This document shows, piece by piece, positions 1 through 64,000 of a stretch of DNA of 64,000 nucleotides; position 1 is the stretch's first letter, and each line of letters begins with the position of its first letter. The notes under the pieces are model-generated. The model made no database searches. It had not been told where the DNA came from and was given only the letters and a program-made list of their open reading frames with translations. The DNA is taken from assembly GCF_963921235.1 (NCBI RefSeq), contig NC_086097.1:89716001-89780000 (forward strand). Reading direction: 5' to 3'. The DNA comes from Mobula hypostoma. Its lineage: Eukaryota. A program made the position numbers and the translations under genes.

Positions 1-1364
1 GATGCTTTGGACATTGACAACATCTTTCAAATTGATGAGACAGCTTTTACATTGGACGCTCTAATGACAAAATTTGAGGAGTATTTTGTCCTAAGTAAAA
101 ACATCACGTTTGAGAGATGTAAGTTTTTTTCCTGTGATCAGAAACAAGGTGTTAGCCTTTACCAATACTTAGCTGAACTTCTCACACTGAGTAAGTCCTG
201 TGAGTTTGGAGATTTGAGAGATTCACTAGTTAGGGACGAAATAGTTTGTGGAGCTTTAAATAATGGGTTCAGAGAAAGATTATTCTGGGGAAAAGATTCA
301 ATGTTGGAAAGGGCTATGGATATGTGTAGGGCAGCATAGATCACACAATCACAGGCTAAGGAGCTGCACAGGGCTGAAACAACAGTACATGCTGTGAAAA
401 CAGAGGGGCAGAGCACAAGGCGTTTCCCAAAGCAACAACAAAGAAAAGAGGAAGGCTCAAACAGTAAATGTAGCGAATGTAGAAGTAGGCACATCCTAAA
501 GGTGTGTGTTGCTTATGGAAAGTCCTGCAACAATTGTGGAAAGAAGAATCATTTTGCAAAGTGCTGCAAAGCTGGGGCTACCAAGCAAAAGGTGCATATG
601 GTTGCTGAGGAAATGAAGGAAGTCTTTATAGACAGACTGCTGATGCTGGTAAGATGGAACGGATTTTTCCAATGACTGTGAATGAGACAGTAATTCCATT
701 TCAATTTGACGCCGGAGTCCAGGTGAATCTGTTGTCTATGGATGATTACAAAATGCACAAGATTTACCCAGTGAAGGTAAAAGCTATATTGGAGGGAACA
801 TTCCAGTTAAAGGGGGCTGTTTAGTGACCTTCAAGCACAAGGGACAGCACCTAAAAGCACAGTTACTGATTGTTGAAAAGCGAGTATGGCCAATACTAGG
901 TCTGAGTGAATGTGAAAAGCTCAACCTAGTGAAAAGAGTTTTCATCGTGGCTTCACAGACCTAAGATGGCCACACTTGATTTATGGAAGAATACACAGAT
1001 CTCTTTGAGGCGTTCAGATGCTTACCTGGTGTACACAAAATGCATATCGATGAGACAGTGACTCCTGTTGTCCGTGCTTGCAGAAAAGTTCTGTTTGCAT
1101 TTAGAGACAAACTTAAGCAAGAACTGACACCCATGGAATGGGTAAATGTCATCCAGAAAACAGCAAACTGAGTGAACTCACTGCTCATTTGTGCAAAAGA
1201 AAAATGGAGCATTACGGATATGTCTAGACACAAGAGATCTCAATAAAGCCATCAAGAGAGAGCATTCTAAATTGCCAGCAAGGGAGGAGATCATGTCCTG
1301 GTTTGCAGGTGCCAAGTGATTTAGCAAACTCGACGCATCATCTAGGTTTTGGCAGATGAAGTTT

Positions 1365-2327
1365 AGATAGATGGATAGATATACTTCATTAATCCTGAGG
1401 GAAATTGGGTTTCGTTACAGCCACACCAACCAAGAATAGAGAGTAAATATAGCAATACAAAAACCACAAACAATCAAACAACAAAATTCAAACTATGCCA
1501 GATGGAAAATAAGTCCAGGACCAGTCTATTGGCTCAGGGTGTCTGAGCCTCCACGGGAGGAGCTGCACGTTCGATGGCCACAGGCAGGAACGACCTCCCA
1601 TGCCGCCCAGTGTTGTATCTTGGTGGAATGTGGCCGAAGTCCAATAGTAAAAAGTTCAATATCCGGTCTACAACACGTTCCTCGATCATAATATGACCTG
1701 GATTGCACCATCTGTTGTTAACCAGAACAGTAAGCACCCAGCTCCTTTACGCTTACCGTTCTCAGTGCACTTCCGGTCAGCCGGAACGGTCTGGAAGCCG
1801 TCCATGGAGAAGTTTTGATCGAGTATGTCCTCGTGCAGCCCCGTTCCAGTGAAGCACATAACACTGCACTCCCGAAATGTTCTCTGATGCCTGGCTAGTG
1901 CCATGAACTCGTCCATTTTATTACCCACCGAACTCCTCTTCTCCGTAAGTGTCTGTTGTCTCGACCCGGTCCTCTTTCCTCCACTTTGTGATCCCCCTCT
2001 GCATCCTCTGTGTGTTTTCCTCCAGATTTCAGCAGGGGTGTCCGCCGCTCTGCTTGCTAAACCGGCCGGCATTAGCACAAACAGCTGGTCCCTGAAATAC
2101 ACAATGTGACCTTGCTTCTGTCCCGCGTGTCGGGATGTAACTATTTCCAGCGCTAAAAACCCAAATAAAACTCTCGCTACCAGCCTGTTAGAGACGGTGC
2201 AGCTTTGACGTGTTACCGTGAAAAAAAATACAAAAAGTAACGTAAGTTAAAAAGTAAGAAGAAGAAAGTAAGAATACTTATCGGAACGGCTGTACCAGGC
2301 TGCATGCACGACTGGCGCATGTGCACT
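1365..2327 (-). mobile_element. Internally deleted Rex1/Babar-type LINE (5' UTR + APE endonuclease N-terminus joined to ORF C-terminus and 3' tail), nested in Gypsy RT
   Basis: Minus ORF NKMDEF..HQRTFRECSVMCFTGTGLHEDI..GFQTVPADR (APE), then RYNTGRHGRSFLPVAI (C-terminal motif); (CTAT)n-like tail at 1365-1380; Gypsy RT reads through once it is removed; possible GTTT duplication 1361-1364/2328-2331. Confidence 0.8.
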
Positions 2328-3499
2328 GTTTGATGAGGCAAGTTCAAGATTGTGTACTTTTAACACACCAGAGGGAAGATGTAGCTTTCTTCGATTACCA
2401 AATGGGACCCTGTCTGCACCAGGAGTCTACATTAAAACCATCCACATGATCTTTGAGGGCATACCTAGTGTCAAGACAATGATGATGACATTATTGTTTT
2501 GGGGTCCCTCAGGAAAGAACATGATGCATGACTGAGACAGGTGCTTGAAGTGACATGGAATGTCAATTTGAAATTAAATAAAGAGAAATGTAAGTTTGGT
2601 GTTAATTTACTGACTTACATAGGAGAGGGAGTGAAGCCTGACCCAAGAATGATGTCAACCATTGAAAACGTGGAGAGGCCCCAACACAAATAGGGGTGAA
2701 ATATTTCCCGGGGATGGTCTCTTACCCAGCTAAGTTCATCCCTCGATTGTCTTCTGTGTCAGCACACAGTGAAATGAGTGGATTTGGTCTCATGAGCAAG
2801 AAATCTATTTCCAGAGGCTGAAAGAGTCCTAACCGAACAGCCCATGTTGACATTTTATGATCCAGAAAGGTGCACTAGGATCTCGGCTAATATGTCCTGA
2901 TGTGGTCTTGGAGCAGTACTCCCACAGCAGCATGATGACACGTGGCAAACTGTGGCCTGTGCACTAAGGGCTTTAACAAGTGCGGAAGCCAACTATGCAC
3001 AGATAGAGAGAGAGCTTCTAGCCAGCACAAATACATGCAAAAGGTTCCATCAGTACATCTACGGACAAGCTTTTGAAGTGAGACAGACTGCAGAGCACAG
3101 GTCTCAATTATGTCCAAGCCACTGAATGACTCTCCCATGACGATACAGCGCATGTTGATAAGGCTGCAGAAATATGATCTACACACCAAGAAAGTATATG
3201 TTTGCTGCTAGTGGATTGTCTCAAGCTGTCAACAGGAAAGAAAACAGTGACCAAGGAATTAGTGTTGATCTACAGACCTACGTTGACATGATTGTCACAT
3301 CCATTCCGGTATCTCCCGATGGAACAGAAAAGATTAGGACAGCAGCAGGGACCGATGAAACAATGTAAGTACTCTAAGTGACAATACAAAAAGGATGGCC
3401 AGCAACTAACAAATGATTGTCCAATGTGCTTTCAGGATTATTGGGCATGTAGAGCTGAACTGTCAATAGTGGAAGATATGGTCTTGAAAGGAAAAAGAT

Positions 3500-3605
3500 T
3501 TGTGAAGGTTCTCGGCCCGAAACATCGACTGTACTTTTTTCCACAGATGCTCCCTGACCTGCTGAGTTCCTCCAGCATTTTATGTGTGTGGCTTGGATTT
3601 CCATT
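3500..3605 (+). mobile_element. Penelope-type 3' terminal fragment nested in Gypsy
   Basis: GGCCCGAAACATCGACTG...GATGCT.CCTGACCTGCTGAGTTCCTCCAGCATTTT motif shared with the Penelope end at 32426-32520. Confidence 0.75.
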
Positions 3606-4599
3606 TTGTCTTGTTTGTGATTCCAGTGTCACTACACAAGGAAATGCACCAGAAGATACATGAAGGGCACCTTGGCGAGGAAAAACGTAAACAAAGAGCT
3701 CCTGAAGTGATGCACTGGCCAAGAATGAGCCAAGACATCACCCAGACCATTGCTTCATGTGGAATATGCCTAACCTATAGACCAAAGCAGTAAGGAGAAC
3801 TGTTTAGACCACACCCTGTACCAGTCAGGCCATACTTCGAGGTTGGACTGCATTAGTTTGATTATAATGGAAAGAGTCACATTGTTGTAACAGACTACTT
3901 TTCCAATTACCCAGAGGTTGCAACACTGCAATCAACATCCAGCAAAGTGCCACCACCTTCCTGCAAGCTGTGTTTGTGAGGCATGGAGTTCCATGTGAAG
4001 TGGTATCAGACAATGATCCATAATTTTTAGTCTGTGAATTTGAGTCCTTTGCCAATAATTGTCAAATTGGCTACAGAGAAAGGGAAGGAAGAACAGAAAC
4101 AGTATCACAACAAGACTGAAAAAAGTCTACCAGTCCCGAAACCTGGAGATCATGTGCAAATTGGGATCACAATTCCGGCACATAGTCTGTGTAAGAATAT
4201 GTACAAGAGGAAGTTGCTCCACATTCCTACCAGATCCCGATGGAGCAAGGAACACTTCTAAGAAGGAACTGTGTGTATCTATGACCACGTGTTCCAACCC
4301 ATAACTGTGACTCATCACCTGTCAGTACACCAAATGGGCCAGCAAATGCAAAAAAATAAGCTTGTTGTCCAGAGTTCTCAGAAAGACACTAATATTAGCA
4401 CAGCAAGTGAAAGCAATACATCGGTAGAGATGAATAGCAGACCAAATAAGGACCATCAAACCATCTCAGAGACTGATTGAGAGTCGCTAAGTGAATAAGG
4501 GACTGTATATAAGAAGAAGAAGTGAATTTTATGTAAATATCTCTGTCAGAAAGCATTTTATTGTTTCTTGCAGGTTTAAGAGAACATAGTGTTGTGTTT

Positions 4600-4833
4600 A
4601 AAAACGTAAACACGAGGAATTCTGCAGATACTGGAAATTCAAGCAACACACATCAAAGTTGCTGGTGAATGCAGCAGGCCAGGCAGCATCTCTAGGAAGA
4701 GGTACAGTCGACGTTTCGGGCCAAGACCCTTCGTCAAGACAAAGGGTCTCGGCCCGAAGCGTCGACTGTAACTCTTCCTAGAGATGCTGCCTGGCCTGCT
4801 GCGTTCACCAGCAACTTTGATGAGTGTTGCTTG
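4600..4833. mobile_element. Palindromic Penelope-derived mini-element (two inverted terminal segments)
   Basis: About 90-bp inverted arms (~4639-4730 / ~4743-4834); 14-bp TSD ATAGT(G/A)TTGTGTTT at 4586-4599 and 4834-4847. Confidence 0.85.
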
Positions 4834-4872
4834 ATAGTATTGTGTTTGTTTTTTCTTTAAAGGGGGAAGATA

Positions 4873-5070
4873 TGCTATTATGTGTGTACACAATATAGAA
4901 CTGCAATTGCCTGTGTGCAATGTGGGCCGTTTACCCAGAACCAGAAGTGATGTTGAGGAGAGGGTTGCATATTCTCAAGTTGAGCTGAAGCCATTGCTGG
5001 AGTGTCCCGAATAAAGATGTGTTAGCTTTTACCCGTGTTAAATTTGTCTTCATTAATTACAAACCTAACA
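4873..5070 (+). repeat. 3' LTR of the Gypsy element
   Basis: Polypurine tract AAAGGGGGAAGA (4859-4870) just upstream; TG start at 4873 (possibly 4871); AATAAA ~5010; ends ...CCTAACA at 5070. Confidence 0.75.
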
Positions 5071-5295
5071 CTGTCTACCTTATCATGGATGGTATAAGGA
5101 ACCAGATGGGCTTCTGAAAACTAAGGTGTGGCATTTTCATTTAATAGCATTTTACCCTTGATATGTTTGAGTTTTGCAATTCCATTGTTGAACACTGCTG
5201 TGGAATCATCCAGTACCATTCTTAATTCATTTTCAATTGACTCTATTGCAGGGGATGTGGCATGCAAATGGTGGACGGATCTCCAATCAAGTTGA
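5071..5295 (-). mobile_element. Fragment of a second Gypsy pol (protease-RT linker)
   Basis: Minus translation [13 protein letters not shown]...VFNNGIAKLKHIKGKMLLNENATP resembles the Gypsy region just upstream of RT. Confidence 0.6.
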
Positions 5296-6162
5296 TGTGC
5301 AGTATTAGACTTACTGCCATATGTACAACTAAAAAAAAGCATATCCTTGCCCGTAAAGACTTTGCAAACGTCATTGTAAAGATGTGGAAGAAGGTTTTGT
5401 GGTCTGATGAGACTAAAGTGAAATATTTCAGCCTCCACACTAAGCAATATATGTGGCATAAACCTAATACTGCGCATCAACCAGGTAACGCCATACCTAC
5501 GGTAAAGTATGGTGGAGGCAGCATTAGGTTATGTGGATGCTTTTCGCAGTAGAGACTAGAAATCTGGTCAGCCCTGATACAGAAGGGTACTAGATACAGA
5601 CCTACTAGCCTCTGCCAGAAAGCTCAAACTGGGGAGGAAGTTTGACTTTAAGCAGAACAATGACCCAAAGCATATTGCCAGAACAAACATGGAGTGGCTT
5701 CAGAAGAAGAAAATTGATGTCCGTGAGTGGCCAGTTCTGTCCTGACCCTAAACCGATCGAACATCTCTGGCAAGACCGCAAGATTGCTGTCCACCATCAC
5801 TCCCCAACTAATCTGGTACAGCATGAGCAAATTTGCCAGGAGGAATGGACAAATCTTGCTCCGTCACATTGTGCAAAGCTAATAGAGACTTAACTAACGA
5901 GACTACTGGCTGTAAAAGCTGCGAGAGATGCTTCAACTAAGTACTGAGCAAAGGGAGATGAATACTTTTGAAATGCTGACATTTCAGTTTTAGAACGTAG
6001 TTTCTCATGCTCTACAATTTCCCATTTTTTGAGCTGTCTGTGAAAAAAACAGCAAGTCATCACAATTTAAAATTCTCAGTTAAATTGATCAAAATCTCTG
6101 TCTGTAATACTCATTTATGTGAACAAAGGGTTTAGGCAAACAATTACTTTTACAATGCAATG
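5296..6162 (+). mobile_element. Tc1-family transposon relic (DDE domain plus right terminal repeat)
   Basis: [47 protein letters not shown] motifs; right end AATTACTTTTACAATGCAATG then TA (6163-6164). Confidence 0.9.
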
Positions 6163-6169
6163 TAACTCC

Positions 6170-6640
6170 ACAGCTGTACGTTGACAGTGGTTAGGCTACA
6201 CTTGGAATATTGTACACAGTTCTGATCATCACACTAAGGGAAGGTTATGCTAATGCCAGAAAGAGTGCAGAGAAGATTTACCAGGATGCGACGTGAAATT
6301 GGTTACAAGGAGAGATTGGATAGGTGGGGTGGGGGAAGAGGTGCAAGTGATCTTATAGAAGATTATGAAACTATGAAGGGCAAAGAAAGGGTAGACAGTC
6401 CCAATCTTCTTCCAAGGGTAGGGAGTCAAAAGCAAAAGTTATAGGTTTAAGGTGAGAGAGAAATATTTAAAGGGAATCTGAGGGATAGGTCTTTCACACA
6501 GAGGGTGGTGATTGTATGGAGCTGGCTGCCAGAGGAAGTGATATAGCTGAGTATAATTAAAGCTTTTAATAAACATTTGGATGGGTACATGGATAGGAAA
6601 GGTTTGGAGGGATCTGGACCAAATGCAGGAAAATGGGATA
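6170..6640 (+). mobile_element. CR1 LINE 3' fragment (decayed)
   Basis: VRLHLEYCTQF, ERVQRRFTRM, DLIEDY, FTQRVV motifs. Confidence 0.85.
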
Positions 6641-6779
6641 AGCTATTTTAGTAGCTCAGCTGGCTTGAATCTGTTTGCTGTACGACTCTTTAAAAAAAGA
6701 TCCAGATCACACGTGGTGGACTCTTGCAAAATACACTCCCTCCAACAGCCTAGCAAGTCTGTCGGTTGTGGTCATCACC

Positions 6780-7040
6780 TTCTGAGGGTCCAGTCAATGG
6801 AGTTTGCACATTCTCTCTGTGACCACATGAGTTTCCTCTGGGTGCTCCAGTTTCCTCCTACATCTCAAAGTCATGCAGACCAGTTGTTTATTTAGTCACT
6901 TTGCATTACCTTCACATGTGGGTGAGCGATAGAATCTGTGGATAGTGGGAACGTGAGGAGAAGAAAATAGTGTTCAGCTAAAGGGATATTAATGGTTGGT
7001 GCGGACAAGGTGGGCTGAAAGTTATATGTTCTATACTATA
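6780..7040 (+). mobile_element. HE1/V-domain-type SINE fragment
   Basis: GGAGTTTGCACATTCTC...GGGTGCTCCAGTTTCCTCC core, shared with 48563-48850. Confidence 0.7.
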
Positions 7041-8814
7041 CTACAGTGACACCAAGACATATCCAAGATGGGATGTCAAGAAGGATGTCTTACAGCACCT
7101 GGGCAAAGGCTGATGTGGTGGATGAAGTAACTTCCCTGTGAAGCCCAGTCTTCTTACAATGCTTTCTTGTTTCCTGCATGCCCACATTGGGATGACTGGA
7201 TAATGGTTTGCCAGAGCACTTTGATTTACACCTCTGGCACCCGTGCCACTACCTTCTTCAACTCAAGTACTCTAAGTCTGTTCAAGCCCTTTCAAAGCAC
7301 CACACATTAGATTAGAGGGTTCTGTTAGAGATCATAAATTCAATTTGACTTTCCAAAATGTCTCAGCTCACTTTGGTGCAGTGAGTTACCCCCTGATCCA
7401 TCTGCTATGAACTATGACTTCCCTGCTTAATTAAGACTTCAGACAGCAGCTTCCTGATTTGCTCCTCCAAATAATAACCCTTAACCCCGGGCTGACCCCA
7501 CTCAGAAGCCGCCACGTGCCCAAGCCTATCCTTGCCTGGCCAGTGTGGCGCTGGGTACGGCTTAGAGCAAATGGAAGCCAGTCACAGACACTGGGCTGAT
7601 TTGCAAACTGTCCAAGCCTAGTGAAGATTTATTTGCCAAGGTATTTTTTTGTCTGTAGCTATTGGTTAAACATTGACATGCCTGTCACTAAGCAGACTGA
7701 TTTGGTCACCCTCCAGAGAGCACAAACAGAACCAGATTGCCCGTGCAAGGCTCCCCCTCCTTAGTCTTCCTCTTGCGGTCACGGTGACCTCTGGCCTCTC
7801 CTCCCTGACCTGTGATATTTTCAGACATTAGCCAGATTTACTAGCAGCAGTCAGTTTGATGAGATGCAGTAAATCACTTCAATGCTGAACAAGAGAAGCA
7901 CTTATTAAACTCCACTCAGTGAAAGGATCACGAACAGAATTATTGCCCTTAGTTTTTTCATCCACTCTGTTGGCAGAACTGTTTTTGGAAAGTTGCCTCC
8001 TACGCATTCACAGAGTCAGGGGAGGTAATTGCTCGCAGCAGTGGAGAAAGAAGTGAAAATAGAACAATGGCTTGTTGCTACCTTGCGGTTCTCGGTGTGA
8101 GAATATATCTCCTAGACCGGTATTAAGACCGGGTAAAGCTAGGAGGTCACAGATCTGTGCTTGGTCAGTGAGTCTTGTTGGCACCAGCAAGGGTACTAAT
8201 TATTAGGATAATATCCTTGGGCAGGAAGAGGGATTGAACAATAATGACCACAAACACTGCTTTTAGCATCAGACCGTTGGAAATATTCCAGTTTTTGATG
8301 CAGTTGGAATAATCTCACTCCAATGCCATCCAGAATGATACTTGCAGTGACGGAGTACTGCACAGTCAAACTAAATTAAACTAAACCCCCTTCTGCCCTC
8401 TCAGATGGACCCAGAAGATTGTGCCCCTACTGTTATGTAGGGAGAACTCAGGACCAATAAAGGCACTGGACAGATTCATGAACCTACCAGCTCCAATTTG
8501 TTTAAAAAATGTCATTTATAAAATTAATATTCTTGGGGTTGTTTAACAAATATCTACCATGTTTCTGACCAGTTTCTAAAAGGATTTAATTGCCTACTTG
8601 ATTTTGAGGTTGAATAGTTTTCTAAACCACAATAACAAGTGACCTGAGAATGAAGGAAAGAGAGATTCTTCATTCCTTCTTTCATTCTCAGGTCACTTAT
8701 GACTTTGATTTAGAGAAATGAGAGCCAAATGCATGCAACTGGGAATATCTCAGTTAGGTAATTTGTTTGGCCTTGATAAATTGGACCAAAGAGCCTATTT
8801 TCCATGCTGTAAAT

Positions 8815-10300
8815 GTAACTATCATCCCTGTACCAAAGAACTCCACAACTTCGGAACTTAACAACTACTGCCTGGCGGCACAGACACTAATCAATATGAA
8901 GTGCTTTTAATGGCTGGTAATGGTAAACCTCAAAAACTCCATTCCTCTCACGCTGGACAGTCATCCACATGCTTACCAACAGAACCGCTCTACAACAGGT
9001 AGCATAGCATCTGTCTTGCTCCTGACCCTGATACACCCAGGAAACAAGGACACTTATGTCAGAATGCTGTTTCTGGATCTCAGTTCAGCCTTCAACACTA
9101 TTGTCCCTCAGGCCTTGGTGAACAAACTCCTACTCCTCAGTCTAAATACATCACTCTGCAACTGGACTTCCTAACCAACAGACCTCAGATAGCCAGGATA
9201 CGCAACCACTCCTCTCTCCCCCTCATCCTCAACACAGGTTCTCCGCTCCCCCCCCCCCAGAGCTGTGTGCTGAGCCCATTGCGATACACTCTGATCACAC
9301 ACGACTGCATGGCCGTGCAATCACATTGTCAAGTCCGCTGATGACACAACAGCGACGGGGCTCGTCATCGACAACGATGAGGCGGCCTACAGAGAGGAGG
9401 TGGAAGAGCTCGAGGCCTGGTGCCAAGCAAGCAACCTCTTCCTCAATGTCAACATGACAAAGGAGATGGTTATCAACTTCAGGACATCTCACACCACTCA
9501 CACCCCTCTTTACGTCAGTGGCACAGCAGTGGAAACTGTGAGCAGTCTCAGACTCCTGGGAGTGCGCATCTCGCACAACCTCTCATGCTCCCAGAACACA
9601 CCCTACACAATCAAGAGAGCTGAGCAACACCTCTACTTTCTGAGGAGACTGAAGAGAGCCGGACGATGCACATTAATGCTCATGTTATTCCACGGACGCG
9701 CTGTAGAGAGCATCCTAACACGCTGCCTCACTGCGTGTAATGGTTATGCATTGCAGCACCAGGGATTGCTCTTCAGTGGGTAGTTAAAGCTACCCAGCAC
9801 ATCACGGCCACCAGCCTACCCGCCATCAAGGGCATGTATACAGAAAGGTGCTGGGAAAAGGCCAGCAACATCATGAAGGATCACACCACCCTGCACATGT
9901 TCTGTTTGTCCCACTCCCGTCAGGGAGGAGGCTCCATAGCATCCGTGCCAGGACCACCAGATTTAAAAGCAGTTATTTTCCCCAAGCAGTAGGGCTGATC
10001 GACACCTCCACCCACTAAACTACCTCACCACACCACATTCCACCACTACGTTATCATCTCCTGTCAGAGTCACCTTATTTATAGATACTCCTTTGCCCAG
10101 CGTCACTTTATGGACAGACAATCAATCTATGTATATCAGCTATCTGATGTATTTATATTTATTGTGATTTTTTTTATTATTGCGTTCTTTATCTTATTGT
10201 GTTTTTATTGTTGCATCAGATCTGGAGTAACAAATAGTTTGTTCTCCTTTACACTTGTGTACTGGAAATGACACTGATTAATTCTGAATCTTGAATCTTG
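8815..10300 (+). mobile_element. Rex1/Babar LINE, 5'-truncated (RT to 3' tail)
   Basis: YVRMLFLDLSSAFNTIVPQALVNKL, WCQASNLFLNVNMTKEMVINFR, QHLYFLRRLK; tail (GAATCTT)n ~10285-10300. Confidence 0.9.
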
Positions 10301-12549
10301 ACTCTGTGATGTTGGACAAGAACAACTTTCTTTGATTTCTTTGTTAGTTGAATGTCTTAAAGGCAGTTATTACTCAGGCCCAATCTTAAAGAGCCACAGC
10401 CGGAAAACGTGGTGCCTTAGAGGATGGGTCATTCCCAAAACCTCCTTGTTTTAATTCTAGTCATGAGTTATGATGAGTGAATCAACTGTAGTCCGGGGGT
10501 CTGCTTCCAACATTTACCCTCATTCTTCTTCAAGCAGATTGCTGTCAGATAATTTTCAAAGCAAGTGCTGTTGGCTCACACTAGACACACCAGCAGGTTT
10601 TGGGTACTTCAGGGAGAAATTCCAATGAGGCACAAAAATATTATGGCATTTTCACAAACCCCCCGTACATGTGAAACAATAATATTTCCTGAACCAGCCC
10701 TTAGAAATCAGCTCTGGCTACTAGAAAGCTCAGAGCTGTGGGTGAGTTCCCAGAGCCCCAGTTTGCAAATGTTTACCTGGAGTGAATCCAAGCTTTAATT
10801 TGCTCCTTCATTCCGACAACATTGAGTCTGGATTTGCCAAGACGTATCTTTGAAAGGGGGAGGGGGAGGTGTTCGACAAGTGAAAGATGAATGGTTTATG
10901 ATGTTCACACCTACATCTACTTACATCATTGACAGCAGCACCTCCAGAGTCAAACCATTTAAAGGAGTCCTGCCTTTCAGCAGAAGGGGTGCTGAGAAAT
11001 GAAAAATGAAAGATTTAAACAGATTAGACCACACAACATTGGAGCAACGTAAAAGGCCGGAAGATGGATAGAAGCACGCATAGAACACGGACACAAGGGA
11101 GGTGGTGTTGGCATTAATAATTTATACAGGAAAAGTAATGGGTCAAAGTTCAGTGTGAGTGGGCCAGGATTCTGGTCCACTGGTTTTTCTCAGTGCAAGT
11201 GAACGAGAAGGATTGGTCCTTTGGAATTCTTGGCTGTAGGAGTGAATAGAAAGGGGTTTGATCCTTCCGTATGTGGTACACAGGAGTGAAATGAAGGGGT
11301 TTACTCCACTGGGAATATATATAATTAGAATGATTGGAAAGGGGTTGGATCACTTGGGATTCTATATAATTATAATAGATGGTAAGAGGCAGATCTAGTG
11401 GGGTTCTAGGCACTTAAAGTGAATGGGAAATGGATTGTTCCAAAGGAGTTTCTACACTCTTTGTGCTGTGGTGATACAAAGCTCTCGCCATTGGTCAATA
11501 TTCATTGAGTGAACTGCAGCACTGCTCAAAACAGTTTGCCTGTAGCTGGCAGAATTCTTTACCACAAAGAGGCTTAGCCACTTGCAAGCAAGGCCCCAGA
11601 GTAGGGCCTCCTCTATCAGGAGTGCAGATTGTTAGGGTGAGGGGCGTGACGACAAAGAAATGACTGGTCATTAGCCATGTCTCCAGGACAACTGCGGAGC
11701 CTTTGTCCAGCCACTAATAAGTTATTTATGAAGGGGTCTTGTGTATAGACAGCCGGTCAGGGTGTTATAAAACTGACACATTGCCCTGGGAACAGGCTGA
11801 AAGTGAAGGGGTTGATCCTGGCAAAAGAAAATAACAACTATTCCCCACAGGCTTCAATTACCAGCTATTACACAGAGAGAAGCAGTGTGTATCTGTGTGA
11901 TTAACATTACTAGGGGAATTTTCATAAACATTTAGGTGTCTTTCCAGATCATTTTCTTCTGTTCAGACCTGTTTTTGAAGTTTTGCAGCTATATTTTAAA
12001 CACAAGTTTTGAATCTTAAGTAACAAGAATCCAGTACTTCATATCTATTAAAGCTTAATGCACAAAAAAAGTCACATTTTCCTTTTGGAGATTTTTCCTC
12101 ATTTTCCTAGAGCCAATTCAAACAAAATAAATTACAGTGGTGATGTTATTGCATGGTTAATATACAGCTGATGAATCCCTCCCACTTCTGTCTTGATCTA
12201 GGAGTTTTAAATGGCTTAGTGTTAAAACATTTGCTGATATCAATTGTCACATGAGTAGCAACACTGATGAGGGATTGCAGCACTGTTTAATGTGTTCCCT
12301 TACAGGCAAGACATTAACTTACACCACTCATGTAGACAAGATCAGCCCTACTGTACTATTGGCATAGGGTGTATCAACAGTATATCCCTCTGTCAATTTC
12401 TAAATGCGGATAATCTGGCCTTTCCTGAGATTGTAAAACCTAGAGACAGCATGGACTCAATGGGCCAAGAGGCCTCCATCTCCACCCCGACAATGCTATG
12501 ATTTATCGTTTATGGAAAATTGCAATCTGCACTTTGTTTGAACGTCATT

Positions 12550-12860
12550 TATGGGATGTGAGTGTGGATAGCGAGGACAGCATTTATATGCTCGTCACTA
12601 CTTGCCGTTGGCAGGGCAATTTTTTTAATGTTCAGAGCTTCACAGGATAAGACAGCATTTAATTGCCCTTCTACAGCTGCCCTTGAGAAGGTGGTAGTGA
12701 AGCTGCCTTCCTGATCCGCTGCACACCCTACGCCCACAATGCCGTGCAAAAGAGTACCAGGATTCTGGATGTCATATGGCTTAGTGGTGACGTTCCTGTG
12801 CTTTCCATTCCCTTGTCTTTCAACCTTTTAGAGGTCATAGGCTTGGATGATGAGCTACCC
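12550..12860 (-). mobile_element. Old LINE 3' end
   Basis: TGCCCTTGAGAAGGTGGTAGTGAAGCTGCCTTCCTGA is the reverse of a similar segment at ~63370-63440. Confidence 0.5.
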
Positions 12861-12949
12861 TTATGAACCAATATGGGATTCCTAGGATTTGGACACAGTA
12901 AAGGAACATCGAGTTATCCACAACCATTATATCCCTGAAACAGCATAGA

Positions 12950-13215
12950 TAACCTCACTCATCTCAAACCTAGTAAAAAATATATATATGATTATTTATT
13001 GATCTATTTATTTAATTGATCAGCTTATTTATTTATTCATTCATTATTTGCACAATTTGTCTGCACATTAGTTGTTTGTCAATCTTTACTTATGTATAGT
13101 TTTTCATATATTCTATTGTATTTCTTTATATTCCTGTGAAAACCTGCAAGACAATGAATCTGAAGATGGCGTATGGTGACATAATGTAATTTGATAATAA
13201 ATGTACTTTGAATTG
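12950..13215 (+). repeat. AT-rich LINE 3' UTR (Rex-associated tail)
   Basis: TTTGCACAATTTGTC...GATAATAAATGTACTTTGAA shared with 26875-27165 and with the tail of the Rex copy at 57000-57660. Confidence 0.65.
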
Positions 13216-13684
13216 GCTTTCACTTCATTTCCAGTTCAGTGTAGTGTGCACTGGAGTGCAATGTCCGTGAGCCATTGCCCTAGTTCTTCTTGCTGGTAGA
13301 CAGTATGGGTTTGGGAATTCCTGCCAAAACAGCATCAGTGAGTTCTATTGTGTGTCAGCGGGGGAGGTTATGAAGATTTAGGCTGGGGAATGTGGTAACA
13401 GTCCAGCAGGTTGCTTTGTCCTGGCTGGGACCAAGCTTCCCAAGTGTTGTTGTAGGTGGATTCATCAGGGTGAGTGGAGAGTGCGGTAAAAGCCTACAAA
13501 CAGCAGTGCCAGAAATCACTGGGATCATGTTGTTTGAATGATAAATGGTTGGTTGGCAACTATCTGTCTCAAAGGACAATGAGCGATGATCATCATCATC
13601 ACAAGCCTGGGTAGAAGGTATGGAGATCCTGAGATGCCCAGTTGTCAAGACCCCCTTCTTGGCCTCTCCATTGTAGTCCAAAGG

Positions 13685-14130
13685 AGAGCTTATGAAGCAA
13701 TACGTTTGGCACCAGCTTGGCTGTAGGAGCTGCCGGAAGGATGTTCAATGACGTTCGGCCGCCTTAGGGGCTCCACTGTGGATTTGCTGTCTGGGTTTAC
13801 TCCCGCAGCCTTTGTCTCTCCCAAGGCTGCCCACAAGGCAGTGGGGCTATTTACCCATAGATGGGGATCTGGTTCGTGAGCACCAGGGCCTGTCCACACA
13901 CTGGTGGCCCTGCATGCTATGTGTGCCGGGCCCAGACCTCCTATCCATCCTTTGTAGTTCAGCCTGGGTCCGGTAAGAGTTTAGTTTCTATGTGTCGCCA
14001 GCGAGGAGGCACTACATGAGGCTTGCTGTTGGAGAGTCTATGTACGGACAGGGAGCGACTTGCACATTCAGCTCTCCTTTTTGCAAGAATCCTAGTCAGT
14101 AGCGGAAGCTGAAAGCAAGAGTGACAAGCA
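13685..14130 (-). mobile_element. 5' UTR relic of an RTE-type non-LTR retroelement
   Basis: GC-rich non-coding segment that begins with an HDV-like ribozyme fold; RTE assignment is inference. Confidence 0.55.
13953..14129 (-). ncRNA. HDV-like self-cleaving ribozyme (decayed copy)
   Basis: Minus strand: P1 GCTTGTC (14129-14123) / GACACAT (13996-13990); P2 TGTAGT (14016-14011) / ACTACA (13958-13953), perfect; P3 GCC/GGC with L3 TCCTCGCT; J4/2 GGCTGA with C at 13962. Confidence 0.75.
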
Positions 14131-14199
14131 CTACCCACTACACTACAACACTAGACGTGTCACAACAACCATTTTGAAATCATAAGTACTGACCAGAAT

Positions 14200-14545
14200 A
14201 TAAGCTCATAGAATCATCAAGTCAAACAGCGGGGAAAAAGACCCTTCAGCCCATCAAATTCCATTGACACTCATTTATTCCAATCCTACATTCATCCCAT
14301 TTTTTATTCTTTCTATATTTCCATTAACTCCCCTATTTTTTCCCACTTACTCAGTCCTACACTGGACAGCAATTGATAGAGATAATTACTGTGTTGAGCT
14401 ACACACTCTGTGCAGGTGGGAGGAAACCAGAGCACCCAGAGGAAATAAGAATGAAGATGAAAACTCCACAGAGACGGCACCAGAAGTCAGGGTTGAACCC
14501 AGAACTTTGGTACTGTGAGGTAGCGGGTCTGCCAGTTGCATTGCT
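14200..14545 (-). mobile_element. HE1/V-type SINE
   Basis: Reverse complement of the V core (GGGAGGAAACCAGAGCACCCAGAGGAAA...AAACTCCACAGAGAC) with a tRNA-like head near 14490-14545. Confidence 0.7.
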
Positions 14546-14939
14546 AGTCCTTCACGGTCGTTATATTATCATGTTCCACAAGCCTCTGACTAAACTCTGC
14601 TCAACATTATCTTTAGTTTGAGTCCCTATATCTAGCTCTATTTTGAAATCCTGCTGAAGAACCTTTACCTGAGCTATTACATAATATTTCACCTGACAGA
14701 CAATATTCCCTCAGTACAGCTGCAGAGTATCAGCCCAGAGGCGTTGGAGGGTATCCATTAAGGAGGGTGAAGGCAGTCCGTTAACAGCAGGAGAAGCATG
14801 TTTATGATGTGGTTGAATTTGAGGCTATATATGATGGCCAAGGGATTGTGAGAAGTTATTTACCTGTCAATATCTGTCAATAGGCAGCTGGTAGCATAAG
14901 GAGTTAGTGGTTACCCAGGAGATCTTTTTGCATTCGGTA

Positions 14940-15240
14940 TGAGCGATGATTGATAAGTTTGTGTCCTAAGGTAGGAGTCAATTTTAGAAAATCTAGCACA
15001 TTTATTTTTCAACATAGTCCCCTCCTACATTTACACACTTAGTCCAGTGGTCGTGGAGCACATGGATCCCTTCTTTGTAGAAGTCAGTGCCTTGGACTTC
15101 CAGAAAGTGGTCCACAGCAGGGGTGGTTGATAAATTCGTGGCCTAAGATAGAAGGAGATGGGTTATACAGCTCTTGTTACATGCATGTGCAGTTCAACTC
15201 TTTGAGTGATTATGCAGAAAGTTTGAAGTTAATAACTCAT
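14940..15240. mobile_element. Truncated copy of the mariner-derived MITE at 43621-44234
   Basis: TGATTGATAAGTTTGTG.CCTAAGG..GGAGTCAATTTTAGAAAA.CTAGCAC terminal sequence and internal repeat match that element. Confidence 0.8.
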
Positions 15241-16494
15241 TGAAGTAAATATCTCACATCACACCAGCGATTATTTTGTGCCCTCTTTTTCCACATTATT
15301 GAATTTATTCAGGTCACATCAAGAAGCAAAAGTTGAATTAGTTGGATGCCTTAACCAAAACAGCAGGATCTCCAAAACTTTTTTTTTCCTTGATTTTCTC
15401 AATTATTTTCCCACAGTGTTCAATTTTGTGGTGGAGTGATGATCTCCAATCAGAATGTTCAAGATTCTACTGGTAGCCCATTCAGAACTTTCAGACCAAA
15501 TTCAAGAAATACCTGGAAATGTGTAGTTTGCAAGGCAGTGACAAAATAGAGGAAAAATAGACTTAGTTGGATGGTTCCTTCAGGGAGCCAGGAAATGCAA
15601 GCTGGGAAGAGTGACTAAATCACATGGTGTAGGACCCTATGCCTCACTTGCATCTGCCTCAGACAACTGATTACCTTACCAATTATAGATTTACAGAACT
15701 AGAGAGAGAAATAGACCATAAGACCATAAGACAAAGGAGCAGAAGTAGGCCATTCAGCCCATTGAGTCTGCTCTGAAATAGCACAGAAACAGGTTCTTCA
15801 GCTGACCATAAAACATCCATTTTCTATGTCGGGCTTACAATAACCTTTCTTATTCTCCCATATTTTCATCAAATCTCCCGGACACACTCTCGCTGACCAT
15901 CTAAAGTTTTCTTTCTAATTCACTCTTCTGCACTACCCTCCAGTTTACACCTCACTGCGGTGTCTTCTGACCTGTCCCGTGCTCTCTGTGCCTCTAGCCT
16001 TGCTTTAGAGCTGCCTTAAAAATTTCTCAGGCATCCTTATATTCAACAATGTGATATAAGGGGAAACACTGTTGTAAGGTTGGTTTGTATCAATATTGCA
16101 ATAAAAAGCCTAATCTCTGCATTATTTCCTGCTGTCATTATCTGCATTATGAACTCCTGTATCTAGGTTTAGAATAAAAACTTGTCAAGCTGTGAATCGA
16201 GCCTCCTACCAATGTGGTTTATGTCTCTAACTCCCATGCCCCCTTCAACTCTGCTGCTGCTTTTCAACTATAAGAATCTTGCTGTTTAATAATTGCCGTT
16301 AATATTAGAGAAATGTATTATACCTGAACAAATGCAGAATTATATGATGCCACAACATGAGCCAAATTATGTCCGTGTATCTAGGTCCTATCATCATATG
16401 AAAATTATATTTGACAGATTTTATTTGGAAAGTAAATAATGTGTTATAGTAACAACAGAAGTTATTAATTCTTCTGCAGTTATGACCTTGAGTA

Positions 16495-16690
16495 TGTGAT
16501 GTTTTGTAACTTCAAAATATTAAACCAATTCAAACGAAGACACAGGAGTCCAAAATGTGAGTCTAACTTCATGTTTTACTTTAAGTGAGGCACGCACGTA
16601 TCACGTGGTAGCGTGATGATGCATGCAATTAACGTATTTATACATTTAACCTGTAATGGATTAATTAAAAGAACAAGAATGCTTAATCAC

Positions 16691-16748
<58 letters not shown>

Positions 16749-16803
16749 TATATATATATACACCACATTACTCAATTATTATTGAAATATTAAATTCACA
16801 ACA
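16495..16803 (-). mobile_element. Solo LTR (309 bp) containing a (CA)n/(TA)n microsatellite
   Basis: TGT...ACA termini; 5-bp TSD GAGTA at 16490-16494 and 16804-16808; strand inferred from an AGTAAA-type signal on the minus strand. Confidence 0.8.
16691..16762. repeat. (TA)n(CA)n(TA)n microsatellite
   Basis: Seen directly in the sequence. Confidence 0.97.
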
Positions 16804-17001
16804 GAGTACATCTCTGATTTTAACCTGCTGTCTTTTGTTGGTTGTCGTCAGCTGAGTGGACCTTAATTCTAACATTTCCCACCAAAATACATGTGGCTTC
16901 TAACACTTTTGCTTCTCTTTAAGATGCTCCTTTGAACTTGCCTCTGCCCTCATCTCTCCTTATCTGACTTGGTGCCAGATTTGCAAGAACTATATCCACA
17001 C

Positions 17002-17120
17002 AGGGTCTCGGCCTGAAACATCAACTGTACCTCTTCCTAGAGATGCTGCCTGGCCTGCTGCATTCACCAGCAACTTTGATGTGTGTTGCTTGAATTTCCA
17101 GCATCTGCAGAATTCCTGTC
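17002..17120 (+). mobile_element. Penelope-type terminal fragment
   Basis: Near-identical to the arms of the 4600-4833 and 48201-48380 elements. Confidence 0.8.
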
Positions 17121-18169
17121 GTATCCACACCTGGGGATGTTTTAACACATCTAAAGTACACTGGAAACACAGCAAGGTATAAACAAACTTCCATCTCTGC
17201 ATTTCATCCACCAAGAAGTATACCTATTAACTTTTACTGTTTCATCATGAATAGCAACATAAAGTCAATGTGTCATATAAAAGTCAAAGTCTTTTTTGAA
17301 AGTGAAGTCCTTTCTCAAATAAATGTAAAAATGTAATTAGGAAAAAAGTGAGTGTGTTTCTATGATGCTCTTTCTAATATTTATCTCTCAGCTAAAATCC
17401 ATGTATAGACAATGTGATCATTTCTCTCATTGCTGTCTGCTTGAGAATGCCACCCTTTTTAACCAATGCTGATACTTCATTGGTTCATTAAAAGGTTCAT
17501 TATCAATTAAATTTCTTCCTTTCTTTCAATGCTTCCTTGCCTCTTTTGAAAACTGGAGCCTGCATATGATTCTTTGAGATTAGCTGGAAATTCTGGGGCA
17601 ATTTAAAGGGGATGAAGACTTTATACATCTATATCATTTCCTCATAATAATGTGTGACAGCAGAGCATGCTCTCAATCTATTTTAGAGAGCTTCAGGCCA
17701 ATTAGTCAAGGAGACAAGGAAAGAGAATGCAGAAAATAATATCCTTTTCATTCCAATTTTAGCCATTTAGTCCCTCAAAAAGTACTCAGGTCAATTTAGT
17801 TTAGCAATTATGCTAGTAAAGATTAATAATAAGTCTAATTACCATTATTATTTTGCAGCTAGATAAAATGATAGATATTCAAAGTATTCACAGAGAATGC
17901 TATTGATCTGGATATGCAAAAGAAATTACCCTTTGTAATGTTAAAGGAAGACGGGGCTACATTTCAGCTGCAAGATAATATATAGATCATTATATATTGT
18001 TTATTCTATCCATACACCACTCCGGAGTCTGCATGTGCTTTCTATCAAGGTGTTCCATCGTAAAATTTTGTATCCAAAAGCAATTCTGAACAGAAATTTG
18101 AACTGTAATTTCAATCTCATGACAATGGAGGCACTACAAGACTATTGCTGGTCAAAGGGCTTTTTTTTA

Positions 18170-18480
18170 TACATTCAGGAGATCTGGGCTCTGCTGCCAA
18201 GGCCAACATCTATTCACCATCTCTAAAGGTTCAGGGAAATGAGGGCAGTTAAGAGTTAACTGTATGCCTATGGGCCTGGAGTTATGTAGAACCAGAGCAG
18301 GCAATGACAGCAGTTTAAATTCACTGAAGGGAGGGCATGAAGCAGTTGGAGTTTTGGGGCAAACTAACTGCTCATGATGCTGGCATCTATTTTTTCTGAT
18401 TCAAAATTTACATAATTAAATGAATTTACCCGCCCCAGCTGCTGTGGTGAGATTTGAATGTTTGCTTTAACTACTGTGCT
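18170..18480 (-). mobile_element. Old core-domain SINE relic (family not assigned)
   Basis: GGGCAGTTAAGAGTTAAC...CTGGAGTTATGTAG...CAGCTGCTGTGGTGAGATTTGAA resembles an ancient tRNA-SINE in reverse. Confidence 0.45.
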
Positions 18481-20124
18481 TTCGCATCCCACAATAAGCA
18501 CACCAAATTTGGATTGGAATCTTCCATAATTAATGTGGGAAAACCTTCTAAAAGGAATTGCTTCGAATAGGAATTGAGCAGTGAGTCCCTTCACAGTTAT
18601 AACTCAACTTCAATAATCCTCTCCAAAGTTATCAGAAGATGCTATATTAATGTGACAAATTCATCTGAGTTTCCAAAGCAACTTTGGAAATCCAAATTTA
18701 TGAAAAGAGAACTTGCAACCGGATATACAGTGCAAGTGGCAACATATTATATAAAAGCAGATGGTGTGTTGTTGGTCTTGGTACAGTAACAAAGATCTAC
18801 TATTCAATTAGGTAAAAAGTAAAATAAACAATTTACTGCACGGCATCACAAAAGGTTCAGACATCTTTTCAAAGGATTACATCTGCCACAGATGTTTTCA
18901 ATAAATGCAAGAGAGAAACACTGTGACTAATCCAGGGATAAAGTAAAACCATTATAAAACTAAAGTTGTTAATTAGAAACATATTTTTTCCCTGTCTCTC
19001 TTGTCATTTCTTCAGTGTATCTCTCCAGTCTTATCCCCGGAGATCAAAACATTTTTGGCCATTATAGCACCTTCAGGAAACTAGACTGGACTCTCCAGAC
19101 CCCAGTTTGGGAGCAGATGCCCTCATGGTGAAGACATCTGGCATTTTATGTCTTTTCATTTCTCCACTGTCCTGGTTAACTTTGTTCTTTTAACCCTTTG
19201 AGGGCCTAGCAGAGTATTTGCACAAGCTCAAGGAAGGGGGTTTACATTAGAGTGGCGTTTTACACAACCCAGCAGTGCCCCAGAGCACAGGGTAGAACAA
19301 GTATCCTTAGATTTTAATTAATGATATTTTTAACCAACATAAACGACTCATGCTTGGCCCTACAGTCAATAGAGCATTTAGTGAGTGCAGCGACTTCTAA
19401 AATAATGGCAAGAAAACTTGCTGTGTATTTCCAGCTGAGGTGATTTTTCTTTCAGGTTCAGATTTATTGAAACATACAGAGGAATGCATCATTTGTGTTA
19501 ACGACCAACACAGCCATGTGCTGGGGGCAGCCTGCAAGGGTCGCCACACATTCTGGCTCCAAAATAGCACGCCTAGATGATGCTTCATTTTCCATCCAAA
19601 CAGCAGCCCTTTCTTGATACTGTACTGGAGTATCAATGGAAATTCACCGTTATCTGTCCAGGCGAGGACTTGAATGCATGGTTCTCTAACACAGAGAAGA
19701 GGATATTACACACCAAAATCCCCATGAACTTCGCTGAATCCCAGTCCTGGCCTTATTTGGGATTTATTCCCACACAGCTAGCTGAATGACACTGTAACGG
19801 TTGAAGATGCTGTTCTGACATGGCAGTAACTCAACATCATGGACCTCATGCCCATAATTACCCCTGTAGACAGAACATCTTATGTTCATAATTGCCCCTG
19901 CAGACAGAGCAATGGAAGCCAAGGGTAATTGCCATATTGATTGATGAGGCAAAGTCTGGGGATGATTGTCTTGCCTATTTCCTTTTCTGCAGCTTGGTCA
20001 GTTCCACCTAGAAGTGGTCTGATCCAGCATTATTCAAGTTTGAAGGACTTGTATGGTTGGAAGCCACTGGCAGCTTGAATAATGGTTAGAGAAGAGTAGA
20101 AATAAATGGGTCATTTTTACCTGG

Positions 20125-20720
20125 AGCTTTATAAAGCATCGGTCAGACCACGTGGAGTATTGTGAGCAGTTTTGAGCACCTTATCTAAGAAAAGATGTGC
20201 TGTCCATTGGAGAGGGTCCAGAGGAAGTTCACAAAAACTATCCTGGGAATGAAAGGGTTAATGTATGAGGAGCGTTTGATGGCTCTGGGCCTGTACTCAT
20301 TGAAGAATGGTGATGATGGTGGTGGTGGGGGGGATGGGAAATTTCATTGAAGCCTATTGAATATTTAAATGCCTAGAGAGTGTGGACGTGGAGAGGATGT
20401 TTCCTGTAATAGGGGCGTCGAGGACCAGAGGTCATAGCCTCAGAATACAATTCCATTCGAACAGAGTGAAGAGGAATTTTTTCAGTCCGAGGATGGTGAA
20501 TCTGTGGAATTCATTGCCACAGATTGCTGAGAAGGCCAGGTCACTGGGTGAATTTAAAACTGACGATGAGATGTTCTTGATTAGTATGGGCATCAAAGGT
20601 TATGGGGAGAAGGCAGGGGAATGGAGTTGAGGGGAATTATAATTCAGCCATGATGGAAAGGTGGAGCAGAGTCAATGGGGTGAATGGCCACATTCTGATC
20701 TTCTGTCTTATGGTCTTAAT
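20125..20720 (+). mobile_element. CR1 LINE 3' fragment
   Basis: LYKASVRP, DVERMFP..SRTRGHSLRI, FFSPRMVNLWNSLPQ; tail TCTTATGGTCTT. Confidence 0.9.
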
Positions 20721-20839
20721 TGTAGGTAGAAAACTGCAACTAGTGGGGTGCTGTGAAGGTTAGTTATAGCATCCCAGCTACCTGCAGTCTAAATCAGTGT
20801 TTTTGAAGGATATCCAAGTTTCCTGAGGATACAAAGGGG

Positions 20840-21160
20840 TGGCATAGAGGCACAGAGCTGCTGCCTCACAACATCATTGGTCCAGGTTCGATTATATCAA
20901 TGTGTGGGTTTCCTCCATATCCCAACGACATGTGGGTTAGTAGGCTAATCAACCACTGTACATTGCCCCTGGAGAGTAGGTGAGCGTGAGGAGCATAAAT
21001 GAGTCCTGAAGAAGGGTTAACTGTTCATTGATTTCCATAGATGCTGCCTGACCTGCTGAGTTTCTCAAGCATTTTGTGTGTGTTGCTTTAGAATAAAGTT
21101 GTGTTAGTAAAACTGGGTGTTTGAAAGTCCATTGAGATTTACTAGGTGGAAGAGCCTGCT
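20840..21160 (+). mobile_element. V-type SINE interrupted by a Penelope terminal fragment (~21001-21090)
   Basis: tRNA-like head GCTGCTGCCTCACA...GGTTCGA; GATGCTGCCTGACCTGCTGAG insert. Confidence 0.6.
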
Positions 21161-21439
21161 TCCTTACTGATTGAAACCAGATAGAAAATGAGGAGAAAAT
21201 TGGGCAGAGAACCTGGAGAGGTTGTCACTAAACAGGTTAACTGACTGAGCAAAAATGTAACCGTCAGAGTATAATGTGGGGAACTATGATATTGTTCAGT
21301 TTGGCAGGGAAAAAGGCAAAATTTATTTAAAGCATAAATGAAATTTTGCTATTCATAAAGATTTGGAATCCTTGCACAGGGGACACAAAAATCGAAAATG
21401 CAAGTAAAATATTTAGTCCAAAGGACAAAAGTCAAACCT

Positions 21440-21940
21440 CACCACTCAGAGTCAGATTTATTGTTGCTGACTTAAATAATGTGAAATTTGTGGTTTTGCA
21501 GCAGCTGTGTGATGCAGACATGAAGTTGCGATAAATGCCGGAGTAAATAAATAGCGCAAACACAAGAGAGTAATGAGGCAGGGTTCATGGACTACCCAGA
21601 AATCTGATCGGAAAAGGGAAGAACCTGTTCCTGAATTGTTGAGTGTGGGTCTTCGGGTTTCTGTACCTCCTCCCCAACCGTAGCAATGAGAAGAGGGCAC
21701 ATCCCAGATGGGGAGGGTCCTTAATGATAGATGATGCTTTCTTGAGGTACTGCCTCTTGAAGATGTTCTTGATGGTGAGGAGGACTGTGGCTATAATGCC
21801 AATAATTATATTTACAGTCCTATGTATTGAAGCCTCCATACCCGGCTCTGATGCAACCTGTCAAAGCACCATGGTACCTCTATGAAGATTTGTAAGAGTC
21901 AAACTCCTAACAAAGTAGAGCTGTTGGCATTCCTTCATCA
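21440..21940 (-). mobile_element. Rex1/Babar LINE 3' part
   Basis: Minus ORF YLKKASSIIKDPPHLGCALFSLL..GRRYR..THTQQFRNRFFP. Confidence 0.85.
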
Positions 21941-21949
21941 ACATTGCAG

Positions 21950-22415
21950 CAGTGATAGGCAGCAGTACCTCTGCCACAATTATTCCCAACACCGGTGCTC
22001 CACTAGGCTGTGTCCTCAGACTCCATCTCTACCCCCTGTACATTCACAACTGTATAGCTAGATTCTGCTCTAACTCCACCCTCAAGTTTGCAGATGATAC
22101 TATCACATCTCAAATAACAATGAGCCAAGAGTACAGGAAGGAGATGACAGTGTCATGACAACAATCTTCCCCTCGACGTCGGCAAAACAAAGGAGCTGGT
22201 CATTTGCTTCAGGAGATGGGCCGTGCACAGGCTCCTGTCTGCAGTGCAGAGGTTGAGAAGGTTGAAAGCTTAAAGTTCTCAAGAGAAGACATCACCAATA
22301 GTCTGTACTTATCCAACCATGTGAACACTATGGCTAAGAAATCTCACTCACCAGTGTCTCAACTTCCTCAAGAGGCTAAAGAAATATGGCACGTCCCTGG
22401 CAACCTTTACCAATG
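21950..22415 (+). mobile_element. Rex1/Babar RT fragment, inverted relative to its neighbour
   Basis: NTGAPLGCVL...YIHNCIA...LKFADDT; ends at LNFLKRLKK. Confidence 0.85.
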
Positions 22416-22599
22416 ATTCAAGCTTGTAATCCGGGCTGGTGTCACTAACGTGTTCCTCAGGAAGTTCAACTCTATATGAGGCACTCTCTCTCTCTCTCTC
22501 AGATGACATTACATCTGAGCTTTATGTGCCTCCTCAGATATGTGTAATAATTCAATGGCAATAACTTTAAAAAATGAGGGGAAAGTTAGTCCAACCCCA

Positions 22600-23130
22600 G
22601 CCCCTCATTCTGACATTCTTTCCACATATTCCCAACCACATTTCTTTCTATCTGTTTAATGTATTTGATTGATGTTACCTTCCACAACAATTATTCTGAT
22701 ATGTATTCTTTTATCCTCATCATGGCTGATTCTGCCAATGTCATTACTCACAGCAAAGAACTTCCACAATGCTACACATTTTCATCCCACCACTTCGCAT
22801 TTTCAACAATCCATTTACATCCCCACCAACATGATGTCTGTACAAAATATATCTTTTCTTCCCTCTTATCCTTCAGCATTTCGAAGGAACCCTTAACATG
22901 CCCCTGTCGACTACTCTGCCACTCAAAACCCTCTCCTTCCCACAGTGTGTATGTATAAATACAACAAATGTAGTACTTTCCCTTTATCCACCTCGTTCCC
23001 CAACTCACAGTCTTGCAGAGCATCTTTCCAAGTGAAACAGTGCTCTGATTCTACTTCAATCAGTTCAGTGTTCTGTTCCTCACCCCGTTGTGGAGATACA
23101 ATGGAGCATACTTCTGCAGCTTAAGATCCC
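22600..23130 (+). mobile_element. Highly decayed Penelope ORF fragment (RT-endonuclease linker)
   Basis: HFQQ...PSAFRRN and SFQVKQ-like remnants. Confidence 0.5.
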
Positions 23131-23134
23131 AGTC

Positions 23135-25225
23135 ATAAAGTACTGCTCCACAGTGATAGGCCCTTTGGCTCACCTAGGCCATACCGACCTGATCAATCGC
23201 CTACTCTCATCCATCTGCAGCTAGACCATAGCTCTGTATGCCCCTCCCATCCATGGATCTATCCAAACTTCTCTTAAATGTTACAATTGTGATTTGATTA
23301 AATCACAATTCTGATTTGATTAAGACAGACGTGAGAAGCAGAGGAACATCTGGAGAAATTTCTGAAATGCCCAGTTTGCTGCCGCTGCTACTGTGCAATT
23401 GAGAATCTCCGGAGGGAAGGCCCCAAAATCCCCGGCTTTGCCTGCTGCTGGCGACCGAAGCTGAGGTCGAAGCGTTCGGCAGAGATGGTGCTCAGTACTC
23501 GGTGTCGGAGGGCTGATCAGAGCTCGAAGTTTTCGGACGACTCAGAGTCAGACCGTGGTCAGGCATGGCAGGGAGAGTTTTCTTCCTTCTCCCGTCAGCG
23601 TGAGATGAGGAACTTTCGAGAGACTTGGAACTTTTTTTACTGTGCCATGGCCTGTTCTTCATCAAGTTATGGTATTGTTGCACTGTTGTAACTATACGTT
23701 ATAATTATGTGGTTTTTGTTTGTTTTTCAGTCTTGGTCTGTCCTGTGTTTCTGTGATATCACACCGGAGGAATATTGTATCATTTTTTAATGCATGCATT
23801 ACTAAATGACAATAAAAGGGGACTGCGTGTCCTCGTAATCTAATCTAATCGAACCTGCATCTAAAATTTCTGCTGGCAACTTGCTCCACATTCTCACCAC
23901 CCTCTGAGTGAAGAAGTTTCCCCTCATATTCTCCTTAAATATTTCACCTTTCACCCTTAACCTATGATCTCACCCAATCTGACGGCAAAATAACCTAGGT
24001 GTATTCACCCTATCAATACCTCTCGTAATTTTGTATACCTGTATGGGATCTCCCATCATTCTTATGAGCCCTATGGAATAAAGTCCTAAACTATTCAACC
24101 TTTACCTATAACTTGGGTCCTCAAGTCCTACCAATATTCTTTTAAACTTTCTCTTCATTCTTTCCAGCTGATTGGTACCTGTCCTTTGGTGGGTGAATAG
24201 AACTGCATACAACGCTCTTAATTTTGCCCAGCCAATGTCTTGTACAACTTCAATATAACATTCCAACATCTCAGCTCCTGTACTTTGTGCCCTGACTTAT
24301 GAAGGCCAATATGCTAAAAGCTCTTTTTATGACTCTATCTATCTGTAATGGAGCTTTCAAGCAATTATGAATCTCTATTTCCAGATTCCTTAGTACTATC
24401 ACTCACCAAACAGCCCTACGATTCATTGTGGTAGTCTTACTCTGGTTCGTGTTTCTAAAGTGCAGCACCTCAAACTTGTCTGCATTAAATTCACCTTCCA
24501 TTTCTCAGCCTATATTCCCAGGCAGTCAAGAGCACATTGCAAACTATGATAGCCATCTTTGCAGTACACTATGACCCCATTCTTGGTATTTTCTCTAAAT
24601 TTGATTATTCAGTTTACCACATTATCGTTCATATAAATAATAAACAATTTCAGACCCAGCACCAAACATTGTGGCACACCACTAGTCACAGGCCTCTAGT
24701 CAGAGAGGCAACCATCTAATGCCATTCTCTGGCATCCCCAGCTATGCCAGTGCTGGATCCAGTTGGCTGCTTTGTCCACAATGCTATGTGACTTAACATT
24801 CCATGGGATCCTCCCATGCGGGACCTCCTCAAAGGCTTTGCTAAGGTCCATGTGCACAATGTTCGCCACATTTCCTTCATCAATCTCCTTGGTAACCTCC
24901 TTAATAAACTCTGTAAGATTGGTTAGATGTGATCAACTACATACAAAGCCATGCTGTTGATCCCTAAACAGGCCCTGTCTACCCGAATACCTACAGTATA
25001 TATCTTCCGTAGAACAAATTCCAATGATTTATCTATGATTGACATTAAGTTCACCAATCTATAATTTCTTAGCTTATTCCTAGAGCCTTTCTTGAAAAAT
25101 GGAAAAAATATTAGCTATCCTCCAGTCCTCTGGCACATCACCCGTGACTAAGGATGTGTTAAATACTTCTGCCAGAACCCCTGTGATTTCGGAACAAATT
25201 TCCCACAAAGTCCGAGGGGCACCTT
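23135..25225 (-). mobile_element. CR1 LINE, decayed, with a nested element at ~23290-23850
   Basis: Minus strand VPEDWRIANIFPFFKKG..NYRLVNL (~25050-25140), RT remnants, CR1 3' UTR at ~23135-23280. Confidence 0.85.
23325..23850 (+). mobile_element. 5'-truncated copy of a ~690-bp non-coding retroposed family with a (TAATC)n tail
   Basis: Aligns by eye to 49049-49696 and 59441-60138 (both minus). Confidence 0.85.
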
Positions 25226-26875
25226 GTCAGGCCCTGAGGATTTTAAGGTTAGTGTGGAAGGTTTGGTCACTTGGCATTCAAGATGAGGTTGTAAATTGGA
25301 TTTGACATTGGCTTTGTGGAAGAAGACAGGGAGAGGTAGTAGATGGTTGCCTCTCTGACTGGAGGCCTGTAACTAGTGGAGTGCCACAGGGATCAATGCT
25401 GGGTCCATTGTTGTTTGTCATCTAAATCAATGATCTAGATGATGTTGTGGTTAACTGGATCAGCAAATTTGTGGATGACACCAGGATTGGTGATGTAGTG
25501 AGCAATGGGGAAGACTGTCAAAGCTTGCAATGGGATCTGGACTAGGCTGAAAATGGCAGATGGAAATTAATGCAGACAAGTGGAAGGTGTTGCACTTTGA
25601 CAGGACCAACCAGGCTAGATCTTACACAGTGAACGGTAGGGCACTGAGGAGTGTGGTAGGACAAAGGGATCTGGGAGTATAGGTCCATAATTCTTAGAAG
25701 GTGGTGTGTCAGAAGTAGAAAAGGTCATAAAGAAAGTCTTTGGCAGATTGGCCTCCATAAATTAAAGTATTGAGTCCAGGAGATGGGATGTTATGTTGAA
25801 GTTGTATAAGACATTCTGACAGGCTGCATCACCATTTGGTATAGGAGAGGCTACTGCACAGGATTGAAAGAAGCTACAGAAAGTTGTAAAATTAATCAGC
25901 TCCATCTTGGGTACTAGTCTCTGTAGCATCCAAGACATCTTCAAAGAGCGTTGTCTCAAAAAGGTGGCATCAATCATTAAGGATCCCCAGCACTCAGGAT
26001 ATGCCCTCTTCTCATTGCTACCATCAGGAAGGAGGTACAGAAGCCTGAAGACACTCAGTCAGCAGTTCAGGAACAGCTTCTTCCCCTTTGCCATCCGATT
26101 CCTGAATGGACATTGAACCCATGAACTTTACCTCACTTTTATTATTTCTGTTTTTGCACTATTTTTAATTTAACTATTTAATACATATATATATACTTAC
26201 TGTAATTGATTTACTCATATTTTTCTATATTATCATGTATTGCACTGTATAGCTGCCACTAAGTTAACAAATTTATTGACGTATACTGGTAATATTAAAC
26301 CTGATTCTGATTCTGATTCATTGGTGAGGCCTAGTTTGGAGTATTGTATGCTGTTTTGGTCACCTACATTCAGGAAAGATGTAAATAAGGTTGAAAGAGT
26401 ACAGAGAAAATTTACAAGCATGTTGCCAGGACTGGAGGAGCTGAGTTATAAAGAAAGATTGAATATCTTAGGACTTCATTCCTTGGAATATAGAAGATTG
26501 AAGGGAGATTTGATAGAGGTATACAAAATTATGAGGGGTATAGACCAGGTAAATGCAAGCAGGCTTTTTCCACTGAGGTTGGGTGGGACTACAACTAGAG
26601 ATCATGGGTTAAGGGTGAAGGGTAAAACATTTAAGGGGATTATGAGGAGAAACTTCTGTACTCAAAGGGTCATGGAAGCGTGGAAACAGCTGTAAGCACA
26701 AGTGGTGCATGCAAACACGATTTCAACGTTTAAGAGAAATTCGGATAGGTACCTGAAGCGGGGGAGAATGGAGGGCTATGGTCTGGGTGCAGGTCATTAG
26801 GACTAGACGATTTAAATGGTTTGGTACATACTGGGCCTTCTTCTGTGCTGTACTTTTCTATGATTCTATGTTTCT
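25225..26875 (+). mobile_element. CR1 LINE (RT to 3' tail) with a nested Rex 3' end at ~25820-26320
   Basis: [42 protein letters not shown]; tail (TTCTATG)n. Confidence 0.92.
25820..26320 (+). mobile_element. Rex1/Babar 3' end
   Basis: CLKKVASIIKDPQHSGYALFSLLPSGRRYRSLKT..FRNSFFPFAIRFLN; tail (CTGATT)n; same family as 53828-54195. Confidence 0.9.
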
Positions 26876-27279
26876 ATAACTTCACTCGCCCCATCATTGA
26901 CATGTTCCCACAAATTATAGATTCTCTTTCCAGGACCCTTCATCTCATGTTCTAGATATTTATTTATTTATTATATCTTTTTGTATTTGCACAGTTTGTT
27001 GTCTTTTTCACACTGGTCGAATGCCCAAGTGGTGTGGTCTTTCAATGCTTCTTTTATAGTTATTATTCTATTATGGATTTATTGAGTATGCCCACAAAAA
27101 ATGAATCTGATGGTTTTACATGGTGGTATATATGTACTTAGATAATAAATTTACTTTGAACTTTAAATTACCTCAGTAGATGTCCTCTCTGTGCACTGCC
27201 ATGGCATTTTCCCTGACAGTAACTACCACCTCTCCACCTTTAATCCCTCCCACTCTACCATCTGCAAAACTTTGGATCC

Positions 27280-27520
27280 CCAGAATATTGAACTGCCAGT
27301 CCTGCCCCTCCTACAACTAAGTCTCACTCATGGCTGCAACATCATAATTTCACATGCTGATCCATGCTCTAAGTTCACCTGCCTTAGCTAAAATACTCCA
27401 GATGCAACTAAGAGCATTGGCCCCGCCATGCTCAACCTTTCAGTTTCCATCTTTGCCTGTAGTCTAAACATCTACTTACCTCACAACCAACCCACCTGCT
27501 GTCCTTAAAACTCTGGTCCC
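27280..27520 (-). mobile_element. CR1 ORF2 endonuclease N-terminal relic
   Basis: Minus translation SILAKAGELRAWIS.*NYDVAAMSET*L.EGQDWQFNILG. Confidence 0.7.
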
Positions 27521-28009
27521 CATTCTGCTGTGAATTAATTAAATGACCAATCAATTCTCAACTAAGAATTTGCAAATATGCCTCGTTTAGGTTCCTGCTA
27601 GCTGAAACTGAACAGGAAGTCCTGAGATTAACCTCTTTTATAAACTCCAACCTCTCATTGCAAGTCCCAGCTCCTGCTCGCTAAAACTTGATGTTTTAAT
27701 TCTCCTTCCCTTTCCCATTCTGACCTGTTTGTCTTTAGCATCCAATACCATTTCACTAAAAACTAGTGGAAACTTGGAAATAAATAACTCACGTGGGTAC
27801 GTAGCAGCCTTCTGACAATTTGAGATGATAAGCCCTCATTCATTTTTTCAAAAAGAAGCTGTCAGAAATAATTCTGATGTCCCATTGATCCCTCGTTTGT
27901 TTCTTCCATTAATTTGTAGATCTCAATAATCCTAAAATGTGTGAGAAGGAGCGTCATTGGGCACCACAGTTACAGGGAACGCTATGAGGCATTAAATAAT
28001 TCAACGTGA

Positions 28010-28300
28010 GGGTGAAGTGGTGAGCTTACTACAGCTGCCACCTCCCAGCACCAGTGACCCAGGTTGGAACCTGACCTCTGGTGCTGTCTGTGTGGAATTT
28101 CTTCCAGGGACCACATGGTCTTGCTCAGTGTATATGAAAGCTGTGCAGACTAAAGAGTTAGTTAGCAAAAGTAAATTGCACCAAATGTATATGTGAGCAG
28201 TAGAAGGCGTGGTGGGGTAGGAGGGGGACAAGAATATGGGGAGAATAAAATAGGATTAGTGTAAATAGCTGTCGGATATCAGGTGCAGTCTTATTGGGTT
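28010..28300 (+). mobile_element. V-type tRNA-SINE
   Basis: CAGCTGCCACCTCCCAGC...CCCAGGTTGGAACCTGACCTCTGGTGCTGTCTGTGTGGA head. Confidence 0.65.
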
Positions 28301-28359
28301 GTATAACTCCGACTCAATTATTCCGGTTATTACCTTCAGCCCCAGCACAAACCATTACC

Positions 28360-28510
28360 ACAAGAGATTCTGCAGATGCTGGAAACCAAGGCAACACACA
28401 CAGAATGCTGGGGACGCTCAGCAGCTCAGGCAGCATCTATGGAAAGGAACAAACAGTTGACATTTCGGGCCCAGATCCTTCTTCACGACTGGAAAGGAAG
28501 GGGAAAGCTC
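28360..28510 (-). mobile_element. Penelope terminal fragment with a decayed hammerhead
   Basis: Reverse complement CAGTCGTGAAGAAGGATCTGGGCCCGAAATGTCAACTG. Confidence 0.75.
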
Positions 28511-29129
28511 AGAATAAGATTGTGTGGCCATTACCTTTGCTCTCTCTTTCTCTCTCTCTTTTCCCTAATGCTTTTAAAAGGTCAGTTTCTCACAGACGAT
28601 GTTGGATCTGCAGAGTATTTCTTGCAATCTCTCTTTCCAGTTTTTTGACATCCACACTCTTTCTTTATGCACTTTGCAAAACGTGAATGTTCATACTTTG
28701 CCTTGGTAGGTGGAAATTCTCAGGTCATGGGGCGCTTGTTGCTGAGGCACTTGATATTAAGGATAATTATGTTGTGGCTAAAACTCACTGACTGCATGGA
28801 AAATTAGGTTAATGATCCCGTAAATATCACTGATACTAGTTATAAATAAACAGAAGGCTTCCTAATTCCACAATATGTCACATACGCCATTAGTATTCTA
28901 TTGGGCTGAAGATAGCTGTCAATTATGAACATAGCAGTAATGTTAAATAGATGGATGGGATGAAGGAAAGATACAATTTTTGCAACCTTTGGACATACCA
29001 AACCACTTATCAGCCACTAAAAAACTTCTGAAAGTGCTGTCATGGTTGTTGTACAGATGTGCACAGTAAGATCCCACACATTGCTTTGTTATAATGATGA
29101 GGTAGTTGGTAATTGATAATGGACAATTG

Positions 29130-29990
29130 GTTTATTATAGTCATATTTTCAAGTCTAAGTTTATTGTCCTTCAACCTTATATGTGTATACCATCAAAACA
29201 AACAATGTTCCTCCAAACCAAGGACCAAGACCACAGTACACATAACACAATAAGGTAATATTACCACAGATAATATCTCCAGCACATCATTCCAGCACAT
29301 GTACACAGATACAGTGAAAAAACGTTGTTTTGAATGCTATCCATACCAATCATTCCAAAACAGAAGTACACTGAGGTAGAACAAAGGGATAGGCAACACA
29401 CCAGAATGCAGAATATAACCAGAGAGAGATGAGATAAATAAGATTCCAAAGCCACAACATGGCAAATCATGAGATCAGGAGTTCATCTTTATCGTACAAG
29501 AGGTCTGTTCAAGGATCTCATAGATGCAAGATGGAGGCTTTTGCCTGATGGAAAGGGGGAGAAGAAAGAATATCTAGGGTGGGTGGGGTCATTGATTGTG
29601 ATGGCTGCATGAGGTGTATAGAGAGACCATAGATGGGAGGTTGGTTTTCATGATGGATTGAGCTGTGTCCAGAACTCTCTGTGCTTAATTGTGATGTTGG
29701 GTAGAGCCGTTGCCATATCAAACTGTTGTGTATTGGGATAGGATGCTTCTTTGATGTATCGATTAAAATTAGTGAGGGTCAATGGGGACATACTAATTTC
29801 CTTAGCCTTCTGAGGAAGAAGAGGCACTGGTGTGGCCGTAGCATCTGCAGGGTTGGACGAGGACTAGCTACTGGTGATAAATATCCCTAGGAACCTAAAG
29901 CTCTCAACCATCTCTACCTCAGCACCATTGATACATACAAGGGCTGTACTCCATACCACTTTCTAACATCAATGACTAACTCTTTTGTAG
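29130..29990 (-). mobile_element. Rex1/Babar LINE 3' fragment (decayed)
   Basis: Minus QCLFFLRRLRK-like motif (~29800) and a 3' UTR with AATAAA. Confidence 0.7.
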
Positions 29991-30589
29991 TCATGAGGGC
30001 CAGCAAACTGACACTGAACAGAATTAAAGAGAAACAACCTGTTGTTCTTTGCAATGGTCTGTTATAGATGTTCACATTTGTCTGAGAGTTTTTGAAGTCT
30101 CATGTGACAGTGTGTCTGACTGAGAAACATTTCCTCAACAGTGTAAAAATTGTGAGCCTGAGCTGAAAATTGAACCAACCTTCTTGGGAACTGAATTACA
30201 CACACAATTTTTATTCTAACAACCTGCCTCATTGAACTTTATGGAGAACTGCCACATACACAATCCTGGTGTGCCGAAAGCCCTGTTTCAGTGCTTGCTG
30301 CATCTACTTACAGTTCAAGCTGAGGTCTTTATCATGACTTCCGTTTTGGCTTTGCTGACATTTTGCGCTACCCAGATTTAAAATTCCAGTTATTTTTGCA
30401 ACGTTCTCCTCAACAAGTTCTCCGTTGAACAAGCATGTTCAGCCCAAGAGATATTCCAAGAGTTAGCAAACATCTCCAGATGCCCGGTTAGCCTTACAGA
30501 ATGAAGGAGTTGGCATCCATTGAGTTCAGTGAGGTAGTTTCTTTTTTTATCATTCATTCGTCACCCGGAGGCTGATCCGATGAACGCTT

Positions 30590-31470
30590 GTTCAAAGTTC
30601 CAATTCAAAGTACATTTATTATCAAAGTATGCACACATTATACAACCTTGAGATTCGTCTCGTTACAGGCAGCCACAAAACACAGAAACCCCAAAAAAAA
30701 ATTTAAAAAAAGACTATTGAACACTCAATATGCAGAGGGAGAAAAAAAAGACAAATCACGCAAACAGTAACTGCAAGCAAATAGCGTTCTGAACTGAAGT
30801 CCGTAAAGAGAGTCCCATAATTCAACATAGCTCAGCGCAGAGCCGAGCCATGGAACAGGAATCTTAGCATCGTCCCGTGCCTCAGACTGCAACACCCTGA
30901 CCTTTTCAATCTGACCTGGCGCCTAAATCGATGTCCAAACATTGCAGTTAATCGCCTCAGTACACTCTGAGACCAGGACCCTACCACTTTGATTTGGCCT
31001 TTACCTGACTTTACCAATTCCAACTGGCACTTAAATCTCTGTCTGAACACTGGATTCAGATGCTTTGATCTGCTCTGGGGCCTAGACCTCACCGCCTCCA
31101 TTCGGCATGTACCCAACTTTTCCAATTTGCCACGGCACTTAGGTCTCCATCCGAACACTGGGTTCAGTTGCTTCGATGCACTCTGGTACCTCGATTCGGC
31201 CTGTAAATGACCTTTCCATTTCAGCTCGGCACTTAAATCGATCGAACCTCAGACCTTCCTTGCTCTTGATGATAGGCCTGCAGTCTTGCCTCACCTCAGT
31301 TCTGCCGCAGCGATTTGCCTCCACATCCAAAGAGTAGTTACAGTCTATTACCTTCAATGATTGTTTGCCAGAAAAAGTGCGACTAACAAAGTATTTAGCT
31401 GTTTTCCTTGTTTCGTTAGCCACTGACCTGAAGTCACTGAGATTCACCAGCGCCATCTCAAACCAGGAAC
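30590..31470 (-). mobile_element. ~880-bp non-coding retroposed element with internal short tandem repeats
   Basis: Minus strand starts near GAGATGGCGC and ends AATAAATGTACTTTGAA..CTTTGAAC (Rex-like tail); repeated CACTTAAATC / GAACACTGG units. Confidence 0.6.
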
Positions 31471-32028
31471 TTGTGACTTGTGATTGTAAGGTGACACTCT
31501 GCTAACCTTGTACTGAGTGAATGATGCTTTGCAGAAAAGACAGGGGGATTTGCCATCTTCAAAGGTAAGTGCAAAATCTTTTCATTCTAGTTTAGAGCCT
31601 CTATTGTAAGCCAGAATGAGAAGATTTGACATTTATGGCTATTTTCTTCACACCTGCATTTCTTACATTTACATGGTATCGAAGTCATTCATGGAATTAA
31701 ATTGAGTGTGCACAACCTCATGAGCAGGGGGCTGCCAATGTATTCTGCAGGGAGTAGTAAGCATATCACATGTACTCACTAGTAACACTTAACAACATAA
31801 TCCTACAATTCTCCACAGATTCAGATTAGTTGATTTTCATATACTCCAGGGTGCAATGAAATTTCTTGCTTGGGTGAAGTTCATGGAGTAAACAGTATAC
31901 TTGGTAATAATAAATACAAATAACGAAAGTCACTAACCTCCTGATAAATGTCAACCAAAGTTAGAATATCACAATATCAGAATGTGTTTGTTGTCAATCA
32001 CTAAGAGGGGCATTAGAAACAGTCAGAT

Positions 32029-32520
32029 TCGGATATGTCCATACATGGCCTCCTCTACTGCCATGATGAGGCTAAACTCAGGCTGGAGGAGCAACACCTC
32101 ATATACTGTCTAGGTAGCCTCCAGCCCCTTGGTATGAACATAGAATTCTCCAACTTCTGGTAGTTCCTTCCCCCTCCCTTCCTCTATCCCTATTTCACTC
32201 TGCCCCCCCCCCCCCGGCTGCCTATCACCTCCCTCATGGTTCCGCCTCCTTCTACTACCCATTGTGTTTTCCCCTATTCCTTCTTCACCTTTCCTATCAC
32301 CTCCCTGCTTCCCCTCTCCCACCCTTTTATCTTTCCCCTTACAGGTTTTTCACCTGGAACCTACCAGCCTTCTCCTTCCCACCCTCCCCCCACCTTCTTT
32401 ATAGGGCCTCTGCCCCTTCCTCCTACAGTCCTGACGAAGGGTTCCGGCCCGAAACGTCGACTGATCGTTTCCACGGATGCTGCCCGACCTGCTGAGCTCC
32501 TCCAGTGTGTTGTGAGTGAA
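32029..32520 (+). mobile_element. Penelope-like element 3' end (GIY-YIG endonuclease C-terminus, pyrimidine-rich UTR, hammerhead)
   Basis: SDMSIHGLLYCHDEAKLRLEEQHLIYCLGSLQPLGMNIEFSNFW* (32029-32163). Confidence 0.9.
32426..32463 (+). ncRNA. Minimal type-I hammerhead ribozyme
   Basis: CAGTC-CTGACGA-A-GGG(TTCCGG)CCC-GAAAC-GTC-GACTG: helix I CAGTC/GACTG, core CUGAnGA and GAAA, GUC cleavage triplet. Confidence 0.85.
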
Positions 32521-32982
32521 GTGGATAACAGTCACATGTGACTTATAAACTGGAGCTTTGTCAACGCTGAAAAAATGTAGCGAAGAATTTACATATGCAT
32601 AAACAGACATTTATGTAAAACGAAGGAATATTAACTATGTTCCTACAGTGCAGTGATTGCTGACCCAAAGGAGGAACAATTGTTACTCACAACTTCCTGC
32701 AAGCAAATGGAAGCATTTGAAAGGAGGTAAAGAAAAGAACTGGGGCCGGATGTGAAGTGTGCCTTTATATAGCACCAGAATTTTTAAAAAATCAGATATT
32801 TCAAAGTAGCATCATCAGACAACAAGAGTGATAACACAGCAAAAGTAAAACAACATTGGGCCTACAGCAGCATAGTGATTGGGCTATTGGACTAGTATTC
32901 CAGAAGTCTTAATGATTCCAGATCCATAAGTGAATTCTGTTAGGGCAAATCTAAAGATGTACGGGCTGGCAAGTTAATTATG

Positions 32983-33285
32983 AACACAAGAAAGTCTGCA
33001 GATGCTGGAAATCCAAAGCAACACACACAAGATGCTTGAGGAAGTCAGCGGGTCAGGTAGCACCTATGGTAATGAATAGATAGTTGATGTCACAAGCAAC
33101 AGAAAGTCTGCAGACACTGGAAATCCAAGCAACACACACAGAATTCCGAAGAAACTCAGCAGGCCAGGCAGCATCTATGGAAGAGAGTTCTGCAGAAGGG
33201 TCTGGGAGCAAAACATCAACTGTCTATTCATTTCCATAGATGTTGCCTGAATGGCTAAGTTCCTCCAGCATTTTGTGTGTATTGG
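32983..33285. mobile_element. Cluster of Penelope terminal segments (two minus in tandem, one plus)
   Basis: Repeated AAAGTCTGCAGA..CTGGAAATCCAA.GCAACACACACA followed by its inverse. Confidence 0.8.
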
Positions 33286-33500
33286 TCGTGTGGGTGTAAT
33301 TGGGTGGCATAGGCTTGATAGGTCAGAACGGCCTGTTACCGAGCTGTATCTTTAAATTAATAGAATAAAATTAGACAACGTTATTCCAGTTCATTAAGGA
33401 AAATGATGATTATGATCATAAGGCATCTGATTGTTGTAAAATTTCAACTGATCCATTAACTGCTTTAGGTGTGGAAATTTCCTGCCTCGATATGTTGTGG

Positions 33501-34060
33501 GGTATATGGGGTGTCGGGGAGGGGTAGCACCTCTATTGGGGGAACATGTTGCGTCCTTTTCAGGGCGGTTAGTCCACCTTTGGTCCCCACCTGGCACTCA
33601 GCTCTCACCTGGGGCTCCCCGTAGCTGTTTGCATGCGACAGCGGCCACACCCCGGGCAACGGCTTTGACAAGCCGGCTAAACCAGGTGAGGGTAGCCGAC
33701 GGGTCTCAAACCCTCAGTGAGATAGGGAGTTGTCTATCCCAGCATGTGAAGACAGACTCTGGCGGATTGAGCGGACGAGACCGATGGAAGGTCCAACGGT
33801 CAAGAAGGCAGTCTCTGCAAACGTCGTGGAACGTCTAGAGCAGGACAAGACACAGGAGACGTCCTGGTCATCCACTGCGCCTAGTCCCATCTCCAGCCAT
33901 CTAGACTCTGTCTTGCCACTGGATCCAGATGGGAATTGGGAAGAGAGAGTGAGGCTGACGCTGCGCAACTCTCCCTCACTTAAATCCAAATCACGCGCTA
34001 GTCTTGACACCATCATAATGGTGTCAAGGTCCTCATCGACGCCAACGATGGACGAACAAC
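33501..34060 (+). mobile_element. 560-bp non-autonomous RTE-type retroelement
   Basis: 9-bp TSD ATGTTGTGG (33492-33500, 34061-34069); CpG-rich; short GACGAACAAC tail; RTE assignment and strand are inference. Confidence 0.75.
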
Positions 34061-35447
34061 ATGTTGTGGCCTTTATATTACCAGGATGAAAGCAATGTAT
34101 TCACTTTTTAATCATCTTGGTAAGTTATTTATTTTTAAGTACAATTAGGAATAGGTTTAAAATCCTGACCATGTAAATGACAACCACGTTCCAAATCATG
34201 ATGGATAACAAGACATTTGGCTAGCCAGTTAAGTTTCTAGGAATGTATTATATTAGAAGAAAGATTCAGAATGGATTAGGTGAGATTTTCAGATTTTAAC
34301 ACCCAGGGAACTGAAGACGTGTTTAGCAAAGGTGGGGGCAAAGGGTGTGAGAAGATTGTAGTCAGAAATGGAAAAATGTGTAGAACTGTGTATATGTTGA
34401 GATGTACAAATTCCCTTCTACTCATTTGTCCGTACAACTGAGTTTTAGTGCTATCGACCTAAAATGAATGAACAGAGGTCTAATCTAATACACCTAGAGG
34501 AAGTAACAGAGAGTGGAAGTATTCAGACCAGAGAAAAAGAAAAGAAATAGAAGTTCCAGTGTTGCTGGATCCGAAGCCGACAGGACAGGAGTTCTGGCGG
34601 TAAAACACCTAACGTGGAGCTGATCTGGTTTAGAATGTTTAGTTGTGGATGGGTTTAAGTTTACAAAGAGTGAAAGATCTGAGCACCAGAATAATTAAAC
34701 TGGAATTAACCAGACGTGTGCATGGAGGAGAGGTACTGCACAAGCAGCGAAGGCACAGTGCCTGTAACCTCTTTGCACTCGCCATCAGGGTATAGAGTAG
34801 AGAGGTGGGGTCTTGCAGTTTTCTAGGCCTTCATTTGGAATAGATTTAGTGGACTGAAAATCCAAGATGCATCTATAATTACATGATATCTACAGCCCAG
34901 AAGCAGGCCATTCGGCCCAAGTGGTGCATTCTGGTATTAGTGCTCCAACATCAGCCTCCACCCTATAGACACAATCTGCATACATAACCTTCAGGGTTTC
35001 TCTTCCATGTGTGCTGAGCTAGCTTCCCCTTACCTGCACCCCACAAAGCCATCCTCACGATAGGGAGACCACTTTCCCATCAATCTCTCGTATAAGTGGT
35101 TCCTCATGAATGGTTGGTTGGGTCATTATGTTTTGGGCTTCCCCACAAGTAGAAACAACTTCCAATCTCCTGCATAGTTTTAAAGGCCTTTAGTAGTTTA
35201 TCTGGGGTGGGGGGGCAAAACACTCTGATAGACTCATTTCCAGTTGGAAAAACATGAGCCTTGTCCCTTATAATCTGCCCAATCACGGCAGAGGAGAGTC
35301 ACTACCCACTCAGGCTAAGTCAAGATTTTTGGAGGAAGGTTAGCTTTGGTGAGGGTGTGTGGTAGAGGGGTGAAATAGCTTTCTTCACCCTAAGGAAAAA
35401 ATCTTCAACCTCCCATACCTGCAGTCCCCTGCCCCTTACTTGTTGTC

Positions 35448-35853
35448 CTTCTCCGTGGATTGTCACCTTGTCGTGGTGGAGAAGCTTGTGTGGTCCTGTG
35501 ATCCTGAGAGCGATGCCGTCCGGAGCTATGCTCCAGGTAGGGTCACCCATGGCGGTAAGGTCGAGGGTGAGGCCCCTGACAAAGAACAATCCAACCAAGA
35601 TCTCAATGGTGGAACAGGCGGACGAAGTTACTTCGAACTCAATGGCTGTGAAGGCGGATGAAGGCTGCAACAAATCCATCAGCTCCAATCGTCGTGGTTT
35701 CCATGCCATTGGAATCAGTTGGTTGATTTGTGAAGTATCGTGTGTTTCTTGGAGTGCAACATCAAGTACACATTAAACAAATCCACGCACAGGCATCTTC
35801 ACTCTGTACGGAACGAAGACCATCATCTTCGACCTTGAGGGATAGCCACGATG
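35448..35853 (+). mobile_element. 406-bp non-autonomous RTE (Rex3/Expander-like 5' UTR) retroelement
   Basis: 10-bp TSD ACTTGTTGTC (35438-35447, 35854-35863); TCACCTTGTCGTGGTGGAG and GGTAGGGTCACCCATGGC resemble Rex3/Expander 5' ends. Confidence 0.78.
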
Positions 35854-36339
35854 ACTTGTTGTCGACTTCTGTCACCTGTTGCCCCTTGTAACCAACCCAA
35901 TGACGGCAGAAGTCAGTCACAATCCACTTGGAGTTTAGTTAAGATGTTTGGGAGGAAGTTGGAAAAATTGGTGAGGGTGAGGGGAGGGGATAATGTTCTC
36001 TGCTCAAAGGAAAACATCTTCAACTTCCCTTACCTGTTATTTTTTGGAACCCATGGCAGTTGTGAAGGATTTCTCTTCCTCATGCGGTATATTTTGGCTG
36101 TGCTGTCCTGTTTGGCTGCAACTTTCCCTGACTCACAGCAATAACTAACACACTCCAGATGCACAGCTTGTGAGAAACTGCTGTAAAAAAAAACAAATGG
36201 GGAACTGAGCTCTGGTGAGGAGCTAAAATAACAACAAAGACCTTTGACCTGAGGTGTTAAATCTGTTTCTCTTCCCATAGATGCTGCCTGACAAGCTGAA
36301 TGTTTACACCACCTTCTGCTGTCATCTCAGGTCAGTGTA

Positions 36340-37995
36340 CCGAGAAGGAAAGTGTATTCTCACGTACTTCGGTGGAAAGTATAAAGCTGTAGACCCTTTT
36401 CTAAATGGGGAACAAATTCAAAAATCTGAGGTGCAAAGTGACTGTGGCATCCCAGTGCAGGATTCCCTAAAGGTTAACTTGCAGGTTGAGCTGATAGTAA
36501 GGAAATCAAATGCAATGCTAGCATTCATTTCAAGAGGACTAGAATATAAAAGAAAGAGAGTAATATTGAGGCTTTATAAGACATTGCTCAGACCACACTG
36601 GAGTATTGTGAGCAGCTTTGGGCCCCATATCTAAGGAAGGGTGTGTTGGCATTGGAGAGGGTCTAGAGGAGGCTTACAAGAATGATCCTGGAAATGAAAA
36701 GGTTAACATATGAGAAACATTTGATGGCTGGGCCTGTAATCTCTGGAGTCTAGAAGAATGAGGAGAATCTCATTGAAATCTACAAAATATTAAAGGACCT
36801 AGATAGAGTAGACGTGGAGAGGATGTTTCCTATAGCAGGAGAGTCTAGGGCCAGAGGGCACAGCCTCAACATAGAAGGACATCCTTTAGGACAAAGATGA
36901 AGAAGAATTTCTTTAGCCAGTGGGTAGTGAACCTGTGGTATTCATTGCCACAGATGCCTGTGGAGGGCAAAGTATTGGACATATTTAAAGTGAAGCTGAT
37001 ACATTCTTAATTAGTAAGGTTGTCAAATGTTGTGGGGAGAAGGCAGGAGAATGGAGTTGAGAGGAAAAATAAATCAGTGTTACATACCTCATGGATATCT
37101 TGTGACTGTCTTATGAGGATGATGTAATGATCTTGCGGAAGTCACATGATGTACTTTTCCTGCCGATGTGAGGTCACGTGATGACCTGTTCTCACCGGGT
37201 ATATAAGTGTCGCAGTTAGTTTTCAGTTAGATCGTCAGTCAAATACTCCGCTACATTGCTTATTAATCTCATGACACAGTATAGTTTTAAAATGGAATTT
37301 TACTTTCTATTGCGAGGTACAGAAGTGCTGGGGGCTGACAGTTTCACCAATAGCTGCCAGATTTGTTGATGTACCTTTGCAGTAATACTGGAGAGTGAAC
37401 ACGGGAACCTGAAGAAGTCGTTCGGCGGTTTTGGATGGAATCGACCATTATTGAATTGTTCAAGAAAGAGTGATCTGCATGAGATAGCCTCTGCTAAAAG
37501 CAGCAGAAGAGGCTGTGCAGTATCTAGTATCCAAAAGGTAGAGGGGGTCAGTGCCTTTAAACTGTTTTATTTCCGTCGTTGTGAATCCTGCGGACAAGGC
37601 AGCTTCTGGCTGGGATCGGCTGTGACGTCGAGTCTTTGAGGAATTCTTTACTTCAGGAAAGTCTCTCCTAATTGACTGTATAAATCTCTTGGACTTTCGA
37701 ATTTACCATTCTAAGAACTGTGTTTGAATTTACCAGTTTAAGAACTGTCTTTGCATTTATCGCTTTAAGAACTAGTACTGAGTGGCAGTTTGTTAAATGG
37801 CCACAGAGCAGTTTACTTCCGGTTAAGGTATTTTGTTTGTTTATCACTTTACTAATTTTGAGCAGAGTTTAATAAATGTTTATTTGTTTATAGATCCTGA
37901 CTCAATTCTATATTCATTGTTGCCAGTCACGTAACATCAGCCATAATCAAATGGAAGAGCAGGCTTGTTGGGTTGAATGGCCTAATTTTGGTCCT
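36340..37995 (+). mobile_element. CR1 LINE 3' part interrupted by a solo LTR
   Basis: KSNAMLAFISRGLEYK...LYKTLLRPH; the 3' UTR AAATCAG|CCAT resumes after the LTR. Confidence 0.9.
37078..37936 (+). mobile_element. Solo LTR (859 bp)
   Basis: TGTTAC...GTAACA inverted termini; 4-bp TSD TCAG (37074-37077, 37937-37940); TATATAA ~37200; AATAAA ~37871. Confidence 0.9.
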
Positions 37996-38954
37996 ATGTG
38001 TTAAGGTCTTATGGTTTTACTTCCTGCTGTATTTTTGATTTTCAGTTATCTCTAGATTAGGGTTTAAAGGTGGATCATGGTTTCATGTGACTGCAGAAGT
38101 TCAGAACAAGATAGCAAGTGCTTCTATTGATAGTTAAGTTGTTAAATAGTAAAGGTATACAACCATCTGTAGGGTACTCAGCACTGACAACCAGATGCAA
38201 AAGGGTGGTGTAACTAAGAATATGCTGCATCCTTGTTATGTGATGTAATAATGAAGTCCCGATTACCCAGCTTAAGTGGACATAAAAGATCCGCAACGCT
38301 ACAACTTGAAAGTTGGTAGGTGTTCTCCCTGGCCTCATTGCTAATCTGCACCAGCATGGTTGGCCCACTGTGATGTTACTATGGATTATGTGTGCTTCCT
38401 GTACACTGTTATTAATAACACTTAATATCCTCTCATTTACTGTATCCCTCTCCCCATCTGGTTCATACTACCTCACCCCTCCCTGGATTGAATTCCATCT
38501 GTCCACCTAATTAGTCCATCACAATCTTCCTGTGGCCTTGTGTCATAGCCATTTACCATTCACTCGGTAGTCTGAGCGTTATCTCAGTGCTGCCTGCCAG
38601 TTTTTTTACTACATCTTTCCACAGTACCTCAGAAGATCTTTTCTGGCTGCAAAAATTATTGAGGCCTTGTAACGTCCTTCATTTATGTTGACACTTTAAT
38701 GGACTGATTACTAAATGTGTATTCGTGGAGAGAGGGGGAGGGAGTGACAGGGGTTGGTCTATTTTTCTGTACATGTGTGAAGGTATGTGCCTGTTTCTGA
38801 GTTTATGTGTGTGTCTGAGTGTGAGTGTGTGCCTGCTATGCTGTAGTCTCAGCAGGGTTTTATCTGGACAGCACAGATGCAATCACATTAGCTGTGGTGT
38901 AGTCCCTGGGAGGTGAGCACACAGCAACATCAAGTCCAGATGATTCTATAGTTA

Positions 38955-40330
38955 GGGGGTCAGACAGGCGATTCTGTGGATGCAGGAAAGAAACACGGAT
39001 GGTAGTTTGCCTCCCAGGTGCCAGGGTCCTGGGTGTTTCTGAACACGTCGGGAAAGATCCTGAGAGACAGGATTCATGAACATTTGGAGAAGCATAATAT
39101 GATTAGGAATAGTCAGCAGGTCATGCGTTATGAGCCTGATTGAATTTTTTGAGGATATGACTAAACACATTGATGAAGGTAGAGCAGTAGATGTAGTGCA
39201 TATGGATTTCAGCAAGGGTACCCCATGCAAGGTTTATTGAGAAAGTAAGGAGGCATGGGGATCCAAGGGCACATTGCTTCGTGAATCCAAAATTGGCTTG
39301 CCCACAGAAGGCAAAGAGTGGTTGTAGACAGGTCATATTCTGCATGGAGGCCGGTCACAAGTGGTGTGCCTCAGGGTTCTGTTCTGGGCCCCCTATTTTT
39401 CGTGATTTTTATAAATGATCTGGATGAGGAAGTGGAGGGATGGGTTAGTAAATTTGCTGATGACACAAATGTTAGGGGTGTTGTGGATAGTGTGGAGGGC
39501 TGTGAGAGGTTACAGCAGGACATCGATAGGATGCAAAACTGGGCTGAGAAATGGCAGATGGAGTTCAACCCAGATAAGTGTGAGGTGGTTCATTAATATA
39601 GCATTAATGGTAAGACTCTTGGCAGCATGGAGGATCAGAGGGATCTTGGGGTCCGAGTCCATAGGACACTCAAAGCTGCTGCGCAGCGTGACTCTGTGGT
39701 TACGAAAGCATACGGTGTGTTAGCCTTCATCAACTGCGGGATTGAGTTTAAGAGCAGAGCGGTAATGTTACAGCATCAAACCCCACTTGGAGTACTGTGC
39801 TCAGTTCTGGTCACCTCACTACAGGAAGGATGTGGAAACTACAGAAAAGGTGCAGAGGAGATTTACAAGGATGTTGCCTGGATTGGAAGCATGCCTTATG
39901 AGAATAGATTATGTGAACTCGGTCTTTTCTCCTTGGAGCGACGGAGGCTGAGAAGTGACCTGATAGAGGTGTGTAAGGTGATGAGAGACATTGATCATGT
40001 GGATAGTCAGAGGCTTTTTCCCAGGGCTGAAATGGCTAACATTAGAGGGCACAGTTTTAAGGTGCTGGGGAGTAGGTACAGAGGAGATGTCAGGGGTAAG
40101 TTTTTTACGCAGAGAATGGTGAGTGCGTGGAATGGGCTGCCAGCGATGGTGGTGGAGGCGGATCTGATAAAGTCTTTTAAGAGACTCCTGGATAGGTACA
40201 TAGAGCTTAGAAAAATAGAGGGCTATGGGTAACCCTAGGTAATTTCTAAACTAAGTACATGTTCGGTACAGCATTGTGGGCCAAAGGGCCTATATTGTGC
40301 TGTAGGTTTTCTATGTTTTCTATGTTTCTT
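38955..40330 (+). mobile_element. CR1 LINE: short ORF1 esterase fragment joined to the ORF2 RT/3' end
   Basis: GSDRRFCGCRKETRMVVCLPGARV, then SGVPQGSVLGPLFFVIFINDLDE..SKFADDT; tail TTCTATGTTT. Confidence 0.93.
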
Positions 40331-42303
40331 TTTTTTTCTCACTGATGATCCATTGGCAAACATTACTAGTGTCTACCTCCAGGACACTTGACAAACCATC
40401 TGCTTCAGCAGCATCCCTGTCACTCAGATGGGGAAAAGTCACTGGTGAATGGGACCACCATCACCTTGAGCCTGGCATCTCCATCCTCTTGACCTCGCAC
40501 TCTACCATGTTATGATTTTCACTTTATCGTTCACCAGCACTGGGCTTTCTGTGCAGCTGTTCAACATTATTCTGTCTTCTGTTACATTTCTTTAACCTTG
40601 TTCTGCCTCAATGCATTGTATATTGATTTGATCTGGGTGGATGAGTATGCAAGACAAGCTTTTCATTGTACCTCAGTACATGTGACAATAATGAATCAAT
40701 TACAATTTCTTACATCCTGGTTTGGAATTATCCCCACATCTTTACCAAATTCTGGAGATAACAAGTCAATGGCAACCTATGGCGGTAATTTCATTCCACC
40801 GATCGCAGGATAAGGAGGCAGCTCGCCATCATGTTCTCAAGGGGCCCCCATGAACAATCAATAAATATTGCCATCATCTCGCAAATCAAAAAAATAAGCT
40901 TCCCATATCATAGCTGTGGGTTAACCCAGCCAGACCAGCACCAATACATTGCCTAATCTTCCCTGGTATATCCTGAGGTAGAGAATGAGTGTCTGGGGAT
41001 AGCTGCGATCCTTCTGTGGTCAAATAGCCTGCTAACAGTCACCATGCTCTCTCCCATGTGCCAATTGGGTGAGATTTCAAAGGAACATGTGCCTGGGCAT
41101 GATCGAAATGAACCAGCCAAAGTTTGGCGGCACATTTGCAATTGATGTGGCCCTACAGGTTTAGACCTGATAATGCCTGTTCTGTAACACACGGAAAAGA
41201 AAAATACTGACACACTCCATTATAACAAAATGTGAACACCCACCCAGTTTTCCCCAAACAGGAGGAACCAGTTTTTCTGGACTGGATGTTGCAACTCAGA
41301 GACAACTGATGCAAAAGGACTGATCAGCAGAATTTGACTCATCGCCCAACACAGCAAAAAATAAAAACGAAATGAAAATGAAGCAATTTCTTCTGGCATT
41401 GAGAAGTTCTACATTACTAATGCCATGTCTTAAATGTTTACAATTCATATTGGTTTCAAAAGGCTTCATGAGCTTTGAGTGGGAGGGGACTGGAGAATTG
41501 AGAAATGTTGCTCTTATGTCACATTTTATTCACCCATCATCACCCTGTGCCCTTTGACCTCCCAAGTGCCACTGCCATGAATTTATGATTCTCAGCTTTA
41601 CATTAAAATCCCTTCATGACCACAGTCAGAATGAGAGTTTGTACTTATCTAGCATCTTCACAGCAAAATATCATGAGATGGTTCCAAAAGAGAAATGACA
41701 ATCAAAAATTGGTATACTGCCAAGGAAAGCCAGAACAGGCCATTAGTTCCAAACAAAAGATGTTGAAACGCCCATCATGTCTGTCTGCAGTCCATTCTCT
41801 ATCATTAGTGGATGTCCCTCCTTCAGCCTACTCTAGCTCCTGAATTGCCTCCCTAAACACATTTGCCTCTTTCAAGATTAAGTGGGACCTATCTTGTTGA
41901 CAAAGCTCTCAGTTGCCCGTCAAACGTCTGTTTCTTTGACTAAGTCAATGATCACTCATAATATTGCTCCTCTGAAATGTCTGGGGACTTTCTAACTCCT
42001 GTAAGACGTAATATATTTGTCAAACACTTTTGTGTGATTACAAAATTCTGAATATTGATCCAAACCTGTTGAACTGGCATTACCTTTCACTGTGATCTAC
42101 CAACTTACTATTTATCAGCTTTAGCAACCTGATTATAACTAATTTCTTCTTTACCTCCTGCTGAGTTAAGAATCCATATTTCTTCTATTCCCTTCTACAT
42201 GCCTTAAATATTCCGATTTATATTCCGAGCCAAAGTTTGAATTTCTGAGACAGCAGTCAGAATGGCAGTTTGTATTCATCTGGGACCTTGAGGGCAAAAT
42301 ATA

Positions 42304-42840
42304 CACTCAGTGATCATATTATCATATATCCTCCCTCCCCTGTACAGAATCAAGTGGCTACTGATTATAACTTCATGGTCTTCTAATACTGTAGCCCATT
42401 CACTTCAAGGTTTGACATGTGCATTCAGAAATGCTCTTCTGGACACCTGTAAATTACTGTCGCCTTCCTGTCAGGTTGAAGCAGTCTGGCCATTGGCCAT
42501 TCTCCTCTGACCTCTCTCGTTAACAAGGCATTTTTTCCCACAGATGTTGATTATTTCTTCTCACACCATTCTCTGTAACCCCTAGAGACTGCCATGTGTT
42601 AAGATCCCAGGAGATCATCAGTTTCTGAGACACCCAAACCACCCTGTCTGGCACCAACAGAATTCCACAATCAAAGTTCTTAGATCACATTTCTTCCCCA
42701 TTCTGATCTTTGGTCTGAACAACAACTGTACCTCTTGACCACACCTGTATGTCTTTATGCATTGGGTTACTGTCGCATGATTGGCTTATTTGATATTTGT
42801 ATTAACAAGCAGGTGTACCTAATAAAGTGGCCACTGGGTG
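42304..42840. mobile_element. Tc1-like non-autonomous DNA transposon (MITE)
   Basis: TA-CACTCAGTG...AATAAAGTGGCCACTGGGTG-TA ends; second copy at 60180-60738. Confidence 0.75.
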
Positions 42841-42849
42841 TATATACAT

Positions 42850-43510
42850 GTAAATTAAATTAAATTAAATTAATCAATTAAATTAATTAAGTAGTGCAAA
42901 AAGAGAGCAAAACTAGTGAAGTTTGTTCATGAGTTCATTGTCCATTCAGAAATCTGATATCAGAGGGGTAGAAGCTATTTCTAGAACTTTGAGTGTGTGT
43001 CTTCAGGCTCCTGTATCTCTTCCCTGACGACAGTGATAAGTGAGCACATACTGGGTGATGGGGGTCCTTAATGATGGATGCTGCCTTTATGATGTATGGC
43101 CTTTTGAAGATGCTTGGGAAGCTAGTGCCCACGATGGAGCAATCTGAGTTTGCACTCTCTGCAGTGGTCCCTCCATTCTGTATCAGAAGGTGATGCAACC
43201 AGTTGGGATGCTGTAGAAACTTGCTAGGGTCTTTGGTGACACATTAATTCTTCTCTAACTCGTAATAAGGTATAGCCACTGGGTCTGCCTTTTTCATAAT
43301 TGCATAAGTCTTCAGGGATATTGACACCCTGCTCACTCTTTCCACTGCTGATCCCTCAGTGAGGACGGGTGTGTGATCCCTCGACTTCCCCTTCCTGAAG
43401 CCCACAATCAATTCCTTGTCCTTACTGATGTTGCGTGCAAGGTTGCTGTTGCAACAGCACTCAACCACCTGACATATCTCACTCCTATACACATCCTTAT
43501 CACCATCTGG
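42850..43510 (-). mobile_element. Rex1/Babar LINE 3' fragment
   Basis: Minus KAASIIKDPHHP..SGKRYRSLKTHT..RNSFYP and NISKDKELIVGFRK. Confidence 0.85.
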
Positions 43511-43620
43511 CTCTTATCCAGGGACTGGCAATGTTATCCCTGTTTTTTCTCCCTCTGCAATTTTGCCTGACCTGAGTATCCCCAGCATTTCCTGTTTTTA
43601 TTTCAGAGTTATTTCAGATA

Positions 43621-44234
43621 CAAGGGGTGTTTGATAAGTTCGTGGCCTAAGGTGGAAGGAGTCAATTTTAGAAAACCTAGCACATTTATTTTTCCTACAC
43701 TTACACACTTAGTCCAGCGGTCTTGGAGCATACGGATCCCTTCTTTGTAGAAGTCGGCATCTTGGACCTCCAGAACTGGTCCACTGATTGATAAGTTCAT
43801 GGCCACAAGTAGAAGGAGATGAGGAGAAACTTCAAACTTTCTGCACTTTCACTCAAAGAGATGAACTGCACATGCATGTAATGAGAGCTGTATAACTCAT
43901 CTCCTTCTACCTTAGGCCACAAATTTATCAATCACCCCTGCTGTGGACCACCCGGAGGTCCAAGACGCTCTCGTTACATGCACGTGCAGTTCAGCTCCAT
44001 GAGTGATAATGCAGAAAGTTGGAAGTTAATAACTCATCTCTTTCTACCTTAGGCCACAAACTTATCAATCACCCCTGCTGTGGACCACTTCTACAAAGAA
44101 GGGATCCGTATGCGCCACGACCACTGGACTAAGTGTGTACATGTAGGAGGGGACTATGTTGAAAAATAAATGTGCTAGGTTTTCTAAAATTGACTCCTTC
44201 TACCTTAGGCCACAAACTTATCAATCACCCCTTG
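43621..44234. mobile_element. Mariner-derived palindromic MITE built from two inverted transposon 3' ends
   Basis: TA at both sides (43619-20, 44235-36); ~130-bp inverted arms CAAGGGGTG.TTGATAAGTT.GTGGCCTAAGG; arms encode the mariner C-terminus FYKEGIRML.DRWTKCV..GDYVEK*. Confidence 0.9.
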
Positions 44235-46489
44235 TATGAAATACTGGAATCCAGAGCAACAAAGTGCTGGGGATCCTATTGGGCTAGGCAGCATCTATGG
44301 AGTGAAATAGACATTCAACGTTTTGGGTTGGGACCAAAGACCTTGCAGATGGTGATGTAGTAGGTATGAAGACTGGCCATGAACCAGAGCAGAGATTGCA
44401 GGGATTGAATAAGAGCAAGAACAAATACTGGGTAAGAATTTTGGAATAGAGGCATTACTAGATCAAGAAGTAGTGCAAGTCACCATTGGAAACCTACCAA
44501 CAGATGCTTTATCTCTAAGCTCTAAATTGACTTCTTTGTCTCTCTGCCCCACTATCTTTCTTTAAAAGGCTCCTTTGAACCCACCAATCTTCTCCTAATG
44601 TCTACTTGCTGTCTTACTCTGCCTGATTATAAACTCGAAATGTTTCACTGCTTTGGTGGTGTACAAATGCCAAGGGCTGTTTCTGACCGATCTCAAAGTG
44701 GGTTGCAGTCGAGCCAAAGGAATTGGGGGTGGCCATCGCCACCCAGCTCCTGCAGTTTGTTCTGTCACACAAGTAGGTGGCCATTAGATAAGGGTGTCCT
44801 TCATACGCTGTCTCTGGAAAAAGGCTAGCTAACAGCAGAAAAGCAAAGAAGCCCCTGGAGAAGACGATATCACTGTTGTCCATGGGAGAAAGCTTCACAT
44901 GGTGCTTGTGAATGGTCAGGCTTTATTGGCCAATAATCATGTGTGGCTTTAATCTGTGGGCAACCGACTTCAGGAAAACCAAGGAGCTGACTCTGGACTA
45001 CAGGAGGAGGAAACCAGAGGTCCAGGAGCCAATCCTCACTGGGGATCAGAGGTAGAGAGTTTCAGTGACTTTATTTCCTTGGTGTTTCCATTTCAAAGGA
45101 TCTGTCCTGGCTCCATTGCAAAGAAGGGACAATAATGGACTTGGAGGTATTTAGGAAGTCAGGGGGAAATGTAGGGGAGAGGTGCTGAGGTGCAACAACG
45201 ATCATATTGAAAGATACTGCAGGGTACAAAAGGCCAAATGGCTTACTATTATTTCTATGTCTTCTGCTCAATAAGAAACAAATTGGCAAGCTCGAGAGAC
45301 CTGGAAATGGAATGCACTTTACAAGACACAACATAGACAAATTATGCCAAACACACTGTCATCTGGTAAATCTAGCTGGTTCCAGCAAGAAAGAGGCCAC
45401 TCACACCTTTGAATTTGTAGCAGCTCTCTGCAAGAATAATCCTGCAGGATCCACTGTAGTGTCTTCTGTCCATTGCCCTGGAAATACCTTCAATTACTCA
45501 ACCGGCTCCCTGTTGAATGCCAAAACTGAACCTGACTAATGTTGACTGAAATAAAACTTGGGATCGAAATGAGGGTTCTTCGTTAAAACTAAGCCCACTG
45601 CACTAAAGTGCTAAGTTTTTTTCCAAACTGAGCGAGCCAAGCTCATTTTCAGACATTTTACCTTTAGCTGACATTTTCAAAACAAACTGTATGCATTGAG
45701 TGATACCTAATGCTTTTGCAATCTAAAAGTGTTGACATATTAGAGCCAATATTATCTAACAGAGCAATTTTTCGGTATTTTTATATGCGGAATTCTTTTT
45801 GTTTTGACTGATTAAAATATCCAGTTGCACGTAGCAGACAACCTGAATACCGATCTTTTAAATGCCGCTATTGTATTAGCCTCTACCAACTTTCCAACAG
45901 GGCATTCCAGATATCTACCACTCTCTGTGTGAAAAAACCTACCTCTGACATCTCTCCTATACTTCCTGCCATGGATGTCGTCTGTTATTGGCACTGAATA
46001 TTGTCATTCAGTGACACCTGTGTTCAGTGAAAGAAATTTAACGTGACTCTCTTAGTTCACGGAAATTAAAACTATGATCACTTATGATCTGTAATCTCCA
46101 GAAGTCCCAAGCCAATATAATCTACACCCAAAGTCTATTTTGACCAATATTAAATAAGTAACAACTTTTGGGAAGTGCCACAAGTTTTTAACCATTTCTA
46201 CTATGATGTGGAATGTGGTCAATAACTTCAACAACAAGCACAAAGCAAAGCAAATCAGACATTACAACTTGCAAAGTCTTGGTGGAAGCTCTTGTTTCCC
46301 CTCAGCAAGCTGCAGTAGAATTATGTAACTGAACAGAGCACTTGCAACATTGGTCTAACCACCTAATCCTCACCCTTCTCTCCTGGTTGATTTAGTGTAC
46401 ACAGAACAAGCACAAGGACTATGACAAACCTTCAAATATTAATGTATCCGTCATCATTATCCTATGAACACCTGTGCAATGTTTTTATA

Positions 46490-47345
46490 GTGAGTCGCCC
46501 ATCTTGGTTTGGGTGTATTTGGCGTATTATGTGCACTTCTGGTCTCCTGATTATGGGAAGGATGTGGAGGTTTTAGAGAGTTTAGCTCGATCTGCTTGTA
46601 AAAATGGGTACCATGGTGGGGTAGCGCAGAGCACTCTGGAGTTCAGAGTTCAATTCCAGTGCTGTTGAGTAAGGAGTCTCTGTACACCCTCCCCATGAAA
46701 TGCTTGGGTTTTCCCCAGGACCTCTAGTTTACTCCCACTGTCCAAAGACCTACTGGGTAGGTTAATTGGTCATTGCGAATTGTCCCATGAATAACTTAGG
46801 GTTAAATCGGGGGTTGTCAGAGGAATTGGGGCAGCGTGATTTGAAGGGAGGACCTACTCTGTGCCGTGTCACTAAATTTAAAAAATAAAATTATAAAGAG
46901 CTTCACCAGGATGCTGCCTGGATTCGAGGTTGCTAGGAGATGTTGAACAAACTTGGATGTTAGAAGGCAAGGGGAGACCTGATCGAGGTTTATAAAATGA
47001 CAAGAGCATAGATAGGGTAGATAGTCAGAGCCTTTTTCCTTGGGGAGAAATATCAAATAATAGAGGGCTTAACATTAAAGTGAGAGGGAAAAAGTTTGAA
47101 TGACACCTGCCGGCAAAGTATTTTACACCGAGACAGTAGGTGCTTAGAATATGCTACCAGGCGTGGTAATGGGAGCAAATGCAGAAGCGGCCTTTTAGAG
47201 GCATTTAAACAGAAATATAAACGGATTGAGAATGAAGGTTTATGGATTTTTGTACAAGCAGGTGGGATCAGTTTAATTTGGGGTAATTTTCCACTCAGAT
47301 ATCATGGGCTGAAGTGACTGATCCTCTGCTATACTGTTCTACGTT
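46490..47345 (+). mobile_element. Decayed CR1 3' part with a nested V-SINE (~46615-46890)
   Basis: YYVHFWSPDYGKDVEVLE...FTRMLPG, GDLIEVYK; V core inside. Confidence 0.8.
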
Positions 47346-48149
47346 CTTGTACTAATTGACTCAGTTGTCATCTTTGCACTAGTTTCAAGAACAATGCTGT
47401 TCTTGAAAGAAGAAACCCGATGTGTTGGTATTCCTTCAGGATCATTGCGTCTCCTGTGAATAAAAGACCGAGCACACTCAAGTGCTGACAAGTGTCATTC
47501 AGGGGACGATAAGGTCCATTTTCCCACCTTATAGACAGGAAGATAAAGGGAGGAAGATTTTTAACAATTAGAAAAACCCTGTTAGGCAACATCTAATCTG
47601 GTGTGGCAAATCACAATCCACACCTTGGAAAGGGTATTTTACGCTGCAGGAGAATGGATATAAGGGTTGAATTATGAAGACAGATTCACATTTGGTGAAC
47701 CATTCTGATTCCAGGTTACAAAAGTGGCCCTGAGGCACTGGGGAGGTTGTAAAGAAGAATTTAGAAAGATGGGAGAAATATTAAATAAGCCGTGTCTGGT
47801 TCACAAGCAACACAACAAATATTCTGAGGGGTATATTTTGTTAAGTGGTTAGAAAGAATAAACTTGGAGCAGATGTTTCCATGGAGAAATGGAAGAGCAA
47901 AAAGGAATAAGGAAAAAGGGAGGACATGGGAAAAAGAGACAGGGGAAAGCAAAAAGAAGAGGATATAAAGTGTAGAACCTCTTCCTCACAAATGCAGTAG
48001 ACGCCAGCATAACTGATATAGTTAAATCTGAGATGGATAGACTTTTGTGGGCCAGGGGTATGAAAGGAGCTGGAGGTAAGTTGGGGTGGCAATAAGGTAT
48101 AAATGGCAGAAGAGGCTTAAGGAGCTGAATACACTACCCCTGCGGATAA

Positions 48150-48460
48150 GTCAATGATCACGCTATCAGGTTGTTGACTACCAGGCAAATATGAGGTGCT
48201 CACACGAGGAAATCTGCAGATGCTGGAATTTCAAGCAACACACATAAAAGTTGCTGGTAAATCAGCAGGCCAGGCAGCATCTCTAGGAAGAGGTACAGTC
48301 GACGTCTCGGCCCGAAACGTCGACTGTACCTCTTCCTAGAGATGGTGCCTTGCCTGCTGCGTTCACCAGCAACTTTTAAGTATGAGGTGCTATTCATCTA
48401 GTTTGCATTTGGCCTCATCCTGGCATTGGTTGATGCCAAGGACAGTCAGTTTGGTCTATG
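48150..48460 (-). mobile_element. Older Penelope endonuclease C-terminal relic
   Basis: Minus LTVLGINQCQDEAKCKLDE*HLI..GSQQPD, homologous to 32029-32163. Confidence 0.7.
48201..48380. mobile_element. Palindromic Penelope mini-element
   Basis: Inverted arms around ~48310; 11-bp TSD TATGAGGTGCT (48190-48200, 48381-48391). Confidence 0.88.
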
Positions 48461-48562
48461 TGAATAGAGAACAGGATCTTTCATTGTGGGGATAACAGAC
48501 TGATTGGGGAGGGTGGAGGGGGCAGAGAGATTGCATTGGGAAAGTGATGGGGAGAACCGGAT

Positions 48563-48850
48563 GGGCAGCTCAGTAGTGTAATGGTTGGCACAAAACTTTA
48601 CAGTACTACCAGCGACCAGGGTTCAATTCCCGCTGCTGCCTGTAAGGAGTTTGTACGTTCTCCCTGTGACCACGTGAATTTCCTTGGGGTGCTCTGGTTT
48701 CCTCCTGCAGTCCAAAGATGTACCGGTTAGTAGGTTAATTGATGGCCATTGTAAATTATCATTGTGAATTAGATAGGGGGATTGCCGGGAGGTAGCTGGA
48801 GAGCCGGAAGGGTCTGTTCCACGTCAATGTCAAAAAAATAAATTAAATTG
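48563..48850 (+). mobile_element. tRNA-derived HE1/V-type SINE, near full length
   Basis: A-box-like TAGTGTAATGG, B-box GGTTCAATTCC, V core GGAGTTTGTACGTTCTCCC...GGTGCTCTGGTTTCCTCC, A-rich tail. Confidence 0.85.
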
Positions 48851-49048
48851 GGACGTGTGATCTAAAACTGATGTAGCCGATCTGAGGGCAGGAGAGATCA
48901 AACTCATATCCCCTGTACCAATCTAGGCTCCTGAAAGCTAGTTCAGTCCTTTAAAAGCTACAAAATTAGATCCATAAACTAAATGAAATAGATCTACATA
49001 TTTTGTAGTTTAGAAGCAAGAGTGGTGATCTTGTAGAAACACTTTTTT

Positions 49049-49696
49049 TAGATTAGATTATGAGGACACGCAGTCCTCTTTTATCGTCATTTAGTAATGC
49101 ATGCATTAAGAAATGATACAATGTTTTTCCAGAATGATATCACGGAAACCGATGACAAACCGACTTACAAAAACTAACAAAAACCACATAATTATAACAT
49201 ATAGTTACAACAGCGCAAAAAAATACCGTAATTTGATAAGAACGGACCATGGCACGGTAAAAGTCTCAAAGTCTCTCAAAAGTCCCATCATCTCACGCAG
49301 ATGGTAAATCTCCAGCGCCGCCAACTTGCTGATGCAGCATAATGGAAGCATCCGACCATAGTCCGATTCCGAGTCCGTCCGAAAACTCCGAGCCTCTGAC
49401 CAGCTCTCCAACACTGAGCACCAAGCACCATCTCTGCCGAATGCCTCGAGCCTGGCCCCAGCAACAGGCAATAGGCAAGGCCGAGGATTTGGGGCCTTCC
49501 CTCCGGAGATTCTCGATCACACAGTAGCAGCGGCAGTGAAGCAGGCATTTCAGAAGTTACTCCAGGTGTTCCTCCGTGCTTCTTCACATCTGTCTCCATC
49601 AAATCTGGATTGTGCATGGCCCCCTAGTTAACACATAATTGATATTCATTCGGAACAGCCGCGCACGCTGTGTGGCGCCGCCATCTTCTCCTCCCT
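49049..49696 (-). mobile_element. Non-coding retroposed family copy ((TAATC)n tail, AAGATGGCGGC start)
   Basis: High similarity to 59441-60138 and 23325-23850. Confidence 0.88.
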
Positions 49697-49914
49697 AGGT
49701 TTAAGACCTTTAGAGGGGATCCCAATGAAGGAATCTTGAATGAGGGAATAGAATTACGATTATGGGGCATTTAAGTTTGAGGTGTGTAGGAGAGGGTGGT
49801 GGAACTCTGAAATGATCTACACCAGAATGTGACAGAAGCTGGATCACTGACAATATTTAAAGAAAAGGAAAGTATGTGTTGGAAGGTCAGGGATTTAGCA
49901 CAGCAGAGAAGAAA

Positions 49915-51225
49915 AGAAAAAAACGGATGGTAGTTTGTCTCCCAGGTGTCAGGGTCAGAGATGTTTCTGGACATGTTCACGATATCCTGAAAAGGGAAGG
50001 TGAGCAGCCAGAGGTTGTGGTACATATTGGTACCAATGACACAGGAAGAAAAAGGGAGGCGGTCTTGAAAACAGAATACAGGGAGTTAGGAAGGAAGCTG
50101 AGAAGCAGGACCTCAAAGGTAGTAGTCTCGGGCTTTTTCTGCTTGGCTGCCAGTGACTAGTGATGTTCCTCAAGGGTCAGTATTGAGACCACTACTTTTC
50201 ACATTGTTAGTTAATGTTTTGATCTTTGGTGGCTTTGCGGATGATACGAAGATAGGCGGAGGCGTAAGTAGAGCTGAGGAAGCAATGCAATTGCAGCAGG
50301 ACTTAGACCTAGACGCATAGAAAACCTAGAGCACAATACATGCCCTTTGGCCCACAATGCTGCACTGAACATGACAAAATGGAAGAATGGACAAAAAGTG
50401 GCAGATGGAATATTGTGTTGGGAAATGTATGATAATGCATTTTGGTAAAAGGAACAATAGTGCAGACTATTATCTAAATGGGGAGAAGGTTCAAACATCA
50501 GAGATGCAAAAGAACTTAGAAGTCCTTGTCCAAGACTCCCAGGAGGTTAATTTACAGGTTGAGTCTGTGGTAAAGAAGGCAAATGCAATGTTGGCATTTA
50601 TTTCAAGGGGAATAGAATATAAAAGCAAGGAGATAATGCTGAGCCTATATAAGACACTGGTCAGGCTGCACGGAGTATTGTCAACAGTTTTGGGCCCCAT
50701 ATCTCAGAAAGGATGTGTTGTCATTGGAGAGAGTGCAGAGGAGGTTCATGAGGATGATTCCAGGAATGAAGGGGTTAACATAAGAGGAGCATTTGACAGC
50801 TTTGGGCCTGTACTCACTGGAATTTAGAAGAATTTGGGGGGAATCTCATTGAAACCTACCGAATGTTGAAAGGACTAGATAGGGTGGATGTGGAGAGGGT
50901 ATTTCCAATGGTGGAGGTATCCAGAACTAGAGGGCACACCCTCAAAATTGGGGGGGCAATCTTTTAGAACAGAGGTCAGGAGGAATTTAGCCAGAGAGTA
51001 GTAAATCTGTGTTCTGCTCTACCACAAACTGCGGTGGAGGCCAAGTCTGTGGGTATGTTTAAGATGAAAGTTGATAGTTTCCTGATTGGTCAGGGCATCG
51101 GAGGATATGACAAGAAGGCAGGTGTATGGGATTGAGTGGGATCTGGGATCAGCCATGATGGAATGGCGAAGCAGACTCGATGGGCTGAATGGCCTAATTC
51201 TGCTCCTATTGTCACATGGTCTTAT
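49915..51225 (+). mobile_element. CR1 LINE: ORF1 SGNH-esterase fragment (49915-50135) joined to the ORF2 3' part
   Basis: MVVCLPGVRVRDVS...VVVHIGTND; then SDVPQGSVLRP, FADDTK, KANAMLAFISRGIEYK. Confidence 0.92.
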
Positions 51226-52089
51226 CAGGGTTGGGCAGATCAGCTGTGATTATATTGAACAGTAGGACAGGCTAGAGAGGCTGAGTGGCCCACTCCTGCC
51301 TATTCTCTTTTGTTTTTATGGAGCCTTTCACTTTAAACTGAAAGCTTTAGTTTCTGTGGAAAATCTTCAAGGTGCTGGACTTGCAACAGACACACGCAAG
51401 GGGTTTCATGGCCTGCCTAACCTTCTGCATCCCAGAACAACATGCTTCTCTTTGTTTGTTTCTCGGTGTCCTCGAACAACCTCGCCGTGACTCTGCCTCA
51501 CTGTGTTGTTTGCATCTGTTCCCCAGGTTTCAGTCTGCTAACAGCTAGCCAAAGATTATCCCTCCCCCACACCACCAGCAGTAGCACCACGCCCCGAGCT
51601 TGGAACCGAACCTTAGGCACTTGTTGACATTTGAGTGAGGGAAGAGAAGAAAAAGGCTTCCAGCTTCTGCCAGTTGTAAAGTCAACAGAGCATAAATTTC
51701 AGAGTAGCTGAGATCAGCAGAAGGTTGCCAGGAGGTCAAGGCCATAGTTAAAAGGAGTCGAAAAATGTTATTTGTTTCACTTCAGAAACAGGGCTTTGCA
51801 ATGCGGCCAACTCACTTCTCCAAACTCTGGGCACTAAGCCGTCAGCTGCTTTGAATTTACTCTCGATGGATTTAAAAAAATAATGCTGGGCTGTAAAGAT
51901 GCTCAGGGCATGCAGGCATTAAAGGGCCTTTCTGATCTCAGCACCACCCCCCCCCCCACACCATTGCCCCCTCCACCTGCATGGTCTGTGTTTACATTCA
52001 TTCTCCGAGCAAGGCCAGCACTGAGGGTTTGGGAGTGTGACCAGCAGGCTTACCAAGGGCAAAGTTCACTGCTCAGTTTTGAAGTCTGC

Positions 52090-53140
52090 CTCCCTCCCTC
52101 ACACTCCTCCACTCCACCTCATATTCCTCCATTTCACATTCCCTCCTTCACATTCCTCCCATCTTTCTTCCTTCTTTCATGCTCCTTACACTCACCCTCT
52201 GGTCCTCACACTCCCTTCCTCTTTCCCTCCAGCCTCTCTCCTGCATATTCCTCAGCTCCACCCTTTCACCCTCACATCTTCCCTTCTTTCTTTTATCCTC
52301 TCTCCCTCATTCCCTTACATTCTTCCCCTCCACCCTCCATCACTCAAGCCTTTCCTGTTTCCCTCCATCCTCTCTCCCTTCCTCCCTCCCTTCCTCCCTT
52401 CTTCTCTCTCTCAGACTCTTTTTTTTCCACCCTCTCTCCCTTATAACCACCTTCCCTCTCCATTTAGCCATATAACCATATAACAATTACAGCACGGAAA
52501 CAGGCCATCTCGACCCTTCTAGTCCGTGCTGAACTCTTACTCTCACCTAGTCCCACCGACCTGCACTCAGCCCATAACCCTCCATTCCTTTCCTGTCCAT
52601 ATATCTATCCAATTTAACTTTAAATGACAACATCAAACCTGCCTCAACCACTTCTGCTGGAAGCTCGTTCCACACAGCTACCACTCTCTGAGTAAAGAAG
52701 TTCCCCCTCATGTTACCCCTAAACTTTTGTCCTTTAACTCTCAACTCACGTCCTCTTGTTTGAATCTGCCTCACTCTCAATGGAAAAAGTCTATCCACAT
52801 CAACTCTATCTATCCCCCTCATAATTTTAAATACCTCTATCAAGTCCCCCCTCAACCTTCTACGCTCCAAAGAATAAAGACTCAACTTGTTCAACCTTTC
52901 TCTGTAACTTAGCTGATGAAACCCAGGTAACATTCTAGTAAATCTTCTCTGTACTCTCTCTATTTTGTTGACATCTTTCCTATAGTTTGGTGACCAAACC
53001 TGTACACAATACTTCAAATCTGGCCTCACCAATGCCTTGTACAATCTCATCTCCTTGCATCTTTCTCTCTCTCTCCTTCCCTTCCCTCCCTCACTCTGCC
53101 CTTCCTTCCACCCTCCCTCCTACTCCCACACTCTCCTTCA
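52090..53140. repeat. Polypyrimidine low-complexity tract split by a CR1 insertion
   Basis: CT-rich 52090-52465 and 53045-53140. Confidence 0.85.
52465..53044 (-). mobile_element. Young CR1 3' end with an uninterrupted ORF2 C-terminus
   Basis: LYKALVRPDLKYCVQVWSPNYRKD...GNFFTQRVVAVWNELP...GRWD*; CCATATAA tail repeats. Confidence 0.95.
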
Positions 53141-53827
53141 CACTTACATTGTGCTTGTCAAACGTCTTCACCTCCACTGTGGCACTGTATGTATGTGAAC
53201 TGGCTTCAGGAGCTTTGGTTACAGCCATGAAATACAACACTTCTGTGAGAATGCAAGACGATGGGAATACAACTGTGGGAGCATGAAAGTTAGATGCACA
53301 CACGGGTGGGGCCCGTGAAGAATGGAGACAAGTGATGATTGGTTCTGCTTCGGTGGTTTGAGCTGGTGCTCTGTATTCATCCACCTATTGTAACATTTCA
53401 TATCAGTGGAAGGGTATAAGAGTAGAGCAGTTGGGAAACTTGAGAGTAGATTTTCGGGGCTTTACCAAAGGGCTGTTTGCAAACAGTGCCGCCAATCGGT
53501 AGAATGTGAGGTGTGATGCAGCATGAGGGGCCCGCGCACACTAGGATAAGTATTTTAATGCTTGCTCCTTTCTGGCTTAATAAACAATTTTTTTTGTCAT
53601 TCTAAGTAAATAATTGGAGATTTGTCTTCCTGCTCAACAAAGCCGTATCTGCGAACCTTTTGACATGATGTAACATTTGGGGTAGTCAGCAAGAATATGG
53701 TGGGTGTGATAGGGAGCAAAAATGTTTAGAAGTCAGCGTAAGAAGGAAGACCCCCCCCCACCCCCCTGTGCAAAGATAACCAAGTACTGGGGTGGACTGA
53801 AACTTTGTGGGGTTTCGTAATTTGGCC

Positions 53828-54195
53828 TCGGAAAGGCAGCGTCCATTATTAAGGACCCCCAGCACCCAGGACATGCCCTTTTCTCATTGTTACCATCAGC
53901 TAGGAGATACAGAAACCTGAAGGCACACACTCAGTGATTCAGGAACAGCTTCTTTCCCTCTGCCATCCGATTCCTAAATGGACATTGAATCCGTGAACAC
54001 TACCGCACTTTTTAAATATATATTATTTCTGTTTTTGCACGATTTTTAATCTGTTCAATATACGTATACTGTAATTGATTTACTTATTTATTTAATTATT
54101 TTTTTCTTTTACATTATGGATTGCATTGAACTGCTGCTGCTAAGTTAACAAATTTCATGGCACATGCCGGTGATGATAAACCTGAACCTGATTCT
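53828..54195 (+). mobile_element. Rex1/Babar 3' end
   Basis: KAASIIKDPQHPGHALFSLLPS.RRYRNLK; matches 25820-26320. Confidence 0.9.
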
Positions 54196-54209
54196 GGTAG
54201 ACCATGGTG

Positions 54210-56695
54210 CACTGGTGGATTGAATGGACAAGCTGGACCACCCCCCACCCCCCTGCACCACTGAGGAGTCAAGATAGGTCAATGGCTTGTGTCTGTAGGA
54301 AAGGGATTAAGGTTCTGAGGCATGAGGCCAGAGACAAGCTTTCTTGCTACTGGCGGCTACCATAAAACAACATGAGACAATCCCACGGGTCTTGCCATTG
54401 GGTCTTGCAGAGGTTGGAATGTGTAGGCGGAGCTCATAACCGAGTGAGGAAGATAGGAAAACAGAAGGGAGGGAGTAATCCATCTGACCTGTAAGGAAAT
54501 GCTATTGGCCCTGCTCAAGTCAGGTACCCTGAAGGAACAGGTGGACAGGATACCTACCCCTTACTGTATTTGCGTAGCAGAAAGACCATCGTCAAAACAA
54601 GAAGGAAGAGGAGTTGCAGCGGGCGGGCAGGAAGTCCAGCTGATTCTTCCTTATACCCCGCCCTTGAGGCTTTGCACAAAGCCCTTAGAAACCTGCCTCA
54701 GCAGGTCTCTAGCAGCAGTTGGCCCCTCCCACCTGCCCTCATAGAGGTGTGGCCAGGACTCCCGGCATATATTCTCAACGACCCTCTCCCAGCTCGGAGA
54801 CCCGAGACCTTACGTACTGACTGTGACGCCAAGCACACTGACTCTGACAGGTGGGAGGGAACCCGGGTGATGACAGGAGGAACAGGCGGGTCACTCACCT
54901 TGGCCCAGCTGGTTACTCAAGGGTGGCTATTGGCTGAGAACAATAGTCAGTGCTGGTCACAGCATCCCCTGGGGACGCTCTGCCTATCAATGTCCCTGCA
55001 GACCAATAGGGGCCATTTTACTTTTGGGGTGGTGGGACATCAAGCAGAACCAAGTTGGTGAACATCAAGCAGTACCACATCTCGGGTGGCACCAGGGAGA
55101 TCAGGAAACAGTGGAAACACTGTTGAAGGAGAGATTTTTCGGGCTGGCAACATCTTCCCTGCACCCCCCTCCCATTAATAGCCCAGTGCAGCCTGTGTGG
55201 AAGGGGATAGAGAATGGTAAATGACGATAGACTTTCGGCAAGTGAATAAGCACACACTACCCATTACAGCCGCTGTCCCAGATGTAGTGACCATTGTAGA
55301 GGACATAAAGGACAGGGAGTGGAAGCATTAATATCTGTAGTGGATTTGGCCAATGCTTTCTTTTCCATTCCCCTGGCCCTAAGACTGCATGCGTTACCTT
55401 TGGAATTACAGGTCTCTGCCACGTCTCCAGTGGCTGACCGGAGTCTGTGGCTGCGTATGAAAAGACATTGGGTCCCCTTGGGGTTTTGGATTGAGACCCT
55501 TCCTGAGGTTGCAATCAGATACACCCTCTTCTGAGAGACTGCTCTTCGCCTGTTAGTGGACTCTCTTCGTCACTGAGCGTCAGATAGGCTTGGAGACGGC
55601 CGACCTGTGACACCACCTACCCATTAGAAAATGGGTAAAATAAAGAAGGCCGAGCTCAGAGCTCTTCTGTAGATACAAGTTGCCTAATGTGCCAGCAGGT
55701 GAAGCCAAGGGGATGCTGGTGGGCTCCTGGGGACAAATCTGGAGAGGCACAGGGCAAGATTATGCCAAGTGGACAGCATGACCTACAGGTCAGGGAGGGT
55801 CCCTGAATTCCCAACATTTGGCAGTTTTTAACTCCTCCTCCAAAAAAGCAGAGGAGGTGGAATTGGAAGGCAGTCAAAGAAGGTATGGGTACCACAACCA
55901 ACTGGGCTGCCAGAGAGGGGGAAGATTGTAGCACAGGGACTGGTCAATATGAGGTGGGTGGTGCTTTCAGAAGAATAGGGACTAGTGTGTCTGAATGTCC
56001 AATGACTAAATAAAAGACAGAGATGGTGTGCTTCTTTACACTGCAGAAATGACCCCAACATTGCTGCAGCTGCCCACCAGAACAGCCATGGAGATCCGTA
56101 AGGCACCATCAACCAATGTCTCCGAATGTCATACGAATATGCTTGTCATCCGAACATATCAGTGTCGGATTCAAACGCACTCAGGCATGGGAGCATGGGT
56201 CCCTGTCCCTCTGGATGACACAGAATACTGGGCATGGAATGAATCTGCCATGAACCTGTCACCTCAGACTGTTGGTGGGGCTGGAACAGGGAGCCCGTTA
56301 AAGGGATGGTGTGTCAGGATATTATCAGAGTCAGACCCAAGTGTCAACATTGAATCTAATGCAGTGATCCAGCTATAATTGCCATTGCCATGATGATGAA
56401 CAGTTTCTGATGGTGAGTAGCTCGTTAACCTCTATGCACCTGAAGGTATGAAGCTCTGCAGTGCTACTACTGTGGGAACATGCTGTTTGATTGCCATGTT
56501 GAATGGCACATACCGGGTATGTGGCTCCTGGGGCTGCCCCTGCCTTCCCACCGGCTGTTCTGGCTGCTGCTGCCTGGGGTATGTCGTGCTGTATGTGTCT
56601 GATGTTGACGATCTGGCTGACCACCCGACACACAAGTCGAAACATCAGAAAAGGGGTATCCCAGGGGCCGATCGGTTCTGGATGATTTGCTTTTC
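54210..56695 (+). mobile_element. Decayed endogenous retrovirus: class III (ERV-L-like) pol remnants plus env remnant
   Basis: VNIKQYHISGG (~55060), NSPVQPVWK, TIDFRQVNKHTLPITAAVPDVVTIVEDI, VVDLANAFFSIPL, LELQVSA..ADRSLW..WVPLGFW; env NGTYRVCG..CLPTGCSGCCCLGYVV...HQKR/GIPGADRFWMI. The 5' boundary is uncertain. Confidence 0.82.
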
Positions 56696-56830
56696 TCCTG
56701 ATGAAAGGTCTCAACTCGAAATGTCATCTGTTTATTGCCCTCCATACATGCTGCCTGACTTGCTGAGTTCCTCCAACATTTTGTGTATGTTGCTCATGAT
56801 TTCCAGCTTCTGCAGAATCTCTCATGTTTG
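56695..56830 (+). mobile_element. Penelope terminal fragment at the point where the ERV env ends
   Basis: CCTGATGAAAGGTCTCAACTCGAAATGTC...ATGCTGCCTGACTTGCTGAGTTCCTCC. Confidence 0.8.
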
Positions 56831-56999
56831 TAAACTCCCTTATATTCCTTCTCCCTACTTCCATAACACTCTCCTTCTACCCCTTACACTTCTTCACTCT
56901 CCAGACTCTAACATTTTTTCTCATTTACTCTTTCCCTTCACTCACAGCCTTTCACCATCCCTCCCTCGCACACTCTCTCCCTCTTTCACTCATGGACTT

Positions 57000-57660
57000 C
57001 CTTAAGAATTTGCAGAGATTCATCACGACATCTAAAACTTCGACAAACTTCTATAGATGTGTAGTGAACAGTATACTGACTGGCTGCAGAACAACTTGAT
57101 ATGGAAACACCAATACTTTTGAATGGAAAATCCTACAAAACGTAGTGGATATGGTAGGTAAAGACATCGTAGGAAAAGCCCTCCAACCATTGAGCACATC
57201 TACATGAAACGCTGTGGCAGGAAAGCAGCATCCATCATCAGTGACCTCCACCATCTAGGACATGCTCTACCATCAGGAAGAAGGTAGAGGAGCCTCAGGA
57301 CTCACACCACCAGGTTCAGGAACAATTATTACCCCTCAACCATCAGTCTCTTGAACCAAGAGGATAACTTCTCTCAATATCACTTGCCCCATCACTGAAA
57401 TGTTCCTACAACCTATGGACTCACTGTCAAGGATTCTTCATTTCATGTTCTCGATATTCATTGTTTATTTGTTTATTATAATTATTTCTCCTTTTTGTAT
57501 TTGCTCAGTTTGTTGTCTTTTGCACTCTGATTGAATGCCCTAGTTGGGCAAACTTTCATCAATTCTGTTATGGTTATTTAGATTTGTTCAGAATTCCCGT
57601 AAGAAAATGAGTCTCATGGTTGTATATGGTGACATATATGTACTTTGAACTTTGAACTTC
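57000..57660 (+). mobile_element. Rex1/Babar 3' end with long 3' UTR
   Basis: FLKNLQRF..NFYRCVVNSILTGC, SGRR.RSLRTHTTRFRN.YYP; tail (ACTTTGA)n. Confidence 0.88.
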
Positions 57661-58674
57661 CCATCTCTCCCATACTTTCCCTCCTTCGTACTCTCTGTCC
57701 TTCTCTCCCTCACATTCCCTCTCTGACAGTTCATCCTTCCAGCAAAGTAATGAACAGAACAATTTAGCCCATTTTGTTTTTGCGCTGATTTAAGATGATC
57801 TGCTCAACCGAATCCAGCCTTCCAGCAGCCCGCAGGTCCACAGGACAGTATACTGTGTAACACTGCTGGTAGTAAGCTCCAGATCCCTACCACCCTCTGG
57901 ATATACTGCTATCCTTGCGCAATTCTTTTTTACAGTATTTATTGTTATATTCATTATTACAATGTATACTGTTTAGCTTCATGCAAGTGAAGTATTTCAT
58001 TGCACCCCGATGTATATCGTAATAAACTAATCTGAATCTGAAAAGTATTTCCTCATCTCTCTTCTAATTCTTCCGTCTATTGCTTTAAATCTCTGGCTCC
58101 TGGTATTGAAAATAAATAGGAAGGACCTACAAGGGTCCCAATATTTTCTATATGAAATTCACTTCTCCACTCAACTTTTCCAAAGGGAACAATCTCTACC
58201 TACCTAACCTTTCCTCATAGCTGCAGTATTCTTGTCCTAATTACATCCTCATAAATCTCCTCCAAAACTCTATCCAATACAGTCTCGTGTTTTCCTCTCA
58301 TGTCTTGAATAGAAGTGTATATTGTGCTTAAGCTGTAGCCTAGTTGATGTTGCATACAGTGCTAGCATAACCCCTCATATTCTATGATTAAAACAGAAAG
58401 TGCTGGAAGAACTCAGCCGTTAACTGTTCCACTTGCCACAGACACCATCTGACCTGCTGAGTGTTTCCAGCATTTTCTGTTTCAGATTCTCAGAATCTGC
58501 TGTCTTGTTTTGATTGCCTCACATGTTTCATGTCTTGAGTAATAAAGGAAAGAGTTTCATCTGTCATATCTGCCAGTCCTGCTACCTCTGCAGGTCTATG
58601 AACACATGCACCACACTGATCCTCTGAACCGCTCAAGGACATGGTATGTTCTCCTGCCTCATACTTCTCTAGAT

Positions 58675-58746
58675 CAGGAGTTCCCAACCTTGTGTCATGG
58701 TAGGACCCCTTACCATGAACCAAGGAGTCCAGATTAGGAACCTTTG
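58675..58746. mobile_element. 72-bp hAT/Charlie-type MITE
   Basis: CAGGAGTTCCCAA...TTAGGAACCTTTG ends; 8-bp TSD CTCTAGAT (58667-58674, 58747-58754), the NTCTAGAN Charlie target. Confidence 0.82.
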
Positions 58747-59097
58747 CTCTAGATTAACCTGCATTTGCCATTTTCCTCCCAAGCTGACCAAACAATTTGC
58801 ATCTTTCTGTGGTCTAAAGCTTTTCCCCTCTCTACCAACCATGTGGACAAGCCTTCACTCTACCCCCAGGATGAACTACTTTTATTGTATAAAAACACAC
58901 CTGCTTCTTTTACATTTAATGTTGTGTTTGTGTGGACATCTGAACATCTAATATTTGAAGATTCTTGTCTTCAATTCACAGTTATTAGTATATACAAACA
59001 GAAATTAGGAGCGGCTATGGGGAACTCTATCCCTCAAGAATGCACCTGCATCTTATTGCTTGGTGTTGATCTGAATGTAATTTCATTCTGATCGAGT

Positions 59098-59401
59098 ATA
59101 GGCATCCTTTTATAGGCATCCGTTAGTCTTGTGAGACCATGGATTTGCGCCTTGGAAGGTTTTCAGGGCGCAGGCCTGGGAAAGGTTGTATGGAAGACCA
59201 GCAGTTGCCCGTGCTGCAAGTCTCCCCTCTCCAAGCCACCGATGTTGTCCAAGGGAAGGGCATTAGGACCCATACAGCTTGGCATTGGTGTCGTCGCAGA
59301 GCAATGTGTGGTTAAGTGCCTTGCTCAAGGACACAACACGCTGCCTCAGCCAAGGCTCGAACTAGCGACCTTTAGATTACTAGACGAATGTCTTAACCAC
59401 T
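59098..59401 (-). mobile_element. tRNA-derived CORE-type SINE, slightly 5'-truncated
   Basis: Minus AGTGGTTAAG...AGTTCGAGCC head, TGTGTCCTTGAGCAAGGCACTTAACC core, GGATGCCTAT tail repeat; 9-bp TSD TGATCGAGT (59089-59097, 59402-59410). Confidence 0.85.
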
Positions 59402-59440
59402 TGATCGAGTGCTGCTTGTAGTTTTGTCACCACATTTATC

Positions 59441-60138
59441 AGATTAGATTAGGTTATTACATTATGAGGACATACAGTCCTCGTTTATTGTCATTTAGTA
59501 ATGCATGCATTAAGAAATGATACAATGTTCCTCCAGTATGATATCACAGAAACACAAGACAGACCAAGATTAAAAATATTGACAAAAACCACATAATTAT
59601 AACATATAGTTACAACAGTGCAAAGCAATACCGTAATTTGATGAAGAACAGACCATGGGCACGGTAAAAAAAAGTCTCAAAGTCTCTCGTAAGTCCCATC
59701 ATCTCACGCAGACAGTAGAAGGAAGAAAACTCTCCCTGCCATGAGCTTCCAGCGCTGCAAACTTGCCGATGCAGCATCCTGGAAGCACCCGACCACAGCC
59801 GACTCTTGAGTCCGTCTGAAAACTTCGAGCCTCTGACCAGCCCTCTGACACCGAGCACCGAGCACCATCTCTGCCGAGTGCTTCAACCCCGGCCCCGGCC
59901 GCCAAGCCACAGGCAAAGCCAAGGATTTGGGGCCTTCCCCTCCGGAGATTCTCAATCGCACAGTAGCAGCGGCAACGAAGCGGGCATTTCAGAAATTTCT
60001 CTACATGTTCCTCCATGCGTCTCACGTCTGTCTCCATCAAATCAGGATTGTGCATGGCATCCTACTTGACAAATACAGATATCATTCACCAGAGAGGCCG
60101 CGCGCGCTGCGTCGCGCCGCCATCTTCTCCTCTCCTCC
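59441..60138 (-). mobile_element. Apparently full-length copy of the ~690-bp non-coding retroposed family
   Basis: Minus start GGAGAGGAGAAGATGGCGGCGCGACG; AATAAA and (TAATC)n tail. Confidence 0.88.
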
Positions 60139-60179
60139 TGAGTATTAACTGTGAAATGTTGTTCATTCTCCTTATCTAC

Positions 60180-60738
60180 ACGCAGTTGCTACTTTATAAG
60201 TGCCCCCTGTAGAAGAGCATCTGTGTTCAGAGATGCCCTTCTACACAGCACTGCTGTAACGTGTGGTTGAGTTACTGATGTCCTCCCGTCAGCTTGAACC
60301 AGTCTGGCCATTCTCCTCTGACCTTTTTCAGTAACAAGACATTTTCACCCACAGAACTGCTGCCCACTGGATGTTTATTTGTTTTTCCCACTGTTCTCTG
60401 TAAACTCTAGCAGGGGTTCCCAAACTTTTTATGGCATCAAGCAAGGGGTCTGTGGACTCCAGGTTGGGAACCTCTGCTCTAGAGACTGGTGCATGTGAAA
60501 ATAATTGGAGATCAGCAATTTCTCAGATATTCAAAACACTCCGTCAGGCACCCACAACCATACCAGGGTCAAAGTCACATTTCTTCCCCATTCTGATGTT
60601 TGGTCCGAACAACAACTGAATCTCTTGACCATGTTTACATGCTTTTATGGATTGAGTTGCTGCCACGTGGTTGACTGACTAGATATTTGCATTAACGAGC
60701 AGGTGTGCAGGTGTACCTAATAAAGTGGCCACTGAGTA
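60180..60738. mobile_element. Tc1-like MITE with a nested hAT MITE (60411-60476)
   Basis: Matches 42304-42840, which lacks the CAGGGGTTCCCAA...TTGGGAACCTCTG insert at its CTAGAG site. Confidence 0.8.
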
Positions 60739-61759
60739 CATATTCACCTGAGCAAATACACGTGATTGTTAAAGTACAGCAAAATCTTTGGCTCCCAGCA
60801 TTGGCTACTAATGGCTGCTTTTTCTAATTATCTCTTTCAGTTTTGTCTTGTAATCGCCACACAGATGATATCAGGTTTAGGTGTTGCCCTGTCACTAGAA
60901 CTCCATTTCATTCTGCCTTTGCTAGCCACTCTGCCACCTGACTATACAACTGACTATAAATATCATCATTGTAAGGAATAATACCAATTAAAGTATCTTT
61001 GAAGATTTCTGCATATTTCCCCAACAGTCCGTTTAAGTGTGATTTTGAAGCATCTGTAAGGTAGTTCTGTGTATGTGTTAGATATATGCATAAAATGTAT
61101 ACTGTAAGTGTATAAAATGTGTAACTATATTGTGTTTAAAAAGGAAACCATATAATTCACGTTGATTTAAGTTTACCTTAACTTATGCATTTCCTCATCT
61201 TGTAATGTACTGTTCTGCTGCTGCAAACAGCTAAACGTCATGGCAACCAGTTAGTCTGGGCAGCCATTTTGTTCTCCACATCTGAATCTGCTCATTGCAA
61301 TACCGATGATGTCATACCAGAATATACGCAGTTTCTTGCTTCTTCAGTTCCCATGTAATGTAATGGCTGCCCGTCTGACCCAATAGGTTCACCACAACAC
61401 CTTTCTTGATGCACTTCTCAAACCACTGTACTACTCAAGGGCTCTCTTACACCTGGTGTTACTATGTTAGCTGTACTGCATTGGCTTCACTCTTCTCTGG
61501 GAGAATTGTGCCTGTCCTTGCCCAAAGTACTTGCTCAGGATCATCGCCCATCTCCACGCAAGCATTGAACAGGGCCCCGCCCATGTCCACATTTGCTAGT
61601 CATCAGTCAGAATTAACTTCTGCCATGTCCACAAGGTTATTGACGTCACTGTGTTCACCAACACTTTTGGTTACAGGAAGCCTTCTTGCTTCACCTGTGG
61701 TCCTTACATCCTTGTCGCCATTTCATAGAGCACAGCTGATCCTTGTGGATTAATGCACA

Positions 61760-62690
61760 GGGTGTACAATGGGGATCAGTGCTGGGATTCTTATTGTTCG
61801 TAGATGATGTGAAAATCACGTCGAATCTTACTGCGCAGTGCCACATAAAAACCAGTAGTATTTTTGATAGAGAGGAGGATAGTGGTAGATCACAGGATGA
61901 CATGGGCTAGCTGTTAAGATGGAAAGAGAAATGGCAGACAGAAGTTAATGCTGATGAGTGTGAGATGACATATTGTAATGAGGGTGGAACAGGCAGGACG
62001 AATGAGGAAGCCTCAGAGTGTATTGAAAGGGACTTTGGAGTACAAGTCCAATGATCCCTAAAGAGAGCAACACAGGTAGATGAGGTACTGAAGAAAGCGT
62101 ATGGGATACCTGCCTCCATCAGGTAGTTATAGTGTTATAGTGCGGCTATATAAAACATGGGTTAGGCCATGATGGAGCATTATGTACTCCTTAGATAACC
62201 ACTTCACAGGAAGGACACGATTGCTCTGAGGAGGGTGCATTCTCCAAATGAAGTATCTCAAACCAAAGTGCGGACTGTTCATTTCTCCCAACACATGCTG
62301 CCCGACATGCTGAGTTCCTCCAGTACCTTGTTGGCTACATGCAGAGGAGGTACAGCAGAATGGTGCCTTGGATCGAGCAGCTCATTATGAGCAAAGGCTG
62401 GAGAGTCTTGCTACTTACTCTGCAAAAGAGGAGCCTAAGAGGGGTTGGGGAGTGACAGTGGGGGGATATACGAAACAATGAGAGGCAGAGATGGGGTATA
62501 GTAGGCAAGATGAAGTTTCAAAAACCAGAGGTCACAGGTTTAGTTAGAATAAGGGAGAAGAGATGTAAAGGGAATCTGGGCAAGAGGTTTCCCACCTAGA
62601 GGGAGGGTGAGTCCGGAATGCACTGACTGAGTGAGTGCTGGGGGCAGGTACAGTTTATTCCGCTCTCTCTATTAAAAAGTGCTTTGACTC
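61760..62690 (+). mobile_element. Highly decayed CR1 with a nested Penelope end (~62260-62330)
   Basis: GVQWGSVLG, EKWQTEVNADECE, RDFGVQV remnants. Confidence 0.7.
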
Positions 62691-63809
62691 AAACATCTTA
62701 CATCATACATTTACATACACTGCACTCAGTTACCTGTACTCTACCTTGCCCCTCCTCTTCCTTGAATTCCTTCCAAGCTTCTCGCTGTCCTTTGAACTTT
62801 ACTCATCAATCTCCCTTCATTATATTTCCTCCTTTCTTCATTCTCCCATTCGCTTCCTCCCTCCTTCTATTTCTCCATCCCCACACACTCTTTCTCCTTT
62901 CATCACACCCTGCCTTCCCCCAATCCATATCTCAATCACACTCGAAATTTCTTACTCTATGAAGTTCTATCTTACTTCATTTTCCAGCAAACTGCAAAGC
63001 ACTGGAATGATGTTCCTAGCTGCCTGGTGAGGGGGTTTAACCAAGATACATATTGGAAAGCCTCCTTTCCATATGTTGATAACCAAAACATTATTCCCAA
63101 CAAAAGGAAATAATTAAAACATGTGTAAAGGGATGCTCATGAGAAGTTCAGAAAGGCCCTAAGTATAACAATGGTCCAGATTTTAATGGGTCTTGAATGG
63201 CCTCCAAGAAATTTTACATTGCCAGTTTGAACCTTGAATGGCTGCCCAACTGTCCTTTACCACAACCAGATCTTGACGTTTCAATCTCCTGCTTGAACAC
63301 ATGTGATTTAGATCTCTCAGCAACCTGTCATTGGATCTAAATCCTGGAACACAGCCACACAGGGAGCACCTCAAGGACTGTGGCGGTTCAAGAAGGGGGT
63401 TCTCAGTGATCATCAGGGATGTGTAATAAATACTGGCCTTGACAGAGATGCTCAGATACACAACTCCCCCCCACAAAAAAAAAACAAACAAAAAATCCAC
63501 ACCCTGACCAAGAGCTCTCCCAGCACAACCCACTGATGTAATTAATGGTGTATGGAGAATGGAAGGATGACCAGAGTCTGAGCGTCAGGCATACAGTGTC
63601 CAATAATCTCTGAAACAAAGCTGGCATGAACTTGATCTCATAATGTAAAAGGTTTTCCTTCTAGTCTCCCTCACTTTTTCCCCTCCCATTCTCTTTCTAA
63701 TCTTCCGTTTTCCACTGCTTCACCTCAATAGCTATCAAGCTCTCTACCTCTCTTCCTCACCTCTCATTTTCTCCCTTCCTTCACTTCCTCTTTCGTTCCC
63801 TCCCCCACT

Positions 63810-64000
63810 TTTAGCTACCTTGGAGTACAAGCATGTTTCCCTGAAAGGGGAGTCACAAGTAGACAGGGTGGTGAAGAAGGCTTTCATAAATCAGAGCTAT
63901 GGGTATAAATGTTGGGAGGTCATATGGTGCAGTTGTACAGGAGGCTGGTGATGCCACACTCAGAACATTGAGTTCAGTTTTGGTTGACCTGCTAAAGGAA
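63810..64000 (+). mobile_element. CR1 fragment running off the window end
   Basis: LGVQ..SQVDRVVKKA..LYRRLVMPHSEH*VQFW. Confidence 0.75.

Follow-up and report, generated by a model that had tools for sequence, protein, structure and literature searches.

Does a 15-nt match to the genomic hepatitis delta virus (HDV) ribozyme in the genome of Mobula hypostoma mark a genuine ribozyme, and if so, to what did that ribozyme belong? The match lies on the minus strand of a 64,000-nt stretch of contig NC_086097.1 (the window, whose numbering is used throughout). We conclude that it very probably belongs to the decayed head of a non-coding retroposon of about 630 bp, built from both ends of a 4-kb RTE-type LINE. 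Judging from sequence and modelled structure, an HDV-like layout at this head likely cut the element's RNA from longer host transcripts at its first base (~14181), and the window copy is predicted to be dead.

The class itself is already known. HDV-like ribozymes head non-LTR retrotransposons, including RTE, R2, R4 and L1Tc (PMC3774820, PMC5786205, PMC6765202), and RTEs give rise to short bipartite derivatives. What this family adds is a vertebrate case with about 3,000 insertions from which to read the 5' end, along with a pair of linked subfamilies whose P1 differs by a single base. The pair is a ready test of how much distortion P1 tolerates, and of cleavage versus mere folding in RTE mobility. 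RTE untranslated regions are also being engineered for gene insertion (PMC13708176).

An HDV-like core in the window

The core is identical to that of HDV. A direct sequence check found GCCTCCTCGCTGGCG at 14010-13996 on the minus strand. It comprises P3 (GCC/GGC) and the canonical 8-nt L3, intact at 13997..14010, plus the first base of P1', and 15 of 15 nt agree with the genomic ribozyme of an HDV record (L075) from our viral-contig pattern scan that scores 106 bits against RF00094. The P3/L3 identity of the original prediction was thus borne out; L3 holds the conserved U, CC and G above a 3-bp P3. For helix names, and in writing J4/2 as CNRA, we adopt HDV usage.

The predicted 6-bp P2 lies in the nested order claimed for it. 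TGTAGT (14016-14011) pairs with ACTACA (13958-13953) at 6 of 6 positions in the window copy, and window and family alike have the P2 of at least 5 bp expected of an HDV-like ribozyme. The full strands (14011..14021 and 13949..13958) add a 4-bp extension, 14021-14018 past a bulged A with 13952-13949, whose pairs are kept in 72-80 of 87 copies; its first pair is broken in the window copy. J4/2 (13959..13963) reads G-C-T-G-A, and its catalytic-position C at 13962 is intact, as predicted. Among 43 copies not chosen on their core, 33 keep this C and 4 are gapped there.

The remaining helices are weaker in the window copy than in the family. The 3' strand of P1 (P1', 13990..13996) reads GACACAT, GACACAC being commonest in the family. 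The P1.1 nucleotides (13988..13989) read AG, again as predicted, versus GG in the family majority; this leaves one of two pairs, within the one or two C-G pairs of an HDV-like P1.1. The P4 hairpin (13964..13984) keeps 5 of 7 family pairs, and folded in isolation it reaches 0.0 kcal/mol (no folding) versus -4.9 for the majority sequence. A further predicted helix, P1.2, would close J1/2 with arms at 14163..14169 and 14025..14031. The commonest pair occurs in 75-80 of 87 copies at each of its seven positions, and the helix forms in predicted folds. The family thus has the nested order P1-P1.2-P2-P3-P1'-P1.1-P4-J4/2-P2', and in L075, too, P1, P2, P3, P1', P1.1, P4, J4/2 and P2' follow one another in this order.

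Chance does not account for this core. We scanned with a descriptor that combined P2 of at least 6 bp, P3, L3 and CNRA and left out P1. It matched this site only in the 64-kb window and gave 3 matches in 200 shuffled windows (0.015 per window). Of 63 public loci selected for the 14-nt core plus GG, just two also have CNRA and a complete P2 (5 bp or more), namely HDV and a giant-virus contig (L096). These three counts together argue against a chance match. A pattern scan of metagenome contigs returned five loci, all chance, and 56 of the 58 loci from the viral-contig scan lacked a completed P2.

Covariance models make no call here. The original prediction had proposed an HDV model search as a check; across 9000-19000 of the window, Rfam returned nothing relevant at the locus and no HDV_ribozyme match at E ≤ 10. 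RF00094 (gathering threshold 50 bits) likewise gave no score in four other family loci (L036, L037, L038 and L044). Among the window's open reading frames, one of 13 has a Pfam match, and it is unrelated: a 162-aa frame at 9295-9783 on the plus strand matches PF09004 (ALKBH8_N, E 7e-7), and is presumably the end of another LINE.

Copies define a retroposon with a sharp 5' end

The window core belongs to a large repeat family. Searching the animal's own 3.5-Gb genome gave 1762 candidates, of which we scored 40: this locus and 39 copies at 83-86% identity. An exact core pattern matched 143 times, and its control 0 times. Cross-sampling two patterns puts the copy number at about 2,700-3,100, a rough figure from small overlap counts (4/88 and 2/30).

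Alignment of 30 copies delimits the element. The common sequence runs from ~14181 to ~13547 and ends in (CCAA)n, so the window copy occupies 13547..14181 on the minus strand: about 575 nt of LINE 5' UTR, a short LINE 3' end and the tail. Upstream flanks are almost always private, with only 4 pairs among 172 distinct copies sharing one. Target-site duplications (TSDs) of 8-15 bp flank 40 of 136 typed copies (32 of 99 in subfamily B, 8 of 37 in subfamily A), and in 21 of those 32 B copies the TSD ends within 2 nt of the first base, G1 (14181). The same 5' boundary recurs in four public sequencing runs of other organisms, one of which is possibly the source sample. In the window, 14178..14187 is a possible 5' TSD, matching at 8 of 10 positions a possible 3' TSD at 13537..13546 directly behind the (CCAA)n tail; this likeness is weak on its own. 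If the TSD at 14178..14187 is real, the window copy was inserted with about 4 nt of the 5' end missing.

The family divides into two subfamilies, which we typed solely by markers at the 3' end. Subfamily A, with a median divergence of 12%, begins GTGTGTC-AAA, has the longer 5' part and ends in a (CAT)n tail. Subfamily B, to which the window copy belongs, has a (CCAA)n tail and 9% divergence, begins GGTGTC-AAAA, and is commoner in our sample. A few intermediates exist, in both directions. Just before the LINE-derived 3' end, B carries a palindromic (TGA)n/(TCA)n stretch (13594-13612, minus strand) instead of the A-type junction, and this stretch could form a hairpin.

Two B copies about 410 kb apart on one contig (L007 and L020, G000:C96) are 95% identical over 698 nt. 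They share 62 nt of upstream flank and a changed conserved L3 G; their 3' flanks differ, and the longer unit has no clean TSD. This could reflect 5' transduction from a non-cutting source, or DNA duplication. Several groups of neighbouring copies (L014/L015, L036-L038, L041/L042 and L051/L052), their flanks being different, have private substitutions in common, which suggests gene conversion between nearby copies. Two further pairs (L198/L344 and L269/L323) lie at equivalent positions behind similar flanks, probably through independent insertions into the same host repeat.

The copies also relocate P1. The original prediction had set G1 at 14129, with GCTTGTC (14123..14129, minus strand) as the 5' strand of P1, a J1/2 of about 105 nt, and a pairing that a family consensus would restore. 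In the window copy this strand does pair at 5 of 7 positions with P1', opening with a G-U pair. However, within the 184 nt upstream nine 7-mers pair equally well, GCTTGTC included, and its duplex energy is +0.8 kcal/mol in the window copy and only -0.9 to -2.8 against the family P1'. Nor does the consensus mend it. Of the 63 B copies 36 carry the same sequence, as do 13 of the 24 A copies, and its mismatches, being the family majority, are therefore not decay. Copies begin not there but some 52 nt further upstream, near 14181 where the TSDs end, which makes J1/2 about 159 nt long. A P1 starting at 14129 is thus highly improbable, and we read 14123..14129 as internal J1/2 sequence with chance-level pairing.

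At the element's true 5' end the picture is different. The expectations that copies start at G1 and that their consensus restores P1 fail in the 14129 register and hold at ~14181, where subfamily B would need a bulged A (below). The consensus also restores the GG after P1' and the P4 helix; the forecast P1 of GCGTGTC/GACACGT does not appear, the family P1' being GACACAC or GACACAT. The claim that the window copy has decayed survives: P1.1 is halved and P4 is weak, the mismatches at 14129 being no part of that decay.

A partner LINE of RTE type

The retroposon shares both its ends with an autonomous LINE. Two A-type 5' parts continue into an endonuclease-like frame, and a search with one of them recovered ~4-kb LINE remnants that carry the retroposon's head and its 3' motif, the latter followed by a (CAT)n tail. 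Window positions 14174-13600 align to positions 12-574 of one such remnant (L296) at 78.9%. In the window copy the LINE-derived 3' end and (CCAA)n tail occupy 13547..13590 on the minus strand, and its 3' motif also ends the 4-kb remnants, there followed by (CAT)n. The element is thus bipartite, both ends being common to one LINE with the ORF deleted, and it has the TSDs of 8-15 bp and the microsatellite tails, (CCAA)n and (CAT)n, of such derivatives.

The LINE's protein has RTE anatomy. At E ≤ 1e-20, a 237-aa reverse transcriptase (RT) piece finds 777 homologues. The top one, at 71% identity, is a 1047-aa protein with Exo_endo_phos and RVT_1 domains (P0001), and the LINE remnants align over its residues 1-1047 in frameshifted pieces. 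Proteins of about 1045 aa are among these homologues, P0001-P0120 lying on contigs of ~4 kb. The RT is 25% identical to that of this genome's L1, and the LINE's motifs may be BovB-like. RTE elements have one ORF, which encodes both APE endonuclease and RT (PMC8501958, PMC13708176), their tails are microsatellites, (CAA)n for example (PMC6007223), and bipartite ORF-less derivatives are described in PMC5786205 as reported only for RTE, Ingi, Vingi and R2. On this sequence anatomy we assign the partner LINE to the RTE type, a label drawn from layout and not from a tree with named references; no labelled RTE, Ingi or Vingi references were found among the RT homologues. The prediction that an HDV-like fold heads an RTE-type retroelement is therefore supported, by the copy boundaries and by the LINE partner.

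Other searches touched the LINE less directly. A 96-aa endonuclease fragment found no homologue, and short LINE remnants gave no Pfam match at E ≤ 0.01, where the longer RT piece did match. The genome's top RVT_1 matches were rejected as candidates for the partner: they are L1 elements (6 of 30 translated), and 0 of 30 matched this element. They form a young L1-type family (L154-L183) with intact 1264-aa ORFs, unrelated to this element.

A mobility cycle can be sketched from these parts. A source copy would be transcribed by read-through from host sequence; RTEs are described as lacking promoters of their own (PMC6765202). The HDV-like fold would cut the RNA 5' of G1 with C13962 as catalytic base, as RTE ribozymes are reported to do at the element's 5' junction (PMC3774820). 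The LINE's APE-RT protein would then bind the 3' end of the element RNA, and target-primed reverse transcription at a nick would leave the TSDs.

A predicted P1 at the first base of the element

P1 is predicted to start at the element's first base. In HDV-like ribozymes, P1 begins at the cleavage site and spans 6-7 bp (PMC4908430, PMC3774820). The family P1 5' strand lies at 14176..14181 on the minus strand, the predicted cleavage site being 5' of G1 at 14181, and reads GGTGTC in subfamily B, GTGTGTC in subfamily A and GATTTC in the window copy. In both subfamily majorities, the best upstream partners of P1' are these first bases.

Subfamily A has a full P1. A 7-bp helix starts at the first base in the A majority and in two of seven distinct LINE heads, which read exactly GTGTGTC; two more LINE heads start with G in that register. 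From these heads, the 7-bp P1 is likely ancestral. Folded without constraints, the A majority sequence pairs as P1 from base 1 onward and also forms P3, P4 and P1.2; its P1 energy is -9.1 kcal/mol. Among 23 A copies with three A's and T or C before GTGTC, 19 start with G, in a set many of whose members were picked by a 5' pattern that fixes the later bases. In a set chosen by 3' marker only, the head was found at the expected distance in 11 of 30 loci, and 7 of these 11 start with G in the 7-bp register.

Subfamily B is one base short. Its GGUGUC can form a 6-bp P1 with GACACAC only by bulging one A, at -4.3 kcal/mol, and a 5-bp P1 with G1 unpaired is stronger at -6.2 kcal/mol. In the minimum free energy fold of the B majority, P1 is not formed. 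The first base is G in 29 of 51 scorable copies (T in 11, A in 9, C in 2); the other 48 of 99 were left out as shortened, decayed, without the A-run or with three A's. We also considered a B master beginning GTGGTGTC, with a bulged G on the 5' strand, and rejected it: G stands at -2 in 7 of 23 T-G copies, no majority.

How was the B 5' end made? On one account, a ribozyme that was active in the LINE and in A is vestigial in B, whose RNA would start from an internal promoter located at this base or beside it. In that case the G at the start would be untemplated or derived from the cap, from which G can be added at RNA 5' ends, and the fold would survive only as a trace of B's recent derivation or as a shield for the RNA end. 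The short P1 strand, the lower share of a first G than in A (29 of 51 versus 19 of 23) and the greater stability of the 5-bp helix speak for this account, as do two precedents: L1Tc holds promoter and ribozyme within the same 77 nt (PMC3383444), and such a fold may protect the template by structure, not necessarily by activity (PMC11331408). We regard it as a serious possibility, though short of probable.

Several observations pull the other way. The 5' ends of B copies keep to the position that would let G1 pair with the final base of P1', and T at -1 precedes the first G alike in both subfamilies (23 of 29 copies for B and 12 of 19 for A). This T may, by analogy with R2 junctions, which are described with untemplated or microhomology-derived bases (PMC3774820), have either of those origins. 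A 4-nt P1 is described for the jewel wasp R2 ribozyme in the same source. The B pair with the changed L3 G shares its upstream flank as a non-cutting source would pass on, a single case that may be DNA duplication.

The other account is that the B head still cleaves. Whether it does so via a bulged A, or its fold was kept only for RNA stability or at a promoter-defined end, we judge about evenly balanced. P1 mismatches are reported to lower or abolish cleavage (PMC3774820). The stronger version, that B amplified with its one-base-short P1, G1 pairing across the bulged A, and was still cut precisely at G1, is possible but on the unlikely side. If true, B would be a natural HDV-like variant outside the rule of an uninterrupted 6-7 bp P1. 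With its 7-bp ancestor, a sister family bearing an L3 hairpin and a third RTE family with variable captured heads (both below), it would form a natural series within one genome that would show that the ribozyme fixes an RTE's 5' end.

Decay of inserted copies

Inserted copies decay neutrally. In 43 copies not chosen on the core, the core has diverged by 8.8% and the rest by 9.1% (p = 0.85), and the full core is kept in only 4 of 63 B copies and 0 of 24 A copies. Within the family we found no covariation, the score being equalled or exceeded in 440 of 500 shuffles; neutral copies would behave in this way, though the result lends no support either. Relatives of the RTE protein were not found in viral contigs, so that these supplied no distant homologues for covariation. 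Of two single copies that we folded, neither did better than shuffles (z +1.65 and +0.81), nor does the interior of J1/2 gain significant stability over shuffled sequence (z -0.4 to -1.3).

The window copy is predicted to be an inactive, ordinary fossil. It keeps P2 (6 of 6), P3, L3 and the catalytic-position C, with GATTTC for the P1 strand, 1 of 2 pairs in P1.1 and 5 of 7 in P4. Either the P1 strand is broken, or its first 4 nt may be target-site DNA; P1 in the 14181 register comes to +1.5 kcal/mol and could not form in either case, and the prediction of inactivity follows from this. The surviving core could alternatively mean that the host has co-opted this copy as a working ribozyme, like CPEB3. 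P2, P3, L3 and the C fit such a role, but the lost P1 5' strand, halved P1.1 and weakened P4 do not. The copy lies 9.8% from the subfamily B majority, at the family median of 9.1%, in a family whose core decays like the rest; co-option is hardly credible.

Likeness to HDV and to other ribozymes

The match to HDV ends at the core. The two share the 15 nt of P3, L3 and the first base of P1', the GG after a 7-nt P1', and the C of J4/2. Outside the 15 nt, the window element and L075 do not align; the sequences of P1, P2 and P4 are unrelated, and J1/2 is about 159 nt here versus 3 in HDV. Could the identity nonetheless reflect a recent ancestor common to the deltavirus ribozyme and this vertebrate RTE head? 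A perfect 15-nt match invites the idea, and PMC8256844 treats the convergence of HDV-like folds as unsettled. The same source, however, describes R2 cores in which 21 of 27 nt are as in HDV; 13 of the 14 core nt recur on a giant-virus contig in an unrelated tRNA setting; and the sister RTE family described below shares P3 and has a different L3. With no similarity beyond the core, recent common descent is very improbable. Because nothing outside the 15 nt aligns and because R2 and giant-virus cores come so close, no link to HDV is needed, and the match is best read, from these sequence comparisons, as a constrained core. Only six nucleotides are described as invariant in the HDV-like class (PMC8256844).

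On a giant-virus MAG contig, L096:373-436 (minus strand) is a complete, compact HDV-like fold in a tRNA array, between tRNA-Asn (449-524) and tRNA-Arg (300-372). It has a 7-bp P1, an 8-bp P2, a P3/L3 nearly as in HDV, GG, and GCTAA. It is theta-like in the sense of PMC10879173.

The closest parallels are ribozymes at the 5' ends of non-LTR elements. Common to them and this family are a fold that starts at the first base, with conserved sequence downstream and unique flank upstream, the helix order and the catalytic-position C. Unlike them, this family resides in a 3.5-Gb vertebrate genome, and the subfamily that is commoner in our sample has a P1 strand one base short. The long J1/2 recalls drz-Agam-2-1 (PMC4908430), where a helix near both ends also closes it with short linkers. 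P2 too extends beyond 6-7 bp in both, to 10 bp with one bulge here and 12 bp there. The likeness is one of architecture; the J1/2 of drz-Agam-2-1 holds a domain, and the interior here is not significantly stabler than shuffles.

As a retroposon, the element resembles the bipartite ORF-less derivatives of RTE, Ingi, Vingi and R2 LINEs (PMC5786205): a 5' UTR joined to a 3' end, the LINE 5' end kept, a tail and TSDs. Five motifs of this family found no match in the supplement of that paper. The comparison covered that supplement, and the element may already carry a name in Repbase or Dfam. Our literature search, which did not extend to the key surveys, Repbase or Dfam, found no relevant case in cartilaginous fish and no bulged P1.

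Related RTE families in the same genome

A sister RTE family has its own HDV-like head. Its RT is 61-62% identical to that of the partner LINE, and the head is present in the 5' UTR of 11 of 15 aligned copies (L360, L364, L370, L372, L381, L384, L395-L397, L399 and L400), starting at its own G1. There, P1 is GGTTCC/GGAACT (6 bp), P2 is CTCCTG/CAGGAG, P3 is the same, and CTGA is found in most of the 11 heads. The two families thus both have an HDV-like head at the first base, a similar start of J1/2, P3 and CTGA. They differ in L3 (27 nt and a hairpin in the sister, 8 nt here), in what follows P1' (a single G in the sister, GG here), in the helix that closes J1/2, and in P4, which the sister almost lacks; P1 of the sister is 6 bp long. 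In a two-family comparison by eye, P1, P1.2 and P2 pair with different sequence in the sister.

A third RTE-like family (L387-L394) is young, with 41% RT identity and some intact ORFs. A looser descriptor run on RTE upstream regions gave no match in this family, but it missed even the sister-family head, so this blank carries no weight. Upstream of the ORF, copies carry variable GC-rich heads before a shared UTR, possibly through 5' capture of host RNA. In two of these copies, translation of one stretch gives a protein-like frame that may resemble methylmalonyl-CoA epimerase.

What the first reader, a model, noticed from the sequence alone, without database searches (positions are those of the whole stretch)
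54210..56695. Endogenous retrovirus with ERV-L/class III-type pol and gamma-type env in a probable cartilaginous fish
Seen: pol remnants KQYHISGG, PITAAVPDVV, DLANAFFSIP, LELQVS..DRSLW..PLGFW; env remnants YEYACHPNIS, WVPVPL, NGTYRVCG...LPTGCSGCCCLGYVV and a basic cleavage site HQKR followed by a hydrophobic peptide. Established: these pol motifs follow the ERV-L/class III pattern, mammalian ERV-L usually lacks env, and the env motif is gamma-type. Inference: a possibly little-described env-bearing class III lineage. The YXDD region, integrase, most of TM and the LTRs appear deleted.
Basis: partly seen in the sequence, partly recalled or inferred. Interest (0 to 1): 0.7.

Follow-up and report, generated by a model that had tools for sequence, protein, structure and literature searches.

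The report
Ancient ERV-S-like retrovirus fossil in rays
This is one decayed copy of an old, multi-copy endogenous retrovirus, likely of a ray, that pairs an ERV-L/ERV-S-type polymerase with a gamma-type envelope, a combination already described in frogs and humans, so it mostly extends a known kind to a new host group.

Summary
In detail: 11 of 11 motifs are present. The element is larger than reported, with a 5' LTR at 53,149-53,675 and a tRNA-Ser primer site at 53,678. It is one dead, deleted copy of a family with dozens of dispersed copies about 26% apart.

In RT trees the family sits among ERV-L/ERV-S-like Pols, with a stingray Gag-Pol and two sister families from this genome. Grouping with gamma-like Pols is rejected. 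Sister copies link this pol to an env with SU CXXC, ISD and CX6CC; there is no dUTPase. That is the layout of HERV-S, and close to frog XtERV-S. Clade III is the majority ERV class in cartilaginous fish, so this is a new member of a known kind.

One extra: 16 of 40 copies share the same ~367-nt deletion of the integrase core between short repeats. This is likely a defective genome spread by helper virus, but a single origin is not shown. The same locus appears under two other species labels. No snakehead-retrovirus, foamy or epsilon sequence was in the trees. Earlier scan notes on shark ERVs concern other lineages.

The parts
53149..53675 (+). 5' LTR, about 500-540 nt in the family; the first ~15 nt are lost here; ends in ACA
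   Evidence: Matches both LTRs of two-LTR copies (L033, L034, L036, L038, L050) at 66-79%; termini from an alignment of 15 LTRs
53678..53695 (+). Primer binding site complementary to the host tRNA-Ser(AGA) 3' end
   Evidence: 14 of 18 matches to a tRNA-Ser(AGA) gene from this genome, the single best of 63,982 + strand positions in the window
53696..53800 (+). Leader remnant
   Evidence: Continues the match to sister copies to about 53,770-53,799
53826..54195 (+). Later insertion: 3' end of a host LINE (not part of the virus)
   Evidence: 84% to the 3' end of an RVT_1-encoding LINE in L057
54264..54744 (+). gag remnant, ending in TAG at 54,742-54,744 in frame with the start of pro
   Evidence: DNA matches to sister copies; tblastn to stingray Gag; TAG in 7 of 7 sister copies where the site aligned, of 44 examined
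54745..55050 (+). Protease remnant; catalytic motif decayed here, DTG in sister copies L056 and L062
55051..55378 (+). RT N-terminal part (KQYHISGG, PITAAVPDVV, DLANAFFSIP), followed by a copy-specific deletion of ~545 nt that includes YXDD
   Evidence: the same junction in 0 of 44 sister loci
55379..55672 (+). RT connection/tether domain (LELQVS, DRSLW, PLGFW), followed by a copy-specific ~680-nt deletion of RNase H and most of the IN zinc finger
   Evidence: the same junction in 0 of 44 sister loci
55690..55774 (+). IN remnant up to the first catalytic Asp codon; the hexamer at 55,769-55,774 is the junction of the family-shared ~367-nt IN-core deletion
55775..56020 (+). IN end and C-terminal domain; no room for a dUTPase
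   Evidence: 38% to residues 1530-1577 of the stingray Gag-Pol; core-to-CTD spacing
56030..56654 (+). env SU remnant; the CXXC region is 13-14 nt shorter than in most sister copies; ends at a non-canonical basic site KHQKR (56,640-56,654)
56655..56695 (+). First residues of TM; the element is cut off here
   Evidence: Matches to sister copies end at 56,684-56,700; TM coverage 0%
56696..56830 (.). Host repeat at the cut; 56,760-56,830 matches the end of a Penelope-like element (RT plus GIY-YIG) on the opposite strand
   Evidence: 78% to the end of the element in L032; many matches in other loci

Best explanation
It is a dead, heavily deleted provirus of an old multi-copy ERV-L/ERV-S-type (class III) retrovirus family with a gamma-type envelope, likely in a ray, and likely a neutral fossil today. 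Shown in sister copies: LTR - Ser PBS - gag ending in a TAG in frame with pro - PR-RT-tether-RNase H-IN with no dUTPase - short env with SU CXXC, a basic cleavage site, ISD, CX6CC and an anchor - LTR. Inferred from retrovirus biology: the ancestor was a simple infectious virus primed by tRNA-Ser that made Gag-Pol by stop-codon readthrough and entered cells with a disulfide-linked SU-TM Env. Inferred: it colonised the germ line in one burst (star phylogeny) tens of millions of years ago or more. Inferred, about 60%: a variant lacking the integrase core arose once by a template switch between two short direct repeats, and was integrated many times using integrase from intact siblings; the window copy is one of these. 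After insertion it lost RT core, RNase H, most of TM and the 3' LTR, and gained a LINE fragment.
For: Trees: family A including the window is one clade (UFBoot 100) and sister to family B (100). With family C and the stingray Gag-Pol it forms a clade at 99, and all ERV-L/S-like rows are split from the gamma-like and Gypsy-like rows at 100. The AU test rejects family A plus gamma-like, p=3e-5. A natural 454-aa RT ORF of family C scores 408-533 bits (44-56% identity) against the top 22 of 34 hits, which include a mouse-cluster Pol. It scores 110 bits against the best MLV-type and 92 against the best foamy-type PDB chains, and 15-30% identity to named exogenous retroviral Pols. Env: TLV_coat hit over the Pfam cut-off, best PDB hit syncytin-1, all three CX6CC cysteines in 5 of 7 family-A TMs found among 41 loci, SU CXXC clear in 5 of 8. 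Pol-env linkage in 21 of 46 loci. PBS-Ser. LTR pairs K2P 0.18-0.29 in 6 of 6 family-A pairs. Host: 7 of the 8 named top-10 Env relatives are from sharks and rays and the top Pol hit is a stingray. The same locus is held under two other species labels at about 2% and 7% difference. IN deletion: identical junction in 13 of 56 short loci and 16 of 40 long loci; the window's two other large deletions recur in 0 of 44.
Against: The trees held no snakehead retrovirus, XtERV-S, HERV-S, foamy or epsilon sequence, and the reference labels are partly recalled. Placement nearer ERV-L or ERV-S is unresolved (support 24-74 at the relevant nodes). No family-A copy shows an intact YIDD (8 copies with letters there). 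No target-site duplication could be read at the 2 family-A copies inspected. Deleted copies have 0 diagnostic columns of 2,147; within- and between-group distances are alike (0.267, 0.257, 0.262); and they do not form a clade in the free tree. Their monophyly is not rejected either (p=0.55), so a single origin is neither shown nor excluded. Copy samples came from similarity searches and are biased.
Confidence: 0.85

Rival explanations
1. Same virus family, but the integrase-core deletion arose many times independently, by template switching between the two ~10-nt direct repeats during reverse transcription. Virion integrase from an intact parent would then integrate each deleted genome, with no defective source element.
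For: The repeats flank the deleted stretch in intact copies. Deleted and intact copies are intermixed with no diagnostic sites.
Against: The deletion is in 16 of 37 classifiable copies, which is very high for a 10-nt repeat (recalled: such short repeats delete rarely per cycle). A clonal burst would also leave no diagnostics, and monophyly is not rejected.
Confidence: 0.27
2. The shared deletion is host-made after insertion, by microhomology repair or by gene conversion spreading it among old copies.
For: One deleted/intact pair 540 kb apart is 86% identical from the junction to the 3' LTR, against 74% upstream, so conversion does occur in this family.
Against: Two other large deletions of the window recur in 0 of 44 loci. 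The junction is the same on at least 8 contigs. The deleted state is already present in a second species label.
Confidence: 0.1
3. The family belongs to the snakehead-retrovirus-related class III lineage already reported from elephant shark (CmiERV I), not to ERV-L/ERV-S.
For: SnRV-like ERVs are known in cartilaginous fish (PMC4422223), and bioRxiv 2021.11.23.469661 labels its class III gamma-env ERVs 'SnRV-related'. No SnRV sequence was in my trees.
Against: A sister-family RT is 50% identical to the mouse ERV-L-type cluster. The stingray relative's Gag is annotated Fv1-like and has no CCHC knuckle; none was found in 45 family-A loci either. The Ser PBS and the in-frame gag stop match XtERV-S.
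Confidence: 0.07
4. The pol and env pieces in the window are a chance juxtaposition or a local recombinant of two unrelated elements.
For: The genome has many other gamma-type env loci at about 40% identity.
Against: Pol and env are colinear between two LTRs in several copies and in 21 of 46 loci. Envs of families A, B and C group together (0.94 with one Hypanus Env), as their Pols do.
Confidence: 0.02

Closest known systems
HERV-S / ERV-S (and HERVL32, HERVL66), Vargiu et al. 2016, PMC4724089
   Same: Class III pol, no dUTPase, class I env. That paper relates the HERVS Env to PRIMA41/PABL, and the nearest named Envs here are annotated 'PABLB Env-like'. A Ser PBS for HERV-S is recalled.
   Different: Host is a cartilaginous fish. 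In my trees the ray clade does not group with the two rows I label ERV-S-like from recall (P0023, P0026).
XtERV-S of Xenopus tropicalis, Yedavalli et al. 2021, PMC8278194
   Same: LTR-gag-pro-pol-env, PBS for tRNA-Ser(AGA/TGA), TGT...ACA LTR ends, in-frame gag stop, YIDD-type RT, no Cys-His box, short Env with N-terminal CXXC, non-canonical basic-X-X-K-R cleavage site, ISD, CX6CC.
   Different: XtERV-S is intact and recent, has a dUTPase after IN, a TGA gag stop and 705-bp LTRs. This family is old and dead, has no dUTPase, uses TAG and has ~500-540-nt LTRs.
Mammalian ERV-L (MuERV-L, HERV-L)
   Same: RT about 50% identical in a sister family; same motif pattern.
   Different: ERV-L has a dUTPase and no env (PMC8278194); a Leu PBS is recalled.
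ERV-SA.a-Ppe, bioRxiv 2021.11.23.469661
   Same: Reported as class III Pol with class I gamma-type Env in a survey that included 6 cartilaginous fish.
   Different: The host is not spelled out in the main text and the supplements are closed. 'Ppe' may be a sawfish (my guess), so this lineage may already be catalogued there. Not compared.
RefSeq-predicted Gag-Pol of the stingray Hemitrygon akajei (XP_072898008.1 and cluster)
   Same: Nearest protein relative; same domain order, no dUTPase.
   Different: A separate branch nearer family C; unannotated as an ERV; its env linkage was not tested.
Deleted ERV subfamilies spread in trans (HERV-H common deletions, IAP deleted types, ETn; recalled) and deleted XtERV-S copies
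   Same: Many dispersed copies with one shared internal deletion.
   Different: Here only the IN catalytic core is removed, the two repeats lie in the same codon phase, env is kept, and no subfamily markers were found.

Membership tests
Class III ERV-L/ERV-S clade | RT groups with ERV-L/ERV-S, apart from class I and Gypsy | tested here: met
   Split at UFBoot 100; AU p=3e-5 against grouping with gamma-like rows; reference labels partly recalled
Class III ERV-L/ERV-S clade | RT apart from foamy, epsilon and snakehead retroviruses | tested here: inconclusive
   By similarity only: 19-22% to human/equine foamy virus and WDSV, against 44-56% to ERV-L/S-like proteins; SnRV not named among the 50 rows shown; none in the tree
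Class III ERV-L/ERV-S clade | YIDD catalytic motif | tested here: inconclusive
   Deleted in the window; decayed in 8 family-A copies (Ile at position 2 in 5); intact YIDD in 5 loci of families B and C
Class III ERV-L/ERV-S clade | Gag without a Cys-His box; gag and pro in one frame with a stop | tested here: met
   No CCHC in 45 loci or the stingray protein (weak evidence in decayed copies); TAG in 7 of 7 aligned sisters
Class III ERV-L/ERV-S clade | 5-bp target-site duplication | tested here: inconclusive
   None readable at the 2 family-A two-LTR copies inspected; the window has no 3' LTR
ERV-L (strict) | dUTPase after integrase | tested here: not met
   IN core to CTD about 75 codons in an intact family-A copy and 74 in the stingray protein, against 202-208 in two dUTPase-bearing Pols; no dUTPase Pfam in P0035
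ERV-L (strict) | No env | tested here: not met
   env linked in 21 of 46 loci
ERV-S type | tRNA-Ser primer binding site | tested here: met
   14 of 18 to host tRNA-Ser(AGA), best site in the window; 9-12 of 18 in 7 of 8 sisters, the eighth read one base out of register
ERV-S type | Class I env and no dUTPase | tested here: met
ERV-S type | RT monophyletic with HERV-S or XtERV-S | tested here: inconclusive
   No named sequence available; the ray clade is its own branch and deeper nodes are weak
Gamma-type Env | SU CXXC, TM ISD and CX6CC | tested here: met
   In sister copies: CXXC clear in 5 of 8, three cysteines in 5 of 7; absent from the window copy by deletion
Gamma-type Env | Canonical furin site and actual SU-TM disulfide and fusion activity | not testable with these tools
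   The site reads KHQKR, non-canonical like RNWKR of XtERV-S
Snakehead-retrovirus-related ERVs (CmiERV I) | Pol clusters with SnRV | not tested
   No SnRV or CmiERV sequence could be fetched

The most novel reading that the evidence does not exclude
Rays carry their own deep clade of env-bearing ERV-L/ERV-S-type retroviruses: at least three families in this genome plus a stingray relative. It kept one PABL-like gamma envelope through repeated invasions, from very old (LTRs 18-29% apart) to recent (4%). This would support an enveloped ancestor for the whole ERV-L/S group, with env loss and dUTPase gain as later events. Within the oldest family, a single defective genome lacking only the integrase core spread in trans to about 40% of copies, a fossil defective retrovirus.
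Probability: 0.4. Interest if true: 0.5.

Novelty: new member of a known kind. Interest (0 to 1): 0.3.

Why it matters
The locus itself is a dead fossil. The family adds rays to the hosts of env-bearing ERV-L/ERV-S-type viruses, so far described mainly in mammals and frogs. That bears on whether this group was ancestrally enveloped or captured env repeatedly. Shared insertions across species give dating points. The shared integrase-core deletion is a testable case of an ancient defective genome riding on a helper.

Tried and rejected
- Pfam on 7 window ORFs and on 10 short sister ORFs gave nothing over the cut-off, because the pieces are too decayed.
- A homolog search with an 87-aa RT piece found nothing, and the viral-contig scan found no relative.
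- The first full IQ-TREE run timed out. It was replaced by FastTree on all 54 rows and IQ-TREE on 24 of them. The supports printed after re-rooting were shifted, so I read them from the unrooted file.
- The Rfam tRNA search returned no Ser gene; a pattern search found it.
- An Rfam scan of 52,500-58,500 gave one chance hit and no hammerhead.
- Foldseek against BFVD gave only distant RTs, and the top hit was unnamed.
- No RNA holder was listed, which is no evidence on expression.
- I first read the IN-deleted copies as a distinct subfamily; searches did not support that.
- ARTenvV/CARenvV (PMC9604959) were rejected as close analogues because their RT is gamma-like.
- Pfam on 67 of the 79 other long window ORFs found no convincing host gene; the hits fit transposon fragments.
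- Literature searches found no paper describing this family in rays. The library lacks most subscription papers, and Repbase/Dfam were not searchable.

Full report
Observation. All 11 motifs are in the + strand frames between 55,067 and 56,654, broken by stops and frameshifts. The window's HSPs sum to 261 bits against a predicted stingray Gag-Pol, 180-183 against mouse-cluster and killifish class III Pols, 26-50 against two gamma-like Pols and 0 against two Gypsy-like proteins. The gamma-like and Gypsy-like labels rest on Pfam content and recall.

Copies and anatomy. A DNA search of the own genome (3.48 Gb) gave 61 matches from 40 of 148 candidates scored; apart from the window itself, nearly all are 65-78% identical. 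In fetched loci, window 53,149-53,675 matches both ends of the internal region, so it is the 5' LTR. At 53,678 lies a primer site matching a tRNA-Ser(AGA) gene of this genome at 14 of 18, the best position in the window. A LINE 3' end is inserted at 53,826-54,195. gag ends in TAG at 54,742, present in 7 of 7 sisters where the site aligned (44 examined), in frame with the start of pro. The window lacks ~545 nt of RT core and ~680 nt of RNase H and IN zinc finger, and neither junction recurs in 44 sisters. The element ends at ~56,695, just inside TM, at a host repeat. Pol and env lie in order in 21 of 46 loci.

Pol. Three related families occur in this genome: A (the window), B and C. A natural 454-aa RT ORF of family C hit 34 proteins, led by stingray Hemitrygon (56%), amphibians, lungfish and a mouse cluster I label MuERV-L from recall (50%). 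PDB MLV-type and foamy-type RTs scored 110 and 92 bits; named exogenous retroviral Pols were 15-30% identical. In trees over 381 columns, of which the window row fills 138, family A is a clade at 100 and A+B at 100. A+B+C+stingray is at 99, and the split from gamma-like and Gypsy-like rows is at 100. Family A plus gamma-like is rejected (AU p=3e-5). The position relative to ERV-L or ERV-S is unresolved, and no foamy, epsilon or snakehead sequence was in the tree. There is no dUTPase.

Env. The window keeps SU and a few TM residues (E=1e-9 to a gamma-type Env). Sisters supply the rest: SU CXXC in 5 of 8, an ISD with all three CX6CC cysteines in 5 of 7, a TLV_coat hit and syncytin-1 as best PDB hit. 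Of the top 10 relatives of the family-C TM, 8 are named: 7 from sharks and rays, of which 5 are 'PABLB Env-like', and 1 from a teleost. Family A, B and C Envs group with a Hypanus Env (FastTree 0.94). The host is therefore inferred to be a ray.

Age. Six family-A LTR pairs differ by K2P 0.18-0.29, probably underestimates from local alignment; a family-B pair differs by 0.037. With the two rates quoted in PMC4422223 this gives 40-65 My at 2.2e-9 per site per year, or an implausible 400-650 My at 2.2e-10. So the age is tens of millions of years or more. Contigs of two other species labels hold this locus. One has 39 differences and 7 gaps over 55,065-56,700, spanning all three deletion junctions. 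The other differs by 6-8% and bridges the RT junction. The copy was already deleted before those species split.

Shared integrase deletion. The window and many sisters lack the same ~367 nt between two short direct repeats, in the codons for QVD and AVD, removing the rest of the catalytic core. Among 56 short loci (a few overlap the same provirus), 13 are deleted, 21 keep the core, 3 are partial, 12 unclear and 7 have no match. Among 40 long loci the counts are 16 deleted, 21 with core and 3 unclear. The samples are search-biased. Deleted copies show 0 diagnostic columns of 2,147 and equal distances within and between groups. They are scattered in the free tree, yet their monophyly is not rejected (p=0.55). 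I put a single defective source spread in trans at about 60%, recurrent template switching at about 27% and post-insertion events at about 10%.

Comparison with what is known.
- PMC8278194 (parts 1-4 of 8 read) describes XtERV-S with class III gag-pol, Ser PBS and class I env, and notes ERV-S has env and no dUTPase.
- PMC4724089 (passages) reports class I Env in HERVS, HERVL32 and HERVL66, and in every class III element where Env was found.
- bioRxiv 2024.07.05.601823 (passages) adds AnERV8.
- bioRxiv 2021.11.23.469661 (passages, sections 7 and 8; supplements closed) found gamma-type Env ERVs in 6 cartilaginous fish and names ERV-SA.a-Ppe as class III Pol with class I Env. Its supplements may already list this lineage.
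- PMC11089739 (passages) counts 2,843 clade III RT loci in 6 chondrichthyan genomes, the majority class.
- PMC4422223 (part 1 of 2) found SnRV-like and epsilon-like ERVs in elephant shark.
- PMC6001957, PMC9604959, PMC9967133 and PMC10536682 were seen as passages only.
My searches found no description of this family in rays.

Verdict. It is built like HERV-S and XtERV-S, fails strict ERV-L membership (env present, dUTPase absent), and its ERV-S membership by tree is open. Interest 0.3.

Noticed in passing
L036 4234-5739 vs L037 (G000:C5, about 540 kb apart, inverted): 86% identical from the IN-deletion junction to the 3' LTR, but 74% upstream; one copy is deleted and the other keeps the core. 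Likely ectopic gene conversion.
   Followed up: partly
L051, L052, L061, L068 (family B); L053, L058, L059, L060, L067, L069 (family C): Two younger related class III families in the same genome, also with gamma-type env where seen; one B pair of LTRs is 3.7% apart and has a different primer site.
   Followed up: partly
L059 oriented 2937-4148: The YIDD region of RT is repeated about six times in tandem; L064 shows a similar tandem expansion in the thumb region. Could be real or an assembly artefact.
   Followed up: no
P0035 (XP_072898008.1) and P0092 (XP_072897959.1): A stingray Gag-Pol and a stingray Env are predicted on contigs of the same length; several stingray Gag members are annotated Fv1-like. 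Linkage not tested.
   Followed up: no
L033 to L070 LTR 5' ends: The family LTR start resembles the XtERV-S LTR-end primer printed in PMC8278194 Table 1; possibly a class III integrase attachment motif or chance.
   Followed up: no
window 48263-48359: Near-perfect 48-nt inverted repeat with a 1-nt spacer, looking like two head-to-head repeat ends.
   Followed up: no
window 49052-49693 and 59456-60132: Two copies of a ~650-nt repeat, 82-92% alike in pieces, 10.4 kb apart on either side of the provirus.
   Followed up: no
window 1-336, 39285-39593, 49861-50157: Weak PNMA (gag-like) hit, an RVT_1 fragment and an esterase-like LINE ORF1 fragment; no convincing host exon among 67 ORFs scanned.
   Followed up: no
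G000 genome-wide: 150 of 150 scored candidates (of 1,070) match the TM query, most at about 40%, many on contig C99: other abundant gamma-env ERV families.
   Followed up: no
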